This document shows positions 1 through 64,000 of a stretch of 64,000 nucleotides of DNA, one piece after another (position 1 is the first letter of the stretch; each line of letters opens with the position of its first letter). Source of the stretch: Candidatus Limnocylindrales bacterium. GTDB taxonomy: Bacteria > Chloroflexota > Limnocylindria > Limnocylindrales > CSP1-4. The notes beneath the pieces are model-generated. The model was not told the DNA's origin. It saw only the letters and a program-made list of their open reading frames with translations, and did not search any database. The stretch is from NCBI GenBank assembly GCA_038325875.1, contig JBBQJL010000002.1, positions 64,003 to 128,002 on the forward strand, read 5' to 3'. A program made the translations under genes and the position numbers.

Positions 1-78
1 CCGGCGGTTTGATCCGACCGGTCGCCCCGTGGCCGGCGATGGAGCCGACGCGGCCAGGATCCGAGCGGAAGGGATGGG

Positions 79-918
79 TTGATCAGCACCCCCAGAACGT
101 CCCCGGCGCCGACGCCGCGAGGCGCGTCTCGGGCAAGTGCAGCGCGAGCGAGGCTGACCGACCTGCTGCCTGCGACCGCGCTGTTCGTCCTGGTCATCTT
201 CCTCTGGGAGGTCGGGTTGACCGTGCTCGAGGTCAAGCAGTTCCTCCTGCCCCGGCCGTCGGTCATCGTCGGCGCGCTCGTCGAGGAGTGGTCGGTCCTC
301 GGTCGAGGCGTCATGTACACCGGATTCGAGGCCCTCGTCGGACTGCTCCTTGGGACGACCCTCGGCGTCCTGGCGGCGTTTGCGACCGGCCGGTGGGCCA
401 GCGCTCGGGCCACCCTGATGCCGCTGGCCGTCGCCGCCAGCTCGGTCCCGATCATCGCCCTCGCTCCGATCATGAGCGCCTGGTTCGGGTCCGAGAGCCC
501 CGCCGCCCGGGTCGCGATCGTGACTGTGATGGTCTTCTTCCCGATCCTCATCAACACGGTCCGGGGGTTGACCGATGTCGATCCGGCCGCCCTCGAGCTG
601 ATGCTGTCGTACGCGGCTTTGCCGGTCCAGATCGTGCGCAAGGTCCGGGTTCCCAACGCGCTGCCCTACTTCTTCACTGGTCTGAAGATCGCGGCGACCC
701 TCGCGGTCATCGGCGCGGTCATCGGTGAGTACTTCGGCGGTCCGCGCTACTCGCTCGGGATCTACATCACGTCCGAGGCGTACGTCTTCCGCTATCCGAA
801 CGCCTGGGCCGCGATCCTGTTGGCCTGCCTGCTGGGGATCGGCTTCTACCTCGCCGTCCTCGTCCTGGAACGACTGGTCATGCCGTGGTATTCCAGCCAA
901 CGGGCGATGGGGCAGTAA
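79..918 (+). CDS. ABC transporter permease, NitT/TauT-type (BPD_transp_1)
   Basis: 279-aa polytopic membrane ORF. It has the C-terminal permease signature region (LSYAALPVQIVRKVRVPNALPYFFTGLKIAATLAVIGAVIGEY). It is followed by a cognate NMT1-like binding protein. The TTG start is uncertain. Confidence 0.8.
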   Translation: MISTPRTSPAPTPRGASRASAARARLTDLLPATALFVLVIFLWEVGLTVLEVKQFLLPRPSVIVGALVEEWSVLGRGVMYTGFEALVGLLLGTTLGVLAAFATGRWASARATLMPLAVAASSVPIIALAPIMSAWFGSESPAARVAIVTVMVFFPILINTVRGLTDVDPAALELMLSYAALPVQIVRKVRVPNALPYFFTGLKIAATLAVIGAVIGEYFGGPRYSLGIYITSEAYVFRYPNAWAAILLACLLGIGFYLAVLVLERLVMPWYSSQRAMGQ

Positions 919-1053
919 GGGACAATGCACGGACTCCCGTGGGATCCGGGCGAGGACGCCCAACGGTCAGGCGCTCCGCCATCGGGTGCGGAGTCGAGGT
1001 GGAGGACCGGCGGCCGAAGCGGCTGAGCCGGCGAACGAGTGGAGGAGGCACGG

Positions 1054-2160
1054 ATGTTCAAGAGAATGAGTGCGGGTGCGCTTCTGATGGCCGTGGTCGT
1101 CGTCGCGGCAGCATGTTCGAGTGGCACAAGCTCGCCGTCGGCTGCAGCACTCACGCCGGTGCGGTTCCAGCTCCAGTGGGTCCCCCAGGCGCAGTTTGGC
1201 GGGTACTACGCGGCCCTGGACCAGGGCTACTTCAAGGACGCCGGGCTGGACGTCAAGCTGCTGTCCGGCGGTCCCGACGTGAACAACCTTCAGGTCGTAG
1301 CTTCGGATGGCGCCGAGTTGGGCACGTCCTGGGTGCCCAAGACGCTCCAGTCGCGCGAGGGCGGCACGGACCTCGTGACCATCGCCCAGATCCTCCAGCG
1401 GTCCGGGACCCGGATGGTCTCGTTCAAGGACTCCGGCATCACCGACCCCAAGACGATGGGCGGCAAGAAGATCGGCAGCTGGCTGGGTGGCAACGAGCCC
1501 GAGCTGTTCGCGGCTCTGACCAAGGTCGGGCTCGATCCCAAGACCGAGGCGGTCACCAAGCAGGACTTCAACATGAACCAATTCGTGTCGGGCGACATCG
1601 ACACGGCCGAGGCCATGATCTACAACGAGTACGCCCAGGTCCTCGAGACGAAGAACCCCAAGACCGGCGAGCTGTACAAGCCCGAAGACCTCAACCTCAT
1701 CGACTTCAACGACCCGTCGATCGGGACCGCGATGCTCCAGGACGCGATCATCGCCCGTGACTCGTGGCTGAAGAAGCCGGGCAACGAGGAGATCGCCACC
1801 AAGTTCCTGACGGCGGCGTTCAAGGGCTGGATGTACTGTCGGGACAACAGCCAGAAATGCGCCGACCTGGTGGTCAAGGCAGGCTCTGAGCTCAAAGCCG
1901 GGCACCAGTCCTGGATGATGAACGAGATCAACGGCCTCATCTGGCCGTCGCCGAACGGGATCGGCCAGTTCGACCAGGCCGCCTGGGACAAGACCGTCGA
2001 CATCGCGACCACATATGGCGTGCTGAAGGCCAAGCCAACCGATGGCGCCTATCGGACAGACCTCGCCAAGAAGGCGCTCGACGCCCTCGGAACCAGCCTC
2101 GACCCGAAGGGCGATAGCTTCAAGAAAGCGGTCGTCACCCTGACCGAGGGCGGCAACTAG
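1054..2160 (+). CDS. ABC transporter substrate-binding lipoprotein, NMT1/THI5-like (NitT/TauT family)
   Basis: ATG at 1054 is preceded by GGAGGAGG (1041-1048). It has a lipoprotein signal (LLMAVVVVAAAC). QLQWVPQAQFGGYYAALDQGYF is typical of NMT1-like SBPs. Confidence 0.8.
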   Translation: MFKRMSAGALLMAVVVVAAACSSGTSSPSAAALTPVRFQLQWVPQAQFGGYYAALDQGYFKDAGLDVKLLSGGPDVNNLQVVASDGAELGTSWVPKTLQSREGGTDLVTIAQILQRSGTRMVSFKDSGITDPKTMGGKKIGSWLGGNEPELFAALTKVGLDPKTEAVTKQDFNMNQFVSGDIDTAEAMIYNEYAQVLETKNPKTGELYKPEDLNLIDFNDPSIGTAMLQDAIIARDSWLKKPGNEEIATKFLTAAFKGWMYCRDNSQKCADLVVKAGSELKAGHQSWMMNEINGLIWPSPNGIGQFDQAAWDKTVDIATTYGVLKAKPTDGAYRTDLAKKALDALGTSLDPKGDSFKKAVVTLTEGGN

Positions 2161-2185
2161 CCCCAACTCCACCCCAGAACCGACC

Positions 2186-2216
2186 GAACGGCCGGCCCGA
2201 CGAGGGTCGGCCGTTC
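2186..2216. terminator. GC-rich hairpin between convergent genes (possible bidirectional terminator)
   Basis: GAACGGCCG (2186-2194) pairs perfectly with CGGCCGTTC (2208-2216) and has an extra inner GCCC/GGGT stem. There is no clear U-tract. Confidence 0.4.
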
Positions 2217-2245
2217 GATTCCCGGCTGCTAGCCGCGCCCCGGCC

Positions 2246-3133
2246 TCAGTCGTTCGCGGCGAGGATCCCGGCCAGTGCTGCCAGATGGGCGGGCGTGCTC
2301 CCGCAGCAGCCGCCGATGATCCGGGCCCCAGCTCGACGCATGGCCAGGCCCTGGCCGGCCATGGTGTCAGGCTCCGCCCGGTAGACCGCCTGCATGTCGA
2401 TCAGTTCGGGCATCCCGGCGTTTGATTTCGCGACGAGAAGCACGTCCGGCGCGACGGCGTGCATCCGCTCGATGACCGCCAGCATCTCGTCCGGGCCGTT
2501 GCCGCAGTTGCCGCCGATGGCGTCGGCACCCCACGCCGTCAGGGCCTCGACCGCCTGCTCGGGCGAGACGCCCATCATCGTGTGGCCACGGGTGTCGAAC
2601 GTCATCGTGGCGATCAGCGGGATGGCCGGCGCCGTCCGGCGGACACCCTCGATGGCCGCCTTGATCTCGTGCAGATCGGACATCGTCTCGATCCAGATGA
2701 GGTCGACTCCGCCGGCGACGAGCGCAGCCGCCTGCTCCGCGAAGACGTCCACCGCCGCCTCGTACTCCAGGGTCCCCAGCGGAGCCACGATCTCGCCGCT
2801 GGGCCCGATGTCGCCGGCGACGAGTGCCCGCCCGCCGGCCGCATCGACCTCGGCTCGGGCGAGGATGGCGGCCGTCTGGTTGAGCTCAGCCACGCGATCC
2901 TGGAGGCCGTGGAGGCGAAGCCGGAGCCGGTTCCCACCGAACGTGTTTGTCAGCAAGATCTGCGAGCCGGCCTCGAGATACCCGCGCTGGATCCGGCGCA
3001 CCACGTCGGGGTGGCTCAGGTTCCAGACCTCCGGGGGGTCGCCGAACTGGAGACCGGCCGAGAACAGCATCGTGCCCATCGCTCCGTCGGCGAGGATCGG
3101 ACCGCCCTCGGCGAGGAGTACCTCCCAGCCCAC
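2246..3133 (-). CDS. mmuM: homocysteine S-methyltransferase
   Basis: Motifs ILADGAMGTML, LLTNTFGGN and the C-terminal GGCCGSTPAHL zinc-site motif are present. The track ORF (478 aa) is over-extended. GTG at 3133 is the nearest in-frame start before the domain, and the start is uncertain. Confidence 0.8.
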   Translation of the reverse strand: MGWEVLLAEGGPILADGAMGTMLFSAGLQFGDPPEVWNLSHPDVVRRIQRGYLEAGSQILLTNTFGGNRLRLRLHGLQDRVAELNQTAAILARAEVDAAGGRALVAGDIGPSGEIVAPLGTLEYEAAVDVFAEQAAALVAGGVDLIWIETMSDLHEIKAAIEGVRRTAPAIPLIATMTFDTRGHTMMGVSPEQAVEALTAWGADAIGGNCGNGPDEMLAVIERMHAVAPDVLLVAKSNAGMPELIDMQAVYRAEPDTMAGQGLAMRRAGARIIGGCCGSTPAHLAALAGILAAND

Positions 3134-3371
3134 GGCCGCCGCGCCACCGTCCGCAGCCCGCCGTGCAGCCAGGTCGGGGAATGCCGTTGGGTCGACCGGG
3201 CCGATCCCCGCTGCCGCACGGGTCTCGGCCGGCGTCCGGCCGTCGGTCGGGTGTCGACCGCTCCTCCTCGAGGTCGTCAAACGGGCGTCTCCTGGCGGCG
3301 GGCCGGGGCGGTCCAGCTCAGGATAGACGGTCAGTCGCTCGACGGAGGCCGAGCTCGACCCACCACCTCGA

Positions 3372-4829
3372 TCACCCTCTGGCGCGCACGGCTGAAGGGA
3401 TGCTTGCGACGATGACCGTCCCCCCGGTTCGTCTTGGCCGCGCCACGAACCGCCCCCCGACGAGTCGCGTCCGCTCTTCCATCCCGACCAGCCCGAGCTT
3501 GCCCGATGCCAACAGCTCGGACGCGGATACCGACTGATCGAGGCCACTCCCGTCGTCACGGATGACCAGGCACGTCTGGTCGCGCCCGAATCGGACATGC
3601 ACGTCGACTGCCGACGCCGCGGCATGGCGCTCGACGTTGTGGAGGGCCTCCTGGGCGACCCGCAGAAGGACCAGCTCGACATCTGGCGAAAACGTGCCCG
3701 AGGTCCCGGTCATCACGAAGCGTACGTTCAGACCCGAGCGGCGCGCGAGCGCCGACGTCTCGGACCTGATCGCCGGGACCAGGCCGAGGTCGTCGAGGAT
3801 CGACGGCCGCAGCGCGCTGCTGATCCGGCGCAGCTCGTCGGCGGTCTGTTCGGCCAGGCCGCGGGCATCCGCGACCCGGTCGGTCGGCCGATCCCCGTCG
3901 GACGGCGCCCCGACCGGGTCGAGGTCGCGGAGCAGGAGCATCAGCGACTGGAGTGGACCGTCGTGGAGCTCTCGCCCGATCCGGCGCCGCTCCTCTTCGC
4001 GCGTCCTGACCGTGGTGCGTGCATACCGTTCCAGACCCTGCTGGCGTTCGGTCTGGAGAGTGACGTCGTGAAGGATGACCTGGACGTGGGACCTCCCTTG
4101 ACGATCCGTCAACGGCTGCGAGGCAAGCACTTCGACCCACACGGGGGGGCTGGTCGACTCGAGCTGGAGAGCGAGCGCCCTGGTCGCCCGGTCGGAGTGG
4201 CGGATCTCATCGGCGATCTCACCTCCCGCCAGGTCGTCGACCGGGACTCCGACGATCCCTTCGACGGGCCGCCCGAGGAGCCGACCGGCAGCTGCGTTGG
4301 CCTCCTCGACCCGCCCGTCGGCACCGAGCACCAGGACCGCTTCCGCGGACTGGTCGAAGAGGGCCCGATAGCGCTCATCCGAGACGCGGCTAGCGTCCTC
4401 GCGAGCCTTGGCCTCGTCCCGGGCGAGCCGTTCGTGATCGACCCGCAGGCCGACGAAAACTGCCACGAACAGCATGATCAGCTGCTGCCAGACGACTCCG
4501 ACCCGCTCCAGGCCGTCGTGGAGCAGGACGACGTTCGGGACCGTCAGGACGATGCTCCACAGAGCGGTCGGGACCGACCCCCGGACGCCGAATCGAAGCG
4601 CGGCGTAGACGACCGGGATGAAGAACAGCGACGTCGGGACCTGGTAGAGCTCGAACGGGAACGGGATCTGAGCGACCGTCTCGAGCAGCGTGTGCACCAG
4701 CGCGATCAGGAAGACGAGGCCCTGGACCGCCCAGAACGCCCGCCGGCGGATCGGCGGCGGGGCGAGCCGTACCGACCGCACCACCTTGGCGGACGAGCTC
4801 GCGAGCCTCGCGATCGGACTAGCGGTCAT
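3372..4829 (-). CDS. sensor histidine kinase (membrane N-terminus, PAS, HisKA_3, HATPase_c)
   Basis: H-box RIGRELHDGPLQSL is present, with ATPase motifs (NVERHA, IRDDGSGL) and about 4 N-terminal TM helices. ATG at 4829 overlaps the stop of the upstream response regulator (4819-4821). Confidence 0.85.
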   Translation of the reverse strand: MTASPIARLASSSAKVVRSVRLAPPPIRRRAFWAVQGLVFLIALVHTLLETVAQIPFPFELYQVPTSLFFIPVVYAALRFGVRGSVPTALWSIVLTVPNVVLLHDGLERVGVVWQQLIMLFVAVFVGLRVDHERLARDEAKAREDASRVSDERYRALFDQSAEAVLVLGADGRVEEANAAAGRLLGRPVEGIVGVPVDDLAGGEIADEIRHSDRATRALALQLESTSPPVWVEVLASQPLTDRQGRSHVQVILHDVTLQTERQQGLERYARTTVRTREEERRRIGRELHDGPLQSLMLLLRDLDPVGAPSDGDRPTDRVADARGLAEQTADELRRISSALRPSILDDLGLVPAIRSETSALARRSGLNVRFVMTGTSGTFSPDVELVLLRVAQEALHNVERHAAASAVDVHVRFGRDQTCLVIRDDGSGLDQSVSASELLASGKLGLVGMEERTRLVGGRFVARPRRTGGTVIVASIPSAVRARG

Positions 4830-5481
4830 CCAACCTGGATTCTGGCTGCAGGGTGATCCAGCCGCGGGCGGCCGCATACACGATCGCCTCGGTCCGCGAC
4901 GACACCCCGAGCTTGTTGAAGACACTGGTGAAGGTGGCCTCGATGGTCCGGAGGCTCAGACCGAGCGACTCGGCGATGTCCCGGGTTCGACCTCCTCGGG
5001 AGGCGAGGCGGAGCACCTCGAGCTCTCGGGGCGACAGTTCGTCGCCCTGGTCGCCCGCCGCAGCGCGCTTCCCGACGAGGTGCCTGGCGACATCGGGATG
5101 GAGCACCACCTGGCCGCTCGCCACCGCCCGGATGGCCGTCACGACTTCCGACGCGCTGGCCGACTTCAGGAGGTAGCCGCTCGCCCCGGCCTCGATCGCG
5201 GCGATGACATAGTCGGCGTCGTCGAAGGCGCTCAGGATGAGGACCCTGGGCGGTCTGGCTGTCGCCGTGATGCGCCGGGTCGCCTCGATCCCGTTGAGCA
5301 CCGGTAGCCCAAGGTCGAGCAACACGACGTCCGGCGTGGTTCGTGCGGCAAGCGCAACGGCCTGCTCACCGTCGGCCGCCTCACCAACGACCTCGAGTCC
5401 CGGTTCTGCCTCGAGGATCCTGCGCGTCCCCTCGCGAACGACGGCGTGGTCCTCGCCGAGCAGGACGCGCAGGACGTTCAT
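4819..5481 (-). CDS. NarL/LuxR-family response regulator
   Basis: The REC domain (VLLGEDHAVVREG...DVVLLDLGLP) is followed by a LuxR HTH (LSPRELEVLRLASRGGRTRDIAESLGLSLRTIEATFTSVFNKLGV). Confidence 0.9.
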   Translation of the reverse strand: MNVLRVLLGEDHAVVREGTRRILEAEPGLEVVGEAADGEQAVALAARTTPDVVLLDLGLPVLNGIEATRRITATARPPRVLILSAFDDADYVIAAIEAGASGYLLKSASASEVVTAIRAVASGQVVLHPDVARHLVGKRAAAGDQGDELSPRELEVLRLASRGGRTRDIAESLGLSLRTIEATFTSVFNKLGVSSRTEAIVYAAARGWITLQPESRLDDR

Positions 5482-5709
5482 TGAGCGGGCACCTCGCGGG
5501 CGAGTCTAGCAGCGGCCAGGTCCGCTCTGCCCCATGAGTCCGCAGTTCCAGTGCGGGAAACCGCAGTCGACATCGCGGCTTCCTCGGATGCCGCCGGGCC
5601 CCGGACAAGGGACCATCACCTCAGCGAGACGCCGTGACGTGCGTCGCACCCAACGGGCCGCTCCCGGCCGACCTATCGACCCGGACCGCCCACTCGAGGG
5701 AGGACGTCG

Positions 5710-6243
5710 ATGACATTGACCGAGAGGGAGTTCTGGGCCCTCATCCACGGCATGGTCCTGGGGACCATCTTCCTGCTCGCCTTCGGTGGCGGGCTCGCGG
5801 GCATCTGGAGCATGCGTCCGAACCTGCTGACGGAAGAGGGCGTGGCCGAGCGCGCGCCGCGCCTGACCATCGGCACGACGGTCATGGCCGTCGTCGCCTG
5901 GCTGACCGTCATCGTCGGCACCTGGATCGTGTATCCGTGGTACCGCGCGGCGGTCCCGGCCGGGACGACCGACCTGACCAAGTTCCCGAAGGCGCTCCTG
6001 GTCGCCAGCCCCGACACAGCCGAATGGCACAACTTCGGCATGGAGTGGAAGGAGCACGTCGCATTCCTGGCCCCGATCCTGGCGACCGCCGTCGCGTTCG
6101 CGATGCTCTACTACGGCGCCCAGCTGGTGCGCCGAGGTGACATCCGTCGGGCGATGCTCATCTTCTTCACGCTCGCCTTCGCGGCAGCCGGGATCGCCGG
6201 TCTGTTCGGCGCGCTCATCACCAAAGCCGCTCCGGTCGCTTGA
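5710..6243 (+). CDS. hypothetical polytopic membrane protein (about 4 TM)
   Basis: GGGAGG RBS lies before ATG 5710. Hydrophobic segments are spaced regularly. I recognise no family. Confidence 0.6.
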   Translation: MTLTEREFWALIHGMVLGTIFLLAFGGGLAGIWSMRPNLLTEEGVAERAPRLTIGTTVMAVVAWLTVIVGTWIVYPWYRAAVPAGTTDLTKFPKALLVASPDTAEWHNFGMEWKEHVAFLAPILATAVAFAMLYYGAQLVRRGDIRRAMLIFFTLAFAAAGIAGLFGALITKAAPVA

Positions 6244-6254
6244 GGAGTCTATCG

Positions 6255-6608
6255 ATGCAATCAACTGAGACGAAGCCCAACGGACCGGTCGCGGCCAGCT
6301 TCCTCGCCGCTGGGATCGCCAGCCTGATCCTGGGGATCCTTGTCGTCCTCAACGAGCTCGGTGGCGACATCAGCAAGTTCCTGGCGTTCGACAAGAACTT
6401 CGGCCTGGGGAGCGGAGTCGGCCCGCTGTCGGGCAAGGTGACCATCACGGTCCTCGCCTTCGGGATCTCCTGGCTCGTGCTCCACTTCCTGTGGCGCGGC
6501 AAGGAGGTCAACTTCGGGCGGATCTTCAGCGTGGCGCTGGTCCTGGTCGCGGCCGGGTTCATCCTCACCTTCCCTCCGGTCTTCGACCTCTTCGCACCGA
6601 AGTCCTGA
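6255..6608 (+). CDS. hypothetical small membrane protein (about 4 TM)
   Basis: ATG 6255 is preceded by GAGGAG (6242-6247), which overlaps the stop of the previous gene. The product is hydrophobic. Confidence 0.55.
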   Translation: MQSTETKPNGPVAASFLAAGIASLILGILVVLNELGGDISKFLAFDKNFGLGSGVGPLSGKVTITVLAFGISWLVLHFLWRGKEVNFGRIFSVALVLVAAGFILTFPPVFDLFAPKS

Positions 6609-6684
6609 GTCCTACCCGACGGACCACTCCGGCCCGACCCTCTCGGCCGGAGTGGTCCGATCCCCATCCCCTGGAGGTCGCACC

Positions 6685-7029
6685 ATGCGCTATGGAGCAT
6701 TTGGACTTGGGATCGCGGCGGGCGTGCTTGAGCTCGCCGGAGCGATCATGGGCCTCGGTATCGCCGGCGTGGCCTTCTCATTCGGAGGCGGAGGCCTCTT
6801 CCCGACGACGATCGGGGTCGGGATGGCGATGGCCTTCGCGATCGGCACGATCTTCTGCGCGGTGGCCATCATGTTCGTCCGCGATCCCCGTCCACTCGGG
6901 CTCGTGATCGCGGTCGCGTCGGTCGGCGCGGCGATCGCGGGTGGTCCGTTCGCGGCCATCGGTGGTGCGCTCGGCCTGATCGCCTCCTGGCTGACGTTCC
7001 GGATCGACCGGACCGGCGCGCTGGTCTGA
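6685..7029 (+). CDS. hypothetical Gly/Ala-rich small membrane protein
   Basis: ATG 6685 is preceded by GGAGG (6673-6677). There are four Gly/Ala-rich hydrophobic segments. Confidence 0.55.
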   Translation: MRYGAFGLGIAAGVLELAGAIMGLGIAGVAFSFGGGGLFPTTIGVGMAMAFAIGTIFCAVAIMFVRDPRPLGLVIAVASVGAAIAGGPFAAIGGALGLIASWLTFRIDRTGALV

Positions 7030-7071
7030 CCAGGCGGTTGGATACGCGCCGCGAATCGGGGCACGACGGCC

Positions 7072-7419
7072 GTGGAGATCCTGCTGATCCTCAACGACGG
7101 GCCGTCGGACGTCGGCCGCTCGGAGGCCGCTTTGCAGCTCGCCGCAGCTCTGCTGCGGGCCGAGGGGGCGGTCGTCCGGGTCTACCTGTCCAACGACGCC
7201 GTCCGCCTCGCGACGGTCGCGGTCGCGGATGCCCGGGCTGAACGCTCCGGATCGGGCATCACGGGGTTGGTCAACGCCGGCGCTCTGGTCGCCGTCTCAG
7301 ACTCGGCGCTGCGTGAGCGCCGGATCCCCTCGAGCGATCTGGTCATCGGGGCGGAGCCGGCGGCCCTGTCGACGCTCGCCGCCTGGTGCCTCGGGTCGGA
7401 TCGCCTGATGGTGTTCTGA
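7072..7419 (+). CDS. DsrE/DsrF(TusD/TusC)-like sulfur-relay fold protein, no Cys at the position I align to the active site
   Basis: The layout is DsrE-like: MEILLILNDGP..., VRVYLSNDAV, and LVAVSDSALRERRI where catalytic DsrE/TusD proteins carry V-C-x-x-C/A...RG. GTG start. Confidence 0.55.
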   Translation: MEILLILNDGPSDVGRSEAALQLAAALLRAEGAVVRVYLSNDAVRLATVAVADARAERSGSGITGLVNAGALVAVSDSALRERRIPSSDLVIGAEPAALSTLAAWCLGSDRLMVF

Positions 7420-7437
7420 ACAGAAGGACCCGAGCCT

Positions 7438-8094
7438 CTAGTGGCCCGTCCCGAACTGGCGGTCGCCGGCGTCACCGAGGCCGGGCATGATGTAGCCCTT
7501 GTCAGTCAGCCCGCGATCGAGCGCCGCGCAGTAGATCTCGATGTCCGGGTGAGCAGCCAGAACGGCGTCCACGCCCTCCGGGGCGACGATCAGGTTGATC
7601 AGCTTGATCCGGATCGCACCCCAGCGCTTGAGGACCTCGATCGCCGCGGTCGCCGACCCGCCGGTGGCAAGCATCGGGTCGAGGATCAGGCACAGGTCGA
7701 CCGTGTGCCGGTCCGGCAGCTTGTTGTAGTACTCGACCGGCCGCAGTGTTCGCTCGTCGCGGAACAGGCCGAGGTGCCAGACCTCGGCGGTGGGCATCAG
7801 CTCGAGCATCGCGTCGACCATCCCCAGGCCGGCCCGCAGGATCGGGACGAGGCCGATCCGGTCCGCCAGCTGGTACGCCTGGGTCGTCTCGAGAGGCGTC
7901 TCGATCTCGATCGGACGGAGGCGGGCGTCGGCCAGCGCTTCGTGCCCCAGCAGCCACGACAGCTCGCGAACGATCTCGCGGAACTTCTTCGGCTCGGTCG
8001 ACGTGCTGCGCAGGATGGCCAGCTTGTGGAGGACGGCCGGGTGGGTCGAGACGTGAAGGTTCGGCCGATCGACGCTGGGGGAGGGGTCGCTCAC
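7438..8094 (-). CDS. upp: uracil phosphoribosyltransferase
   Basis: It has the PRPP loop [12 protein letters not shown] and the uracil-binding motif [19 protein letters not shown] 8094 gives a typical length of about 218 aa; ATG 8151 is an alternative start. Confidence 0.9.
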
Positions 8095-8204
8095 CGGGAT
8101 CCTCGGGGCTCGCTGCCGCACATCTCCGGCATCGTAGCATCGGCCCACCATCCGGATGGCCCGGCCATCGCTGCGGACGGGCAAGGCGCGGTATCCTCGG
8201 CGAC

Positions 8205-9362
8205 GTGACCGCCACCCGTCCCGCCCCATCGCGAACCCGCACGCCGACCGACCGCGCGGCGGTGCCGGCCCGCCGGGGTGCGCCGCCGGTACTGGTCCGT
8301 CAGACCCGGAACGGGATCGTCGAGAGCACCCATCGCGGCGACGTCGTGGAGGTCGATGCTGCCGGGCGGATCGTCCGGTTGCTCGGCGATCCTGACCGGG
8401 TGGTGACGCTCCGCTCGTGCGTCAAGCCGTTCGGGCTGCTGGCTCTGATCGAAGCCGGCGGTGTGGCGGCGTTCGGCCTGACGCCGCCAGAGATCGCGAT
8501 CATGGCCAGCTCCCATTCGGGCGAGGACATCCACGTCCGGACGATCCAGGGGATCTACCGCCGGGCGGGTGTGAGTCAGGCCGTGCTGGCCTGTGGCTCT
8601 GAGGGCATGCCCCTCGACGCGCTGACCGCCGCCCGCCTGGCCCGCGACGGCGAGCGGCCCGGGCCGGTCCGCCACATGTGCTCCGGCCAGCACTCATCGA
8701 TGATCCTGCTCGCCCGGCTCAAGGGCTGGCCGCTCGAAGAATACTGGCAGGACGAGCATCCAGCGCAGCTCGCCTACCGATCGGCGGTGGCCGCGGCCTT
8801 CGGGGTCAAGGTGGAGCGACTGGTGACCGCCATCGACGGTTGCGGGATCCCGACCTACGCCGTTGCACTCCGCCAGGTGGCTCGCGCCTACGCCCTGCTG
8901 GCCGACCCGTCGGCCGCCTCCGCAACCGACCAGCGGAGCTCCCTCGCCCCGTCTCTGACCGTCATCCGGGACTCGATCCTGGCCAACCCCGAGATGATCG
9001 GCGGGAATCGCGATCGGATCGACACATCGCTGATGAAGGCGCTCCCGGGTCGGATCATCAGCAAGGGCGGGATGGAGGCCCTTCGCGGGATCGGCATCCT
9101 GGCCGGGCGTCGCGCAGGCAACGGGCGGGCCGCGCACGGGGCGACGGGGATGGCCATCAAGATCGAGGACGGCGACGGCCACGATCGCGCGACCTGGGCG
9201 GCGACGATCGAGGCGCTCCGCCAGGCGGCCGTGCTGGCAGACGGACCGCTGCGCGAGCTCGGGCGCTACCACCGGCCGATGCTGCTCGATCCGCACGGTC
9301 GGATCGTGGCCGAGGCGATCGCCGAGTTCGATCTCGCGCCGGTCGGCGAGCTGATCGGCTGA
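8205..9362 (+). CDS. asparaginase II family protein
   Basis: Blocks [35 protein letters not shown] and [10 protein letters not shown] are typical of the Asparaginase_II family. GTG 8205 is in frame. The upstream 150 aa of the track ORF is antisense to upp. Confidence 0.75.
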
Positions 9363-9408
9363 GACCGTCCCGGATGACCGATCGGACCACCGGACCCGCC
9401 ACCGGACG

Positions 9409-10818
9409 ATGACTGCCATCGACCCATTCCGGACGCTCGAGATCTCGCCCGGCGCATCGCAGGCGGAGATCAAGCGCGCCTACCGGCGGCTGGCCAAGCT
9501 GTACCACCCGGACTCCGCCGGCGAACGAGCGCTGCCCCGGTTCCTGGCGATCCAGGCGGCCTACGAGATGCTGGTCGACGAGCCGGGACGGCCACGGAGC
9601 GTCGGCCGGACGTCGTCAGCGCGTCCGGCGCCCGCGCCGGCCTGGCAGGCCGACGCCTCACGGGCGCGGGCGACGCGCGAGGCGTATCGAGCGCGAACGC
9701 GGCGAGCTGCCGGGTCGACCGGAAGCGCCGGATCGTCGGGGACCGCCGGCGCTGCTGGGTCGACCGCCGAGGAGCAGGCGAAGGCCTCGACCGAGACGAA
9801 CGAACCCGGCAGAACGGACGGCGCGGCGGGCCCGAACGCCAGTGCCTCTGGGCGAGGCGACGCCCCGGGCTCGACGACCGGGGGCCGGTCGAAGCGGTCG
9901 AGCCGGCGGACCAAGGCCACGATCGGTTCAACCAGCTACGACGGGGCGGACCGAGAGCCATTCGATCCGGCCTGGCAAGGAGCGACCTGGTACGGCGCGG
10001 GCAGCGGGACGTACTGGACGATCAACCCCAAGGAATACGCCGACCCTCGGAAGCACGGCCCGGAGTATCTCGCTCGCTCGCGTCGGGCGACGAGCACAGC
10101 GGCGGAGGAGCCGTCGGCGCCAGAGGCACCACCCGGGGCCGACGCTTCGAGCGGGGCCGACGCAGGGGCGACTCCGGAGGCGACGGCGCACAGGGCTGGA
10201 GCGCGACCCGGAGATGAGGTCCGCCCCGGACCGGGGCCGACCGCGGCCGGATCGTCCGATCAGGGTCCCTCCGGCGACGACCCATCGGCCGGACGATCAG
10301 CGCGTCCACCCGTCGCGGCGCCTCGCCCGATACGTCCCTCGGCACCACCGCCTCGGCCGTTCGCAGCCGCCGCCGGATCGGCAGCCTGGCCGGGTTCGAG
10401 CGACCTCCAGCGTGCCGCATCCACGCTGCCGGGGCGAGTCATCGTGGGGCTCTTCGGCTGGATCCCGATCGCCCTGGCCCTCGCCGCGCTGATCGAAGCC
10501 GTCCCGGTCTGCACCGGCGTGTCGACGGTCTGCGTCGATCCGCTGACCGGCGGACTGTGGATCGTCGACCTCGCCGTCATCGCCCTGCTCGTGGCGGTCC
10601 AACGGCTCGGCTGGATCGCGGCGATCGGCGCGGCGGCGTCCTTCGTGGTCGGGCTGATCGCGACGCCGGTCCTCCTGGTCCTGGGCGGCGCCCGGACAGC
10701 GACCGGCACCGCGAGCGCGCTGACGGTCGTCTTGGTCGTGGCCTGGCTGGGCGGCGTCGCGCTCGCCCTGAGCGGTCGGGTCGACCTCCCGCCATGGCGG
10801 CAGCGTCGCGTACGATGA
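9409..10818 (+). CDS. J-domain (DnaJ-like) protein with a long disordered linker and a C-terminal multi-TM anchor
   Basis: The N-terminal J domain has an HPD motif (EIKRAYRRLAKLYHPDSAG). A low-complexity A/G/S/P/R-rich region of about 270 aa follows, then 3-4 hydrophobic helices at the C-terminus. Confidence 0.8.
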   Translation: MTAIDPFRTLEISPGASQAEIKRAYRRLAKLYHPDSAGERALPRFLAIQAAYEMLVDEPGRPRSVGRTSSARPAPAPAWQADASRARATREAYRARTRRAAGSTGSAGSSGTAGAAGSTAEEQAKASTETNEPGRTDGAAGPNASASGRGDAPGSTTGGRSKRSSRRTKATIGSTSYDGADREPFDPAWQGATWYGAGSGTYWTINPKEYADPRKHGPEYLARSRRATSTAAEEPSAPEAPPGADASSGADAGATPEATAHRAGARPGDEVRPGPGPTAAGSSDQGPSGDDPSAGRSARPPVAAPRPIRPSAPPPRPFAAAAGSAAWPGSSDLQRAASTLPGRVIVGLFGWIPIALALAALIEAVPVCTGVSTVCVDPLTGGLWIVDLAVIALLVAVQRLGWIAAIGAAASFVVGLIATPVLLVLGGARTATGTASALTVVLVVAWLGGVALALSGRVDLPPWRQRRVR

Positions 10819-10822
10819 CGCG

Positions 10823-11566
10823 GTGAGCCGCCGGACCGACAGCCCAACCGAGATCTCGAGCGCCGCCCAGGAGTACCTCCTGGCGCTCCGGGTCATGGCC
10901 GTCGACGGCAGCCGGGTGACCGCCTCGCAGGTCGGCCGGCACCTCCACGTGAGCACCCAGGCCGCCAGCGAGATGTTCCGCCGCCTGGCCACCGACGGGC
11001 TGGTCAGCCATCCGACCGGGACGAGCGGCCGGGAGCTGGTCCTGACCGACGCGGGCCGAGCGGCGGCCGACGCGATCTTTCGCCGGCACGCCCTCCTCGA
11101 GTGGCTGCTGACTTCGATCGTGGGGCTCGGCTGGGCCGAGTCGGACGAGGAGGCGGCCCGCCTCCAGGGTGCGATCTCGCCGCGGGTCGAGGCGCGCCTG
11201 GACGAGATGCTCGGGCATCCGGAGACCTGCCCCCACGGCAACCCGATCGATGCGGCCACGGCCAGGCGTCGTCCGTCGGGCACGCCCCTGAGCGCTGCCG
11301 AGGCCGGCGAGCGCGCGACGATCCTGCGGATCACGGAAGAGGCCGAGGAGGACGCGGGCCTGCTGTCGTACCTCGAGGCACGCGCCCTCACCCCGGGCGC
11401 GCACGTCACGATCCTCGCTCGCTCCGGATCGCTCGACTCGCTGACGCTCGAGGGCCCCCGTGGGCGAGCGACCCTCGGGCTTCGGCCCGCCGCGCTCATC
11501 AGGATCCTGCCGGGCGAGGCGGACCCGACCCTGTTCCACCGGGTCCCACCCACAGCGACTCGATGA
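10823..11566 (+). CDS. DtxR/MntR/IdeR-family metal-dependent transcriptional regulator with FeoA-like C-terminal domain
   Basis: It has a wHTH (SQVGRHLHVSTQAASEMFRRLATDGLV), a metal-site block (RRHALLEWLL...LGHPETCPHGNPI) and an SH3-like tail. GTG start. Confidence 0.85.
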   Translation: MSRRTDSPTEISSAAQEYLLALRVMAVDGSRVTASQVGRHLHVSTQAASEMFRRLATDGLVSHPTGTSGRELVLTDAGRAAADAIFRRHALLEWLLTSIVGLGWAESDEEAARLQGAISPRVEARLDEMLGHPETCPHGNPIDAATARRRPSGTPLSAAEAGERATILRITEEAEEDAGLLSYLEARALTPGAHVTILARSGSLDSLTLEGPRGRATLGLRPAALIRILPGEADPTLFHRVPPTATR

Positions 11567-13089
11567 CGGAGCCGCTCGAACCGGGTCTGTCGACCGGCCA
11601 GCCGCGCGTCCGGATCGCCCCAAGTCCGACCGGCCCGCTCCACATCGGGACCGCCCGGACTGCGCTGTTCAACTTCCTGTTCGCACGCCATGTCGGAGGC
11701 ACGTTCCTCCTTCGCCTCGAGGACACCGATGTCGCCCGCTCGTCGCTGGCCTACGAGAAGGACATCCTCGACGGCCTCCATTGGCTGGGCCTGAGCTGGG
11801 ACGAGGGACCCGGCGTCGCCGGCGAGGAGGCGCGCGGCCCGCATGCCCCGTACCGCCAGATGGAGCGCCTGCCGCTCTACGCCGAAGCCGCCGACCGTCT
11901 GCGCGCGGCGGACATGGCCTACCCCTGCTTCTGCACGGCCGATGAGCTCGATGCCGAGCGGAAGCGTCTCGAGGCAGCCAGGCTGCCTCCGCGCTACAGC
12001 GGTCGCTGTGCCCGGCTGACCGAGGCCGAGCGGGCCGCATTGACGGCCCAGGGCCGCTGGGCGGCCCTCCGCTTCCGGGTCGGCGAAGGCGTCGTCACGT
12101 TCGACGACATGGTCCGCGGACGGGTCGAGATCGACGTGGCCAATCTCGGTGGCGACTTCGTCATCGTTCGCGGCGATGGGACACCGCTCTATCACTTCAC
12201 GGTCGTCGTCGACGACGCAGCCATGCGGATCACCCACGTCATCCGTGGCGAGGATCACCTGAGCAACACACCCAAGCACATCCTCCTGTTCCGGGCCCTC
12301 GGCAAGGAGGTGCCGCGGTTCGCCCACCTGCCGCTCATCCTCAATCCGGACCGGACCAAGATGAGCAAGCGCAAGAGCCAGACGGCGATCGGCGACTACA
12401 TCGCGGAGGGCTTCATCCGCGAGGGCCTGGTCAACTACCTGGCCCTGCTGGGGTGGTCGACCGGAACAGAGGAGGAGGTCCTCGGCCTCGGCGAGCTGTG
12501 CGCCAGGTTCGAGCTCGAGGCGGTCCACAAGGGCGGGGCCGTCTTCGACCGTGAGCGCCTCGAGTGGCTCAACGGCCAATGGATCCGCAAGCTGGCCCCG
12601 GCCGAGCTGGCCGAGCGTGTGCGGCCGTTCCTCGAGGCCGAGCGGATCGCCGGGCGGATCGATCGGATGCCGTCGGACGACGAGATCCTGACCCTCATCC
12701 CGCTCGTCCAGGAGCGGCTCCCGGTCCTCGGCGCGATCGGCGACCTGGTCGGGTTCCTGTTCGTCGATCGGCTCGCGGTCGGTGCGTCCCTGCTCATCCC
12801 CAAGCGCTGGGACGCTGCCACGACCCGGGCGGGTCTGACAGCCGCTCGGGAGGTCATCGCGGCCGCCGGCTCGGTCGCCTTCGAGGCCGACGAGCTCGAG
12901 CCGCCGCTGCGGGCCCTGGCCGAGGCGCGTGGCTGGAAGGCCGGCGACCTGTTCATGGCGATCCGTGTCGCGGTGACCGGCCGAACCGCTACGCCGCCGC
13001 TGTTCGACACGCTCGTTGCCCTCGGCTCCGAGCGGACGCTGGTCCGGCTCGATGCGGCCGTCGCCCAGCTTCCGGAGGATCGGCCATGA
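11563..13089 (+). CDS. gltX: glutamate--tRNA ligase
   Basis: It has the HIGH motif (PSPTGPLHIGTARTAL) and the KMSKS motif (TKMSKRK). ATG 11563 overlaps the dtxR-like stop (ATGA). Confidence 0.95.
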   Translation: MTEPLEPGLSTGQPRVRIAPSPTGPLHIGTARTALFNFLFARHVGGTFLLRLEDTDVARSSLAYEKDILDGLHWLGLSWDEGPGVAGEEARGPHAPYRQMERLPLYAEAADRLRAADMAYPCFCTADELDAERKRLEAARLPPRYSGRCARLTEAERAALTAQGRWAALRFRVGEGVVTFDDMVRGRVEIDVANLGGDFVIVRGDGTPLYHFTVVVDDAAMRITHVIRGEDHLSNTPKHILLFRALGKEVPRFAHLPLILNPDRTKMSKRKSQTAIGDYIAEGFIREGLVNYLALLGWSTGTEEEVLGLGELCARFELEAVHKGGAVFDRERLEWLNGQWIRKLAPAELAERVRPFLEAERIAGRIDRMPSDDEILTLIPLVQERLPVLGAIGDLVGFLFVDRLAVGASLLIPKRWDAATTRAGLTAAREVIAAAGSVAFEADELEPPLRALAEARGWKAGDLFMAIRVAVTGRTATPPLFDTLVALGSERTLVRLDAAVAQLPEDRP

Positions 13090-13190
13090 CCGACCTGGAT
13101 GTCCGAGCCTGGCTCGACCGCTATGTCGCCGCCTGGTCGAGTTACGACCCGGTCGAGATCGGCGACCTGGCCGTCAGCGCAGCCGCTTGA
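13086..13190 (+). pseudogene. 34-aa remnant of an NTF2/SnoaL-like protein
   Basis: MTDLDVRAWLDRYVAAWSSYDPVEIGDL looks like the N-terminus of SnoaL/NTF2-like proteins of about 130 aa but stops after 34 codons. ATGA overlaps the gltX stop. The 3' end overlaps the convergent methyltransferase gene by 17 nt. Confidence 0.4.
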
Positions 13191-13902
13191 GGAATCCTTT
13201 CGGGTTGAGGGTCATCATGAACCGCTCGCGATCAGGGTCGCTGGCGTAGTCGTCGGTCGTCGCCTGGAACGCCTCCAGTGCCTCCATCGGGCCGGGGCCG
13301 AAGTCGGGTCGGGCCGGGTGGCCGTTGACATCGGTGTCCTCGACGATCAGGTAGCAGCCGACCGAGACCACGTCCCGATAGGCGTTCAGCTCGGCCAGGA
13401 CGTGGTCGCGACTGTGATCCGAATCGAGGATGACCATCGTCCGCTGGCCACGCGCGGCGGCTCGGACCTGCTCGACGATGGTCGGGTCGGCCGTCGAGCC
13501 GGCGAGGTACTCGATCCGCGGGTGGGTCGGCCGTGCAGGCGCCGTGTCGATGTCGATGGTCAGCACCCGTCCGTGCCCGAGCAGGTCGAGGATCGACGCC
13601 AGGTAGTAGGCACTCCCGCCGAAGCGGGTCCCGCACTCGACCACCAGATCGGGCCTGGTTTCGACCAGGATCTCCTGGTAGGTCCACAGGTCCATCGGAC
13701 ATTTCAGCGTCCGATGGCCGAACCACGACAGGTCGATCGTGAAGCGCTTGTCCCGCCACGCGTCGTAGTAGGCACGGTGGAATGCGTCGGTCGCGAGCTG
13801 TTCCTCGGCGGTCAGCGGCCGGAGCCCCTTCGGGGCAGCGAACTTGCCGATCTTGAGGCCGGCGGAGCCGAGACGAAGTCGGTGGCGCAAGGAGATGCCC
13901 AT
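13174..13902 (-). CDS. CmcI-like class I SAM-dependent methyltransferase (cephalosporin hydroxylase family fold)
   Basis: KCPMDLWTYQEIL, PDLVVECGTRFGGSAYYLA, ILDSDHS and LIVEDT are characteristic CmcI-family blocks. I chose the internal ATG at 13902. Confidence 0.75.
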   Translation of the reverse strand: MGISLRHRLRLGSAGLKIGKFAAPKGLRPLTAEEQLATDAFHRAYYDAWRDKRFTIDLSWFGHRTLKCPMDLWTYQEILVETRPDLVVECGTRFGGSAYYLASILDLLGHGRVLTIDIDTAPARPTHPRIEYLAGSTADPTIVEQVRAAARGQRTMVILDSDHSRDHVLAELNAYRDVVSVGCYLIVEDTDVNGHPARPDFGPGPMEALEAFQATTDDYASDPDRERFMMTLNPKGFLKRLR

Positions 13903-13990
13903 CGACGCGAACCATACCCGACCGAGGACCGCCACCACTGGCGAGCGGCGGGCTGCCGGCATGGGGCGTCGCCGCACCACAGGCGCCGGC

Positions 13991-14023
13991 GTTGACCGCC
14001 TGTTAACCGCGGACCGCTACGAT
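13991..14023 (+). promoter_or_regulatory. PHO-box-like direct repeats plus -10 box of the phoP-like gene (probably leaderless)
   Basis: GTTGACCGCCT and GTTAACCGCGG (13991-14012) are 11-nt phased repeats with a GTTNAC core. TACGAT (14018-14023) lies 8 nt before ATG 14032, and there is no SD sequence. Confidence 0.4.
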
Positions 14024-14031
14024 GGGTCGAG

Positions 14032-14727
14032 ATGGCACGTACGATCCTCGTCGTCGACGACGAACCGACCCTGCGCGAGACCCTGGCCGACGGCCTCGAG
14101 GCAGAGGGATTCACGGTCGTCACCGCCGCTGACGGTCGCGAGGCCCTGACCCGCTTCCGGTCAGCTCGACCCGACCTCATCGTCCTCGACCTGATGCTGC
14201 CCGAGCTGTCCGGAGTCGAGGTTTGCCGGATCATCCGGGCCGAATCACCGGTGCCGATCCTGATGCTGACCGCGAAGGACTCCGAGGTCGACAAGGTCGT
14301 TGGCCTCGAACTCGGGGCGGACGACTACGTCACCAAGCCGTTCAGCCTGCGCGAGCTCATCGCCCGCATCCGCGCCCTCCTGCGCCGGACCGAGCGTGGC
14401 CTGGCCGAAGCCGACCCACCCGCCATGGTCGACCTCGGGGACATGCAGGTGGACCTGGCCGGCCACCGGATCCTGCGTGACGGCCGGACGGTCCCGGTCA
14501 AGCCCAAGGCGTTCGAGTTGCTCGCGTTCCTGCTCCGCCATCCCGGCCAGGCGTTCACCCGCGATCAGCTCCTCGAGCACGTGTGGGGCTACGACTACGC
14601 CGGCGAGACCAGGACCGTCGACGTCCACGTCCACTGGCTGCGCAGCCGGATCGAGACGGACCCGTCCGACCCGCAGTTCCTGCACACCGTTCGCGGCGTC
14701 GGATACGTCTTCCGCCGGCCGACCTGA
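14032..14727 (+). CDS. OmpR/PhoB-family response regulator (PhoP/RegX3-like by context)
   Basis: The REC domain (ILVVDDEP...DLIVLDLMLP...LTAKD) is followed by a winged-helix Trans_reg_C domain (RTVDVHVHWLRSRIE...TVRGVGY). It sits inside the Pho gene cluster. Confidence 0.9.
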   Translation: MARTILVVDDEPTLRETLADGLEAEGFTVVTAADGREALTRFRSARPDLIVLDLMLPELSGVEVCRIIRAESPVPILMLTAKDSEVDKVVGLELGADDYVTKPFSLRELIARIRALLRRTERGLAEADPPAMVDLGDMQVDLAGHRILRDGRTVPVKPKAFELLAFLLRHPGQAFTRDQLLEHVWGYDYAGETRTVDVHVHWLRSRIETDPSDPQFLHTVRGVGYVFRRPT

Positions 14728-14742
14728 ACCCGGCCTGCCCGC

Positions 14743-15765
14743 CTATCTGAACAGGGCGAACAGGACCAGGTACGTCGCCGCGGCGATCCCGCCGGCCGCC
14801 GGCAGGGTCAGGATCCAGGCAGTGACCATGTTCCCGGCCACGCCCCAGTGGACGGCCTTCGGCCGGTCGACCGAGCCGACGCCCATGATCGCGCTCGAGA
14901 TGACCTGGGTCGTCGAGACCGGGATGCCGAAGTGCGACGCCCCCAGGATGACCGAGGCGGCCGTCGTCTCCGCGGCGAACCCATGGACCGGATCGAGCTT
15001 GACCACCTTCTGGCCCATCGTCTTGATGATCCGCCAGCCGCCCGCGGCGGTCCCCAGACTGATCGCCGTGGCGGCGACCAGGATGACCGGGAGCGGCACC
15101 GTCTTGGTGTCGATGATCCCGGCCGAGAACAGCGCCAGGGTCATGATGCCCATCGTCTTCTGGGCATCATTCGAGCCGTGGGCGAAGGCCATGTATGACG
15201 CCGACACGACCTGGAGCTTGCGGAATCGATCATTCATCCGATGTGGCCGGCCGCGCTGGAAGAGCCAGTAGATCAGGGCCATCAGGGCGAAGGCGATGCC
15301 GAATCCGATGAGCGGCGAGGTCACCAGCGGGATGATGACCTTGGTCATGACGCCGTTGACCTGGATCGCCGCGATCCCACCGCCGGCCAGCGACGCCCCG
15401 AGCAACCCGCCGATGAGGGCGTGGCTCGACGAGCTCGGGATCCCCAACCCCCAGGTGATCAGGTTCCAGACGATCCCCCCGACCAGGGCGGCCATGATCA
15501 CCAGCTCGTTCGGGTTAACGCCGGTCCCGGTGTCGGGCAGTGGGTTGACCAGTCCGGACGAGATCGTCTGAGCGACTGCGGTCCCGGTCAGGGCACCGAC
15601 GAAGTTCATCGTGGCCGACAGGACGATGGCGTATTCGGGCTTGAGGGCCCGAGTGGAAACGGAGGTCGCGATCGCGTTGGCGGTGTCGTGGAATCCGTTG
15701 ATGTAGTCGAATACGACGCTCAGGACGAGGATCGCGATGAGGACGAGCGAAACGCCTTCGGGCAC
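14743..15765 (-). CDS. pit: inorganic phosphate transporter, PiT (PHO4) family
   Basis: It has the N-terminal signature DYINGFHDTANAIATSV and the repeated half GSNDAQKTMG. It is polytopic, about 340 aa, with a GTG start. Confidence 0.9.
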   Translation of the reverse strand: MPEGVSLVLIAILVLSVVFDYINGFHDTANAIATSVSTRALKPEYAIVLSATMNFVGALTGTAVAQTISSGLVNPLPDTGTGVNPNELVIMAALVGGIVWNLITWGLGIPSSSSHALIGGLLGASLAGGGIAAIQVNGVMTKVIIPLVTSPLIGFGIAFALMALIYWLFQRGRPHRMNDRFRKLQVVSASYMAFAHGSNDAQKTMGIMTLALFSAGIIDTKTVPLPVILVAATAISLGTAAGGWRIIKTMGQKVVKLDPVHGFAAETTAASVILGASHFGIPVSTTQVISSAIMGVGSVDRPKAVHWGVAGNMVTAWILTLPAAGGIAAATYLVLFALFR

Positions 15766-15876
15766 GTGGGGATGTTCTCCGACCGCCGGACTGGGGTGGC
15801 ACGGTGCGACCGCCTGGGACCCGCCCGAGGCTAACAGGTTCGGCGCGCAAGAGCGGCCGGCCCTATCCTACCCGCC

Positions 15877-17601
15877 ATGCGCCTGAGCAAGTTGTTCTTC
15901 ACGTCGCTCCGCGACGATCCTGCCGATGCCGAGATGGCGTCGCACCGGCTGCTCGTTCGAGCCGGCTATGTCCGCCAGCTCGGATCGGGCCTGTACAGCC
16001 TCCTGCCGCTGGGCCATCGGGTCAACCGGCGGGTAGAGCAGGTCGTCCGCGAGGAGATGGACCGGATCGGCAGCCAGGAGATGTCGATGCCGGTCGTCCA
16101 CCCCGCGGACGTCTGGCGGGCGTCCGGTCGGTATGACCAGATCGGGCCCGAGCTCGCCCGGTTCAAGGACCGGACCGGTCGGGACATGGTCATCGCGATG
16201 ACCCACGAGGAGGTCGTCGCCGGGCTGCTCGCGGACATCGTCAGGTCGTACCGCCAGCTGCCCCTGATGGTCTACCACTTCCAGACCAAGTTCCGTGACG
16301 AGCCGCGGTCGCGTGGCGGCCTCGTCCGCGTCCGCGAGTTCGTGATGAAGGACGCCTACAGCTGCGACCTCGACGAGGCCGGCCTCGACGAGAGCTATCG
16401 GCTCCAGTACGAGGCCTACGTCCGGATCTTCGAGCGGCTCGGTCTCGAGGCGATCCCGGTCGCGTCCGATGTCGGGATGATGGGTGGGACCCAGGCACAC
16501 GAATTCATGGTCCTCAACGCGTCCGGGGAGGACGTCCTGGTCCTGTGCGAGCGCTGCGATTATTCGGCCAACCGGCAGGTCGCCGCCGTCCGCTCCCCGG
16601 CGGTCCCCGCCGTCGCCCTGCTGCCCATGGAGGAGGTCGAGACGCCGGGCACGACGACGATCGCCTCATTGGCGGCGTTCCTCGGCATCGAACCGGCGCA
16701 GACCGCCAAGGCCGCCTTCTTCGTCGCCGGGGACGGCCGGCTGATCACGGCCATCGTCCGTGGCGACCGCGAGGTCAACGAGACGAAGCTGGTCAATGCG
16801 GTCAAGGTCGCCGGCGGGCTTCGGCCCGCCCAGGTCGAGGAGATCAAGGCGGCCGGGATGGAGCCCGGCTACGGGTCGCCCGTCGGCGCGCGTGGCACGG
16901 TAGTCGTGGTCGACGAGCTGGCCGCCCGCACAGCGAACCTGGTGGCCGGCGCCAACCGGGTCGGCTGGCACATCCGCAACGTCAACGTCGGACGAGACTT
17001 CAGGGCGGACGTGGTGGCCGACATCGACAACGCCCAGGAAGGCGATCCGTGCCCGACCTGCGGCTCGCCGCTCATCCTGCGCAACGGGATCGAGGTCGGC
17101 AACATCTTCAAGCTCGGGACGAAGTACAGCGAGGCGTTCGACGCGCGCTACCTTGGCGAGGATGGCAAGGAGCACCTCATCGTCATGGGCTCGTACGGGA
17201 TCGGCATCGGCCGGAACGTCGCCTGCGTGGTCGAGGCCCACCACGACGACAAGGGCATCGTCTGGCCCGTCGAGGTGGCCCCGTATCCGGCCCACCTGGT
17301 GTCGATCGGCGTGAACAAAGAGCCTCGGGTGGAGGAGGTGGCGCAACATCTCCACGACGCTGCGGCGGCAGCCGGACGCGAGCTCCTGTGGGACGACCGG
17401 GCCGAGTCGCCCGGGGTCAAGTTCACCGATGCGGAGCTGCTCGGGATGCCCTGGATCGTGACGATCAGCCCGCGCTCGCTGGCCGCCGGCGGCGCCGAAG
17501 TGACCGATCGCTCGACGGGCGAACGGTCGGTCCGTCCGCTGGCCGATGTCGAGGCCTGGCTGACCGGCTCGGCCGACGCGGTGCCGGACGCCAGACCATG
17601 A
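15877..17601 (+). CDS. proS: proline--tRNA ligase
   Basis: Bacterial-type ProRS features are present: N-terminus MRLSKLFFTSLRDDPADAE..SHRLLVRAGY, class II motif 2 FRDEPRSRGGLVRVREF, an INS editing domain and a C-terminal anticodon domain. Confidence 0.95.
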   Translation: MRLSKLFFTSLRDDPADAEMASHRLLVRAGYVRQLGSGLYSLLPLGHRVNRRVEQVVREEMDRIGSQEMSMPVVHPADVWRASGRYDQIGPELARFKDRTGRDMVIAMTHEEVVAGLLADIVRSYRQLPLMVYHFQTKFRDEPRSRGGLVRVREFVMKDAYSCDLDEAGLDESYRLQYEAYVRIFERLGLEAIPVASDVGMMGGTQAHEFMVLNASGEDVLVLCERCDYSANRQVAAVRSPAVPAVALLPMEEVETPGTTTIASLAAFLGIEPAQTAKAAFFVAGDGRLITAIVRGDREVNETKLVNAVKVAGGLRPAQVEEIKAAGMEPGYGSPVGARGTVVVVDELAARTANLVAGANRVGWHIRNVNVGRDFRADVVADIDNAQEGDPCPTCGSPLILRNGIEVGNIFKLGTKYSEAFDARYLGEDGKEHLIVMGSYGIGIGRNVACVVEAHHDDKGIVWPVEVAPYPAHLVSIGVNKEPRVEEVAQHLHDAAAAAGRELLWDDRAESPGVKFTDAELLGMPWIVTISPRSLAAGGAEVTDRSTGERSVRPLADVEAWLTGSADAVPDARP

Positions 17602-18437
17602 GCGGCGGCGCCTCGGCGACGCCGATCCGGCTGAGCGCCGGCGACGCAACGCTCGAGATGAGCCCAGCCGATGGGGGCCGGCTCGCCTCGTTCACCGTCG
17701 GCGGTCGCGAGCTGCTGGTGACCGGTCCATCCGATCCGATGGCCTGGGGCTGCTATCCCATGGTCCCCTGGGCCGGGCGGATCCGGTACGGCCGGTTCGC
17801 CTTCGACGGACGGGACTACCAGCTGCCGCTCGGTCTTCCGCCGCACGCTATCCACGGCATCGTGTTCGATCGCCCGTGGCGGGTCGACGACGCCACGACG
17901 CTGTCGGTCGATCTTGGGCCTCCATGGCCGTTCGCCGGGCGGGTCGTCCAGCGGGTCACCCTGGAGCCCGGGCGGCTGGTCCTGACCCTTGAGCTCCACG
18001 CCGCCGAGCGGATGCCGGCGACGCTCGGCTGGCATCCCTGGTTCCGGCGCCGTCTCGACCCCGACAGCGCCGTTCCGCACGGCGAGCCGGCCGAGGCGGT
18101 GCTCAGGCTCGATGCCGGCTCGATGTACGTCCGTGACGCCGACGGGATCCCGACCGGGGCACTGGTCGCGCCGCGGCCCGGCCCCTGGGATGACTGCTTC
18201 ACCGATCTGCGCGCCGCACCGACGCTCCGCTGGCCCGGGTTGCTGGAGCTCGAGCTGCGCTCGGACGCGTCCGACTGGGTCGTCTACACCGAGCCCGCCC
18301 ACGCCATCTGCGTGGAGCCTCAGACGGGCCCGCCCGATGCGCTGAACCTGCGGCCGCTGGTCGTCGAGCCCGGGCGGCCGCTGGAGGCGACGATGGAGTG
18401 GCGTTGGCGCTCGCTCGAGGCCGATCGGAGCGGCTGA
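17598..18437 (+). CDS. aldose 1-epimerase family protein
   Basis: GCYPMVPWAGRI, PPHAIHGIVF and the C-terminal CVEPQTGPPDALN are mutarotase-superfamily blocks. ATG 17598 overlaps the proS stop (ATGA). Confidence 0.65.
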   Translation: MSGGASATPIRLSAGDATLEMSPADGGRLASFTVGGRELLVTGPSDPMAWGCYPMVPWAGRIRYGRFAFDGRDYQLPLGLPPHAIHGIVFDRPWRVDDATTLSVDLGPPWPFAGRVVQRVTLEPGRLVLTLELHAAERMPATLGWHPWFRRRLDPDSAVPHGEPAEAVLRLDAGSMYVRDADGIPTGALVAPRPGPWDDCFTDLRAAPTLRWPGLLELELRSDASDWVVYTEPAHAICVEPQTGPPDALNLRPLVVEPGRPLEATMEWRWRSLEADRSG

Positions 18438-18476
18438 TCACCTCGAACCCGAGGCGCCGGCGCCGGCCCGCTGCGA

Positions 18477-19094
18477 TCACGCGTGCTTGACGACGATCCG
18501 CTCGATGATGTTGGCCACGTCCTCACAGGCATCGACGGCCGCCTCGAGGAGGTTGTAGATCTTCTTCCACTTGATGATCTCGACCGGGTCCGGGTCGCCG
18601 TCGAACAAGTCGGCGATCGCCCCCCGGACGAGCTGATCGCCCTCGTTCTCGAGGCGGTGGACCTCGATCCAGTAGCGGTCGAGTCCCTTGAAGCCGCGCA
18701 GGTTCTGGAGCGCCTCGTGGAGCAGCTCGACCTGCTTGACGATGATCGCGGACTGCAGGACCGCGGTCGCCGTGGGGGCGTCGATCCGGTACAGGCCGAA
18801 CGTGTCGCCGATCTCCTCGATGAAGTCGAGCACATCATCGAGCCCGCTGATCAGGCTATGGATATCCTCTCGGTCGAACGGCGTGACGAAGGTGCCTTCC
18901 AGGCGGCGGCCGATGTCATGGCTGATCTCATCGCCGCGCCGCTCCGCATCGCGGAGCTCGGCATTGCGCCGAGGCAGATCGTCGAAGCTGCGCAGCATCG
19001 CGTCGAGCATCCGGGCGCCAGCCAGCACGTTCGCCGCGTCCTCGACGAACAGGTCGAAGAAGCGCTCGTCGCGCGGGATGATCCGAAGTCGCAC
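18477..19094 (-). CDS. DUF47 family protein (PhoU-like Pit accessory/regulatory protein)
   Basis: It is all-helical with FFDLF..., EISHDI..., FVTPFDREDI and the C-terminal CEDVANIIERIVVKHA, typical of DUF47/TIGR00153. GTG 19094 has AGGAGG 7 nt upstream. Confidence 0.75.
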   Translation of the reverse strand: MRLRIIPRDERFFDLFVEDAANVLAGARMLDAMLRSFDDLPRRNAELRDAERRGDEISHDIGRRLEGTFVTPFDREDIHSLISGLDDVLDFIEEIGDTFGLYRIDAPTATAVLQSAIIVKQVELLHEALQNLRGFKGLDRYWIEVHRLENEGDQLVRGAIADLFDGDPDPVEIIKWKKIYNLLEAAVDACEDVANIIERIVVKHA

Positions 19095-19168
19095 GTCCGA
19101 GCCTCCTGGGATGGTCAGCGGGCCTCCAACTCTATCCCATCCGGTGCGGGCCAGCCCCCGGCGCGAGC

Positions 19169-20446
19169 GTGTGCGATGCTCCGGGGGTGGACACGCTGGT
19201 CGTCGCATTCATCGTCATCATGGCGATCCTCCTCGGGATCGCGCTAGCCCTGGCCATCGTTCGGGGCCGGGAGCTCGCCCGGATCCGGGAGTCGTTGGCC
19301 GGCAGCCACGAGCCCGGCGGTCCCTCGGTCGCTCCCGGCTCGATCGACCCAGAACAGACGATCCGGTCCCTGCTCGATCGGTCGAGCACGGCCGAATGGC
19401 AGACCGGCCAGGTCCTCCGCGACCGGGCGGCTCTGCTGGACATCATCGGGGTGGGCATCGTTCGGCTCGACGACAGGCTCCTCGTCGACGTCGCGAACGA
19501 GGCCGCTCACCAGTTCCTGGGCCGTCCACCTGGGTCGCTCGTCGGGCGGAGCGCGATCGAGGCGTTCATCGACCCGATCATCGAGGGCGTCGCGGAGACC
19601 GCCCGCGAATCAGGCGCTGCGAACGGCGAGCTGACCCTGCGTCGCGATGATGGGCCGACCCTCATCGTCCGGGCCCGTCGGTCGCCGGTCGCCGGCATCT
19701 GGCTGATCATGGAGGATGTCTCGGAGCTTCGCCGCCTCCAGCGGATCCGGGCCGAGTTCATCGACAACCTGTCCCACGAGCTGCGCACCCCGTTGACCAC
19801 CGTCAGCCTCCTGGCCGAGACCCTGGTCCGCGAGGCCGACCATGCCGGTGAAGCGATCCCGCCCAGGATGCGCGATCGGATCGGCAAGATCGAGGTCGAG
19901 ACCGATCACCTGGTCCAGATGATGGAGGAGTTGCTCGACCTGTCCAGGATCGAGTCGGGCGGCCCTCTCCTGATGCTCGACGAAGTCGACCTCGGGCGGG
20001 TCGCCATCGCCTCGGTGGAGCGGCTCCGCCTGTTCGCCGAGCGAGGGGGCGTCGAGCTCAGGACGGAGGTCCCGGCCGGCGTGCCGACGGTCCGGGGCAA
20101 CGACGATCGTCTCGGGCAGGTCCTGGTCAATCTCCTCCACAATGCGGTCAAGTTCAGTCCGGACGGCGGCAACGTCGTTGTCCGGGTCGAGGCCACCACC
20201 GAGGATGTCATCTTGTCCGTCCAGGACCACGGCGTGGGGATCCCGAAGGCCGACCAGGCGCGGGTCTTCGAGCGCTTCTACAAGGCCGACAAGGCGCGCC
20301 GACGGGGCGGCGGGACGGGCCTCGGGCTGGCCATCGCCCGGCATGTCGTCGAGGCCCACGGCGGCCGGATCTGGGTCGAGTCCGAAGAGGGCCGCGGCTC
20401 GACCTTCTCGTTCGCCTTGCCGATCGTCGTTCCGGCGCCAATCTGA
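19169..20446 (+). CDS. sensor histidine kinase, PhoR/SenX3-like (TM, PAS, HisKA, HATPase_c)
   Basis: It has the H-box FIDNLSHELRTPLT, the N-box LLHNAVKFS and the G-boxes QDHGVGI and GTGLGLAIARHVVEAHGG. The start could be GTG 19169 or GTG 19187. Confidence 0.9.
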   Translation: MCDAPGVDTLVVAFIVIMAILLGIALALAIVRGRELARIRESLAGSHEPGGPSVAPGSIDPEQTIRSLLDRSSTAEWQTGQVLRDRAALLDIIGVGIVRLDDRLLVDVANEAAHQFLGRPPGSLVGRSAIEAFIDPIIEGVAETARESGAANGELTLRRDDGPTLIVRARRSPVAGIWLIMEDVSELRRLQRIRAEFIDNLSHELRTPLTTVSLLAETLVREADHAGEAIPPRMRDRIGKIEVETDHLVQMMEELLDLSRIESGGPLLMLDEVDLGRVAIASVERLRLFAERGGVELRTEVPAGVPTVRGNDDRLGQVLVNLLHNAVKFSPDGGNVVVRVEATTEDVILSVQDHGVGIPKADQARVFERFYKADKARRRGGGTGLGLAIARHVVEAHGGRIWVESEEGRGSTFSFALPIVVPAPI

Positions 20447-21198
20447 TGACCATCGACCGGCTTCATGTCGCGACCCTCAACATCCTCAACCTGGCCGATC
20501 GCTGGCCCGAGCGCCTGCCGCTCATCCTGGCCGACTTCGCAGCCCTCCAGCCCGACGCGATCGGCCTCCAGGAAGTCGTTTTCGTGATGCAGCAGGATCG
20601 GCTGATCGGCGCGGCCGGGGTCGGCGAGTACCGGTCGGTCCGGGGTTGGGCCGGCCGACCCGAATACGGCAACGCGATGCTCCTGCGGGCGGGGCTCGAG
20701 CCGACAGCGAGCGATCGTCTCGACCTCGGTCTGGAGCGTTCCGCCCAGCGGGTCGTGCTCGACCTGCCGGGCGGCTCGACCGTCCTGTTCGCCGTCACCC
20801 ACCTGCATCACGCCGTTCCGGCTGTTGCCGAGCGAGCCGACCAGGCGCAGGCGATCGTGGCCTGGCTCGATGGCGCCCCGACGACGACCGCCCAGATCGT
20901 GGTCGGCGACTTCAACGCCGATCCAGGCGAACCGGCCTATGCCCGGATGATCGCCGCCGGCTTCCGGTCCGCGTACCTTGAGGCGAACGGCGCAGAGCCG
21001 GCGGTCACCTGGCCGTCCGGGCTCCAGGCGCCGGCCATGGACACGGACGGCGACCCGGATTGCCTCGACTACATCTGGGTCCGCGGAGCCGTCGCGATCG
21101 ACGACTGCCGGCTCGTCTTCGACCGGCCCGCGGTCGACGATCCGACGCTCTACCCGTCCGACCATCTCGGACTGGCGGCGCACCTGCGGGTCGGCTGA
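20446..21198 (+). CDS. endonuclease/exonuclease/phosphatase (EEP) family protein
   Basis: It has VATLNILN, IGLQEV, VVGDFN and the C-terminal SDHLGL catalytic His block. The ATG overlaps the HK stop (TGATG). Confidence 0.7.
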   Translation: MTIDRLHVATLNILNLADRWPERLPLILADFAALQPDAIGLQEVVFVMQQDRLIGAAGVGEYRSVRGWAGRPEYGNAMLLRAGLEPTASDRLDLGLERSAQRVVLDLPGGSTVLFAVTHLHHAVPAVAERADQAQAIVAWLDGAPTTTAQIVVGDFNADPGEPAYARMIAAGFRSAYLEANGAEPAVTWPSGLQAPAMDTDGDPDCLDYIWVRGAVAIDDCRLVFDRPAVDDPTLYPSDHLGLAAHLRVG

Positions 21199-21866
21199 TG
21201 GCCGTCGTCCCGGGCCTCCGCCTGGCCCATCGCGGCGACCACCGCACACACCCCGAGAACAGCCTGGCGGCCATCCTCGGAGCGATGGATGTGGCCGGTT
21301 GCGACGGCGTCGAGTTCGATGTCAGGGCCTCGTCGGACGGGATCCCGATGCTCATCCACGACGACACGCTCGAGCGGACCCACGACCGTCCGGAATCGGT
21401 CGGCGAGCTGAGTGCGGCCGAGCTCGAGGCGCTCGGGGTGGCGCGCCTGGACATCGCGCTGGCCGCCCTGCCACGCCGAGCCTTCCTGGACATCGAGCTC
21501 AAGGAATCGTTCGGGCGGTCGCTCATCGAGGTCCTGGCTGCCGGACGCGGCCCCGACCTGAAGGACGCGGTCATCTCGGCCTTCGACCCAGCCGTCCTCA
21601 GCCGCATCCACGGCCTGGTCCCGGGCTGGCCGTGCTGGCTGAACAGCCCGAACCTGACCAGGGCCACGATCGCCCGGGCGATCGAGCTTGAGTGTGTCGG
21701 CGTGTCGGTCGAGTGGGCAGCCCTCACCCGCGCGACCGTTCGTGCCGCGGAGGTGGCCGGTCTGCAGGTCGCCGCCTGGACGGTGACGGAACGAGCGACC
21801 TACACCCGGCTGGTCGAGCTCGGGGTCGGCGCGATCTGTGTCGAAGGGGAGGCGCTCACCGCCTGA
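21198..21866 (+). CDS. glycerophosphodiester phosphodiesterase family protein
   Basis: It has the GDPD motifs AHRGD...PENSL, VEFDVR and LIHDDTLERT. The ATG overlaps the EEP stop (TGATG). Confidence 0.8.
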   Translation: MAVVPGLRLAHRGDHRTHPENSLAAILGAMDVAGCDGVEFDVRASSDGIPMLIHDDTLERTHDRPESVGELSAAELEALGVARLDIALAALPRRAFLDIELKESFGRSLIEVLAAGRGPDLKDAVISAFDPAVLSRIHGLVPGWPCWLNSPNLTRATIARAIELECVGVSVEWAALTRATVRAAEVAGLQVAAWTVTERATYTRLVELGVGAICVEGEALTA

Positions 21867-21917
21867 CCCGACCGCAGCCGCGCGCCGGGCAGCCGGGCCG
21901 TTCCTGTCACGCCGTCC

Positions 21918-22406
21918 CTACTTCGGCCGGCGGAGCAACTCGGGCGGCAGGAGCCAGCGCAGGACGCCGGTCCCCGCGGCGAGCGGGCGGGCGATGTCGA
22001 TCCTGGCCATGGCGCCCTTGCGCATCTCGATATCGAGCGCACCGGTCAGCAGCCCGAGTGCCTCGCTGAAGTCGGGATCATGTCCGATCAGGACGACGGA
22101 CGACGGATCCCCGGCGTCGGTCAGGATCGCGTCGATCGTCGCCCGAGACAGGATGTCGGCCAACCGGTCGTCGACGACCGGCCGGACCCCGAAGTGGGCG
22201 GCGAACAGGTCCGCGGTCTCTCGGGCCCGGACCTTCGGCGAGGTCACGATGGCGTCGGTGTCGAACCCGAGGCCCTTCAGGTGCGCTCCGAGTCGGTCGG
22301 TCTGGTCACGGCCCTTGGCCGACAGCGGTCGATCGTAGTCGGAACCCTGCCACTTGAGCGGGTCACCGGCGTGGGCGTGACGAAGGAGGTAGAGCTCGAT
22401 CGTCAT
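21918..22406 (-). CDS. sixA: SixA-type phosphohistidine phosphatase
   Basis: It is a 162-aa histidine-phosphatase-superfamily protein with LLRHAHAG (RHG-type motif), SPKVRARETA and LIGHDPDFSE. Confidence 0.75.
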   Translation of the reverse strand: MTIELYLLRHAHAGDPLKWQGSDYDRPLSAKGRDQTDRLGAHLKGLGFDTDAIVTSPKVRARETADLFAAHFGVRPVVDDRLADILSRATIDAILTDAGDPSSVVLIGHDPDFSEALGLLTGALDIEMRKGAMARIDIARPLAAGTGVLRWLLPPELLRRPK

Positions 22407-22418
22407 CCGGTCAGGATG

Positions 22419-23147
22419 TCACGGATTGAGGTCGACGATCTCGCCGGTCGCGAGGAACACGATGTCCTCGGCGATGTTGGTGACCCGGTCGCCGATCCGC
22501 TCGAGGTAGTGCGCCGCGAAGAGGATCCGGGTGCCGGGATCGACGTTGGCCGGATCGGCCCGCATCAACGCCAGGGTCTCCTCGAACGTCCGGTGGTAGA
22601 GCCGATCGACCTCGTCGTCGCGAGCCGCGACGGCGCGCGCTGCGACCTCGTCGATGTCCACCAGGGCACTCAGGATCCCGCGCACGAGCGAGGCGGTCAG
22701 GCGGGCCATCTCGGGCAGGCCGCGGTAGTCGCCGAGCGGAGCGAACGGGGCGAGCTTGCGGGCCTGCTTCGCGACCGACGCCGCGTGGTCGCCCATCCGC
22801 TCGAGCTCATAGGTGACGTGGTCGAGCGACAGCAGGAAGCGCAGGTCGCGGGCCACCGGCTGCTGGGTCGCGATGACCGTGGCGATCTGGGACGACAGGT
22901 GGAATTGGGCCTCGTTGATCCGACGATCCTCGCGGATGACGTTGAGCGCCTGCTCCGCGTCGTGGTGGACGAGGGCGTCGAGGGCGGCCAGGATCTGGTC
23001 CTCGACGAGGACGCCCATCCGCAGGACGCCGTCCTTGATCTCGCGCTGACCGCGGTCCAGCTCGGGCCGCACGGAATGTCCGGACTCGTGGGCGATCGTC
23101 GCGACCTGGTCGCGCACGAGATCGATTCCCTCGCGGTCGGTGGTCAT
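22419..23147 (-). CDS. phoU: phosphate signalling complex protein PhoU
   Basis: There are two PhoU repeats, with E(L/R)ERMGDHA and YLERIGDRVTNIAE metal-site motifs. GAGGAG RBS. It starts 10 nt after the pstB stop. Confidence 0.9.
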   Translation of the reverse strand: MTTDREGIDLVRDQVATIAHESGHSVRPELDRGQREIKDGVLRMGVLVEDQILAALDALVHHDAEQALNVIREDRRINEAQFHLSSQIATVIATQQPVARDLRFLLSLDHVTYELERMGDHAASVAKQARKLAPFAPLGDYRGLPEMARLTASLVRGILSALVDIDEVAARAVAARDDEVDRLYHRTFEETLALMRADPANVDPGTRILFAAHYLERIGDRVTNIAEDIVFLATGEIVDLNP

Positions 23148-23157
23148 GACGCTCCTC

Positions 23158-24102
23158 TCAGCCGAACCGACCCGAGACGTAGTCCTCGGTCAGCTGGTTC
23201 TTCGGGTTCGTGAAGATATCGTTCGTGATGCCGCTCTCAACGACGTACCCGGCCCGATCTTCGCCCATGGTCAGGAAGACGGTGATGTCCGAGGCGCGAG
23301 CCGCCTGCTGCATATTGTGAGTGACGATGACGATCGTCACGTCGTTCTTGAGCTCCATCATCAACTCCTCGATCTGGAGGGTCGCTCTCGGGTCGAGGGC
23401 AGAGCACGGCTCGTCCATGAGGATGATCTCGGGGTCCGTGGCGATCGCCCGGGCGATGCACAGCCGCTGCTGCTGGCCCCCCGACAGCGACAGACCCGAT
23501 TGCTTGAGCTTGTCTTTGACATCGCTCCACAGGGCTGCGCGGCGAAGGCTTCGCTCGACGAGCTCGTCCATGTCGCCCCGATAGCCGTTGATCCGGGCGC
23601 CGAACGCGACGTTGTCGTAGATCGACTTCGGGAAGGGGTTAGGCTTCTGGAAGACCATCCCGACCCGCCGACGGACGGCAACCGGGTCGACCTCGGGCGC
23701 GAACAGGTCCTGGCCGTCGAGCAGGACAACGCCCTCGTGGCGGAAGCTCGGGACGAGCTCGTTCATCCGGTTGAGCGTCCGGAGCAGGGTCGTCTTGCCG
23801 CAGCCCGACGGGCCGATCAGCGCGGTGATCTGCCGCCGCGCCACCGTGAGATCGACATCGCGGACGGCCCTGAACGCGCCGTAGAAGCACGACAGGCCTC
23901 TGAGCTCGAGGGCGAACTCGGCCGACGGATCGACGCCGGCGGTCGACTTCACTTCCGTCGCGTCCGGCTGGCCGGATCGGACCACGGACAGCCGGACGGA
24001 CGGCCGATCGGAGCCCTGGCCGTCGCTGAGCGGATCGGCGGCCGATGCATCCCGCACCGGCGCGTCGGTGGTCGGGCTGGCCAAGGGAGTCTCCTCTACC
24101 AC
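23158..24102 (-). CDS. pstB: phosphate ABC transporter ATP-binding protein
   Basis: It has Walker [10 protein letters not shown], the signature LSGGQQQRL, Walker B ILMDEP and the PstB C-terminus YVSGRFG. GTG 24102 overlaps the pstA stop. The N-terminal extension of about 55 aa, and therefore the start, is uncertain. Confidence 0.9.
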
Positions 24103-24995
24103 TGGATGTTGCGTGACAGGCGCACCCGCACGATGAGGGCGAGCGCATTGAGGATGAGCATGAGCACCAGGATGACGATGATCGTCGCCGCGCCGATCCC
24201 CTGGAAGTCGGCCTGCGGCCTCGAGATCCACTGGAAGACCTGGATCGGCAGGACGGTGTAACCGCCGTCGAGCGGCTGCGGCAGGAACGTCACGAAGGTG
24301 ACCGCCCCGACGAGAATGAGCGGCGCGGTCTCGCCGATCGCGCGGGCCATGGCCAGGATGATCCCGGTCATCAGCCCGGGTGCAGCGCCGGGGAGTACGG
24401 CGCCACGCACCACCTGCCAGCGGGACGCACCGAGCGCGTAGGCGCCCTCACGTTGCGAATCGGGCACGGCCCGGAGCGCCTCGACGCTGGCCAGGATGAT
24501 CACCGGCAGGATGAGCAGGACGAGGGTCAAGGCTCCCGAGATCAGGGTGTAGCCGAGGCCGAGGACGCGCACGAAGAGGGCGAGACCGAAGATGCCGTAT
24601 ATGATCGACGGAACGCCCGCCAGGTTCGAGATGTTCGTCTTCAGGAGGCGGTTGACGAAGCTGTCCCGGGCGTATTCCTGGAGATAGACCGCCGCGGCGA
24701 CGCCGACCGGGAATGCGATCAGGCCGACCAGGACCGTGATCATGATCGAGCCGACCAGCGCCGGCAGGATCCCCGCCTGCTGGGGTCGACGCGATGGGAC
24801 CCCCGTGATGAAGTCCCAGTCGACCCAGGGCAGGCCCTCGCGAAGCACGTCGAACAGGAGCAGGACGAGGGCCAGCAGGAGGATGAAGACCGCCAGCAGG
24901 CACAGGCCCAGGAACACCGTCCCGGTCAGTCTCCGGCGACCGAGCGCGGGCTGGAACTTCGCGTCCCGGGCGGATACGGCCGACGCGCTGGTCAT
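24096..24995 (-). CDS. pstA: phosphate ABC transporter permease PstA
   Basis: Only the C-terminal 299 aa of the 530-aa track ORF is permease-like (EAA region [21 protein letters not shown]). ATG 24995 overlaps the pstC stop (ATGA). Confidence 0.9.
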
Positions 24996-25909
24996 TCGTA
25001 TTGGTTCCGGTAGCGGGCGACGATCCGATTGCTGATGATGTTGAGCACGAAGGTCATCGTGAACAGCACGGCCGCCACGGCGAACAGGGACTTGAACTGG
25101 ACCGACGTCTGGGGCGTGTCGCCGAGACTGATCTGGACGATGAACGCCGTCATCGTCTGGATGCTCTCCCGGGGATCGACCGACAACTGCGGGTTGGTGC
25201 CGCCGGCGATCACCACGATCATCGTCTCGCCGATCGCCCGTGACATCGCCAGGATGATCGAGGCCATGATCCCCGACAGGGCGGACGGGACGACGACCTT
25301 GCGGACGACTTCGAACTTGGTGGCCCCCATCGCGAAAGCGCCCTCGCGCAGGCCGCGCGGCACGGCCCGCATCGCATCCTCGGACAGGGAGGCGATGACC
25401 GGTGTCACCAGCAGGCCGACCATCAGCCCGGCAGACAGCGCGTTGAAGGTCCCGACACCGAACAGCGGCTTGAGGATCACCGGGGTCAGAAAGTTGATGG
25501 CGAAGAAGCCAAGGACGATCGTCGGGATGCCGGCGATCGTCTCGAGGATCGGCTTGATCGCCGTGCGCGTGCGCGGGGAGGCGTACTCGGCCAGGTAGAT
25601 CGCCGCGAGCAGACCGAGCGGGATCGCCACGACGAGGGCGATGATCGCGACAAGGAGCGTCCCCAGGACCAGCGGCAGGACGCCCCACCGGAACGGCTCG
25701 ATCGACGCCGACCAGACCGTCCCCGTCAGGAACTCGACGATGCCCACGAGGCGGAAGAACTCGATCGTCTGGAAGGCCAGCACCAGCACGATCCCGATGG
25801 TGGTGACGACGCCCAGCGAGGCGGCCAGGAACAGCAGGGCCTCGATCGCCTGCTCCCGGCGGTGTGGCGGTCGAACGAGCGAGCGACTGGTCGCTGGCAG
25901 TGTGGTCAT
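24992..25909 (-). CDS. pstC: phosphate ABC transporter permease PstC
   Basis: It is a polytopic permease of about 305 aa with the EAA region AMGATKFEVVRKVVVPSALSG, placed between pstS and pstA. Confidence 0.9.
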   Translation of the reverse strand: MTTLPATSRSLVRPPHRREQAIEALLFLAASLGVVTTIGIVLVLAFQTIEFFRLVGIVEFLTGTVWSASIEPFRWGVLPLVLGTLLVAIIALVVAIPLGLLAAIYLAEYASPRTRTAIKPILETIAGIPTIVLGFFAINFLTPVILKPLFGVGTFNALSAGLMVGLLVTPVIASLSEDAMRAVPRGLREGAFAMGATKFEVVRKVVVPSALSGIMASIILAMSRAIGETMIVVIAGGTNPQLSVDPRESIQTMTAFIVQISLGDTPQTSVQFKSLFAVAAVLFTMTFVLNIISNRIVARYRNQYE

Positions 25910-25984
25910 CGACGACTCCGTTGGACGGTCCGAAGCGCCGACCCGCCGCGGTGACGGGATCGGCGCGACGAGAACGTGCGCGAC

Positions 25985-27022
25985 TTACTTGAGCGCGTTC
26001 GCGAGGGCGTCCTTCGACTTCTGGAGCACATCAGCGGTGGCCTCGATGTAGCCGACCTCGTCGACGTACGTGTTGACGTTGTCCAGGTAGTACCTGACGA
26101 AGGCTGCGAACTCGGGGCGCTTGAGCGCCTTGACGGAGGGGTAGATGAAGAGCGGCCGGCTGAGCGGCTTGTAGGTGCCGCCCGTGATGGTCTCCTTCGA
26201 CGGGGTGATGCAGCCACCGCCGCTGTCGATCGGGACGATCTTGATCTTGTCCTTGTTCTCCTCGTAGTAGGCGAACCCGAAGTAGCCCAGGGCGTTCTTG
26301 TCGCCGGCGATGCCGGTCACCAGCGCGTTGTCATCCTCCGACTGGGTGTAGTCGGACCGGCTCTGCTTGGCCTTGCCGTTGATGACCTCGGTGAAGTAGT
26401 CGAACGTGCCGGAGTCGGCACCGGGGCCGAACAGCTTGAACGGATCGGCCGGCCAGCCGGCGCGGATGTCCGCCCAGGTCTTCGCCGTGCTAGCGGCGTC
26501 CCACATCTTCTTGAGCTCGGCGGTCGTCAGGCAGTCGACCCAGGTGTTCTGCGGGTTGACCAGGACCGACAGCCCGTCGGTCGCGATGCCCAACTGGACC
26601 CAGTCGATCCCGCCTGCCTTGCACAGGGTTTCCTCCGACTTGGCATCGGCCGTGTCGCTCGAGGACGGCTTGATCGGCCGCGAGGCGTCGTTCATGTCGG
26701 TCTCGCCGGCGCAGAACTTCTTGAACCCGCCACCGGTCCCGGCGAACGCTGCGGTGACCTTGACGCCGGGGTTCGCCTTCTGGAACTCCTCGGCAACGGC
26801 TTCGGTGATGGGATAGACCGTGCTCGAACCGTCGATATTGACCGAGCCGGTGAGCGCTGCGGCAGAACCTGGTACGGCAGTTGCTCCGCCGGGGGCCGAG
26901 CTGGCCCCGGTCGTGGCGGCGCTGGTCGGGGCAGCCGACGAGCCGGAGCTCGAGCAGGCACCCGCCACGAGGGCGGCAACGAAGGCCAGGGTGGCGAGGC
27001 GCTTCGGGGTGGTGATGGTCAC
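25985..27022 (-). CDS. pstS: phosphate ABC transporter substrate-binding lipoprotein PstS
   Basis: GTG 27022 (AGAGGAA upstream) gives 345 aa. It has the lipobox LVAGAC and the PstS blocks IDGSSTVYPI, GTGGGF and YPLSRPLF-like (YKPLSRPLFIY). Confidence 0.9.
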   Translation of the reverse strand: MTITTPKRLATLAFVAALVAGACSSSGSSAAPTSAATTGASSAPGGATAVPGSAAALTGSVNIDGSSTVYPITEAVAEEFQKANPGVKVTAAFAGTGGGFKKFCAGETDMNDASRPIKPSSSDTADAKSEETLCKAGGIDWVQLGIATDGLSVLVNPQNTWVDCLTTAELKKMWDAASTAKTWADIRAGWPADPFKLFGPGADSGTFDYFTEVINGKAKQSRSDYTQSEDDNALVTGIAGDKNALGYFGFAYYEENKDKIKIVPIDSGGGCITPSKETITGGTYKPLSRPLFIYPSVKALKRPEFAAFVRYYLDNVNTYVDEVGYIEATADVLQKSKDALANALK

Positions 27023-27096
27023 GTCGATGAGTTCCTCTGGGCGGCGGGCATCATCGGCCCGCCTCTGCTTGGTCGTTACCCATCGAGGGTCGGTCG

Positions 27097-27140
27097 GTCG
27101 GATGAACGGACAGTCAGCGCCGTGTTCGTCGTTTGTTAAC
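27097..27140 (-). promoter_or_regulatory. four 11-nt-phased PHO-box-like direct repeats upstream of pstS
   Basis: Read on the minus strand the units are GTTAACaaacg ACGAACacggc GCTGACtgtcc GTTCATccgac. They lie 75-118 nt upstream of the pstS start and share the core seen before the phoP-like gene. Confidence 0.5.
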
Positions 27141-27234
27141 GATGTCGGGTCGTCCACCGGGACCCTGACGCGCGGTCGACCCACGGTCTGTCCCGCCGTG
27201 GCACGATGGACCGGACAGCCGCAGGGAGGCCGGG

Positions 27235-28041
27235 ATGGCGAAAGCAGCCAAGAAGCAACACGCCGACGACGCCGATCGCGCGTTCCGGAAGGCCTGGAAG
27301 CTGCTCGGCCGACTCGAGCGTCGTCTCGAGCGGGAGCGAGCCGAGGAGCGGAAGCGGACTCGCCAACTTGGCGAAGGAACCGGTCCCGACGCCGAAAGGC
27401 GATCGGTCCAGCTCGAGGCTGCCCGGGTCGAGATCGCCCAGATCGAGGGGCTCCTCACCGAGCTGTCGGAGCTGATGGCCGCCAATGCCCGGGCGTCCTC
27501 GGGGCAGACGGTCAAGGACATGGCGACCGCGGTCGCCGCCGAGATCAGGGAAGAGGCCGCCGAGCCTCCGACCCTGTCGACGCGTCGCCGCAACCGGCAT
27601 CACCGGCCACGTCGTCGACCCGTTGAAGCCGAGGCGACCGAGCCACAGCCGGAGCCGGAGCCCCAGCCCGAGCGCCAGCCCGAGCCGCAGCCCCAGCCCG
27701 AGCCGCAGCCCCAGCCCGAGCCGCAGCCCGAGCCGGAGCCCCTGCCGCAGCCGGAGCCGCAGCCCGAGCCGCAGCCGCAGCGCCAGCCCGAGCCGCAGCG
27801 CCAGCCGCAGCCCGAGCCGCAGCCCGAGCCGGAGCCCCTGCCCGAGCCGCAGCCCGAGCCGGAGCCCCTACCCGAGCCGCAGCCGCAGCCCGAGCCGGAG
27901 CCCCTGCCCGAGCCGCAGCCGCAGCCCCAGCCGCAGCCCCAGCCCCAGCCCCAGCCCGAGCCCGCGCCCCAGCCCGAACCACGGTCCCGGGCTGGTCTGG
28001 GATCGTCAACGAACGACGAGGCGTCGGCGATCGAGGAGTGA
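27235..28041 (+). CDS. orphan protein: basic coiled-coil N-domain, polybasic patch, (Pro-Glu/Gln)n repeat
   Basis: GGGAGG lies 5 nt before ATG 27235. The N-terminus reads [16 protein letters not shown], followed by [13 protein letters not shown] and then about 115 aa of strictly alternating P-E/Q. The stop overlaps the ppx GTG (GTGA). I recognise no family. Confidence 0.6.
27640..27980 (+). repeat. imperfect tandem 6/12-nt (CCNGAG/CCGCAG) coding repeat with 36-45-nt higher-order units
   Basis: The gagccgcagcccgagccggagcccctgcc block recurs about 4 times. The region is free of stops in several frames on both strands, which explains the track ORFs 27485-28243, 27545-28216 and 27600-28091. Confidence 0.85.
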
Positions 28042-28973
28042 GCCGAGCTCGTCGCGCTGCGTCGGTCGATATCGGCTCGACGTCCGTCCACCTGCTCATC
28101 GGCGATCTCGACGACGGAGCGGTCGACCCTGTCCTCGACATGTCGGAGATCCTGGGCCTCGGTGGACGGATCGCCGCCTCAGGCGTGCTGGGGCTCGAGG
28201 CTCGAGGCGAGCTCACCCGGACCCTCGCGATCTACGCCGATGAAGCGCGCCGGCTCCAGGCCGAGGCGATCGTCTTCGTCGGGACGGACCCGCTCCGACA
28301 CGCCGCTGATGCCGGCCGCGTATGTCATGAGATCGAGCGGGCGACCAGCGTGCCGGTGCACGTTCTGGATCAGGCCGAGGAGGGCGCCCTCACGCTTCTC
28401 GGCGTCACCGGTGGGGTGGTCGATCGTGACCTCGCCATCATCGACATCGGGGGTGGCAGCACCGAGATCATCGTCGCCAAGGCTGACGGGACCACCGATG
28501 TCGTGGGACTGCCGCTCGGGGCGTCGCGCCTATCCGTGATGGTCGGTGTCGACGACCCGCCGAGCCCGGCCCAGGTCGCCGCGCTTCGACGAGAGGCCGA
28601 CCGGATCGTGGCGGCGGCACCGGATCTCGAACTGGGCGACGTCGTCGCCGTCGGTGGGACCGCCTACGGGGTCGCCCGAGTGGCGACCGGCCCCGGCTTC
28701 GGCGAGCGGATGGTCGACGCGGATGGGATCGCCCATGCCGTCGCGCTGTCGGGCAGCGAGCGTGCCGACCGGCTCGCGGAGCTGTTCGGCCTGAACCCGC
28801 GCCGGGCCCGGATCATGCCGGCCGGAGCGGCGATCGTCGCTTCCCTGGCGGCGCGCTACGGCATCGACCGGATCCGGGCGTCGGAGCAGGGCATCCGGGA
28901 GGGGATCATCCGAGCGGTCCTTCGCGACGGTCCGGCGTGGCGGGACCGGCTCGTCTGGAGCAGGTCCGCCTAG
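28038..28973 (+). CDS. ppx: Ppx/GppA-family phosphatase (short, actin-like ATPase domains only)
   Basis: It has the phosphate-1 loop [13 protein letters not shown], the [10 protein letters not shown] block and the phosphate-2 loop [10 protein letters not shown]. At 311 aa it lacks the C-terminal HD region of long Ppx enzymes. Confidence 0.85.
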
Positions 28974-31051
28974 AGCGTCGCGATCGTCCGTCCGAGTGCG
29001 CGACGGAAGGTCAGGCCGGCCACGCTTCGCCATGGGACGCCGACCGTCCGCCTAAGGCGGGTGACCTCCCGTTCCCGAGCGACGAGGTAGCGGCTGATCG
29101 CCGACGACTGCGTGTCGGTCAGATCCCCGGCATGCTCGACGAGGTACGCGCGGGCCATGTGGGCGCCGATCTCGGCGTCGTTCATCGCCCCGAGGTGGTC
29201 CTGGAGTGCGACGACCCGCGAGATGAGGGCGGGCGCCTCGGGACCGAGTGCCTCGCGCACGAACTCGAGGGTGTAGCGCAGGCGCTTGGCCTCGATCCGG
29301 AGCATGTGCAGGGTCGGCACGTCCGCCCACTTCAGGACGGATTCGTACGCTCGAACTTGCTCATAGGAGTTCCAGATCCGCGAGCCGGCGGTGTCGCGGA
29401 CTCGATGCGGACTGGTCGGATCGACGTGAATGGCATGCATCCCAGGGGTGAGGACGAACTCGCTGTACTCCTCGACGAACCGGCGATACCCGCTCGAGTC
29501 GAGCTCGTGGACGAGCAACTGTCGTCCCGCGTCACGCTGCTCGCGCCACGAGTCGATGAGCGGGTCGAGCCCGTCGTGCTCACCGCCCGGCAGGGCGGCC
29601 GCGAACGTCACGGTCGCCTCGATGAGCACGTCCAGGTCGCGGACCGTCCCGAGCCGAGCCGCGATCGTCCGGAGCCGGCGCTTGAACTTCGCCGTCCGAT
29701 CCGGCCGGAAGCCATCGCCGAAGACCCGCCACGCGGCCCGCATCCGACGGGTCGATACGCGCATCGCGTGGAGCTCCTCGAGGTCAACGCCTTCACGCGT
29801 CCCTTCTTCTCGGGCGAGCATCCTGGCGAGGTGGAATCGGAAGACCTTGCGACCGGCCTCCGCGTGGAGGTCGTCCGCCGCGATCCCGGGCGACTTGCCG
29901 ACGGGGATCGTCCCGACGAGCTCGACGTTCGTCGGCGTCCCGAGGATCGGCGCAGGAACGGCCTGAGCCTCCTCGATGAGCTCGGGGGTGTCGTCGAGCG
30001 CGTCGAGGTCGATGACCGCGCCTTCGACCGGTCCATCCTCGGATGGCGGCTGTGGCCTCGTCTTCGGCTCGCGCGTTCGCGGGTGATCGGTCTCGGCCGA
30101 GCCGTCCTGCCGCTCGGCAGCTTCGGCGGTGGGGGTCTCGGCCTTGGGAGGTGCCTCGTTCTCGGGAGGTGCCCCGGCGGCGGGTGCCTCGGCTGCGGCG
30201 AGGGCCGTCGTCTGTCGGTCGGGAACGGCCTCGTCAGATGCCGTCGTCTCGGCGGTCGCCGGCGCGCTCGCTTCGATCGGGGTCTCCGCCACCGCAGGCG
30301 GCTCGGGCTCGGGCTCGGGCGTCGCCCCCGGCTCGGCGAGTGGCGTCTTCGAAGCCGGCCCAGCACGGAGTGCGACCTGCTCGGCTGTCCGCGGTCGTGC
30401 GGCAGTCCGGCTCGGAGCAGGACGCGCTGCCTGGAGAGCGCGGGCCAACTTGGATCCGGGCGCCGCGCTCAGGCCATGGTGGCCGTCGAGGAGGGCCTGG
30501 AGCGGGGCGAGCGCGGCGATCGGGCCGCGGGTGAGCTCCAGCTCCAGCTCGAGGAAGCGTTCGACCACCCGGCCGTGCGACACGACGTCGACCTCGTCGA
30601 GGCTCAGCTCGATGGCGGCATCCTCGTCGAGTAGCTCCAGGTCCCGCTTGCGGCGGAACTGGCGGATCGTGACCAGCTCGACGAGCGGCGCGTCACCGCA
30701 CAGCTCGAGGATGAGCGAGCGCGCGGCCGATGCCGGCCAGCCCGCCGCCGCTGGGGTTCGGTCGGCCGGACCCTCGAGCTCCTCGCGTCGATGGAGCGAG
30801 CCGTCGCCCTCCTCGGTCGACTTGACCGTGACGACCGTGCCGTTCGATGCGGTCCGGAGTCGGGCCGCGTAGCCCGCTCGCGCCAGGGCGCTGTCGGCAG
30901 AGTCGATGTAGCGGTCCTCGTGCTGTGTCGGCCGGGGAGCGCCGACCGCGCGGAACCCGGCGAGGGTGTCCGCATTGAGCAGTCGCTCGCCGATGGTCCG
31001 CTCGGCGACCGTGTACTTGAGCTCGATCTCGAGCGGCTTCTCGACCGTCAT
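28970..31051 (-). CDS. CYTH domain - long disordered linker - CHAD domain protein
   Basis: The N-terminal triphosphate-tunnel signature is EIELKY with alternating basic/acidic beta strands. The linker is about 190 aa and A/E/P/T-rich. The C-terminal CHAD helices include LHAMRVSTRRMRAAWRVF and RLGTVRDLDVL. The ATG overlaps the ppk stop (ATGA). Confidence 0.85.
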   Translation of the reverse strand: MTVEKPLEIELKYTVAERTIGERLLNADTLAGFRAVGAPRPTQHEDRYIDSADSALARAGYAARLRTASNGTVVTVKSTEEGDGSLHRREELEGPADRTPAAAGWPASAARSLILELCGDAPLVELVTIRQFRRKRDLELLDEDAAIELSLDEVDVVSHGRVVERFLELELELTRGPIAALAPLQALLDGHHGLSAAPGSKLARALQAARPAPSRTAARPRTAEQVALRAGPASKTPLAEPGATPEPEPEPPAVAETPIEASAPATAETTASDEAVPDRQTTALAAAEAPAAGAPPENEAPPKAETPTAEAAERQDGSAETDHPRTREPKTRPQPPSEDGPVEGAVIDLDALDDTPELIEEAQAVPAPILGTPTNVELVGTIPVGKSPGIAADDLHAEAGRKVFRFHLARMLAREEGTREGVDLEELHAMRVSTRRMRAAWRVFGDGFRPDRTAKFKRRLRTIAARLGTVRDLDVLIEATVTFAAALPGGEHDGLDPLIDSWREQRDAGRQLLVHELDSSGYRRFVEEYSEFVLTPGMHAIHVDPTSPHRVRDTAGSRIWNSYEQVRAYESVLKWADVPTLHMLRIEAKRLRYTLEFVREALGPEAPALISRVVALQDHLGAMNDAEIGAHMARAYLVEHAGDLTDTQSSAISRYLVAREREVTRLRRTVGVPWRSVAGLTFRRALGRTIATL

Positions 31052-33216
31052 GCCCGCGGGTCCAGCGAGCCGATGCCCGAACCAGGCCGATGCGGCGCGG
31101 CCGCCTCACGCGTCGACTCGAGTGTGATCCGCTTGTGCTCGGCGAACGTGTCGACCGTGCCCTCGACCCCGGTCAGCTCCTCCGTCCGGCGCCAGACCGC
31201 GTCGGTCCCGAGCTGCCACGAGCGCCGATCATCGGCCAGCATTGTTCTGACGATCCCCTCGATCCGGGCGGACGCCTCGGCGTCCTCGATCGGAACGACC
31301 GCCTCGATGCGTCGGTCGAGGTTCCGTTCCATCAGGTCCGCCGACCCGATGTACCACTCGGGCGAGCCGCCGTTGGCGAAGCCGAAGATCCGCGAGTGCT
31401 CGAGGAACTCGCCCACCACCGAGCGGACGCGCACTCGCTCGGACAGGCCGGGGACACCGGGGCGGACCGAGCAGATGCCACGCACGATGAGGTCGACATC
31501 GACACCGGACTGGCTGGCCCGGTAGATCGCGGCGATCGACTCGGGGTCGACGATCGCATTGAGTTTGAGGACGATGCGGGCGTTCCGGCCGACCTTGGCG
31601 AACTCGATCTCGCGCTCGATCAGGGCCAGGATCCGCGAGCGCAGGCTGTGCGGTGCCACGAGCAGGCGTCGGAAGTCGCGCTGACGCGACAGCCCGGTCA
31701 GGACATTGAACAGGTCGGTCGCATCGGCGCCCAGCTCGGGGCGGCAGGACAGCAGACCGAGATCGGTGTACAGCCGGGCCGTCTTCGGGTTGTAGTTGCC
31801 CGTCCCGATGTGGACGTATCGGCGGAGGAGCGATCCTTCACGGCGGACGACGAGGGCGACCTTCGAGTGCGTCTTCAGACCGACCAAGCCGTACACGACG
31901 TGGGCGCCGGCCTGCTCGAGCTTGCGCGCCCAGACGATGTTGGCCTCCTCGTCGAAGCGCGCCTTGATCTCGACCAGGACGACCACCTGCTTGCCCCGCT
32001 CGGACGCCCGGATGAGGTCGCGCACGATGGGCGAGTCGCCGGACGTCCGGTACAGGGTCTGCTTGATCGTCAGGACCTCGGGATCCTCCGCTGCCTGGGC
32101 GATGAAGCGCTCGACCGAAGCAGCGAACGAGTCGTACGGGTGGTGGACCAGGATGTCGCCGAGGCGCACGGCTGCGAAGACGTCGGTCGGTTCGTCTTCG
32201 TCGGGCGGCAGCAGCCGCGGAGGGACGACCGGGGTCCAGGTCGGTAGCTGGAGGTCGGGCCGGTCCAGCCCGGCGATCGCCCACAGCCCGGTCAGGTCGA
32301 GCATCCCGGCGACGTCGTAGCAGTCGGCTGGGGCCAGGCCGATGCCGTCGAGCAGGATCTGGCGGGTCGCCGCGGGCATGCTTCGCTCGACCTCGAGTCT
32401 GACCGCCTCGCCGAACCGCCGGCGCCGGAGCTCCTCCTCGATCGCCAGGAGCAGGTCTCCGGCCTCGTCCTCCTCGATCGCCAGATCCGCGTTGCGGGTG
32501 ACTCGGAAGAGGTGGGCGTCGGTGATCTCCATGCCGGTGAACAGGAGGTCCAGGTTGTTGGCGATGACCTGGTCGATGAGGACCCATGTGTTCGGTTCTG
32601 CCTCGATCAGGCGGGGCAGCACCGGTGGGACTTTGACCCGCGCGAACCGGCGCTCGCCGCTGTCCGGATCGCGCAGCCCGACCGCGATCGACAGGCTGAG
32701 CGTGCTGATATATGGGAACGGATGACCGGGATCCACCGCCAGCGGGGTGAGGACCGGGAAGATCTCGTCGATGAACCGCTCACGCAGCCGGGCGTGATGC
32801 TGAGGCACCTTGTTGTACTTGACGATCGAGATGCCGTGATCGGTGAGTGCCTTGCGGATCTCCGCGAACGTCGTCGAGTGCTCGGCGATGAGGTGCCGGA
32901 CGACGGGACGGATCAGCTCGAGCTGGCGCGCGGCAGACAGTCCGTCGGGCGACTCGCGGGCCGATCGAGCCGCAGCCTGCTGACGCAACCCGGCGATGCG
33001 GACCTGGAAGAACTCGTCGAGGTTGCTGGCGAAGATGGCCAGGAACTTGACTCGCTCCAGGAGTGGGTTACGGGAGTCCTGCGCCTGGTACAGGACGCGA
33101 GCGTTCCAGTCGAGCCACGACAGCTCACGATTGATGTAACGGAGCCCCGCCTTGGTCGGGACGCGGCGAAGTCGCGTCGGGCGGTTCTCGGCCCGGGCGG
33201 ACCGTGCGGCTGACAT
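31048..33216 (-). CDS. ppk: polyphosphate kinase 1
   Basis: It is 722 aa with the PPK1 N-terminus YINRELSWLDWNARVL and the autophosphorylation-region block LVGLKTHSKVALVVRRE. Two PLD-like C-terminal domains are present (HIGTGNYN). Confidence 0.95.
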   Translation of the reverse strand: MSAARSARAENRPTRLRRVPTKAGLRYINRELSWLDWNARVLYQAQDSRNPLLERVKFLAIFASNLDEFFQVRIAGLRQQAAARSARESPDGLSAARQLELIRPVVRHLIAEHSTTFAEIRKALTDHGISIVKYNKVPQHHARLRERFIDEIFPVLTPLAVDPGHPFPYISTLSLSIAVGLRDPDSGERRFARVKVPPVLPRLIEAEPNTWVLIDQVIANNLDLLFTGMEITDAHLFRVTRNADLAIEEDEAGDLLLAIEEELRRRRFGEAVRLEVERSMPAATRQILLDGIGLAPADCYDVAGMLDLTGLWAIAGLDRPDLQLPTWTPVVPPRLLPPDEDEPTDVFAAVRLGDILVHHPYDSFAASVERFIAQAAEDPEVLTIKQTLYRTSGDSPIVRDLIRASERGKQVVVLVEIKARFDEEANIVWARKLEQAGAHVVYGLVGLKTHSKVALVVRREGSLLRRYVHIGTGNYNPKTARLYTDLGLLSCRPELGADATDLFNVLTGLSRQRDFRRLLVAPHSLRSRILALIEREIEFAKVGRNARIVLKLNAIVDPESIAAIYRASQSGVDVDLIVRGICSVRPGVPGLSERVRVRSVVGEFLEHSRIFGFANGGSPEWYIGSADLMERNLDRRIEAVVPIEDAEASARIEGIVRTMLADDRRSWQLGTDAVWRRTEELTGVEGTVDTFAEHKRITLESTREAAAPHRPGSGIGSLDPRA

Positions 33217-33413
33217 CGAACGAGTGGCTCCCGGCGGTGTGGCGACGCATCGGTTTCGATCGTCGATCGGTTCGCGCGCGCGTCGATATGGCCGTCAAGC
33301 GTAGCACGGCCCCCTGGGATCTCCGGACTGGCTCGGACGTCCTGCCCCGGTCGGGTCCGCGAGTCCTCCGTGCAGTCCGTCCGTGCCGAGCGGTCGGCCT
33401 TAGGGCGACCCGG

Positions 33414-33764
33414 TCACTCCTCCGCCTGGTAGCGCCGTTCACCGGTCCGTCCGTCGAGGAAGACCCGTGTCCGAAGCCGGCTGGTGGGATCGACGAAGAC
33501 TTCGTCGGTTCGGACAAATCGGGGTTCGATCGGACCCGGCGGCTCGCCCCCGGCCGGACCAGGTGTCGTGGCAACGCGGTCCTCGGCGTCCGACCGGTAG
33601 CGCAGGCGCTCGAGTCCGGCCGACGCAGCCAGGGCTACGCCGATGAGGATGAGGGTCAGGCCGCTGATGACCGTGCCTCGCCCTCCCGTTGCGAGGATGA
33701 TCAGGCCCCCGGCGATGGTCGCCAGGCCCGACCCGATGAGGATGAGGCGGGCGGTCCCGAGCAT
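33414..33764 (-). CDS. hypothetical small membrane protein (2 TM plus soluble tail)
   Basis: ATG 33764 is the first start after the ybjQ-like stop (33773-33775). Two hydrophobic helices are followed by a charged tail of about 65 aa. Confidence 0.5.
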   Translation of the reverse strand: MLGTARLILIGSGLATIAGGLIILATGGRGTVISGLTLILIGVALAASAGLERLRYRSDAEDRVATTPGPAGGEPPGPIEPRFVRTDEVFVDPTSRLRTRVFLDGRTGERRYQAEE

Positions 33765-33772
33765 CGTCGAGT

Positions 33773-34117
33773 CTACTCGACGCTCGGGCCGGCGCTCGCA
33801 TCGGGGACGAGCACGACGGCGGTCCCGTACGCCACGATCTCCGACATCGTCCCGCCGAGTTCCGACGAGTCGAAGCGCATCGAGATGACGGCATTCGCCC
33901 CGACCAGGGTGGCGTTCTGGACCATCCGGTCGATCGCCTGGCGGCGGGTGTCCTCGAGCAGGCTGGTGTACTCGTGGATCTCGCCGCCTACGAGCGAGCG
34001 CAGGCCGGCCGCGAGATTCCCGGCCAGGCCTCGGCTCCGGACGACCAGCCCGAACACCTGGCCCTTCGTCTCGGCCACCCGCTGGCCGGCGACGTACGGC
34101 GTCGTGGCGATGATCAT
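33773..34117 (-). CDS. YbjQ/UPF0145 family protein
   Basis: It is 114 aa with G.V.GLVVRSRG, GGEI..YT and NAVI.MRFD, typical of YbjQ_1. AGGAGG lies 7 nt upstream. ATGA overlaps the upstream gene. Confidence 0.8.
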   Translation of the reverse strand: MIIATTPYVAGQRVAETKGQVFGLVVRSRGLAGNLAAGLRSLVGGEIHEYTSLLEDTRRQAIDRMVQNATLVGANAVISMRFDSSELGGTMSEIVAYGTAVVLVPDASAGPSVE

Positions 34118-34569
34118 CGGGCGCCTCCTGGTTCGTTCCCGGCGCTGCCGGCATGGCTCGAGTGGTCGGCCGCACCGATCGTCGGGCGGCCCTCCGCTGC
34201 GCGCCGCGTCGAACACGCATCGCACGGACACATGTCGCGCATCGTCGCGAACGTGTAGTAGCCGGTGTGATGGCCGTCGCCCCAGGTCGGTGCGACGGCG
34301 TACTGGCCGACGAGCTGGAGATCGACCAGCCGGGTCTGCTCCGAGGTGAGCTGCGGCGCCGAGTCGAGCCAGCCGGGGAGACCGGCTTCTCCGCGACAGA
34401 ATGCGCACGGGCAGAGCCAGCGCAGGGTCAGTGCGTCATAGGTGGTCCGGTGGCCGTCCCGCCACTCGATGTCGAGCGTCCCGGCGGCTCGATCCGCATG
34501 GATCCGGGCGGGCGTCGCAGCGGCACCCGACGATCCGGAGGCGGTTGTGGGGGGACCCTGGGCAGTCAC
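34114..34569 (-). CDS. DUF971 (gamma-butyrobetaine-hydroxylase-N-like) domain protein with a Cys-rich motif
   Basis: It has LDIEWRDGHRTTY, LRWLCPCAFCRGE and the WGDGHHTGYY blocks of DUF971, plus a second CPCDAC motif. GTG start. Confidence 0.65.
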   Translation of the reverse strand: MTAQGPPTTASGSSGAAATPARIHADRAAGTLDIEWRDGHRTTYDALTLRWLCPCAFCRGEAGLPGWLDSAPQLTSEQTRLVDLQLVGQYAVAPTWGDGHHTGYYTFATMRDMCPCDACSTRRAAEGRPTIGAADHSSHAGSAGNEPGGAR

Positions 34570-34575
34570 GCCTCG

Positions 34576-34581
34576 ATTGTA
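34576..34581 (-). promoter_or_regulatory. candidate -10 box (TACAAT) for a leaderless DUF971-ybjQ transcript
   Basis: The minus strand reads TACAAT cgaggc GTG, so the hexamer sits 6 nt from the start codon. Confidence 0.35.
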
Positions 34582-34697
34582 GGCGACCTTACGCGCGCCA
34601 GGCCTCGTTCGGTGGCGTCCGGCCTACCCTTGGGTCCGGTCCGCGTCTCACCGAACGTCCCGGGGACGGGTCCACAGGTCGCGGGTATGCTCAGCCG

Positions 34698-35678
34698 ATG
34701 GCCCTTGTCATCGACCGCCTGGTCAAGCGGTTCGGTCCGGTCGTCGCCCTTGACGGGATGGACTTCCGAGTCGAGCGCGGCGCGATCTTCGGCTTCCTCG
34801 GCGCGAACGGCGCGGGCAAGACGACCACGATCCGGATCGTCCTGGATCTCCTCCGGCCGGACGAGGGCTCGACCACCTGGGACGGGCGACCGACGGCCGA
34901 GCTCCCGCGCCGCACCTGGGGTTACCTGCCGGAGGAGCGCGGCCTGTATCCGAAGATGACCGTGCTCGACCAGCTCGTCTTCTTCGCCGGCCTGTACGGC
35001 GTCGAGCGCAACCACGCCATCCACACGGCCAACGAGTGGCTGGAGCGGCTGCGCATCCCGTCGGCGGCCGGCCGCCGGACCGATGAGCTGAGCAAGGGCA
35101 ACCAGCAGAAGGTCCAGTTCATCGCGGCCATCGTCCACGACCCCGACGTCCTGATCATGGACGAGCCGTTCAGCGGGCTCGACCCGGTCAACAGCGCGAT
35201 CCTGCGTGATGCGTTCCTCGAGATGCGCGCCCGCGGCAAGACCCTGGTCTTCTCCACCCACCAGATGGAGACCGTCGAGGCGCTGTGCGAGTCGATCGTC
35301 ATCGTGGACCGCGGTCGGGTCGTCGTCGGGGGCCCGGTCCGCGAGGTCAAGCGGGCGTCCGGCCGGCAGGTCGTCCGGATCGCCCTCGACGCGGACGGTC
35401 GGGCGGACGGCCCCGATCACCTGGCCTGGCTGGACGGCTTCCAGGGAGCGCGCTTGACCCGGCCCGGGGCCGACTACGTCGAGCTGACCGTGCCGCGGGG
35501 CGTGGATCCGCAGATCATCCTCCGCTCGGTCATGGAGCGCGGCGATCGGGTCGCCCGGTTCGAGATCGCCGACCCGTCGCTCGAGGAGATCTTCATCGAG
35601 CGGGTCGGGATCCGGCCGGGCGACGCCGAGGACCTGGCGCCGCTCCCGAGCGCGACCCCTGAGGCGGTCCCGTCGTGA
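34698..35678 (+). CDS. ABC transporter ATP-binding protein (ABC-2/NatA-like exporter type)
   Basis: It has Walker A GANGAGKTT, the signature LSKGNQQKV and Walker B LIMDEP. I chose the internal ATG at 34698. Confidence 0.9.
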   Translation: MALVIDRLVKRFGPVVALDGMDFRVERGAIFGFLGANGAGKTTTIRIVLDLLRPDEGSTTWDGRPTAELPRRTWGYLPEERGLYPKMTVLDQLVFFAGLYGVERNHAIHTANEWLERLRIPSAAGRRTDELSKGNQQKVQFIAAIVHDPDVLIMDEPFSGLDPVNSAILRDAFLEMRARGKTLVFSTHQMETVEALCESIVIVDRGRVVVGGPVREVKRASGRQVVRIALDADGRADGPDHLAWLDGFQGARLTRPGADYVELTVPRGVDPQIILRSVMERGDRVARFEIADPSLEEIFIERVGIRPGDAEDLAPLPSATPEAVPS

Positions 35679-36985
35679 GCGAGCCGCACCGGACGAGCCC
35701 GGGGCTGCTCAAGAACGGCCGGCTGATCGCCCGCCGCGAGTACCTCGACCGGGTCCGGACGCGGACATTCCTGGCTGCCACGCTGGTGCTCGTGGCCGTC
35801 GCCGTCGGACTCGCCCTGGCGCCGATCGCGGTCCGCTACATCGAACGCGGGACGGTCGTCCGGATCGGGATCCTGACCTCCGAGCCGGACCTTCGGACCA
35901 AGTCGATCGCCGTCCTCGATGGGATCCTCAACAAGGTCCCCGATGGGGTCGACCCCGCGATATGGCAGAAGCCCTATCGGTTCGAGGCAGTGGTCGATGC
36001 GACGACCGCCATCCGCGACGTGGACCAGGGCCAGCTGCGCGGCGTCCTGAGCGTCGTCCGAGGCCCGGATCGTGGCCTCGACTTCACCTTCCGGACGTCC
36101 GGCGGGGCGAACACCACGACGAGCCAGGTGATGCAGTTCGCCGCGTTCGGCGTCGGTGTCCTCGACGCGGGGGCCCAGTTCCGGCCGCCGAACTTCGTGG
36201 TCGATTCGACCACGGGCGCCAGCGACGGCGGACGGCCGATCGGGCCGCAGGCCGTCGCCAGTCGGGCGGTCCTGGCCACCATCCTGATCATCCTCATCTT
36301 CATCACCCTGACCATCTACGGGATGTGGGTGGCGACCAGCGTCGCCGCCGAGAAGAGCAGCCGGGTGATGGAGCTGCTGATCAGCGCGGCGACACCGCGC
36401 GAGCTGCTGGTCGGCAAGGTGGTCGGCGTCGGCGGCGCCGGGCTGACCCAGTACATCGCGATCCTGATCCCGGCTTCGGTCGTGATCCTGCTCCAGGATC
36501 CGCTGTCCTCGCTCCTGCTCGGTCCCGGCCCGGCCGGCGAGGCGCCGCTCCAGGGCCTGACCCTGCCGATCCTCGGCGCGTTCGTGATGTTCTTCGTGCT
36601 GGGCTTCCTCCTGTATGCGCTGCTCTACGCGGCGGCGGGCTCGCTGGTCAGCCGCCAGGAGGACGTCCAGCAGCTGGCGTTGCCGTTGAGCCTCATCTCG
36701 ATGGCCAGCTACATCATCGCGGTGTCCGGGATCGCGTCGATCGGATCGACCTTCATGGTGGTCATGTCGTTCGTACCGTTCTCGAGCCCATTCGTGATGC
36801 TCGCCCGGATCCTGGTCGGCCGGGTCGAACCGTGGGAGATCGCGCTGTCGGCCGGGATCCTGGCGGCATCGAGCGCCCTCGTCCTGGTGCTGGCCTCGCG
36901 GATCTACGCGACAGGCGTGCTGCTGTACGGCCAGCGGCCGGGGTTGCGCGCCTTCCTCCGGGCGGCACGGACGGCCATCGGCTGA
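35675..36985 (+). CDS. ABC-2 family transporter permease (NatB-like)
   Basis: One N-terminal TM helix and a large extracytoplasmic loop are followed by 5 C-terminal TM helices. The start overlaps the ATPase stop by 4 nt. Confidence 0.75.
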   Translation: MSEPHRTSPGLLKNGRLIARREYLDRVRTRTFLAATLVLVAVAVGLALAPIAVRYIERGTVVRIGILTSEPDLRTKSIAVLDGILNKVPDGVDPAIWQKPYRFEAVVDATTAIRDVDQGQLRGVLSVVRGPDRGLDFTFRTSGGANTTTSQVMQFAAFGVGVLDAGAQFRPPNFVVDSTTGASDGGRPIGPQAVASRAVLATILIILIFITLTIYGMWVATSVAAEKSSRVMELLISAATPRELLVGKVVGVGGAGLTQYIAILIPASVVILLQDPLSSLLLGPGPAGEAPLQGLTLPILGAFVMFFVLGFLLYALLYAAAGSLVSRQEDVQQLALPLSLISMASYIIAVSGIASIGSTFMVVMSFVPFSSPFVMLARILVGRVEPWEIALSAGILAASSALVLVLASRIYATGVLLYGQRPGLRAFLRAARTAIG

Positions 36986-37038
36986 GGACGGCCAGGGCGT
37001 CGCACGCCGCCTGGGCCGAACCGGGCGCCCGGCGCTGG

Positions 37039-37800
37039 TCAGTCGCCGAGGTCGAGAGGGAGGCGCTGGATGAGCGCGAGGATCGGCGTCGTCGCAGCTC
37101 CCGCGTCCTCGATCATGCCGGGCGTCTCGATCGCGCCGGCTGCCGCCGGGTCGGCCGGGACCAGTCGCCACAGTCGGCTGCGGACGCCCGACAGGTATGG
37201 GCTCCGCCGGTGGCGTCCGATGACCGCCGCGATGCCCTGCGCGCTGGCCGCCGCGTGGAGAGCCCGACCCTCGCCGCGGATGGCCGGGACCACCAGCAGC
37301 GAGCTGCCCGCCTCGACCGTCCGCTCGAGGTGCTCCCGGCGTCGCTCGAGCGGTTCGGCCAGGAGCGGGACGCCGTCGAGGGCGACCAGGTCGAAGGCCA
37401 GGTAGACGACCGTCCCACCCGGGCGACCGGCCAGACGGTCGGCGAGCCCGGCCGGGTCGGTCCGGCCAGCCGGGTCGACCACCACGAGTGAGCCGTCGAG
37501 CACGGCGGCGTGTCCGCCGAGTCGGCCGATGAGCCCGCCGGTCCCAGTCAGTTCGGGCAGGCTGGCTGCCCGGTCGCGGCCGCGCCGGTCCATGATCCGC
37601 ACGGTGCCGGCGCCGCTCGACGGGTCGACGTCCACGTAGGCGAAGGCTCGCTCGCCGCCCCACCACGGCTCGAACAGGTGGTCCGCGTCGTCGAACGGCA
37701 GCTCGACCGTGCGCGGCAGCATCGCCCGCAGGGCGGCCGGGGGACCGGGCCGATCCGGGTCCATCCGGAAGCTGAGCTGGTCGTTGTCGGACGCCGTCAT
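37039..37800 (-). CDS. ATP-dependent DNA ligase (LigD/LigC adenylation-domain)-like protein with substituted catalytic motifs
   Basis: Ligase-type motifs can be aligned by eye but are substituted. FEPWWGGERAF replaces FE(P/G)KWDGxR. VLDGSLVV replaces VLDGE. YLAFDLVALDG is conserved. GIAAVIGRHRRSPY replaces EG(V/I)(V/I)AK. LWRLVP replaces W(L/V)K(I/V/D)K. Confidence 0.7.
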   Translation of the reverse strand: MTASDNDQLSFRMDPDRPGPPAALRAMLPRTVELPFDDADHLFEPWWGGERAFAYVDVDPSSGAGTVRIMDRRGRDRAASLPELTGTGGLIGRLGGHAAVLDGSLVVVDPAGRTDPAGLADRLAGRPGGTVVYLAFDLVALDGVPLLAEPLERRREHLERTVEAGSSLLVVPAIRGEGRALHAAASAQGIAAVIGRHRRSPYLSGVRSRLWRLVPADPAAAGAIETPGMIEDAGAATTPILALIQRLPLDLGD

Positions 37801-37809
37801 CGCCCGGCG

Positions 37810-37826
37810 ATGGTACCGGCTAGACT
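37810..37826. promoter_or_regulatory. back-to-back -10 hexamers in a 33-bp divergent intergenic region
   Basis: TAGACT (37821-37826, plus strand) lies 7 nt before ATG 37834. TACCAT (37815-37810, minus strand) lies 9 nt before ATG 37800. Neither gene has an SD sequence. Confidence 0.35.
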
Positions 37827-37833
37827 CGCCGCC

Positions 37834-40008
37834 ATGGCCAGCAGGACGACCCTCCGCGCTCCACGTCCCGACGACATATATGCGTTCCGGGTCGCCACCG
37901 GTCCACGCCTGTCGCCCGATGGCAGCCGCGCCGTGTTCTGCGTGCAGACCGTGGCGCCCGCCAAGGACGGCTATCGGCAGGCGCTGTGGACGGTCCCGAC
38001 CGACGGATCGGAGCCGGCCCGGCAGCTGACCATCGGCGCCAAGCACGATGGGCACCCTCGCTTCTCGCCGGACGGTCGCCGCCTCGCCTTCCTGTCCGAT
38101 CGTCGGCTGGCGGTCGAAGAGCTCCCCGGGGCGCTGGACGATCGTGAGGATGGAGCCCAGGTCCACCTGCTCCCACTCGACGGTCCGGGCGAAGCCGTCC
38201 GCCTGACGGACCTCCCGCGCGGGGTCACGGGTTTCGACTGGTCGCCGGATGGGCGCTACCTGGCCGTCCTCAGCTCGTCGCACGGGGCAACCCGCGAAGA
38301 GGACGGACACCGGCGCGGGATGGCAGCGGCGAAGCCGAAGCCCGGCGATCCACCGCCGGCGGACTTCCACTACATCGATCGCCTCAGGGTGATGCTGAAC
38401 GGTGCCGGGTTCACCTACGCGAACACGCCGCAGCTGTGGATCGTCGAGGTCGCAACGGGAGCGGCGCGACGGCTGACCGATGTGAACGGCGGCGTCGAGC
38501 AGCCCGCTTGGTCGCCCGACGGCACCCGGATCGCGTTCGCCGCGGATCCGGCCCCCGATCGCGATGTCCGCTGGCGCAGTCACGTGCAGGTGGTCGACGT
38601 CGCGACCGGAGCTCGGACCCGGGTGACCGCCGGCGTCGGCTACTTCGGGTCCCCGGCGTGGCTGCCCGACGGCCGGACCATCGCCCTTCTCGGTCATCGG
38701 TTCCCGGCGGCTGCCGGAAGTCGAGCCGACATCTGGCTGTTCGCGGCCGACGGCTCGGACCGTGGGGTCAGAGGCGGACGGAACCTGTCCGATCGGCACG
38801 ACCTGATGCCCGGCTCGGGCATGAACAGCGACATCTCAGTGGGGGAGGAGGGCCACCTGGCCGTCAGCGCCGACGGCGGCTCGATCCTGTTCAGCGCCCC
38901 CATCGAAGGCGCCTACGAGCTGTGGCGTCTCGCCGTCGCGGATGGCGCGCTCGAGCGCCTGACCGAGGGGCGCCATTACCTGTCGGGGTGGGACGCCGTG
39001 CCCGGGCGGACCGCCGGTGCGAGCCGGGTGGCGGTCATCCGGTCCGCCCCGACCGCTCTGCCCGACGTGCATCTTCTCGATGTCCCGGCCCGAAGGGTGG
39101 CCAGGCCGCTCGAGCTCCGTGGCCTGACGGATCTCAACAGGCCGGCGCTCGACGGGATCGCCCTGGCCGAACCGGTGACCCGCTGGTCCACGGTCGACGG
39201 CCGCCGGGTCCAGGGCTGGTTCGTCCCTCCGGCGGACCGGACGCGGGCCGGGGTGGCCGCCCCGAGCCCCGCCCCGCTCGTGCTCGAGATCCACGGTGGT
39301 CCGCATACGCTCTACGGCTGGTCCCCGTCCTGGGAGTTCCAGTGCCTGGCGGGCGCCGGGGTCGGCGTGTGGTATGCCAACCCGCGTGGATCCGAGGGCT
39401 ACGGTCAGGACTTCAACGCCGCCAACTACCGCGACTGGGGCCACGGGCCGACCCACGACGTCGTGTCCGGTGTGGAGGCGCTCGTGGCCGACGGCCTCGC
39501 CGACGGGGAGCGGCTGGGCGTGACCGGCGGCTCGTACGGCGGCTACCTGACCAGTTGGATCGTTGGCCACGACCGGCGCTTCAAGGCCGCCATCACCTGT
39601 CGCTCGGTCAACGACCTCGTCAGCCAGATGACGACTGGAGACATCGCCGGCCCCGAGTTCGGCCGGATGGAGCTCGGGGCGGCCCCCTGGGAGGATCCGG
39701 CGCTCTATCGTGAGCTGTCGCCGCTGACCTACGCCGAGGACATCCACACGCCGTTGTTGATCCAGCACTCGGAGAAGGACCTGCGCACGCCGATCGGCCA
39801 GGGCGAGGAGCTGTTCACCGTTCTCCGCTCGCTCGGTCGGCCGGTCCGGATGATGCGCGTCCCAGAGGAGACCCACGAGCTGACCCGATCCGGGACGCCG
39901 TTCCGGCGGGTCGAGAACCTGGTCCAGATCGGGGCCTGGTTCCGCCACTACCTGGTCGACGGCAAAAGCGGCCTGCCACCGCTGCCGAACGTCCGCGCCG
40001 GGCGGTAG
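37834..40008 (+). CDS. S9 family serine peptidase (beta-propeller plus alpha/beta-hydrolase; acylaminoacyl/prolyl oligopeptidase-like)
   Basis: The N-terminal propeller repeats include P.FSPDGRRLAF and WSPDG. The catalytic Ser motif is GVTGGSYGGYL, and the Asp/His region is present (HSEKDLRTP...PEETHEL). Confidence 0.9.
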   Translation: MASRTTLRAPRPDDIYAFRVATGPRLSPDGSRAVFCVQTVAPAKDGYRQALWTVPTDGSEPARQLTIGAKHDGHPRFSPDGRRLAFLSDRRLAVEELPGALDDREDGAQVHLLPLDGPGEAVRLTDLPRGVTGFDWSPDGRYLAVLSSSHGATREEDGHRRGMAAAKPKPGDPPPADFHYIDRLRVMLNGAGFTYANTPQLWIVEVATGAARRLTDVNGGVEQPAWSPDGTRIAFAADPAPDRDVRWRSHVQVVDVATGARTRVTAGVGYFGSPAWLPDGRTIALLGHRFPAAAGSRADIWLFAADGSDRGVRGGRNLSDRHDLMPGSGMNSDISVGEEGHLAVSADGGSILFSAPIEGAYELWRLAVADGALERLTEGRHYLSGWDAVPGRTAGASRVAVIRSAPTALPDVHLLDVPARRVARPLELRGLTDLNRPALDGIALAEPVTRWSTVDGRRVQGWFVPPADRTRAGVAAPSPAPLVLEIHGGPHTLYGWSPSWEFQCLAGAGVGVWYANPRGSEGYGQDFNAANYRDWGHGPTHDVVSGVEALVADGLADGERLGVTGGSYGGYLTSWIVGHDRRFKAAITCRSVNDLVSQMTTGDIAGPEFGRMELGAAPWEDPALYRELSPLTYAEDIHTPLLIQHSEKDLRTPIGQGEELFTVLRSLGRPVRMMRVPEETHELTRSGTPFRRVENLVQIGAWFRHYLVDGKSGLPPLPNVRAGR

Positions 40009-40030
40009 GCGCGCGCTGCGGCGCGCCGTT
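40008..40030 (+). terminator. GC-rich hairpin overlapping the peptidase stop codon
   Basis: GGCGCGC (40008-40014) pairs with GCGCGCC (40021-40027) across a 6-nt loop. Only a weak GTT tail follows. Confidence 0.3.
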
Positions 40031-40085
40031 CCTGGTCGCGACTCGGCTCGGCACGGCTCCGGTCACGGTCGCTAGGATTCGGGGC

Positions 40086-41243
40086 GTGACCCTCCCCGTG
40101 TTCCAGCGCCGTCGCACCGTGGCCGTCCTGGGCGGTGCCGCCTTCATGCTCATCGGCTGGACAGGGCTGCTCGTCCCGTCGCTCATCCGCTCCGTCGAGG
40201 CTCAGTTCGGCCAGACCGACGCCGCGCTCGGGCTGTTCTACCTGCTGGACGCCCTCGCCTACGTCACGGGTTCGCTCGCCGGCGGGTTCGCGACCGAGCG
40301 CCTCGGCCGGAGGTGGGTCCTGCCGGTCGCGCTGGCGATCATCGGCGCGGGGCTCGTGGCGATGGGGGCCGTGCCGTCGTGGCCGCTCTTCCTGCTCGCG
40401 GCAATCCCGCTCGGTCTCGGTTCGGGAGCCATCGACGGCGGGATCAACGGACTGTTCCTCGATCTCTACCCGACCTCACGCGGCCAGGCCCTCAACCGGG
40501 TCCACCTGTTCTTCAGCCTTGGCGCGCTCGCCGCGCCGCTCGTCGTCGGCCGGCTGGTCGACGCCGGGGTGCCGTGGCAGGCGGTCATCCTCGGCACGAC
40601 CCTGGTCGTCTTCCCGCTGGCCGCGCTGCTCGCCCTTGCGGCGCTGCCGTCGGGTCGCCACGTCCGCGATGCCGAAGGTCGGGCGGCGCCGATCGCCTAT
40701 GCCCTCCCGCTGCTCCTGCTGGCCGTCGCCATCGCCTGCTACGTGGGCTCGGAGATCGGGGTGTCGAGCTGGCTGGTGCGCTACCTGGACGCGGCTCCGT
40801 TGAGCACCGCGACGCTGGCCCTGTCGTTGTTCTGGGCAGGCAACCTGCTGGGGCGGCTGGTGTCGGCCCGATACGCGGACCGGTTCGACCACCTCCGCCT
40901 GGCGATCGCATCGAGCCTTGCCTCGGGGGCGGCGATCGTCCTGGCGGTCGTCGCCCCGTCCCTGGCGCTGACGATCGCGCTGTTCGCCCTCGTCGGGTTC
41001 GCCTCAGGCCCCATCTATCCGCTGATCATGGCCATCGCCGGCGATCGGTTCCCGGACCGGTCAGCGGCGGTCAGCGGGTTCCTGTCGGGCACGGCCGTCA
41101 TCGGCTCGATCGTCTACCCGCCGGTCATGGGCTTCATGTCGGTCACGATCGGACTGACTGCCGCGATGCTCGGATCGGCCGTGCTCGCGGTCGCCGGCGC
41201 GGGTGCCCTGCTGTTCAGCGGGCGTGCCGCCGCTCGCGCCTGA
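40086..41243 (+). CDS. MFS transporter
   Basis: It has about 12 TM helices and an MFS motif-A-like loop GGFATERLGRRWV. GTG start. Confidence 0.8.
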   Translation: MTLPVFQRRRTVAVLGGAAFMLIGWTGLLVPSLIRSVEAQFGQTDAALGLFYLLDALAYVTGSLAGGFATERLGRRWVLPVALAIIGAGLVAMGAVPSWPLFLLAAIPLGLGSGAIDGGINGLFLDLYPTSRGQALNRVHLFFSLGALAAPLVVGRLVDAGVPWQAVILGTTLVVFPLAALLALAALPSGRHVRDAEGRAAPIAYALPLLLLAVAIACYVGSEIGVSSWLVRYLDAAPLSTATLALSLFWAGNLLGRLVSARYADRFDHLRLAIASSLASGAAIVLAVVAPSLALTIALFALVGFASGPIYPLIMAIAGDRFPDRSAAVSGFLSGTAVIGSIVYPPVMGFMSVTIGLTAAMLGSAVLAVAGAGALLFSGRAAARA

Positions 41244-41307
41244 CGGCGAAGCAGGGCTCGGACCCGCGCCCAGCCGAGCCGGGAGCCAGGTGTATCCTGA
41301 CCGCCCG

Positions 41308-42288
41308 ATGACGACGATCCAGCATCCCGACAGCCTGACCCGCGAGCGCGCCCACGAGCTGATCAAGGCGTTCGACGGCGGCGCAGGCTCGCTCGGTGGG
41401 CTGCTCGGGAGGGTCAGCCCGGTCGACCAGGTCGGCGTCGACGAGCGGGTCGAGGCGCTCAAGAAGCGCTCGATCAAGAAGGCGTCGAAGGTATGGGCGC
41501 TGGACTTGGCCATCCGGATGATCGACCTGACCACGCTCGAGGGGAAGGACACGCCGGGCAAGGTCCGGGCCCTGTGCGTCAAGGCGATGCATCCTCAGCC
41601 GGGCGACCCGACGATCCCCCACGTTGCGGCGATCTGCGTCTACCCGGCGATGGTCGCCGACGCCCGCGAGGCGCTGGGCTCGTCCGGCGTTCGGGTCGCC
41701 AGCGTGGCGACCGGCTTCCCGAGCGGCCAGACGTTCCTGGACGTCAAGCTGGCCGAGACGCGCCAGGCGATCGAGGCAGGGGCCGACGAGGTCGACATGG
41801 TCATCGATCGCGGTGCGTTCCTGGCCGGCGACTACCTGACGGTGTTCGAGGAGATCGTCGCGATCAGGGACGCCTGCGGCGAGACGCACCTCAAGGTCAT
41901 CCTCGAGACGGGTGAGCTCGAGACGTACGACAACGTCCGCCGGGCATCGATCCTGGCGATGGCCGCCGGTGCCGATTTCATCAAGACCTCAACCGGCAAG
42001 GTCAGCCCGGCGGCGACCCTGCCGGTCAGCCTGGTCATGCTCGAGGCGATCCGCGACTTCGAGCGCGGGACCGGGCGCGCCGTCGGGATGAAGCCGGCCG
42101 GCGGTATCCGGACGGCCAAGGAGGCCATCCAGTACCTGGTCGTGCTCTACGAGACCCTCGGTCCGCGCTGGATGACGCCCGAGCGGTTCCGATTCGGGGC
42201 ATCGTCGCTGCTCAACGACATCCTGATGCAGATCGAGAAAGAGCGGACCGGCCGCTACCAGGGCCCGGACCACTTCACGATCGATTGA
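41308..42288 (+). CDS. deoC: deoxyribose-phosphate aldolase (long actinobacterial type)
   Basis: It has IDLTTLEG, ICVYP, VATGFPSG and the Schiff-base lysine block FIKTSTGK. I chose the internal ATG at 41308. Confidence 0.9.
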   Translation: MTTIQHPDSLTRERAHELIKAFDGGAGSLGGLLGRVSPVDQVGVDERVEALKKRSIKKASKVWALDLAIRMIDLTTLEGKDTPGKVRALCVKAMHPQPGDPTIPHVAAICVYPAMVADAREALGSSGVRVASVATGFPSGQTFLDVKLAETRQAIEAGADEVDMVIDRGAFLAGDYLTVFEEIVAIRDACGETHLKVILETGELETYDNVRRASILAMAAGADFIKTSTGKVSPAATLPVSLVMLEAIRDFERGTGRAVGMKPAGGIRTAKEAIQYLVVLYETLGPRWMTPERFRFGASSLLNDILMQIEKERTGRYQGPDHFTID

Positions 42289-42294
42289 TCCGCG

Positions 42295-43122
42295 TCAGCG
42301 GCCGGCGAGGCGGGCCTCGCGGTACCACGGGATGACGAGACGCTCGGCCAGTCCGACGAGGAGCCACAGGCCGATGGTCAGGACCGCCGTCACCAGGATC
42401 GCGCCGAAGACCAGGTCGGTCCGGAACAGGTTCTTCGACAGGACGATCCAGATCCCGAGCCCGTCGACCGCCCCGACCGCCTCACCGAAGATGGCCGCCA
42501 CGACCGCATAGGTCACGGCGATCCGGAGGCCGGTGAAGAGGGACGGCAGGGCGCCCGGCCAGCGCAGCTTCAGGAGCTGCTGCGACCGGCTCGCGCCCAT
42601 CGAGCGGAGCAAGTCGGTCGCGTCGCGGCTGGCCATCGCCAGGCCGTCGAGCAGGGCCACCGTGATCGGGAAGAAGGTCACGACCACGACCACGATGGCC
42701 TTGGGCAGCAGCCCGATCCCGAACCACAGGACGAACAGTGGCGCCACAGCCACGATCGGGATGGTCTGCGACGCGATGAGGATCGGATAGAGCGCTCGGC
42801 GGACCCAGCCGGACTGGTCCATCGCCAGGGCAGCCGCGATCGCGAACACGACCGATACGCCAAAGCCGATGACGGTCTCGCCCAGGGTCGTCAGGGCATG
42901 GCCTGCCGCGACCTCGCGAGCATCCCACAGCGACCGGAGGATCCGCGACGGCGTCGGGAGGGTCAGTGGGTCGACCGCCAGGAGCCGGCAGGCAACCTCC
43001 CAGATCACGAGGAGGACCGCCACCAGGCCGAGCGCTGGACCGATCCGCGCGAGCAGGCCGCTCGACCCGTCTCCGGCACCGCCCGAACGACCGATCGACC
43101 CGGCGCGATCGTCGGCCGTCAT
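42295..43122 (-). CDS. ABC transporter permease, NitT/TauT-type (ThiX-like by context)
   Basis: It is a BPD_transp_1 permease (MGASRSQQLLKLRWPGALPSLFTGLRIAVTYAVV). ATG 43122 abuts the SBP stop (43119-43121). Confidence 0.8.
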   Translation of the reverse strand: MTADDRAGSIGRSGGAGDGSSGLLARIGPALGLVAVLLVIWEVACRLLAVDPLTLPTPSRILRSLWDAREVAAGHALTTLGETVIGFGVSVVFAIAAALAMDQSGWVRRALYPILIASQTIPIVAVAPLFVLWFGIGLLPKAIVVVVVTFFPITVALLDGLAMASRDATDLLRSMGASRSQQLLKLRWPGALPSLFTGLRIAVTYAVVAAIFGEAVGAVDGLGIWIVLSKNLFRTDLVFGAILVTAVLTIGLWLLVGLAERLVIPWYREARLAGR

Positions 43123-44234
43123 GGCAGGTAGTCGTCGCTGAAGTAGGTGCTGAAGTCGGGCCGCTGCGGGATCGGCTGCCCATCGGCGCCCGCCAGCAGG
43201 CCGGTGTCGAACAGGAAGCCCGAGAAGCTCGCCCACTGCTCGCCCGTCTGGCGACCGATGGCGCCCGGCGTCCCGTACAGCCCGTGTTCGGCCAGGAAGC
43301 GCGCGGAGTCGAGCGGCAAGGCCGGGTTCGCATCGAACACGCCGGGATTGGCCGCGATGAGCTTGGCCGCAGCGCCGTCGGGGTCGGTCGCCGCCTGCTC
43401 GAAGCCGCCCGCCGTCGCCCCCAGGAAGCGCCGGGCGACATCGCCGTTGGCGGCCAGCCAGTCGTCGTTGCAGACGAGCACGACGGCGTACGAATCAGGG
43501 ACCCCGTAGTCGGTGAAGGCGAACGTCTTGAGCTTGATCCCGCGCTCTCGAGCCTCGAGGGCCTCCCAGGCGCTGTAGGTGATCGTGAAATCGGCCTTGC
43601 CCGCATAGAGCGCCTCGTAGGCAGCGGTATCGAGGGTCGCCACCTTGAACTTGCCGGTGCCACCGTCGTGCTTGATCACCGCCTGGAGCTCGGGTACCTC
43701 CTGGGGCAGGCCGAAGCCGGCGTAGAGCTTCCCGTCGAGATCCCTCGGGCGGGTGACGGACCCGTCGTCGCGGGTCGCGATCTCGGTCGCCGTGTGGGCC
43801 AGGATGGCCATCACGGAGCGTTCCCTGGCACCAGCGGCGATCGCGAAGGTAGCGCCCTCCTGGGTGCTGATCCCGCAGTCGGCCGCGCCCGACGACACGA
43901 GGATCTCGGGGCTGGTGCTGGCGTACGGGATGAACGTCAGGTCGATCGCCTGGTCGGCGTAGGCGCCGTCGGCCTGGGCAACGTAGAAGCCGGTGTGGTT
44001 CGTGTTCGGCGTCCAGTCGAGCGCGAGGCGGACAGTGGCCGTCGCCGGTCTCGGCGTGGCGGGCGTGATCGTTGCCGTCGGCGATCCGGAGGCCCCGGCG
44101 GAGGCGGCCGCCGAGCTCGCGGTCGTGCCCGGCGTCGCGGCCGGGGGCGGGACGGTGCCCGACCCGGCACTCGAGCAGGCGCCCACGACGACCGCGCCGA
44201 GCACGATCGCCATGATCAGTTTCTGGGACTTCAC
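43119..44234 (-). CDS. NMT1/THI5-like substrate-binding lipoprotein (ThiY-like pyrimidine-precursor binding protein by context)
   Basis: It has the lipobox VVGAC and the NMT1/THI5 block RLALDWTPNTNHTGFYVA. It lies directly downstream of a TPP riboswitch. GTG start with GGAGG 10 nt upstream. Confidence 0.8.
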   Translation of the reverse strand: MKSQKLIMAIVLGAVVVGACSSAGSGTVPPPAATPGTTASSAAASAGASGSPTATITPATPRPATATVRLALDWTPNTNHTGFYVAQADGAYADQAIDLTFIPYASTSPEILVSSGAADCGISTQEGATFAIAAGARERSVMAILAHTATEIATRDDGSVTRPRDLDGKLYAGFGLPQEVPELQAVIKHDGGTGKFKVATLDTAAYEALYAGKADFTITYSAWEALEARERGIKLKTFAFTDYGVPDSYAVVLVCNDDWLAANGDVARRFLGATAGGFEQAATDPDGAAAKLIAANPGVFDANPALPLDSARFLAEHGLYGTPGAIGRQTGEQWASFSGFLFDTGLLAGADGQPIPQRPDFSTYFSDDYLP

Positions 44235-44254
44235 GGTGGCCCGGACCTCCGACT

Positions 44255-44295
44255 CGGAACGAAGAACGCCGCCCCCTCGGTCGGGGAACGGCGTC
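44255..44295 (-). terminator. riboswitch expression-platform hairpin (attenuator) with U-rich tail
   Basis: On the minus strand, GACGCCGUUCCCC-gaccga-GGGGGCGGCGUUC forms about 12 bp with one bulge, followed by UUCUUCGUU. A flanking GACUCG/CGAGUC helix abuts the GGAGG SD. Confidence 0.55.
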
Positions 44296-44308
44296 GAGTC
44301 GACGGATG

Positions 44309-44398
44309 GCCTGCTTCCTACACCGGTACGAGCCGGATCAGGTTCGGCGGGTCTGTGGCCTCAGCCACACTCTCAGCGCGGTCGCGCTCCCCGGAGGC
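44309..44398 (-). ncRNA. TPP (THI-box) riboswitch aptamer
   Basis: The minus strand reads GGGGAGCGCGACCGCGCUGAGAGUGUGGCUGAGGCCACAGACCCGCCGAACCUGAUCCGGCUCGUACCGGUGUAGGAAG. This contains the conserved CUGAGA, ACCC, GAACCUGAUCCGG and ACCGG.GUAGGAA elements of the THI element. Confidence 0.85.
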
Positions 44399-44414
44399 GT
44401 ATTCAGTTGTGCGT

Positions 44415-47400
44415 TTAGTCTACTCCAGGGCCATCGATCGGGAGTCCGAGGCTACCCTCGAGGTCGCGTGCCTCGGACCGCTCGGCGCGGCTGGCCCGAT
44501 CGAGCCGCTCGAGCAGGCGAAGCCCCCGGAGGATCCACCAGGCGGCCCCGACCCGACGGAGGACCGGCAACCCGCCGCGAACGATCGCCTCGACCTCAGT
44601 CGCACTCTTCCCCGAGGCGGCTTCCAGCGCGGCGAGCTCGACTGCCATCGCACCGACGGCCAGGCTGCTCGGCGCGCGCGCCCGCCCGAGAGCCTGGCCC
44701 GACGAGTCGAGGATCTCCCGGCAAGGTGCCAGGAGGCCGTCGGCGCGCCAGCTCCCGAGGATCGTGGCGACGCAGCCGAGCCAGGCCGGTCCGGACGGCT
44801 CGACGGACAGCCCTTCGCGCAGCCGGTCCGGGTCGGGAGCGCTGGGCGGGATCAGCCCGAACCGTCCGAACCAGGCCGATGCGTTCGCGAACAGCACCCG
44901 CCCGTACGGCGAATCGGGCAGGCCGCGACCCTCCGCCTCCTGGTACCAAGCCTGACATCGCGCGACGATATCCCGATCGCCCCGCCAGCCGCCCATCACC
45001 AGGAGCGACGTGATCGTCCGGACGACGACCCGGTGGAAGCCGCCGGACTCACCCAGATCGACCGCGTCCATTCCGGCGCCGATACCTCGGTCCCAGTCGC
45101 CCGTGGCCAGACCGGCCTCGCACGTTCGCTGGAGCACCCAGCCAAGACGCTCGGTCAGGAGCCACGTCTCGGCGATGTCACGGGCCGGCTGGAGCGCGGT
45201 CGGCACGTCGGCCGGCCGCTCGTCAAGCAGGAAGCCCGACTCACTGATCATGGCGCCGGCCGCGGCGTCCCAGTCGCCGAGCTCGCGAGCCAGGGCGTCG
45301 ATCGCCCGGAAGTCGTCGACCGTCACGTCGCCGGCTTCGTCGCGTGCCCAGGCGAGCTCGCTGAGCGCCGCCAGCTCGAGGGGACGATCGCCGGCCTCTC
45401 GAGCGATGGCCAGGGCCGTGCTGGCATCGTCGATCCAGGGTCCAGCCTCGTTCGTCTCGCCGCCGCGGCCGCTGGCCCGAGCCAGCATGAGTCGAGCCGA
45501 CTCCACGTCGTCGGTCGGCCCGATCTCGTCGAGCACGGCGTCCGCCAGGCGCCACGCGTCGACGAACCGGATCTGCTCGAAGTACAGCTTGGCCAGGGCG
45601 GCCCCTGCGTCGGCGAGGATGCTCCGCGCGACGGCCATGTCGGCACGGTCCAGCCCGGAGCCGCGCGCCGTTCTGGCCCTTGCCATCGCCTGCTCGTACG
45701 CGTCAGCGGCGCGGTCGGTGCGGCCGGCGCGGCGCGATATGCGGCCGAGCTCCAGCCAGCGCCGTCCACTGTCGAGCGTGGATTCCACAGGCGTCAGGTC
45801 GAGGGAACGCTCGATGAGCGCGGCGGCCGTGTCATCGGCGGCCTCGCGCATCGCCCGACCGGCGGCGCGCTCGAGCCATGTGGCGGCGTGGGCTGCCGCC
45901 ATTCGTCGGTCGAGACCCGGTGCGACATCCGCTGCCAGGGTCGGTGCCGATGCCAGCGCGGCATCGTACTGAGCGCCGATCGATCCGGCGACCTCGTCGA
46001 CGCGGTCGCCGGCTGCGGCCTCGAGCCAGCGTGCGAGTGCCACGTGCAGCCTCGCCCGTTCCGCTCGAGCCAGGCTGGCATAGGCGGCATCCCGGAGCAG
46101 GGCGTGTCGATAGGCGTAACCGGCGCCCACGACCCCGAGCTCGGCGGGTCCCGTGATGAGCGCTCGACGGGCCAGGCTGTCGATCGCCCCGGCCCGGTCG
46201 GCGATGCCGAGGGCCGCCAGCGCATCGACCGGGAATCGCCGACCGGCTACGGCCGCTCGGCGGGCCACCGCCCGGGCGGAGGGCGGCAGATCGTCGAGCT
46301 GGACGCCGTAGACCGCATGGACCGTGAGTGGGATCGCGACCCGCTCGGCCGACGTATCCATCGTCCAGCCGTCGCCATCCGGCCGGAGGACGCCGACGCT
46401 GACCCACGTCCGCAGCAGCTCCTCGATGAACAGGCAGTTGCCGTCTGAGGCCTCGGCGATGTGCGCCACCAGGTCGCCCTGGAGCGCATCGCCGACGAGG
46501 GCGTGGATGAGCGCAACCGCGGGCCCGCCGGTCAGTCCCGGCAGGTCGATCCGATGACGCCTGTCGGTCGGGTCGCTGGCGCACCACGCCGGGTCCGTCT
46601 CGAGCAGCGAGGGTCGAGCGGTGACGATCACGAGACGACCACCGCGGCCAGGACGGTCGTCGGCGGCGTCGAGGAACGCCAACGCATCTCGTCCGGCCCA
46701 GTGCGCGTCCTCGACGAGCCACAGCTCGCCACGACCGGCGGTCAGGGTCGTGAACCCGTCGAGCCACGCCGCGAAGCGAGTCTCCCGGTCCGGGCTCGCC
46801 CCATCTTCCGCAGCGGGTCCCGCGGCAAGTCTCGTCAGCGCCTCGGCCACGACGGCCGCCCGCCCGGTCGCCAGACCACCGGTGACGAGCCGCACCTCGA
46901 GATCGTCGCCGACCAGTCCCGAGACGAGGTCGGAGATCGCTCCGAATGGCCGGGGATCGTCGGCTCGGAAGCGAGTCCGGCGAACGACGACCTCGGCGGC
47001 TGAGCGAGCGGCCAGCTCGTCGAGCAGGCGGGTCTTGCCGGTGCCCGGCGGCGCCACGATCAGCCAGCGCTCCGAGGTCCCCTGCGCCGTCGTCCTGGCG
47101 AGGGCCGCCGCCAGGCTGTCGAGTTCCGTGTCCCGGCCGAGCGTCGGTGCGCGCAGGGCGCCCATCGCCGCCTCTCGCGACCTGCTTGCCAGCCCCCCGA
47201 GGGCGACCCGTGTCCGGACCGGCTGCGCCTTTCCTTTGACCTCGATCTCGGCCGGCGGCCCGAGATCGATGACCTCCGCGACGGCGAGTGCCGTGAACTC
47301 GGACAGCAGGACCTGGCCGGCCGACGCCGCCGTTTGCAGTCGGGCGGCCGTGTTGACCGTGTCGCCGGTGAGCCGCCCGGCATCAGGGCCCGACTCGGCG

Positions 47401-47765
47401 TGCACGACCTCGCCGGTCGCGACGCCCACCCGGACCGTCACCATCCCGGCATCGAGCCCGAGCTCGGCGTCGAGCCGCTCCACGGCGGCCACGATGGCCA
47501 GGCCGCAACGGGTGGCTCGCTCGGCATCGTCGTCATGGCCGGTCGGGACGCCGAAGGCGGCCATCGCCGCGTCGCCGACGAACTTCTCGAGGACTCCGCG
47601 GTAGTGTGCGACGGCGTCGCGGACGGCCGCGAAGTAGCGGTCCTGGATCGAAGCCACGTCCTCGGGCTCGAGGCGCTCCGAGAGCGCCGTGAAGCCGACC
47701 AGATCGGCGAACAGGACAGTGACGATCCGCCGTTCGTACGTCGCGTCCGGGATGGTCGTCGACAT
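44415..47765 (-). CDS. class III adenylate/guanylate cyclase fused to a STAND-type AAA ATPase and a TPR-like helical-repeat region
   Basis: The cyclase motifs are VTVLFADLVGFT, KFVGDAAMAAFG and GDTVNTAARL. The Walker A is VAPPGTGKTRL. About 700 aa of helical repeats follow. I see no C-terminal LuxR HTH. Confidence 0.85.
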   Translation of the reverse strand: MSTTIPDATYERRIVTVLFADLVGFTALSERLEPEDVASIQDRYFAAVRDAVAHYRGVLEKFVGDAAMAAFGVPTGHDDDAERATRCGLAIVAAVERLDAELGLDAGMVTVRVGVATGEVVHAESGPDAGRLTGDTVNTAARLQTAASAGQVLLSEFTALAVAEVIDLGPPAEIEVKGKAQPVRTRVALGGLASRSREAAMGALRAPTLGRDTELDSLAAALARTTAQGTSERWLIVAPPGTGKTRLLDELAARSAAEVVVRRTRFRADDPRPFGAISDLVSGLVGDDLEVRLVTGGLATGRAAVVAEALTRLAAGPAAEDGASPDRETRFAAWLDGFTTLTAGRGELWLVEDAHWAGRDALAFLDAADDRPGRGGRLVIVTARPSLLETDPAWCASDPTDRRHRIDLPGLTGGPAVALIHALVGDALQGDLVAHIAEASDGNCLFIEELLRTWVSVGVLRPDGDGWTMDTSAERVAIPLTVHAVYGVQLDDLPPSARAVARRAAVAGRRFPVDALAALGIADRAGAIDSLARRALITGPAELGVVGAGYAYRHALLRDAAYASLARAERARLHVALARWLEAAAGDRVDEVAGSIGAQYDAALASAPTLAADVAPGLDRRMAAAHAATWLERAAGRAMREAADDTAAALIERSLDLTPVESTLDSGRRWLELGRISRRAGRTDRAADAYEQAMARARTARGSGLDRADMAVARSILADAGAALAKLYFEQIRFVDAWRLADAVLDEIGPTDDVESARLMLARASGRGGETNEAGPWIDDASTALAIAREAGDRPLELAALSELAWARDEAGDVTVDDFRAIDALARELGDWDAAAGAMISESGFLLDERPADVPTALQPARDIAETWLLTERLGWVLQRTCEAGLATGDWDRGIGAGMDAVDLGESGGFHRVVVRTITSLLVMGGWRGDRDIVARCQAWYQEAEGRGLPDSPYGRVLFANASAWFGRFGLIPPSAPDPDRLREGLSVEPSGPAWLGCVATILGSWRADGLLAPCREILDSSGQALGRARAPSSLAVGAMAVELAALEAASGKSATEVEAIVRGGLPVLRRVGAAWWILRGLRLLERLDRASRAERSEARDLEGSLGLPIDGPGVD

Positions 47766-48098
47766 CGGCTGACTCTAGACGTTCGTCGGCGCCCGGATCT
47801 GGTGGCGCGGGCCCGGCCCGCCTCGTAACAGCGTGGCGACCGGTGGGCCCCTCGATACCCGGCGCGCGCCGGGACGTCTCGGCACCCCCACGTCGCGGGA
47901 TAGCAATCGGTGTGCTGCTCGGTGGCGCCGCCGCCGGGCCGTCCGCGGAGTCGAAGGGGTCGTGGCGCCGCCCGACCGACGTCTGAGCGGGGCAACGATC
48001 GCGCGGCTCGCCTGGGGCTGGCCGGATCACACGTACCAGCACGTCCATTGCCATCCGGCGAAAAGGAAGCCGGAGCGCCGGAGCGCGGGGTCTTTCCA

Positions 48099-48140
48099 CG
48101 AGGCACGGCCGGCGAGGCACGGCCGGCGAGGCACGGCCGG
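48099..48140 (+). repeat. perfect 3 x 14-bp tandem repeat (CGAGGCACGGCCGG) in a promoter region
   Basis: I counted three exact adjacent copies, ending 19 nt before a CATAAT box. A 2 x 8-bp tandem (GCCGGAGC) lies at 48069-48084. Confidence 0.9.
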
Positions 48141-48159
48141 CCCCGCCGGTGCCCGGTGC

Positions 48160-48165
48160 CATAAT
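48160..48165 (+). promoter_or_regulatory. candidate -10 box (CATAAT) of the ALDH gene, leaderless spacing
   Basis: CATAAT lies 8 nt before ATG 48174, and no SD sequence is present. Confidence 0.35.
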
Positions 48166-48173
48166 GACCGGCG

Positions 48174-49775
48174 ATGACCACCGAGACGGAGCCCGGGACG
48201 CCCGACTCCGCGGCCACGGAACCCACCAGCTCGCTGGAGCCGGTCGCCCGCGGCACCGAGCCGACGAGCTCGACGGGCGGCCCGAACCGGAGCGAGGCCC
48301 CCAACAGCTGGGGACTCGGCGACGGCCAGGCGATCCCGTGGGAGTACGCCCCGGCGCCCGAGTCACGCGACGTGGTCAAGCTCAAGAGCCGCTATGGCTT
48401 GTTCATCGGCGGTCGCGAAGTGGCGGCGTCGGGTGGCGCCACCTTCATCACGATCGACCCGTCCACTGAGCTGCCACTGGCGGAGGTCGCCAGGGCCACC
48501 GAGGCCGACGTCGACAAGGCCGTCCGCTCGGCGCGCCGGGCGACGGGCAAGAGCTGGGGCCAACTGCCGGGCAGGGAGCGCGCCAAGTACCTGTTCCGGA
48601 TCGCCCGGATCCTCCAGGAGCGCAGCCGCGAGTTCGCCGTACTCGAGAGCATGGACTCGGGCAAGCCGATCAAGGAGAGCCGGGACGTCGACATCCCGCT
48701 CGCCGCGGCCCACTTCTGGTACTACGCAGGTTGGGCGGACAAGCTCGAATACGCCTTCCCCGGTCGGATCGCCAAGCCGCGCGGGGTGGCGGCCCAGGTC
48801 ATCCCGTGGAACTTCCCGCTGTTGATGCTCTCGTGGAAGATCGCCCCGGCCCTGGCCGCCGGCAACACGGTGGTCCTCAAGCCGGCCAGTACGACCCCGC
48901 TGACCGCCCTCCTCTTCGCCGATGTCTGCCGTCAGGCGGACCTGCCCGCCGGCGTGGTCAACATCGTCACCGGGCCGGGCGAGATCGGGATGGCCCTGGT
49001 TCGCCACGAGGGCGTCGACAAGGTCGCCTTCACGGGCTCGACCGCCGTCGGCAAGCTCATCGCCAAGGGCATCGCCGGCCAGGGCAAGGGCCTGACCCTG
49101 GAGCTCGGCGGCAAGGCGGCCAACATCGTCTTCGACGACGCGCCGCTCGACCAGGCCGTCGAGGGCATCGTCAACGGGATCTACTTCAACCAGGGCGAGG
49201 TCTGCTGCGCCGGGTCCCGCCTGCTCGTCCAGGAGTCGATCGCCGGTCCGCTCATCGACAAGCTGAAGGACCGTCTGGCGACTATCCGTGTCGGCGACCC
49301 GCTCGACAAGAACACGGACGTCGGGGCGATCAACTCGAAGGCGCAGCTGGACAAGATCACCGAGCTGGTGGCCTCCGGAGTGGCCGAGGGGGCCGACCTG
49401 TATCAGCCGGCCTGCGACCTGCCCGAGCGCGGCTTCTTCTTCCGGCCGACCCTGTTCACCAACGTCGCCCAGAGCCACCGGATCGCCCGCGAGGAGATCT
49501 TCGGACCGGTCCTGTCGACCCTCACCTTCCGCACACCGGAGGAGGCGATCGAGAAGGCGAACAACACGCCGTACGGTCTGTCGGCCGGGATCTGGACCGA
49601 CAAGGGCAGCCGGATCCTGATGATGGCCCAGCGGCTGCGAGCCGGGGTCATCTGGGCCAACACGTTCAACAAGTTCGACCCGGCCAGCCCGTTCGGCGGG
49701 TACAAGGAGTCCGGCTACGGCCGCGAAGGCGGACTCCACGGACTGCTCGCCTACGTCCGCCTGGAGGACCGCTGA
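48174..49775 (+). CDS. aldehyde dehydrogenase family protein (full-length, catalytic residues present)
   Basis: It has the Glu motif LELGGKAANIVF, the Cys motif FNQGEVCCAGSRLLV, the NAD block VNIVTGPG and the C-terminal GGYKESGYGREGG. The N-terminal region of about 70 aa is low-complexity, so the start is uncertain. Confidence 0.9.
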   Translation: MTTETEPGTPDSAATEPTSSLEPVARGTEPTSSTGGPNRSEAPNSWGLGDGQAIPWEYAPAPESRDVVKLKSRYGLFIGGREVAASGGATFITIDPSTELPLAEVARATEADVDKAVRSARRATGKSWGQLPGRERAKYLFRIARILQERSREFAVLESMDSGKPIKESRDVDIPLAAAHFWYYAGWADKLEYAFPGRIAKPRGVAAQVIPWNFPLLMLSWKIAPALAAGNTVVLKPASTTPLTALLFADVCRQADLPAGVVNIVTGPGEIGMALVRHEGVDKVAFTGSTAVGKLIAKGIAGQGKGLTLELGGKAANIVFDDAPLDQAVEGIVNGIYFNQGEVCCAGSRLLVQESIAGPLIDKLKDRLATIRVGDPLDKNTDVGAINSKAQLDKITELVASGVAEGADLYQPACDLPERGFFFRPTLFTNVAQSHRIAREEIFGPVLSTLTFRTPEEAIEKANNTPYGLSAGIWTDKGSRILMMAQRLRAGVIWANTFNKFDPASPFGGYKESGYGREGGLHGLLAYVRLEDR

Positions 49776-50689
49776 TGCCGTCGGTCCGCCTCGGGTCGGG
49801 TCCGGCCGCCCGGATCGACGTGCGCAAGACCTACAAGCTGTACATCGGCGGCGCTTTCCCGCGGACCGAGTCCGGCCGGACCTACCTGGTCGAGACGCCG
49901 GGTGGCGATCCGCTGGCCAATGCCTGCCAGGCTTCGCGCAAGGATCTGCGCGAGGCCGTCCGGGCCGCGCGCAAGGCGTTCGAGCCGTGGGCGGCACGAT
50001 CGGCTATGAACCGCGGCCAGATCCTGTATCGGGTGGCCGAGCTGATGGAGGGTCGGCGGGAGCAGTTCGTGGCCGAGATCTCGGCGGGGGAGGGGGTCAA
50101 CGCAGCCCGGGCTCGCGACAGCGTCGACCGAGCCATCGACCGCTGGGTCTGGTACGCGGGTTGGTCGGACAAGCTCGGCCAGGTCCTCGGCAGCTCGAAT
50201 CCGGTCGCCGGCTCGTACTTCAACTTCACGATCCCCGAGCCGACCGGGGTGGTCGGGATCGTCGCCCCGGAGCGCTCGTCGCTGCTCGGATTGGTCAGCC
50301 GGCTCGCCCCGGCCCTGGTCGGCGGCAACGTCACGGTGGTGGTCGCCTCGGAGGCGCGACCCCTGGCAGCAGTGACCCTGACCGAGGTCCTCGCCACGTC
50401 TGACGTGCCGGGCGGCGTGGTCAACCTGCTCACCGGGCGGAAGGCCGAGCTCGTGCCGGTCCTGGCGGCCCACGTCGATGTCGACGCGATCGACACCTGG
50501 GGGATCCCGCCGGCCAGCCAGGCCGATGTCGAGAGTTCGGCTGCGGACAGCATCAAGCGGATCGCTCGGCGGCCACGGGGCGTCGTCGACGACCGGTTCG
50601 ATTGGACCGACGATCGGGCCGCCCAGCGCCCCGAGTGGATCGCCGCCTTCCTGGAGATGAAGACGGTCTGGCATCCCATCGGCGCGTGA
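49775..50689 (+). CDS. truncated aldehyde-dehydrogenase-like protein lacking the catalytic domain
   Basis: It is 304 aa and starts like an ALDH (YKLYIGGAF, KDLREAV.AARKAF, NLLTG). It has no ELGGK or catalytic Cys block and ends with an ALDH-like tail (FLEMKTVWHP). The ATG overlaps the upstream stop (TGATG). Confidence 0.75.
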   Translation: MPSVRLGSGPAARIDVRKTYKLYIGGAFPRTESGRTYLVETPGGDPLANACQASRKDLREAVRAARKAFEPWAARSAMNRGQILYRVAELMEGRREQFVAEISAGEGVNAARARDSVDRAIDRWVWYAGWSDKLGQVLGSSNPVAGSYFNFTIPEPTGVVGIVAPERSSLLGLVSRLAPALVGGNVTVVVASEARPLAAVTLTEVLATSDVPGGVVNLLTGRKAELVPVLAAHVDVDAIDTWGIPPASQADVESSAADSIKRIARRPRGVVDDRFDWTDDRAAQRPEWIAAFLEMKTVWHPIGA

Positions 50690-50705
50690 CCCGACCGACT
50701 CCTTC

Positions 50706-51158
50706 GTGACCGCGGCCGGTAGCGTCGAGCGACGCACCTACGTCAAGGCGGATCCACGCGCCGTGTGGACCACTCTCCACGACCCGGCGGCGCAGGACGT
50801 GCTCTACCCCGAGCTGACCCTCGGCCCAGCGGCGCCGAGCTGGCCGGCGGCTGGTGCGACCCGACCCGCGCGACTGCGCCTCGGCCTCCTCCGAACGAGC
50901 GTCCGGCTCGAAAGCCTGGAGGCGCGGCCGGAGACCCGCTTCCGGACGATCCTGGTCGGTGACGGGATCCGCCTCGAGCGATCGTGGGTGCTCGAGCCGG
51001 GGGCCGGCGGCGGCACCCGGGTGGTCGCTCGGGCGGACCTGCGGACCGTCGGTCGATCGGTCGCCGCGCTGGTCCGGTTCGGGCGCGGGTCCGCGGCCAC
51101 GATGGTCGAGACGCATCTGCGGATCCTCAAGGAGATGGCCGAAGGCGGCGGGCGCTGA
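50706..51158 (+). CDS. SRPBCC (polyketide cyclase/START-like) superfamily protein
   Basis: It is 150 aa with the typical start RRTYVKADPRAVWTTLHDP and a C-terminal amphipathic helix. GTG start. Confidence 0.5.
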   Translation: MTAAGSVERRTYVKADPRAVWTTLHDPAAQDVLYPELTLGPAAPSWPAAGATRPARLRLGLLRTSVRLESLEARPETRFRTILVGDGIRLERSWVLEPGAGGGTRVVARADLRTVGRSVAALVRFGRGSAATMVETHLRILKEMAEGGGR

Positions 51159-52150
51159 TGCCGCCCGCGGTCCTGGTCCTGCTCCTGACCGCGGCCGTCA
51201 TGCATGCCGGCTGGAACATCCTGCTCAAGACCGCCGACGACCCGCTGCGCACGGCCGGCCGGGGGATGATCGTCGGGGCGGGCGTGCTCATCCCGGCCGC
51301 CCTCGTCGGCTGGCTCATCACGGACCGCCCGTCGATCCCACCCGAGGCGTGGGTCATCGCCCTGGCGTCGGGCGCCCTCGAAGCGCTCTACTTCTCGTTG
51401 CTGTCGGCCGCCTATACACGGGGGGACCTGTCGCTCGTGTACCCGATCGCCCGGGGGACCGCGCCCGTCCTCGCGGTCGGGATCGGGATCGTCTTCCTCG
51501 GAGAGCGCCTCGGGCCGATGGGCACGCTCGGTGTCGCCCTGCTGCTGATCGGCATCCTGGCCCTCCAGCGACCGTGGGCGGTCCTCCGCCGGTCGTCGGA
51601 GCTGACCCCGCGGATGCGCCAGGCGGCGTGGCTGGCAGTGGCCACCGGGGTGACCATCGCGGCCTACTCGGCGGTCGACCTCAACGGCGCGCGGATCGTC
51701 GCTCCGTGGCTGTACGTGGCGATGATCTGGGGCTTCACCGCCGCGATCCTGCTGACCGGCATCGCCCTCGTCGATCGGCGCGCCCGACGCTCGGTCGGGC
51801 TGGCCCTCGCATCGGCGGCCGTCGCGACCGAGACGGACGACGTCGCGATCCTGGCCGACGAGGCCGTCCGCCCACCGGCGGGCGGGGCCCCACTCCTCCG
51901 CTCCGACGACTGGGGTCGGGCTGCGCTCGGTGGGCTGATCACCGTCGGGGCCTACCTGTTGGTGCTGATCGCCTTCAGGTTCGCACCGCTGAGCGCCGTG
52001 GCGCCCGTCCGCGAGTCGGCCATCGTCCTGGTGTCGGGCTGGGGCTCGTTCCGGCTGGGGGAGGCCGCCACCCGCCGAACAGGGCTCGGTCGGCTGGCCG
52101 CTGCGGCGATGATCGTGATCGGGGCGATCCTCCTCGCCCTGGAACCGTAG
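51158..52150 (+). CDS. DMT superfamily (EamA-like) transporter
   Basis: There are two EamA-like halves, with a hydrophilic insert of about 45 aa before the last TM helices. The ATG overlaps the upstream stop (TGATG). Confidence 0.7.
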   Translation: MPPAVLVLLLTAAVMHAGWNILLKTADDPLRTAGRGMIVGAGVLIPAALVGWLITDRPSIPPEAWVIALASGALEALYFSLLSAAYTRGDLSLVYPIARGTAPVLAVGIGIVFLGERLGPMGTLGVALLLIGILALQRPWAVLRRSSELTPRMRQAAWLAVATGVTIAAYSAVDLNGARIVAPWLYVAMIWGFTAAILLTGIALVDRRARRSVGLALASAAVATETDDVAILADEAVRPPAGGAPLLRSDDWGRAALGGLITVGAYLLVLIAFRFAPLSAVAPVRESAIVLVSGWGSFRLGEAATRRTGLGRLAAAAMIVIGAILLALEP

Positions 52151-52167
52151 GGGTCGAGACCGCCGGG

Positions 52168-53160
52168 TCAGGTGGCCGGTGGCGCATCACCCGGCAGGGT
52201 GACTGGCGCTGCAGCCGGGACGGCCACCGCGGCCGGACCGGCCACCGCGGCCAGCTTCCGACCGAAGATCCGGCGTGAGCTGCGGCTGCCGTTCACCAGC
52301 CCGACGCCGCCGAGGATGATCGCCGTCCCGGCCAGGGTCCGCAGATCGATCGTCTCGTTGAGGACGGCGACGCCCAGCACGATCCCGACGATCGGCATGA
52401 TGTAGGTGATCAGCGACAGGCGGGTCGGCCCGAGGACGTGGACCAGCCGGAAGTAGATCAGGTATGCCAGCGACGAACCGAACACGCCGAGCCAGAGGAC
52501 GGCGAACCAGGCCAGGCCGGTGGTCGGCAGCTGGACCGGCGATTCGAACAGCACCATGAGCGCGCTCACGATGACCAGGGCGATGCCGACCTGGAAGAAA
52601 GCCGGGACGGTCGGATGGTGGCCGCGCATGTTGACTCGAACGAAGACGTTCCCGGCGGCATACGACACGGACGCGCCAAGAATGGCGATCTCGCCGAGGG
52701 TGGACTCGCCTCGGCCGCCGGTCAGCCCGTGGCTGAGCAGGACGATCACCCCGGCGAACCCGACGATGAGCCCGACCAGCCGGTTGACCGTGATCGCCTC
52801 CTCGGTCAGGACGGTCGAGGCGATGACGATCGTGACCAGTGGCGTCGTCGCCTGGAGGATCGTCGCCAGTGACGAGTCGATGTACTGCTCGCCCCAGGTG
52901 ATCAGGCTGAACGGGATGACGATGTTGAAGACAGCCATGACCACGAGCTTGCCGTAGGTCGTTCGATCTCGAGGGATCGGCGCGTGCGACAGACGCAGGG
53001 CGACCGCCAGGATGAGCACGCCGAAGAACAGCCGCAGGGCGATCAGGGTGAACGGCTCGAGGGTCTGCACCCCGATCTTGATGAACAGGTAGCTGCTTCC
53101 CCAGAACAGCGAGATCAGGCCGAACAGGAGCCAGTCGCGGGTCGTCGGCCGGGGGGTCAT
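52168..53160 (-). CDS. DMT superfamily (EamA) transporter
   Basis: It has 10 TM helices, duplicated EamA repeats (LISLFWGSSYLFIK; YIMPIVGIVLGVAVLNE) and a C-terminal Ala/Pro-rich tail. Confidence 0.8.
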   Translation of the reverse strand: MTPRPTTRDWLLFGLISLFWGSSYLFIKIGVQTLEPFTLIALRLFFGVLILAVALRLSHAPIPRDRTTYGKLVVMAVFNIVIPFSLITWGEQYIDSSLATILQATTPLVTIVIASTVLTEEAITVNRLVGLIVGFAGVIVLLSHGLTGGRGESTLGEIAILGASVSYAAGNVFVRVNMRGHHPTVPAFFQVGIALVIVSALMVLFESPVQLPTTGLAWFAVLWLGVFGSSLAYLIYFRLVHVLGPTRLSLITYIMPIVGIVLGVAVLNETIDLRTLAGTAIILGGVGLVNGSRSSRRIFGRKLAAVAGPAAVAVPAAAPVTLPGDAPPAT

Positions 53161-53349
53161 CGCCGGATGATAGCCGGGATTGGCCTACCTTGATAGTCCA
53201 ATATCCGCTCGAAGATCCCGTCACGACGTGGGCGACGCATGAACGTAGAACCACGGTTCCGGGGGTACGGTTGCAGGGCGGTCACGACCGGCGGCGCTTG
53301 TCGGTACCATGCGCCCACGGGCCGTCAGGCTGGCCCGGAGGAGGTTCGC

Positions 53350-54546
<1,197 letters not shown>

Positions 54547-54555
54547 GGCTCGGGG

Positions 54556-55461
54556 TCAGCCCTTGGTCGAACCCAGGGTCAGCCCGCTGATGAACTGCTT
54601 CTGGGCGGCAAAGAACACGATCATCGTGGGCAGGGCCACGATGATCGCGCCGGCCGCGAGCAGGTTGTTGTCGACGAAGAAGTTGCCCTTGAGATTGTTC
54701 AGCGCCGAGGTGATCGGAAGTCGCTCCGATTTCGTCATGAGCAAGAGTGCCCAGAAGAAGTCGTTGTAGATCCAGGTCGTCTCGAGCACGGCGAGCGCAG
54801 CGAATGCCGGTCGGACGAGCGGCATGATCACTTTGTAGTAGATCTGGAAGACGCCGGCACCGTCGACGACGGCGGCCTCGGTGATCTCGTGCGGGATGGT
54901 CTTCATGTAGTTGCTGAGCACGAAGGTACAGAAGCCAAGCTGGAATGCGACATGGATCGCGATCACGCCGAAGTACTGGTCGTACCAGATGCCGTTATCG
55001 CTCAGCGGGGCCGGCAGCGGCAGGATCAGGAACATCCGGAAGAGCGGCGTGATGATGACCTGCTGCGGCAGCAGGTTGCCGGCGGTGAACAGCATCAGGA
55101 AGGCGAGGTTGAAGCGCCAGCTGAAACGCGAGATCGTGAACGCCGCCATCGAGGCGAGTAGCAGGGTCAGGAAGACGGCCGGGATGACCACGATCAGCGT
55201 GTTGACGAAGTACGTGCCGAGTTGCCCGGTGGTGAACGCCTTGATGTAGTTGTCGAGGTTGTAGCCCCCTCCGACCGATACGTACCCAAGGCGGGCCGTA
55301 TCCGCGTACGGCCGGAGCGACGTATACAACGCGTACAGCAGCGGGAAGAGCCAAACGACGGCCATCGAGAACAGGAACGCGTGGAGAACGACCCGCGTCC
55401 AGCGGATCCCGGCCTTCTTCTTTACCCGGACGGTGGCGACTTCGGCGCTGGCAGCGGTCAT
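54556..55461 (-). CDS. carbohydrate ABC transporter permease (MalG-like)
   Basis: It has 6 TM helices and the EAA loop EITEAAVVDGAGVFQIYYKVIMPLVRP. Confidence 0.9.
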   Translation of the reverse strand: MTAASAEVATVRVKKKAGIRWTRVVLHAFLFSMAVVWLFPLLYALYTSLRPYADTARLGYVSVGGGYNLDNYIKAFTTGQLGTYFVNTLIVVIPAVFLTLLLASMAAFTISRFSWRFNLAFLMLFTAGNLLPQQVIITPLFRMFLILPLPAPLSDNGIWYDQYFGVIAIHVAFQLGFCTFVLSNYMKTIPHEITEAAVVDGAGVFQIYYKVIMPLVRPAFAALAVLETTWIYNDFFWALLLMTKSERLPITSALNNLKGNFFVDNNLLAAGAIIVALPTMIVFFAAQKQFISGLTLGSTKG

Positions 55462-56423
55462 CGGGACTCCTCGCGCAACGTCCGAGTGAGGTAGAGGACG
55501 ATCGGGCCGACCGCGACCACGAGGAGGACTACCGCGATCGCGGACCCGAACCCGATCCGGCTGGCCTCGCCGATGATGTTGTTGGTGACCAGGACCGACA
55601 GCAGCTCGAGGCCGTTGAGGCCGCGATTGATGATGTAGGCGAGGTCGAACGCCCGGAGCGATTCGATGACGGTGATCACCAGGACCACGATGTTGATCGG
55701 CCGCATCACGGGGAACACGATCCGGAAGAAGGTCTGGACCTCCGTGGCTCCGTCGACCTTGGCCGCCTCACGGAGCGTCGGGTCGACACCCTTGAGACCT
55801 GCGAGGTAGAGGATCATCACGTAGCCGACCTGGCGCCAGCTTGCGAAGATGAGGATGGCCCACAGGTTCAGGCTGGAGTTGCCGAGCCAGTCCACGGGCT
55901 TCACCCCGAATGACCCCAGGACCCCGTTGACCAGGCCCTGGTCCGTCGAGAGGAAGAGCTGGGCGATGAACCCGACGATCGCCAACGACAGGACGACCGG
56001 CAGGTAGAGCGCACCCTGGTAGAACCGGGTGCCTCGGATCTCCTTGTCGAGGAGCACCGCGAAGAAGATCCCGAGCGGCGTCGCCACGAGCATGAAGAAC
56101 CCAAGCCAGATGAGGTTATGCGTGATGGCCGGCCAGAACGGCGGATAGGTAGTGACCAGCACGCGGTAGTTGTCGATCCCGACGAACCTGATCCGGTCGA
56201 GACCGCCGATCCCATTCCATGATGTGAACGAGAGCAGGACCGAGGCGAGCGTCGGGACCCAGACCAAGAAGACGTGGACGAAGGCAGGGATCCCGAGCAG
56301 GAGCGCAAGGACCCACATATCGCGGCGCGAGAGCAGCCCGCGATTCTTCTGGCGCTTGGAAGCGGGTGCAGCCCCGACCTCGGGCGAGGTCGGGGCTGCA
56401 GATCCGGCGACGTGAGACGTCAC
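55458..56423 (-). CDS. carbohydrate ABC transporter permease (MalF-like)
   Basis: It has the EAA loop LREAAKVDGATEVQTFFRIVFPVMRP. There is a 4-nt overlap with the downstream permease. Confidence 0.9.
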   Translation of the reverse strand: MTSHVAGSAAPTSPEVGAAPASKRQKNRGLLSRRDMWVLALLLGIPAFVHVFLVWVPTLASVLLSFTSWNGIGGLDRIRFVGIDNYRVLVTTYPPFWPAITHNLIWLGFFMLVATPLGIFFAVLLDKEIRGTRFYQGALYLPVVLSLAIVGFIAQLFLSTDQGLVNGVLGSFGVKPVDWLGNSSLNLWAILIFASWRQVGYVMILYLAGLKGVDPTLREAAKVDGATEVQTFFRIVFPVMRPINIVVLVITVIESLRAFDLAYIINRGLNGLELLSVLVTNNIIGEASRIGFGSAIAVVLLVVAVGPIVLYLTRTLREESR

Positions 56424-56456
56424 GACATTCGTTTCCGGTCGCAGCGGATCAGCGGA

Positions 56457-57845
56457 TCACTGCGCTGGAAGCGAGTCGTAAACGCCCTGGATCTTCTGCG
56501 TGTAGGCAGCAAGATCCTGGGATGGGTTCTTGATGAAGTCCTGCAGAAGGGCCTGCATGCCCTGCGCCCCGGCGAAGTCGGAGCGGGTGTCGCGGTCGAG
56601 ATACTGGGCGACCCCACCGGAGGCGCCGATGATCTCGGCCATCTTCTTCTGCTGCTCGGTGAACGTGCTGGTGTCGGTGACCTTCGAAGCGGGGATCTGG
56701 CTGTGATCCTCGCCGAGGAAGGCCAACTGCGCCTCGGGGGTCGCGAAGCAGGCCAGCATGGCCTTGGCGGCCGGCAGGTTCTTCGGCGCCTTGCTCAGGA
56801 TCCAGGCGTCGACCGGGGCGTCGATCCCGAGCTCGGCGTCGTACTGCGTGCCGAGGGTCGGGAACGGGAAGAAGTCGACGTCAGCCAGGTCGGCCGGCGG
56901 CACCTGCTGGGACGCGAACGTGCCCAGGAAATACATCGCGGCCTTGTTGTTGGCCCACGTCTGGGCGCCTTCCTGCCAGGTCCGACCGAGCGGATCAGGC
57001 TGGGTGTAGGGCAGGAGCTCGGCCCACTTCTTGAAGACGGCCTGGACCTTCGGATCGGTCCACTTCTCCTTGCCGGCCAGCAGGTCGGCGTGGAACTGGT
57101 AGCCGTTCACCCTCATGTTGAGGACGTCGAACGTGCCCATGGCCGGCCAGCCGTCCTTGTCGGCGAAAGCGAGCGGGATGATCCCGTCGCCCTGGATCTT
57201 CTTGGCCAGCGTGACGAACTCGTCCCAGGTCTTCGGGACGGTGTAGCCCTTCTCCTGGAAGAAGCTCTTCCGGTAGAGCACGACCCACGGGTAGGAGACG
57301 ATCGGCACCGCGTACTTCTTGCCGTCGTCACCTTGGGATGCCTTGGCCATGCCGTCCGTGTAGTTGGCGCCGATCGTCGCCCAGACATCGTCGATCGCCG
57401 TCAGCAGGCCGTTGCGGGCCGGGAACCGAAGCCGCTCACCGGTGAACCACTTGACGATGTCATCAGGCGTAGCCTGCATGAACGAGTTGAACTTGTCCTG
57501 GAAGTCGTTGTGGTTGGTGATCGAGATCGGCGCGGTGACCCCGGTCTTGGTCGTGCAGTAGTCGACCATCGCCTTGACTGACGCGGCCGGGACCTTCTCG
57601 TGCTCGTTCGAGCGGATCGTCGTTGCGCCGAGATCGGCAGAGGCGGGTGCCTCCGAGGCCTGCCCGGCGGAGGCGGGCGCCTGTGAGGCCGGCGCAGCGC
57701 TCGGAGCGCTCGATGCGCTCGATGAGCTACACGCGGAGAAGATAAGGGCGGCTGCCGACAGGCCCACCAACCCCCTGATCATGATGCGCCGGGTTCGGCG
57801 CGTACCCCCGGCGTCGATCGGCGCAGGGGTCATCGGAGCTGCCAT
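56457..57845 (-). CDS. sugar ABC transporter substrate-binding lipoprotein (SBP family 1)
   Basis: GGAGGAG RBS. It has a signal peptide with lipobox LIFSAC, a Ser/Ala-rich tether and a typical SBP_bac_1 body. Confidence 0.85.
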   Translation of the reverse strand: MAAPMTPAPIDAGGTRRTRRIMIRGLVGLSAAALIFSACSSSSASSAPSAAPASQAPASAGQASEAPASADLGATTIRSNEHEKVPAASVKAMVDYCTTKTGVTAPISITNHNDFQDKFNSFMQATPDDIVKWFTGERLRFPARNGLLTAIDDVWATIGANYTDGMAKASQGDDGKKYAVPIVSYPWVVLYRKSFFQEKGYTVPKTWDEFVTLAKKIQGDGIIPLAFADKDGWPAMGTFDVLNMRVNGYQFHADLLAGKEKWTDPKVQAVFKKWAELLPYTQPDPLGRTWQEGAQTWANNKAAMYFLGTFASQQVPPADLADVDFFPFPTLGTQYDAELGIDAPVDAWILSKAPKNLPAAKAMLACFATPEAQLAFLGEDHSQIPASKVTDTSTFTEQQKKMAEIIGASGGVAQYLDRDTRSDFAGAQGMQALLQDFIKNPSQDLAAYTQKIQGVYDSLPAQ

Positions 57846-57889
57846 GTTCTCCTCCAGTGCGGCCTTGGGTTCGCGTCAGCGACCAACAG

Positions 57890-57900
57890 AAACCGACACA
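57890..57900. promoter_or_regulatory. operator half 1 (AACCGACACAA) at the sugar-ABC promoter
   Basis: It is the exact reverse complement of 57994-58004. It lies just downstream of a minus-strand TTGACA (57938-57933), an 18-nt spacer and GACAAT (57914-57909). Confidence 0.5.
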
Positions 57901-57993
57901 ACCAAACGGATTGTCTGGTTCGCATACCGCTGTTGTCAAGATGCTGGGCCTCGATTCTGCCCAACGATGCTTCTTCTTGGTCGGATTCGTTGA

Positions 57994-58004
57994 CTTGTGT
58001 CGGT
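57994..58004. promoter_or_regulatory. operator half 2 (TTGTGTCGGTT) inside the deoR-family gene promoter
   Basis: It lies in the 16-nt spacer between TTGACT (57989-57994) and TGCAAT (58011-58016) on the plus strand. Confidence 0.5.
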
Positions 58005-58091
58005 TCAGTGGTGCAATCTTGACGGTGACATGACGGCCTCCGATCCGAGATCCATGACGGATACCGAGCGCATGAGCCGGCGAGGGTTCAC

Positions 58092-58964
58092 GTGCTAGCG
58101 CGCCAGCGCCAGGCGTACATCCTCGACCGGGTCCGCGAGGACGGTGGGGTGCGGGTGGCCGACCTCGTCCGCGAGTTGGGCGTGTCCGACATGACCATCC
58201 GCCGGGATCTCGAGTTGCTCCACGACCGGGGCCTCCTCGAGAAGGTCCACGGCGGCGCCACGGCCCGTGATGGGAGCGCCCTGTTCGAGCCTGGGTTCGC
58301 GGCCAAATCGGCGCTCCAACAGGGCGAGAAGGACGCGATCGCGGACGCGGCGGTCGGCCTGGTCGAGCCGGGGACCGCGATCGGGATCTCCGCCGGAACG
58401 ACGACCTACCGGATCGCCCGGCGCCTGGCCGACGTCGTGTCGCTGACCGTCGTGACGAACTCGCCGCGCGTCGCCGACGTCCTCCACGAATTCGGCCGCT
58501 TGGACCAGACGATCATCCTGACCGGCGGTGTACGGACGCCGTCGGACGCGCTGGTCGGTCCGTTCGCGGTCGCTGCCCTGCGCAGCGTCCACCTCGACCA
58601 GGTGTTCTTGGGCGTGCACGGGATGGACGAGCAGTCCGGGTTCACCTCGCCCAACCTCAACGAAGCCGAGACCGACCGGGCCCTGCTCCAGGCGGGCCGC
58701 CGGCTGGTCGTCGTGGCCGACCATTCCAAGTGGGGTATCGTCGGGCTGAGCTCGATCGCCCGACTGGACCAGGCTGATGTCCTGATCACCGACAACGGGA
58801 TCGACCCCATCGCGCGCGAGACCATCGAGGGCCACGTTCGGCGCCTCATCGTGGTCGAGCCCGAACCCAGCGACATCGTCGACGATGGATCCGCCGAGAG
58901 CGACTCGGCGTTCAGCCCGGCCGCTGTCGCCGTGGCGCCGGTGGCCGCTGGGCTCCATGGCTGA
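58092..58964 (+). CDS. DeoR-family transcriptional regulator
   Basis: It has the N-terminal HTH_DeoR (RQAYILDRVREDGGVRVADLVRELGVSDMTIRRDLELL) and a DeoR C-terminal sugar-phosphate sensor domain. GTG start. Confidence 0.9.
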   Translation: MLARQRQAYILDRVREDGGVRVADLVRELGVSDMTIRRDLELLHDRGLLEKVHGGATARDGSALFEPGFAAKSALQQGEKDAIADAAVGLVEPGTAIGISAGTTTYRIARRLADVVSLTVVTNSPRVADVLHEFGRLDQTIILTGGVRTPSDALVGPFAVAALRSVHLDQVFLGVHGMDEQSGFTSPNLNEAETDRALLQAGRRLVVVADHSKWGIVGLSSIARLDQADVLITDNGIDPIARETIEGHVRRLIVVEPEPSDIVDDGSAESDSAFSPAAVAVAPVAAGLHG

Positions 58965-60054
58965 AGCGGCTCTGTCCGGCCCGGACGAGATCGAGCCCGG
59001 GACCGACCTCGGCGAGCTGACCGCGCAGCCGCACCGCCGACACAACCCACTGATCGACGAGTGGGTCCTGGTCTCCATCGGGCGGACCCAGCGTCCCTGG
59101 CTCGGCCGGCACGACCCGCGTCAGGCGGATAGCCGCCCAGCCTACGACCCGAGCTGCTACCTGTGCCCTGGCAACACCCGGGCCAACGGCCACGTCAACC
59201 CGGCCTACGACGGGACGTTCGTGTTCGACAACGACTTCGCGGCGCTCCAGCCCGACTCTTCGGCCATCCGGGTCGAGGACGACCTGCTGGTCGCCGAGGG
59301 CGAGCCCGGCACCTGCCGGGTGCTGTGCTTCTCACCCCGCCACGATCTGACGATGGCCCGGATGTCACCGACCGACGTGCGGGCCACGATCGACATGTGG
59401 GCCGACCAGTCGACCGAGCTCGGCGAGCGGTACCGCTGGGTCCAGGTCTTCGAGAACCGAGGCGAGACGATGGGCGCCTCGAACCCCCACCCACACGGCC
59501 AGGTGTGGGCCGGCACCGCGCTGCCACGCGAGGCCGCGCGGGAGGACGACGGCCAGCGGCGTCGGTTCGCCGCGACCGGCCGATCGCTTCTACTCGACTA
59601 CGCCAGGCAGGAGCACGGCGGGCAGCGGGTCGTCGTCGAGAACGACGAGTGGCTGGTCGTCGTCCCGTTCTGGGCGGTCTGGCCATTCGAGACCCTGGTC
59701 ATCCCGAAGCGGGCGGTGACGCGCCTGGCGGACCTGGGCGATCCTCAGCGGGATGTCCTGGCGACTACCCTGATCGACCTCCTGAGCCGCTACGACAACC
59801 TGTTCCGGCAGCCGTTTCCATACTCGATGGGCTGGCACCAGGCGCCGTCGATCGACGGCGAGGTCGACCACTGGCAGCTCCACGCCCATTTCTATCCGCC
59901 GCTGCTCCGGTCGGCCACAGTCCGCAAGTTCATGGTCGGCTATGAGCTGCTGGCCGAGACCCAGCGTGACCTCAGCGCGGAGGAGGCGGCCGCCCGACTA
60001 CGCGCCGTGTCCCCGATCCACTACCTGCTCGACGGCGACCCGCCTTCCGGCTGA
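58957..60054 (+). CDS. galT: galactose-1-phosphate uridylyltransferase
   Basis: It has the zinc site CYLCPGN and the active-site HPHGQVW (His-Pro-His). ATG 58957 overlaps the DeoR stop by 8 nt. Confidence 0.9.
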   Translation: MAEAALSGPDEIEPGTDLGELTAQPHRRHNPLIDEWVLVSIGRTQRPWLGRHDPRQADSRPAYDPSCYLCPGNTRANGHVNPAYDGTFVFDNDFAALQPDSSAIRVEDDLLVAEGEPGTCRVLCFSPRHDLTMARMSPTDVRATIDMWADQSTELGERYRWVQVFENRGETMGASNPHPHGQVWAGTALPREAAREDDGQRRRFAATGRSLLLDYARQEHGGQRVVVENDEWLVVVPFWAVWPFETLVIPKRAVTRLADLGDPQRDVLATTLIDLLSRYDNLFRQPFPYSMGWHQAPSIDGEVDHWQLHAHFYPPLLRSATVRKFMVGYELLAETQRDLSAEEAAARLRAVSPIHYLLDGDPPSG

Positions 60055-60115
60055 CCCGTCCGGTTCCGGATGACTCGTCCGGCTACGATTGCGGCTTCAT
60101 GGATGGAGGCATTCG

Positions 60116-61537
60116 ATGAGGCTGTGGGGCGGTCGCTTCGCCGACGCGACCGACACGCGGGTCGCCGACTTCACTCGCTCGATCGAGATCGACTCGGCCC
60201 TGGCCCTCGACGACCTGACCGGGACGGTCGCCCACGTCCGCGGGCTCGGTCGGGCGGGCCTGCTCAGCGACGCTGAGGTCGAGGCGCTGGTGGCCGGGCT
60301 GGACGACCTGCGGGGCGAGGTCGAGGCCGACACGCTCGCCTGGGACCCGACCCTCGAGGACGTCCACCTCAATCTCGAGGCAGCCCTGACCGCGCGGATC
60401 GGACCGCTGGCCGGCAAGCTCCACACCGGCCGGTCGCGCAACGACCAGGTGGCCACGGACCTCCGCCTGTGGCTGCGTCGGACGATCGACGGCGTCGACG
60501 GCGAGGTCGTCGGGCTCGAGCGGGCCCTGGTCGGGCTGGCCGAGCGCGAAGGCGAGGCGGTCCTGCCCGGCACGACCCACATCCAGCCGGCTCAACCGGT
60601 CCTGTTCGCCCATCACCTGCTGGCCTACGTCGAGATGCTCGAGCGGGACCGCGGTCGGCTGGCCGACTGCCGCCGGCGGGCCAACGTGTCGCCCCTCGGG
60701 GCGGGCGCCCTGGCCGGGGCCGGCTACCCGCTCGATCGCGAGGCGACCGCGCGCGAGCTTGGCTTCGACGGCGTCAGCGCCAACTCGCTCGATGCGGTGT
60801 CCGACCGCGACTTCGCGGTCGAGTTCGTGGCGGCGGCCGCGCTGGCGATGGTCCACCTGAGCCGGTTCGCCGAGGAGCTGACCTGGTGGTCGAACTCGCG
60901 CTTCGGCTTCGTCCGGCTGGCCGACGCGTTCTCGACCGGCAGCTCGATGATGCCCAACAAGAAGAACCCTGATCCGGCCGAGCTCGTGCGCGGACGGGCG
61001 GCCCGGATCATCGGGTCGCTGACCGGGCTGCTGTCCCTGCTCAAGGGGCTGCCGCTGGCCTATCAGCGCGACCTCCAGGAGGACAAGCTGCCGCTGTTCG
61101 AGAGCGCGGCGACCCTCGAGGCCTCGCTCGGGATCATGGCCGGGATCGTCGACAGCCTGGCGGTGGACCCGGCCCGGATGCGGGCCGCGGCCGAGGAGGG
61201 GTTCATCACCGCCACCGCGGTGGCCGATTCGCTCGTCCGCCGGGGAGTTCCGTTCCGGGTCGCTCATCACGTCGTGGGGATGCTGGTCGCGGTCGCCGAT
61301 GGGCAGGGCATCGGGCTGGGAGACCTCGACGACGAGGCGATCCGTGACGCCCTCGCCCGGAGCGGCGACCCCGCGGCCGTCGCCCTGGCGGCGGATCCGG
61401 AGGTCGCGGCCGGGCTCCTTGCGGCGGCCGGGATCGATGGCGCGCTGGCGACGTGCGACGTCATCGGCGGGACGGCGCCCGTCCGGGTCGCGGCCGCGCT
61501 GGCCGAGGCTCGAGCGCGTCTCGACTCGCTCCCCTGA
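60116..61537 (+). CDS. argH: argininosuccinate lyase
   Basis: It starts MRLWGGRF and carries the fumarate-lyase signature GSSMMPNKKNPD. ATG 60116 is preceded by GGAGG. Confidence 0.95.
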   Translation: MRLWGGRFADATDTRVADFTRSIEIDSALALDDLTGTVAHVRGLGRAGLLSDAEVEALVAGLDDLRGEVEADTLAWDPTLEDVHLNLEAALTARIGPLAGKLHTGRSRNDQVATDLRLWLRRTIDGVDGEVVGLERALVGLAEREGEAVLPGTTHIQPAQPVLFAHHLLAYVEMLERDRGRLADCRRRANVSPLGAGALAGAGYPLDREATARELGFDGVSANSLDAVSDRDFAVEFVAAAALAMVHLSRFAEELTWWSNSRFGFVRLADAFSTGSSMMPNKKNPDPAELVRGRAARIIGSLTGLLSLLKGLPLAYQRDLQEDKLPLFESAATLEASLGIMAGIVDSLAVDPARMRAAAEEGFITATAVADSLVRRGVPFRVAHHVVGMLVAVADGQGIGLGDLDDEAIRDALARSGDPAAVALAADPEVAAGLLAAAGIDGALATCDVIGGTAPVRVAAALAEARARLDSLP

Positions 61538-61556
61538 GCTGAGGAGCACGACCGCG

Positions 61557-62555
61557 ATGCCCACCGACGATCGGTTCCTGGTGACCGGGGCGCTCGGCTG
61601 CATCGGGGCGTGGACGGTCCGGGAGCTCGTCCGGGAAGGGACGCCGGTGGTCGCCTTCGACCTGGCTGCCGAACCGCGGCGCCTCCGCCAGATCATGTCG
61701 CCAGACGAGCTGGCCGCGGTCACCTTCGCGACCGGCGACATCGCCGATGCCGCCGCGATCGAGCAGGTCATGGACGAGCACTTGATCACCCATGTCGTCC
61801 ACCTCGCCGCGCTCCAGGTCCCGTTCTGCCGAGCCGATCCGGCCCTCGGGGCGCGGGTCAACGTGGTCGGGACGGTCAACGTCTTCGAGGCGGCCAGGCG
61901 CCACCTGGAGCGCGTTCGCGGGCTGGTCTACGCCAGCTCGATCGCCGTGTTCGACGCGGCCGACATGGACCCGAGCAGCGGCGCCGTGGCCGATGACGCG
62001 GCCGCCCACCCGATGACCCACTACGGCGTGTACAAGCAGGCCAACGAGGGGACCGCCCGGATCTACTGGCGCGACGGCGGCCTGGCCAGTGTCGGACTCC
62101 GGCCGATGACGGTCCTCGGACCCGGTCGCGACCAGGGGCTGACCAGCGCCCCGACGAAGGCGATCGTGGCGGCGGTGCTCGGCCGCCCGTTCGAGATCGG
62201 GTTCAGTGGCCGAACCCTGTTCCAGTACACCGCCGACGTCGGGCGGACGATGATCGGCGCCGCTCGGAGCGGGCTGGACGGGGCGCGGATCTTCAACCTC
62301 GGCGGGTCGTCGGCCACCATCCCGGAGGTCGTCGCGGCGATCGAGGCAGCCGTCCCCGGCGCAGCCGACCTCATCTCGATCAGCGGCGACCCACTGCCGT
62401 TCCCGGACGACATCGACGCGTCCGGGATGACCGCGCTCGGGCCGCAGCCGATCACCCCGATCGACGAGGCCGTCGCCCTGACCGCCGACCTGTTCCGCCG
62501 GCTTCAGGCCGAGGGTCGGCTCGACCCGGTCGAGCAGGGTCTCCCGGCTGGCTGA
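61557..62555 (+). CDS. NAD-dependent epimerase/dehydratase family (extended SDR) protein
   Basis: It has the Rossmann motif VTGALGCIGAW and the catalytic YGVYK. GAGGAG RBS. Confidence 0.8.
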   Translation: MPTDDRFLVTGALGCIGAWTVRELVREGTPVVAFDLAAEPRRLRQIMSPDELAAVTFATGDIADAAAIEQVMDEHLITHVVHLAALQVPFCRADPALGARVNVVGTVNVFEAARRHLERVRGLVYASSIAVFDAADMDPSSGAVADDAAAHPMTHYGVYKQANEGTARIYWRDGGLASVGLRPMTVLGPGRDQGLTSAPTKAIVAAVLGRPFEIGFSGRTLFQYTADVGRTMIGAARSGLDGARIFNLGGSSATIPEVVAAIEAAVPGAADLISISGDPLPFPDDIDASGMTALGPQPITPIDEAVALTADLFRRLQAEGRLDPVEQGLPAG

Positions 62556-62576
62556 GCGCCGCCGCGACGATCGGCC

Positions 62577-64000
62577 CTATTCGAAGTAGCCCGCCAGGTC
62601 GAGGATCAGGTCGGTCGTCTTGCCCGGGGATGCCTTGTACACGAATGAGCTTGCGCCGCCGCCGTTGAGCGGCGCGACGATCCCGTTGGCCATCGTGTCG
62701 CCCTTCGGGAAGTTGAGCGTCGAGGTGGTCGGCGACGCATCCGGATCGGGGGTGGCGGACACATAGCCGCCCGACGTCTGCCCGGTCACGGTCAGGTTCC
62801 CGATGACGGCCTGCGCCGAGGCTGGGACGCCCCAGTGGCCCTGGACGGGGAGGGTTTTCGGGATACCGGAGCTGAACTTGCCCCTGACCCCGGACAGGAC
62901 GGCCAGCGAGCGGCTGTCCATGATCCGTGACGGGGTCATCGGCACGAACCGCAGGCCGCCGGTCCCCGGCTCGAAGTAGCCGGTGATGTCGAGCACGATG
63001 TCGGCCGTCCCGCCGGCCCCGGCCTTGTACACGATCGACAGCGAATGGGCGCCATCGAGGCTGGCGAACACGCCGTTGGCTCGAACCGAGCCGGTCGGGA
63101 AGTTGATCGTCGAAGTCGTCGGGTCGTTGGTCGGGTCGGTCGTGACCGAGGCATAGCCGGCCTTGGTCGGGCTGACGATGGTCAGGTTACCGGTGATCCC
63201 GGTCGCCGTCGTGGGGATGCCGGGCACTGCGCCGCCGACCACGAGGGTCTGGGCGACGTTCGCGCTGAACGGCGGGAGCAGACCGGTCCCATCACGAGTG
63301 TCCAGGGCGCGGATCGGCGTCACCGTGGTGAACGTCGCCCCGCTGTCGTCGGCCAGGAAGTAGCCGGTCACGTCGAACACGAGACCGGTCTTCTTGCCGC
63401 TGCCACCCTTGTACACCGCCGACAGCGCGCCGGTCGTGGACAGGGGGATGGTCACGTTGTTGGCCCGGGTCTGGCCCGACGGGAAGTTGATCGTCGAGGA
63501 GGACGGCGTGCTCGTCGGGGTGACCGTGACGGACACGTAGCCCCCCGCCGTCTGACCGGTGACGGTCAGGTTGCCGGTGACAGCCACGGCTTCGGTCGGG
63601 ATCGTGCTGCCGTTCGTTACCTGCCAGGTCCGGGGCGTGTTGGCGACGAACGGCGTGTTGAGTCCGATGTTGTGCCGGGTGTCGAGGACGCGCACGGCGT
63701 CGATCGGGACGTAGGTCGTGCTGACGGTCTGCAGACGCGAGACCTTGGTCGCCCAGCCGGGCGCACCGACCGAGAACTGGTTCGCATCCCAGGCCTGGTT
63801 CGGGACCTGGGGATCCTGGGCGATGCCGACGTAGTCACCCCAGCGGGATCCGGGGTAGATCCCAGTCCCGTCCCCGAGGAGCTCTGGGGCGCTGATCGTG
63901 CTCAGCGTGTCGCCCGGGACCTGGTGCGCGCTGTACGAGGACGGGTAGTCGCTGCCGGCCGTGGACGAGCGGGTCCAGCCGACGTGGAGCGTCCCGTCGC
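62577..64000 (-). CDS. partial (5' end outside the window) secreted-type protein: propeller-like N-region plus three tandem ~125-aa beta-rich repeats
   Basis: My hand translation finds the frame open from 63695 to the window edge (..GSRWGDYVGIAQDP..). The three repeats share (V/A/I)(L/M)D(T/S)R...GNLT(V/I)...(G)GY.SV/A..P....P..ST(I/L)NFP.G....N......VYK......D..(L/F)D(I/V/L)(T/A)GYF. Confidence 0.75.
   Translation of the reverse strand, partial: DGTLHVGWTRSSTAGSDYPSSYSAHQVPGDTLSTISAPELLGDGTGIYPGSRWGDYVGIAQDPQVPNQAWDANQFSVGAPGWATKVSRLQTVSTTYVPIDAVRVLDTRHNIGLNTPFVANTPRTWQVTNGSTIPTEAVAVTGNLTVTGQTAGGYVSVTVTPTSTPSSSTINFPSGQTRANNVTIPLSTTGALSAVYKGGSGKKTGLVFDVTGYFLADDSGATFTTVTPIRALDTRDGTGLLPPFSANVAQTLVVGGAVPGIPTTATGITGNLTIVSPTKAGYASVTTDPTNDPTTSTINFPTGSVRANGVFASLDGAHSLSIVYKAGAGGTADIVLDITGYFEPGTGGLRFVPMTPSRIMDSRSLAVLSGVRGKFSSGIPKTLPVQGHWGVPASAQAVIGNLTVTGQTSGGYVSATPDPDASPTTSTLNFPKGDTMANGIVAPLNGGGASSFVYKASPGKTTDLILDLAGYFE

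Follow-up and report, generated by a model that had tools for sequence, protein, structure and literature searches.

A lineage-restricted hairpin protein with a charged, disordered tail is encoded directly upstream of ppx in Candidatus Limnocylindria and may be a polyphosphate-associated adaptor

The 64,000-nucleotide stretch of DNA analyzed here (the window) contains a gene, which we call X, that is a genuine gene under purifying selection and is the first gene of an operon with ppx. Its product is a member of a small, unnamed, lineage-restricted protein family, and a short, co-directional ppx comes immediately after the gene in every informative locus (23 genomes and 20 metagenome contigs). 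The first-pass annotation of this DNA described X as an orphan and speculated that it might be a scaffold or regulator associated with polyphosphate (polyP) granules or with Ppx. The term orphan is wrong, given that homologues are plentiful, while the idea of a polyP- or Ppx-associated scaffold is strengthened by the place in the operon and a polybasic motif, both of them invariant, and by the AlgP-like tails seen in sister clades. Judging from sequence and gene context, we give about even weight to the proposal that X is a polyP-associated structural or adaptor protein made together with Ppx. The features on which the argument draws are as follows.

25985 to 27184, reverse strand: pstS (PBP_like_2; Pfam 3.9e-30), divergent from X
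27100 to 27143, reverse strand: Pho-box-like array between pstS and X, made of four direct repeats spaced 11 nt apart, seen in the sequence
27198 to 27209, forward strand: upstream element GTGGCACGATGG, a candidate -10 or promoter element of X, conserved in position
27224 to 27229, forward strand: Shine-Dalgarno sequence GGGAGG of gene X, 5 nt before the ATG; GGAGG is conserved in close relatives
27235 to 28041, forward strand: gene X, encoding a 268-aa protein (hairpin domain plus charged disordered tail)
27235 to 27567, forward strand: conserved N-terminal domain of X, residues 1-111, an antiparallel two-helix coiled-coil hairpin (alignment and AF2 model)
27583 to 27621, forward strand: polybasic short linear motif, residues 117-129, with invariant amino acids in 9 loci
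27634 to 27984, forward strand: acidic Pro-X region (here X = E/Q, with some L/R/A), residues 134-250, defined by TRF, alternation statistics and AF2
27985 to 28038, forward strand: C-terminal 18 residues of X; the final ~13 codons can be aligned in the same frame to those of close relatives (…SPTGEPPAEGA)
28038 to 28973, forward strand: ppx, encoding a short-form Ppx/GppA-family exopolyphosphatase of 311 aa (PF02541, 1.2e-34; TIGR03706, 2e-50, below its cut-off)
28970 to 31051, reverse strand: gene for a CYTH-CHAD protein of 693 aa (PF05235, 1.1e-51; PF01928, 3e-14), convergent with X-ppx
31048 to 33216, reverse strand: ppk1, encoding polyphosphate kinase 1 of 722 aa (ORF), co-directional with the CYTH-CHAD gene

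The open reading frame runs from ATG at 27235 to TGA at 28041 on ORF and sequence check, and both it and its ribosome-binding site are as originally described. Codon-position GC (0.76/0.53/0.79 for the N-terminal part of X vs 0.79/0.52/0.84 for ppx) and dN/dS values of 0.12-0.34 over codons 1-111 (0.15-0.34 in the comparison with six relatives) favor the X frame across 27235-27640, the interval for which a competing frame had been raised as a possible objection. Together with 43 homologous clusters at E<=6e-24, these values show that the gene is real. The alternative that X is a spurious reading frame thrown up by GC-rich repeat sequence draws on the facts that the repeat is open in all three forward frames and on the reverse strand, and that GC1 and GC3 are both ~1.0 within the array, so that frame statistics are uninformative there. 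It is refuted by the conservation data, and we assign it a negligible probability: the N-terminal domain is conserved at the low dN/dS just given, more than 70 homologous clusters exist, the Shine-Dalgarno sequence and start are conserved, and the frame is kept on either side of the repeat, where relatives align in frame over both the tail-start motif and the last ~13 codons. The DNA alignment with close relatives at the C-terminus contains a 3-nt in-frame indel. A paralogue of X was not found in the 64-kb window by tblastn, and the exact X and Ppx sequences have no match in a collection of 15 billion proteins. The N-terminus is charged and has no hydrophobic signal-like stretch, in agreement with the earlier statement that a signal peptide is absent, and direct reading of the sequence finds no hydrophobic segment elsewhere in X. 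Because it has neither a transmembrane anchor nor a signal peptide, X is predicted to be cytoplasmic.

Adjacency to ppx is the most constant property of the gene. In 22 of the 25 GTDB species loci ppx follows X, and the remaining three comprise one locus (L018) that has only the 5' end of ppx and two that stop at a contig edge; in the divergent metagenome subfamily, all 20 loci whose sequence extends far enough downstream likewise have ppx after X. Identity among the Ppx proteins of these loci falls as low as 40-46%. In the window, the TGA of X (28039-28041) overlaps the GTG of ppx (28038-28040) as GTGA, and the same overlap recurs in L002/L014, L006, L007, L010, L013, L063/L064 and L066, supporting the translational coupling proposed in the first-pass annotation; in other loci the two genes are separated by roughly 15-190 nt. 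The X-ppx pair lies inside a phosphate-starvation and polyP cluster that includes pstSCAB-phoU, the CYTH-CHAD gene and ppk1, and the context genes encode PstS, Ppx, CYTH-CHAD, Ppk1, PhoU, PhoU_div, a histidine kinase and phosphatases. The window ppk1 is 59-95% identical (best tblastn segment) to genes in related loci whose products carry PP_kinase Pfam families. We also observe that the neighboring CYTH-CHAD protein carries Pro/Ala/Glu linkers similar to the tail of X.

Upstream of X, 11 related loci each have one exact copy of GTGGCA[CG]GAT[GT]G at 26-64 nt from the start codon, irrespective of which gene precedes X. This pattern has a single match in the window, where about one is expected by chance, and the weight of the evidence therefore rests on its conserved position. 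The Pho-box-like repeats (GTTAACaaacg ACGAACacggc GCTGACtgtcc GTTCATccgac) form a block that is conserved where the divergent neighbor is pstS, and their sequence suggests a putative PhoB/PhoP site. The earlier claim that X shares the PHO-box region with pstS is thus plausible as regards the four 11-nt-periodic repeats, although X has a conserved upstream element of its own. Translation of pstS probably begins near 27022 instead, immediately ahead of the lipoprotein-like signal LAFVAALVAGAC. A second Pho box was considered and rejected, since the rest of the window has 3 TTTGTTAACGA-like sites against 0.97 expected, which is no more than chance allows (10 of 100 shuffles reach 3); one of these sites, at 17309, falls within the prolyl-tRNA synthetase gene. 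Neither a sigma-70-like promoter nor a credible terminator was found in 26800-29300.

The X family is small, with about 32 clusters among 1.84 billion representatives; homologous clusters number 43 at the threshold given above plus 30 more, and all named genomes that carry X belong to Ca. Limnocylindria (Chloroflexota). The divergent metagenome subfamily is homologous to the rest (hhalign 97.3%, E 2e-11). Homologues and conserved ppx adjacency are therefore abundant, contrary to the scenario of no homologue or synteny in any relative under which the first-pass annotation would have withdrawn its reading. Its statement that X belongs to no recognized family does hold: when the sequences of X and its family are searched against Pfam, NCBIfam and PDB, no named family rises above noise, Foldseek gives no significant match, and, composition-driven repeat matches aside, neither X nor any of four family members matches a Pfam or NCBIfam family at E<=0.1-1. 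A match to Xoo5 sRNA (E 0.18) is likewise composition-driven and was rejected.

The ~110-residue coiled-coil hairpin is the sole part of X conserved family-wide. In the AF2 model, residues 2-47 and 51-108 form two long helices (pLDDT 80) with an a/d pattern of hydrophobic residues, bearing out the earlier description of the N-terminal part as charged, helical and heptad-like. Helix 1 is basic (16 K+R and 9 D+E), and helix 2 is acidic and hydrophobic (6 K+R and 11 D+E). The family alignment has 22 invariant columns in this domain; the signature AF.[KR]AWKLLGRLE … LLTELSELI is present in the window protein, which is 57-77% identical to other members over residues 1-111. A Foldseek search of the hairpin model against the PDB returns 256 matches to generic hairpins, of which none reaches E<=0.001, the best being Asgard ESCRT-IIIB (E 0.64, TM 0.61). 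X lacks the helices alpha3-alpha5 of ESCRT-III, PspA and Vipp1, and the likeness is that of a generic hairpin; as modeled, the fold appears to be generic and to give no clue to function.

The tails, in contrast to the hairpin, evolve fast yet stay Pro-rich and highly charged, without predicted secondary structure, and the window protein fits this pattern. Most lineages have long histone-H1/AlgP-like AAKP tails; the basic H1-like tails of the other clades have net charges of +9 to +17 and consist of AAKPAAKP or ARKPAARKP repeats. Acidic tails, with net charges of -6 to -53, are limited to the clade of the window, so that tail charge across the family spans about +17 to -53. The acidic (Pro-Glu/Gln)n rod described in the first-pass annotation is accordingly a real region of the window protein (tail net charge -17) but not a feature of the family, and a mechanism based on a rigid acidic spacer can apply to this lineage alone. 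Its polybasic patch is located at residues 117-129. This invariant 12-residue Arg/His motif has the same amino acids in 9 loci while its codons differ synonymously, occurs in 1-3 copies per protein in the window's clade, set in acidic Pro-Glu/Gln blocks, and turns up a single time when the window is translated in all six frames. The alternation of ~115 residues, previously called strict, is near-strict: in residues 134-250 Pro occupies every second position except at three places where Arg stands for Pro, and the longest perfect Pro-X run is 60 residues (X = Q13, E12, L3, A1, R1). The underlying DNA at 27647-27977 is a simple 6-nt-based tandem repeat (period 12/18, 18-28 copies by TRF), and the Pro-X region is neither helix nor strand in the AF2 model (pLDDT 50-76).

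Among known proteins, the closest in plan is AlgP (AlgR3), a histone-H1-like protein of Pseudomonas aeruginosa, which has a 124-aa helical N-terminal domain and a disordered KPAA tail, and which is located on polyP granules and controls their spacing (PMC9239181). AlgP and X share an all-helical N-domain of ~110-125 aa and, after it, a charged tail that is long, disordered, rich in repeats and hypervariable, and the KPAA repeats of AlgP have the same composition as the AAKPAAKP and ARKPAARKP tails of the X sister clades. AlgP, however, is tied to polyP granules by experiment (PMC9239181), and for X the link is synteny with polyP genes; X shares an operon with ppx and occurs in Chloroflexota, whereas AlgP occurs in Pseudomonadota; and the tail of the window protein, being acidic Pro-Glu/Gln with the Arg/His motif, lacks the KPAA type that characterizes the AlgP family. 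Homology to the AlgP N-terminal domain (PF27285) was rejected on the basis of a profile-profile hhalign probability of 4.6% (AlgP NTD profile of 10 sequences), a value of 0.3% for the single AlgP sequence against the X profile, and the lack of a Pfam match for X at E<=0.1. By analogy, X would be a functional analogue of AlgP and no homologue.

PhaF-type phasins likewise combine a helical N-terminal module with an H1-like nucleic-acid-binding tail and are granule-associated, but the context of X is polyP rather than PHA, and its N-domain is a highly charged hairpin as opposed to an amphipathic PHA-binding helix; no Phasin HMM in Pfam or NCBIfam matches X or four family members. CHAD is described as a polyP-binding module (PMC6537752), and CHAD phosins as binding polyP via Arg/Lys/His-rich surfaces (PMC6537752, PMC6771595). 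CHAD phosins (PptA, and the CYTH-CHAD protein of the window) resemble X in being helical and encoded next to ppk/ppx, although CHAD comprises two 4-helix bundles and X a 2-helix hairpin with a disordered tail; homology to CHAD (PF05235) was rejected (hhalign 0.4% for the X profile against the window CYTH-CHAD protein, and no Pfam match), as was homology to PhoU, also by hhalign. The Pro-rich spacer of TonB and the (EP)n repeat of trypanosome procyclin contain long alternating Pro-Glu and Pro-X runs, as X does, a likeness of composition only. Such runs in TonB and procyclin adopt extended polyproline-II-like rods. Matches of X to TonB (NF008084, 21.8 bits vs a cut-off of 315) and procyclin Trypan_PARP (PF05887, 32.2 bits vs a cut-off of 100) lie in the repeat only and were rejected, and X lacks the transmembrane anchor and C-terminal domain of TonB. 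A literature search found no paper on Limnocylindria and polyphosphate.

In the proposed model, the hairpin would be an oligomerization and/or Ppx-docking module, and the tail would carry polyanion-binding elements, namely a long histone-H1/AlgP-like Ala-Lys-Pro-Arg tail in most lineages and one to three copies of the invariant polybasic motif in the window's clade. These elements might anchor X, and possibly co-translated Ppx too, to polyP chains or granules; the Ppx proteins encoded here are short-form, without the additional C-terminal half that the 513-aa enzyme of E. coli has. The acidic (Pro-Glu/Gln)n region of the window's lineage would then stand out from the surface of the polyP as an extended bristle of negative charge, which could limit granule fusion or nucleoid contact. 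An extension of the same ideas, which we regard as rather improbable, is that X is a surfactant or organizer of polyP condensates that evolved independently of AlgP: the hairpin would oligomerize, the basic elements would anchor in the polyP phase, and in the window's clade an acidic polyproline-II brush would face outward, setting granule size, blocking fusion and repelling the nucleoid, while X would also position co-translated short Ppx at the granule surface. If so, the clade-to-clade flip in tail charge would amount to a natural experiment on how polyP-condensate interfaces are tuned. Several points count against a scaffold. The charge swing from about +17 to -53 does not sit easily with a single, simple electrostatic mechanism, and in many bacteria short-form Ppx works with no partner of this kind. 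Moreover, Arg-rich motifs and KPAA-type tails bind DNA and RNA too (PMC12818456).

The strict adjacency to ppx and frequent 4-nt overlap over deep divergence, together with the hairpin being the only universally conserved part, would also fit a dedicated regulator or chaperone of Ppx in place of a polyP-binding scaffold. The hairpin would bind Ppx stoichiometrically and the charged tail would tune activity, acidic tails perhaps mimicking polyP by occupying the substrate channel or competing for polyP-binding surfaces and basic tails perhaps feeding substrate. We consider this unlikely, because the invariant polybasic motif and long H1-like tails resemble polyanion binders rather than enzyme-binding elements, and sister clades whose tails differ in the sign of their charge would have to regulate Ppx in opposite directions. 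Somewhat less probable in our estimation is that X is a nucleoid- or RNA-associated histone-H1-like protein of the phosphate-starvation regulon, linked to ppx by mere co-regulation, with tails and motif that bind DNA or RNA and not polyP. The polybasic motif, which we take to resemble arginine-rich RNA-binding motifs, is in keeping with this, and AAKP/KPAA-type tails bind DNA (PMC9239181) and, in PhaF, RNA (PMC12818456). Co-regulation alone, however, leaves unexplained the invariant position upstream of ppx and the recurrent stop/start overlap over more than 40 loci, and the net acidic tails of the window's clade are ill-suited to nucleic-acid coating. Finally, the tail, including the Pro-Glu/Gln array, might be a neutral product of slippage in a 70% GC genome, leaving only the hairpin with a function of unspecified kind. 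Tails range from ~30 to ~370 residues and cannot be aligned between clades, the array is built on a simple 6-nt repeat, and the linkers of the CYTH-CHAD neighbor are similar, all of which would suit neutrality. Every member nevertheless has a tail that is highly charged and Pro-rich, the polybasic motif is duplicated and invariant under synonymous change, and C-terminal motifs such as RRSLQPG..DPD..S are conserved within clades, making this alternative very unlikely.

To our knowledge, AlgP, CHAD phosins and little else are known as organizers of bacterial polyP granules. Across a whole class of abundant, uncultured soil and freshwater Chloroflexota, X is the one gene that invariably shares an operon with ppx, and the family joins a conserved hairpin to tails with H1-like polycations at one extreme and blocky polyampholytes bearing an invariant Arg/His motif at the other. 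Should X bind polyP or Ppx, it would represent a second, independently evolved solution to polyP granule organization based on a helical head plus a charged disordered tail, and would provide a defined peptide motif for polyP-binding studies and a natural series of tail-charge variants for condensate physics. Even if it binds neither, the family is cleanly delimited and worth a database entry. X is also an annotation hazard, as frameshifts in its GC-rich repeats yield spurious fusions in long-read MAGs. Two loci (L004 and L027) read through X into Ppx and were not counted as Rosetta-stone evidence; one inserted base at the X-Ppx junction sets L004 apart from the short-read contig L066, and the L004 fusion is therefore probably a long-read indel.

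The presence of X, a 268-aa ORF with a ribosome-binding site, a GTGA overlap with ppx, a helical, charged N-terminus, a polybasic patch and a Pro-X part, is confirmed by ORF calling and sequence, which place its elements as follows.

27224-27229, plus strand: GGGAGG, 5 bases 5' of the X ATG
27235-28041, plus strand: X ORF, 268 aa, ATG at 27235 to TGA at 28041
28038-28041, plus strand: X TGA (28039-28041) overlapping ppx GTG (28038-28040)
27647-27977: tandem DNA array, period 12/18, encoding the Pro-X part
X residues 117-129: polybasic element, placed by sequence
X residues 134-250: Pro-X segment of 117 residues, from alternation counts

Every second position of the Pro-X segment is Pro, bar three Arg-for-Pro sites, and the residues in between are chiefly Glu and Gln. 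Codon-position GC in the non-repeat part of X (0.76/0.53/0.79) has the pattern of the flanking genes (0.79/0.52/0.84 for ppx) in a window of 70% GC, and this check favours the frame of the ORF; within the repeat all frames are open and frame statistics are uninformative. Alignment places both the Arg/His motif (a polybasic 12-residue element of RRNRHHR type) 5' of the repeat and the last ~13 codons 3' of it in frame with relatives. Moreover, Nei-Gojobori dN/dS over codons 1-111 is 0.15-0.34 for X versus six relatives, and 0.12-0.20 among the relatives alone. X is a real gene, read in this frame. An Rfam search of the region returned no family, and a promoter and terminator search gave no credible consensus of either. 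The 311-aa product of ppx matches Pfam Ppx-GppA (1.2e-34) and the NCBIfam "exopolyphosphatase" model (2e-50), the latter yet under its curated cut-off.

The first-pass annotation described X as an orphan, a status that is not borne out. Residues 1-134 retrieve 43 protein clusters (E 4e-51 to 6e-24), none of which carries a Pfam domain or meaningful name, and a scan of one genome per GTDB species yields 25 loci with an X homologue, all in MAGs labelled Chloroflexia, Chloroflexota or Candidatus Limnocylindria/Limnocylindrales. The family is small, since an HMM run exhaustively over 1.84 billion cluster representatives gives only 32 matches at E<=1e-3. The weakest of these (proteins P0066-P0070, E 8e-6 to 7e-4) form a divergent subfamily, related to the main family by profile-profile comparison with 97.3% probability (E 2e-11). 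X thus represents an uncharacterised lineage-restricted family. In its alignment some 110 residues form a sharply conserved domain, in which 22 columns are invariant and whose signature ends LLTELSELI; past this domain the tails are unalignable across the family. AlphaFold2 predicts two long antiparallel helices for this domain (2-47 and 51-108, mean pLDDT 80), the first basic (16 K+R, 9 D+E) and the second acidic and hydrophobic with a/d-type spacing. The full-length prediction reproduces this hairpin (pLDDT about 50-76 in the tail), and in these models X is shown as a hairpin head with a charged tail that lacks regular secondary structure.

Synteny is the strongest evidence in the case of X, which lies in a phosphate supercluster at 18.4-33.2 kb (PhoU_div, histidine kinase, two phosphatase-family proteins, PhoU, PstBACS, X, Ppx, CYTH-CHAD and Ppk1) that includes the following genes.

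18480-19208, minus strand: PhoU_div/DUF47
19169-20443, plus strand: PAS-HisKA-HATPase kinase
20446-21195: Exo_endo_phos protein
21921-22406, minus strand: His_Phos_1 protein
22422-23147, minus strand: PhoU

Three long homologue-bearing contigs have the same order, with the pst operon and phoU upstream, X then ppx, and CYTH/CHAD and ppk1 convergent; this order is kept even when crcB/DUF190 or MerR/LMW phosphatase genes lie between pstS and X. The adjacency to ppx that the first-pass annotation proposed to look for in relatives is present, with ppx directly after X, in 22 of the 25 species loci and in all 20 divergent-subfamily metagenome loci with enough downstream sequence. The subfamily occupies the same position in 36 metagenome loci, flanked by pstS, CYTH-CHAD and ppk1. 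Of the three remaining species loci, two run out at a contig edge, and L018 holds just the first ~30 codons of ppx after X (5569-5650), with no remainder of ppx, no CYTH-CHAD and no ppk1 in the following 4.6 kb; a rearrangement or a chimeric contig could account for this. The GTGA overlap occurs in the window and in loci L002/L014, L006, L007, L010, L013, L063/L064 and L066, and elsewhere the gap is roughly 15-190 nt. X shares an operon with a short-form ppx inside a cluster of phosphate and polyP genes, and the two are often coupled in translation. The pairing is old, because Ppx identity to that of the window falls to 40-46% among X loci.

Several neighbouring genes have features of their own. 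Residues ~205-400 of the CYTH-CHAD protein (28970-31051, minus strand) form a ~190-residue Pro/Ala/Glu/Thr-rich low-complexity inter-domain linker that includes PEPEPEP, and gene calling in some relatives (L002) separates the CHAD part from the part upstream of it. In one clade (L001 5180-5785 and L066 209-898, both minus strand) a 201-229-aa protein, whose sole recorded Pfam match is an OmpR/PhoB-type Trans_reg_C domain, replaces pstS divergent from X. The longest ORFs of pstS (25985-27184) and pstB (23158-24231) carry non-native-looking N-terminal extensions of ~55 and ~100 aa, and the true starts are likely internal; that of pstS is probably near 27022, because a lipoprotein-like signal, LAFVAALVAGAC, begins near residue 65.

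Two elements lie between pstS and X.

27100-27143, minus strand: four direct repeats with 11-nt spacing, GTTAACaaacg ACGAACacggc GCTGACtgtcc GTTCATccgac
27198-27209: GTGGCACGATGG, a copy of GTGGCA[CG]GAT[GT]G, nearer X

The repeats precede the probable pstS start by about 75-120 nt and fall in a block conserved among relatives that keep pstS divergent from X, and are consistent with a candidate PhoB/PhoP-type Pho box for Limnocylindria, serving pstS and possibly X. The second element occurs once, 26-64 nt upstream of X, in 11 related loci irrespective of the upstream gene, and is present in every locus of the window's RRNRHHR clade (window, L001, L004-L010, L012, L022 and L066); it is probably the promoter element of X itself.

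The acidic rod described in the first-pass annotation is present in the window, but it is a lineage-specific elaboration, other clades having strongly basic tails. In the divergent subfamily and several main-family clades the tails are long, and Ala, Lys, Pro, Thr and Arg abound in them, for example in AAKPAAKPAA and ARKPAARKP runs; they often end RRSL[QR]P..D..D..S (in fuller form RPR.RRSL[QR]P(G)..D.D..S, L016-L026 and L034-L046), a possible docking motif other than the Arg/His motif. Tails of the window's clade are net acidic (-6 to -53) and built from Pro-Glu-rich blocks, of the form PEPQ in the window and EPEPTP or EPEPSP in L007, L009, L012 and L013, the loci closest to it; each tail is interrupted by one to three Arg/His motif copies. 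Sixteen copies of this motif at nine loci show essentially no amino-acid variation but free exchange of Arg, His and Pro codons, the mark of a short linear motif under selection. Comparison of these clades shows that the tail conserves its disorder, its richness in Pro, its high charge and the presence of one or more polybasic elements. Within the family, the protein of the window, with an acidic Pro-Glu/Gln tail and the invariant Arg/His motif, stands out as a distinctive variant. (Glu-Pro)n tracts in TonB and procyclin form extended rods; HMM matches of X to both are far under threshold and confined to the repeat.

The architecture of X closely parallels that of Pseudomonas aeruginosa AlgP, in which a 124-aa helical N-terminal domain of unknown function precedes a 195-aa disordered KPAA-repeat tail that is a mutational hot spot; AlgP localises to polyP granules and is needed for their even spacing (PMC9239181). 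Membership of the AlgP family is ruled out, since homology of the N-domains is not detectable by hhalign (4.6%) with a profile built from retrieved AlgP sequences (Pfam PF27285), and X therefore resembles AlgP in design only. This design is reached without detectable homology, and the tie to ppx is unusually tight. CHAD and PhoU were found to be unrelated to X, and a Foldseek search with the hairpin returned generic hairpins only (ESCRT-III, Vipp1, Skp, SerRS arms; best E 0.64). Among the papers of the library searched, none connected Limnocylindria with polyphosphate.

From genomic context and composition we infer a function to which we give an even chance of being right: basic tail elements would bind polyP, the hairpin would oligomerise and/or dock Ppx, and X would in this way organise polyP granules or carry Ppx to them, the acidic Pro-Glu/Gln segment acting as an extended anionic spacer or brush in the window's lineage. 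It is unlikely that X is instead a dedicated regulator of Ppx, and a little less likely again that it is a starvation-induced nucleoid- or RNA-binding protein, a reading kept in play by RNA binding of the KPAA tails of PhaF, a relative of AlgP (PMC12818456). A functional head with a neutral tail, considered beside the invariant Arg/His motif, seems improbable, and a spurious ORF, given the dN/dS values, barely merits consideration. The main fact left unexplained is that tail charge flips between members of the family, and this speaks against any one simple electrostatic model. The family is testable. Of the first-pass annotation, the observation stands and the interpretation is supported in part.

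Apparent fusion proteins, in which X runs in frame into Ppx, occur at L004 (5001-7175) and L027 (5113-6846). The L004 junction is one base longer than that of the short-read contig L066, which has the usual GTGA overlap, so that this fusion is probably a long-read indel. Arg/Ser/Pro-rich stretches (RSPSPSRR) in the tails of L008, L012, L013 and L022 and of proteins P0047, P0049 and P0055 are the +1 frame of (EPEPxP)n repeats; premature stops and read-throughs are seen as well. Frameshifts in the repeats of MAG assemblies yield mis-called X and X-Ppx ORFs, an annotation hazard.
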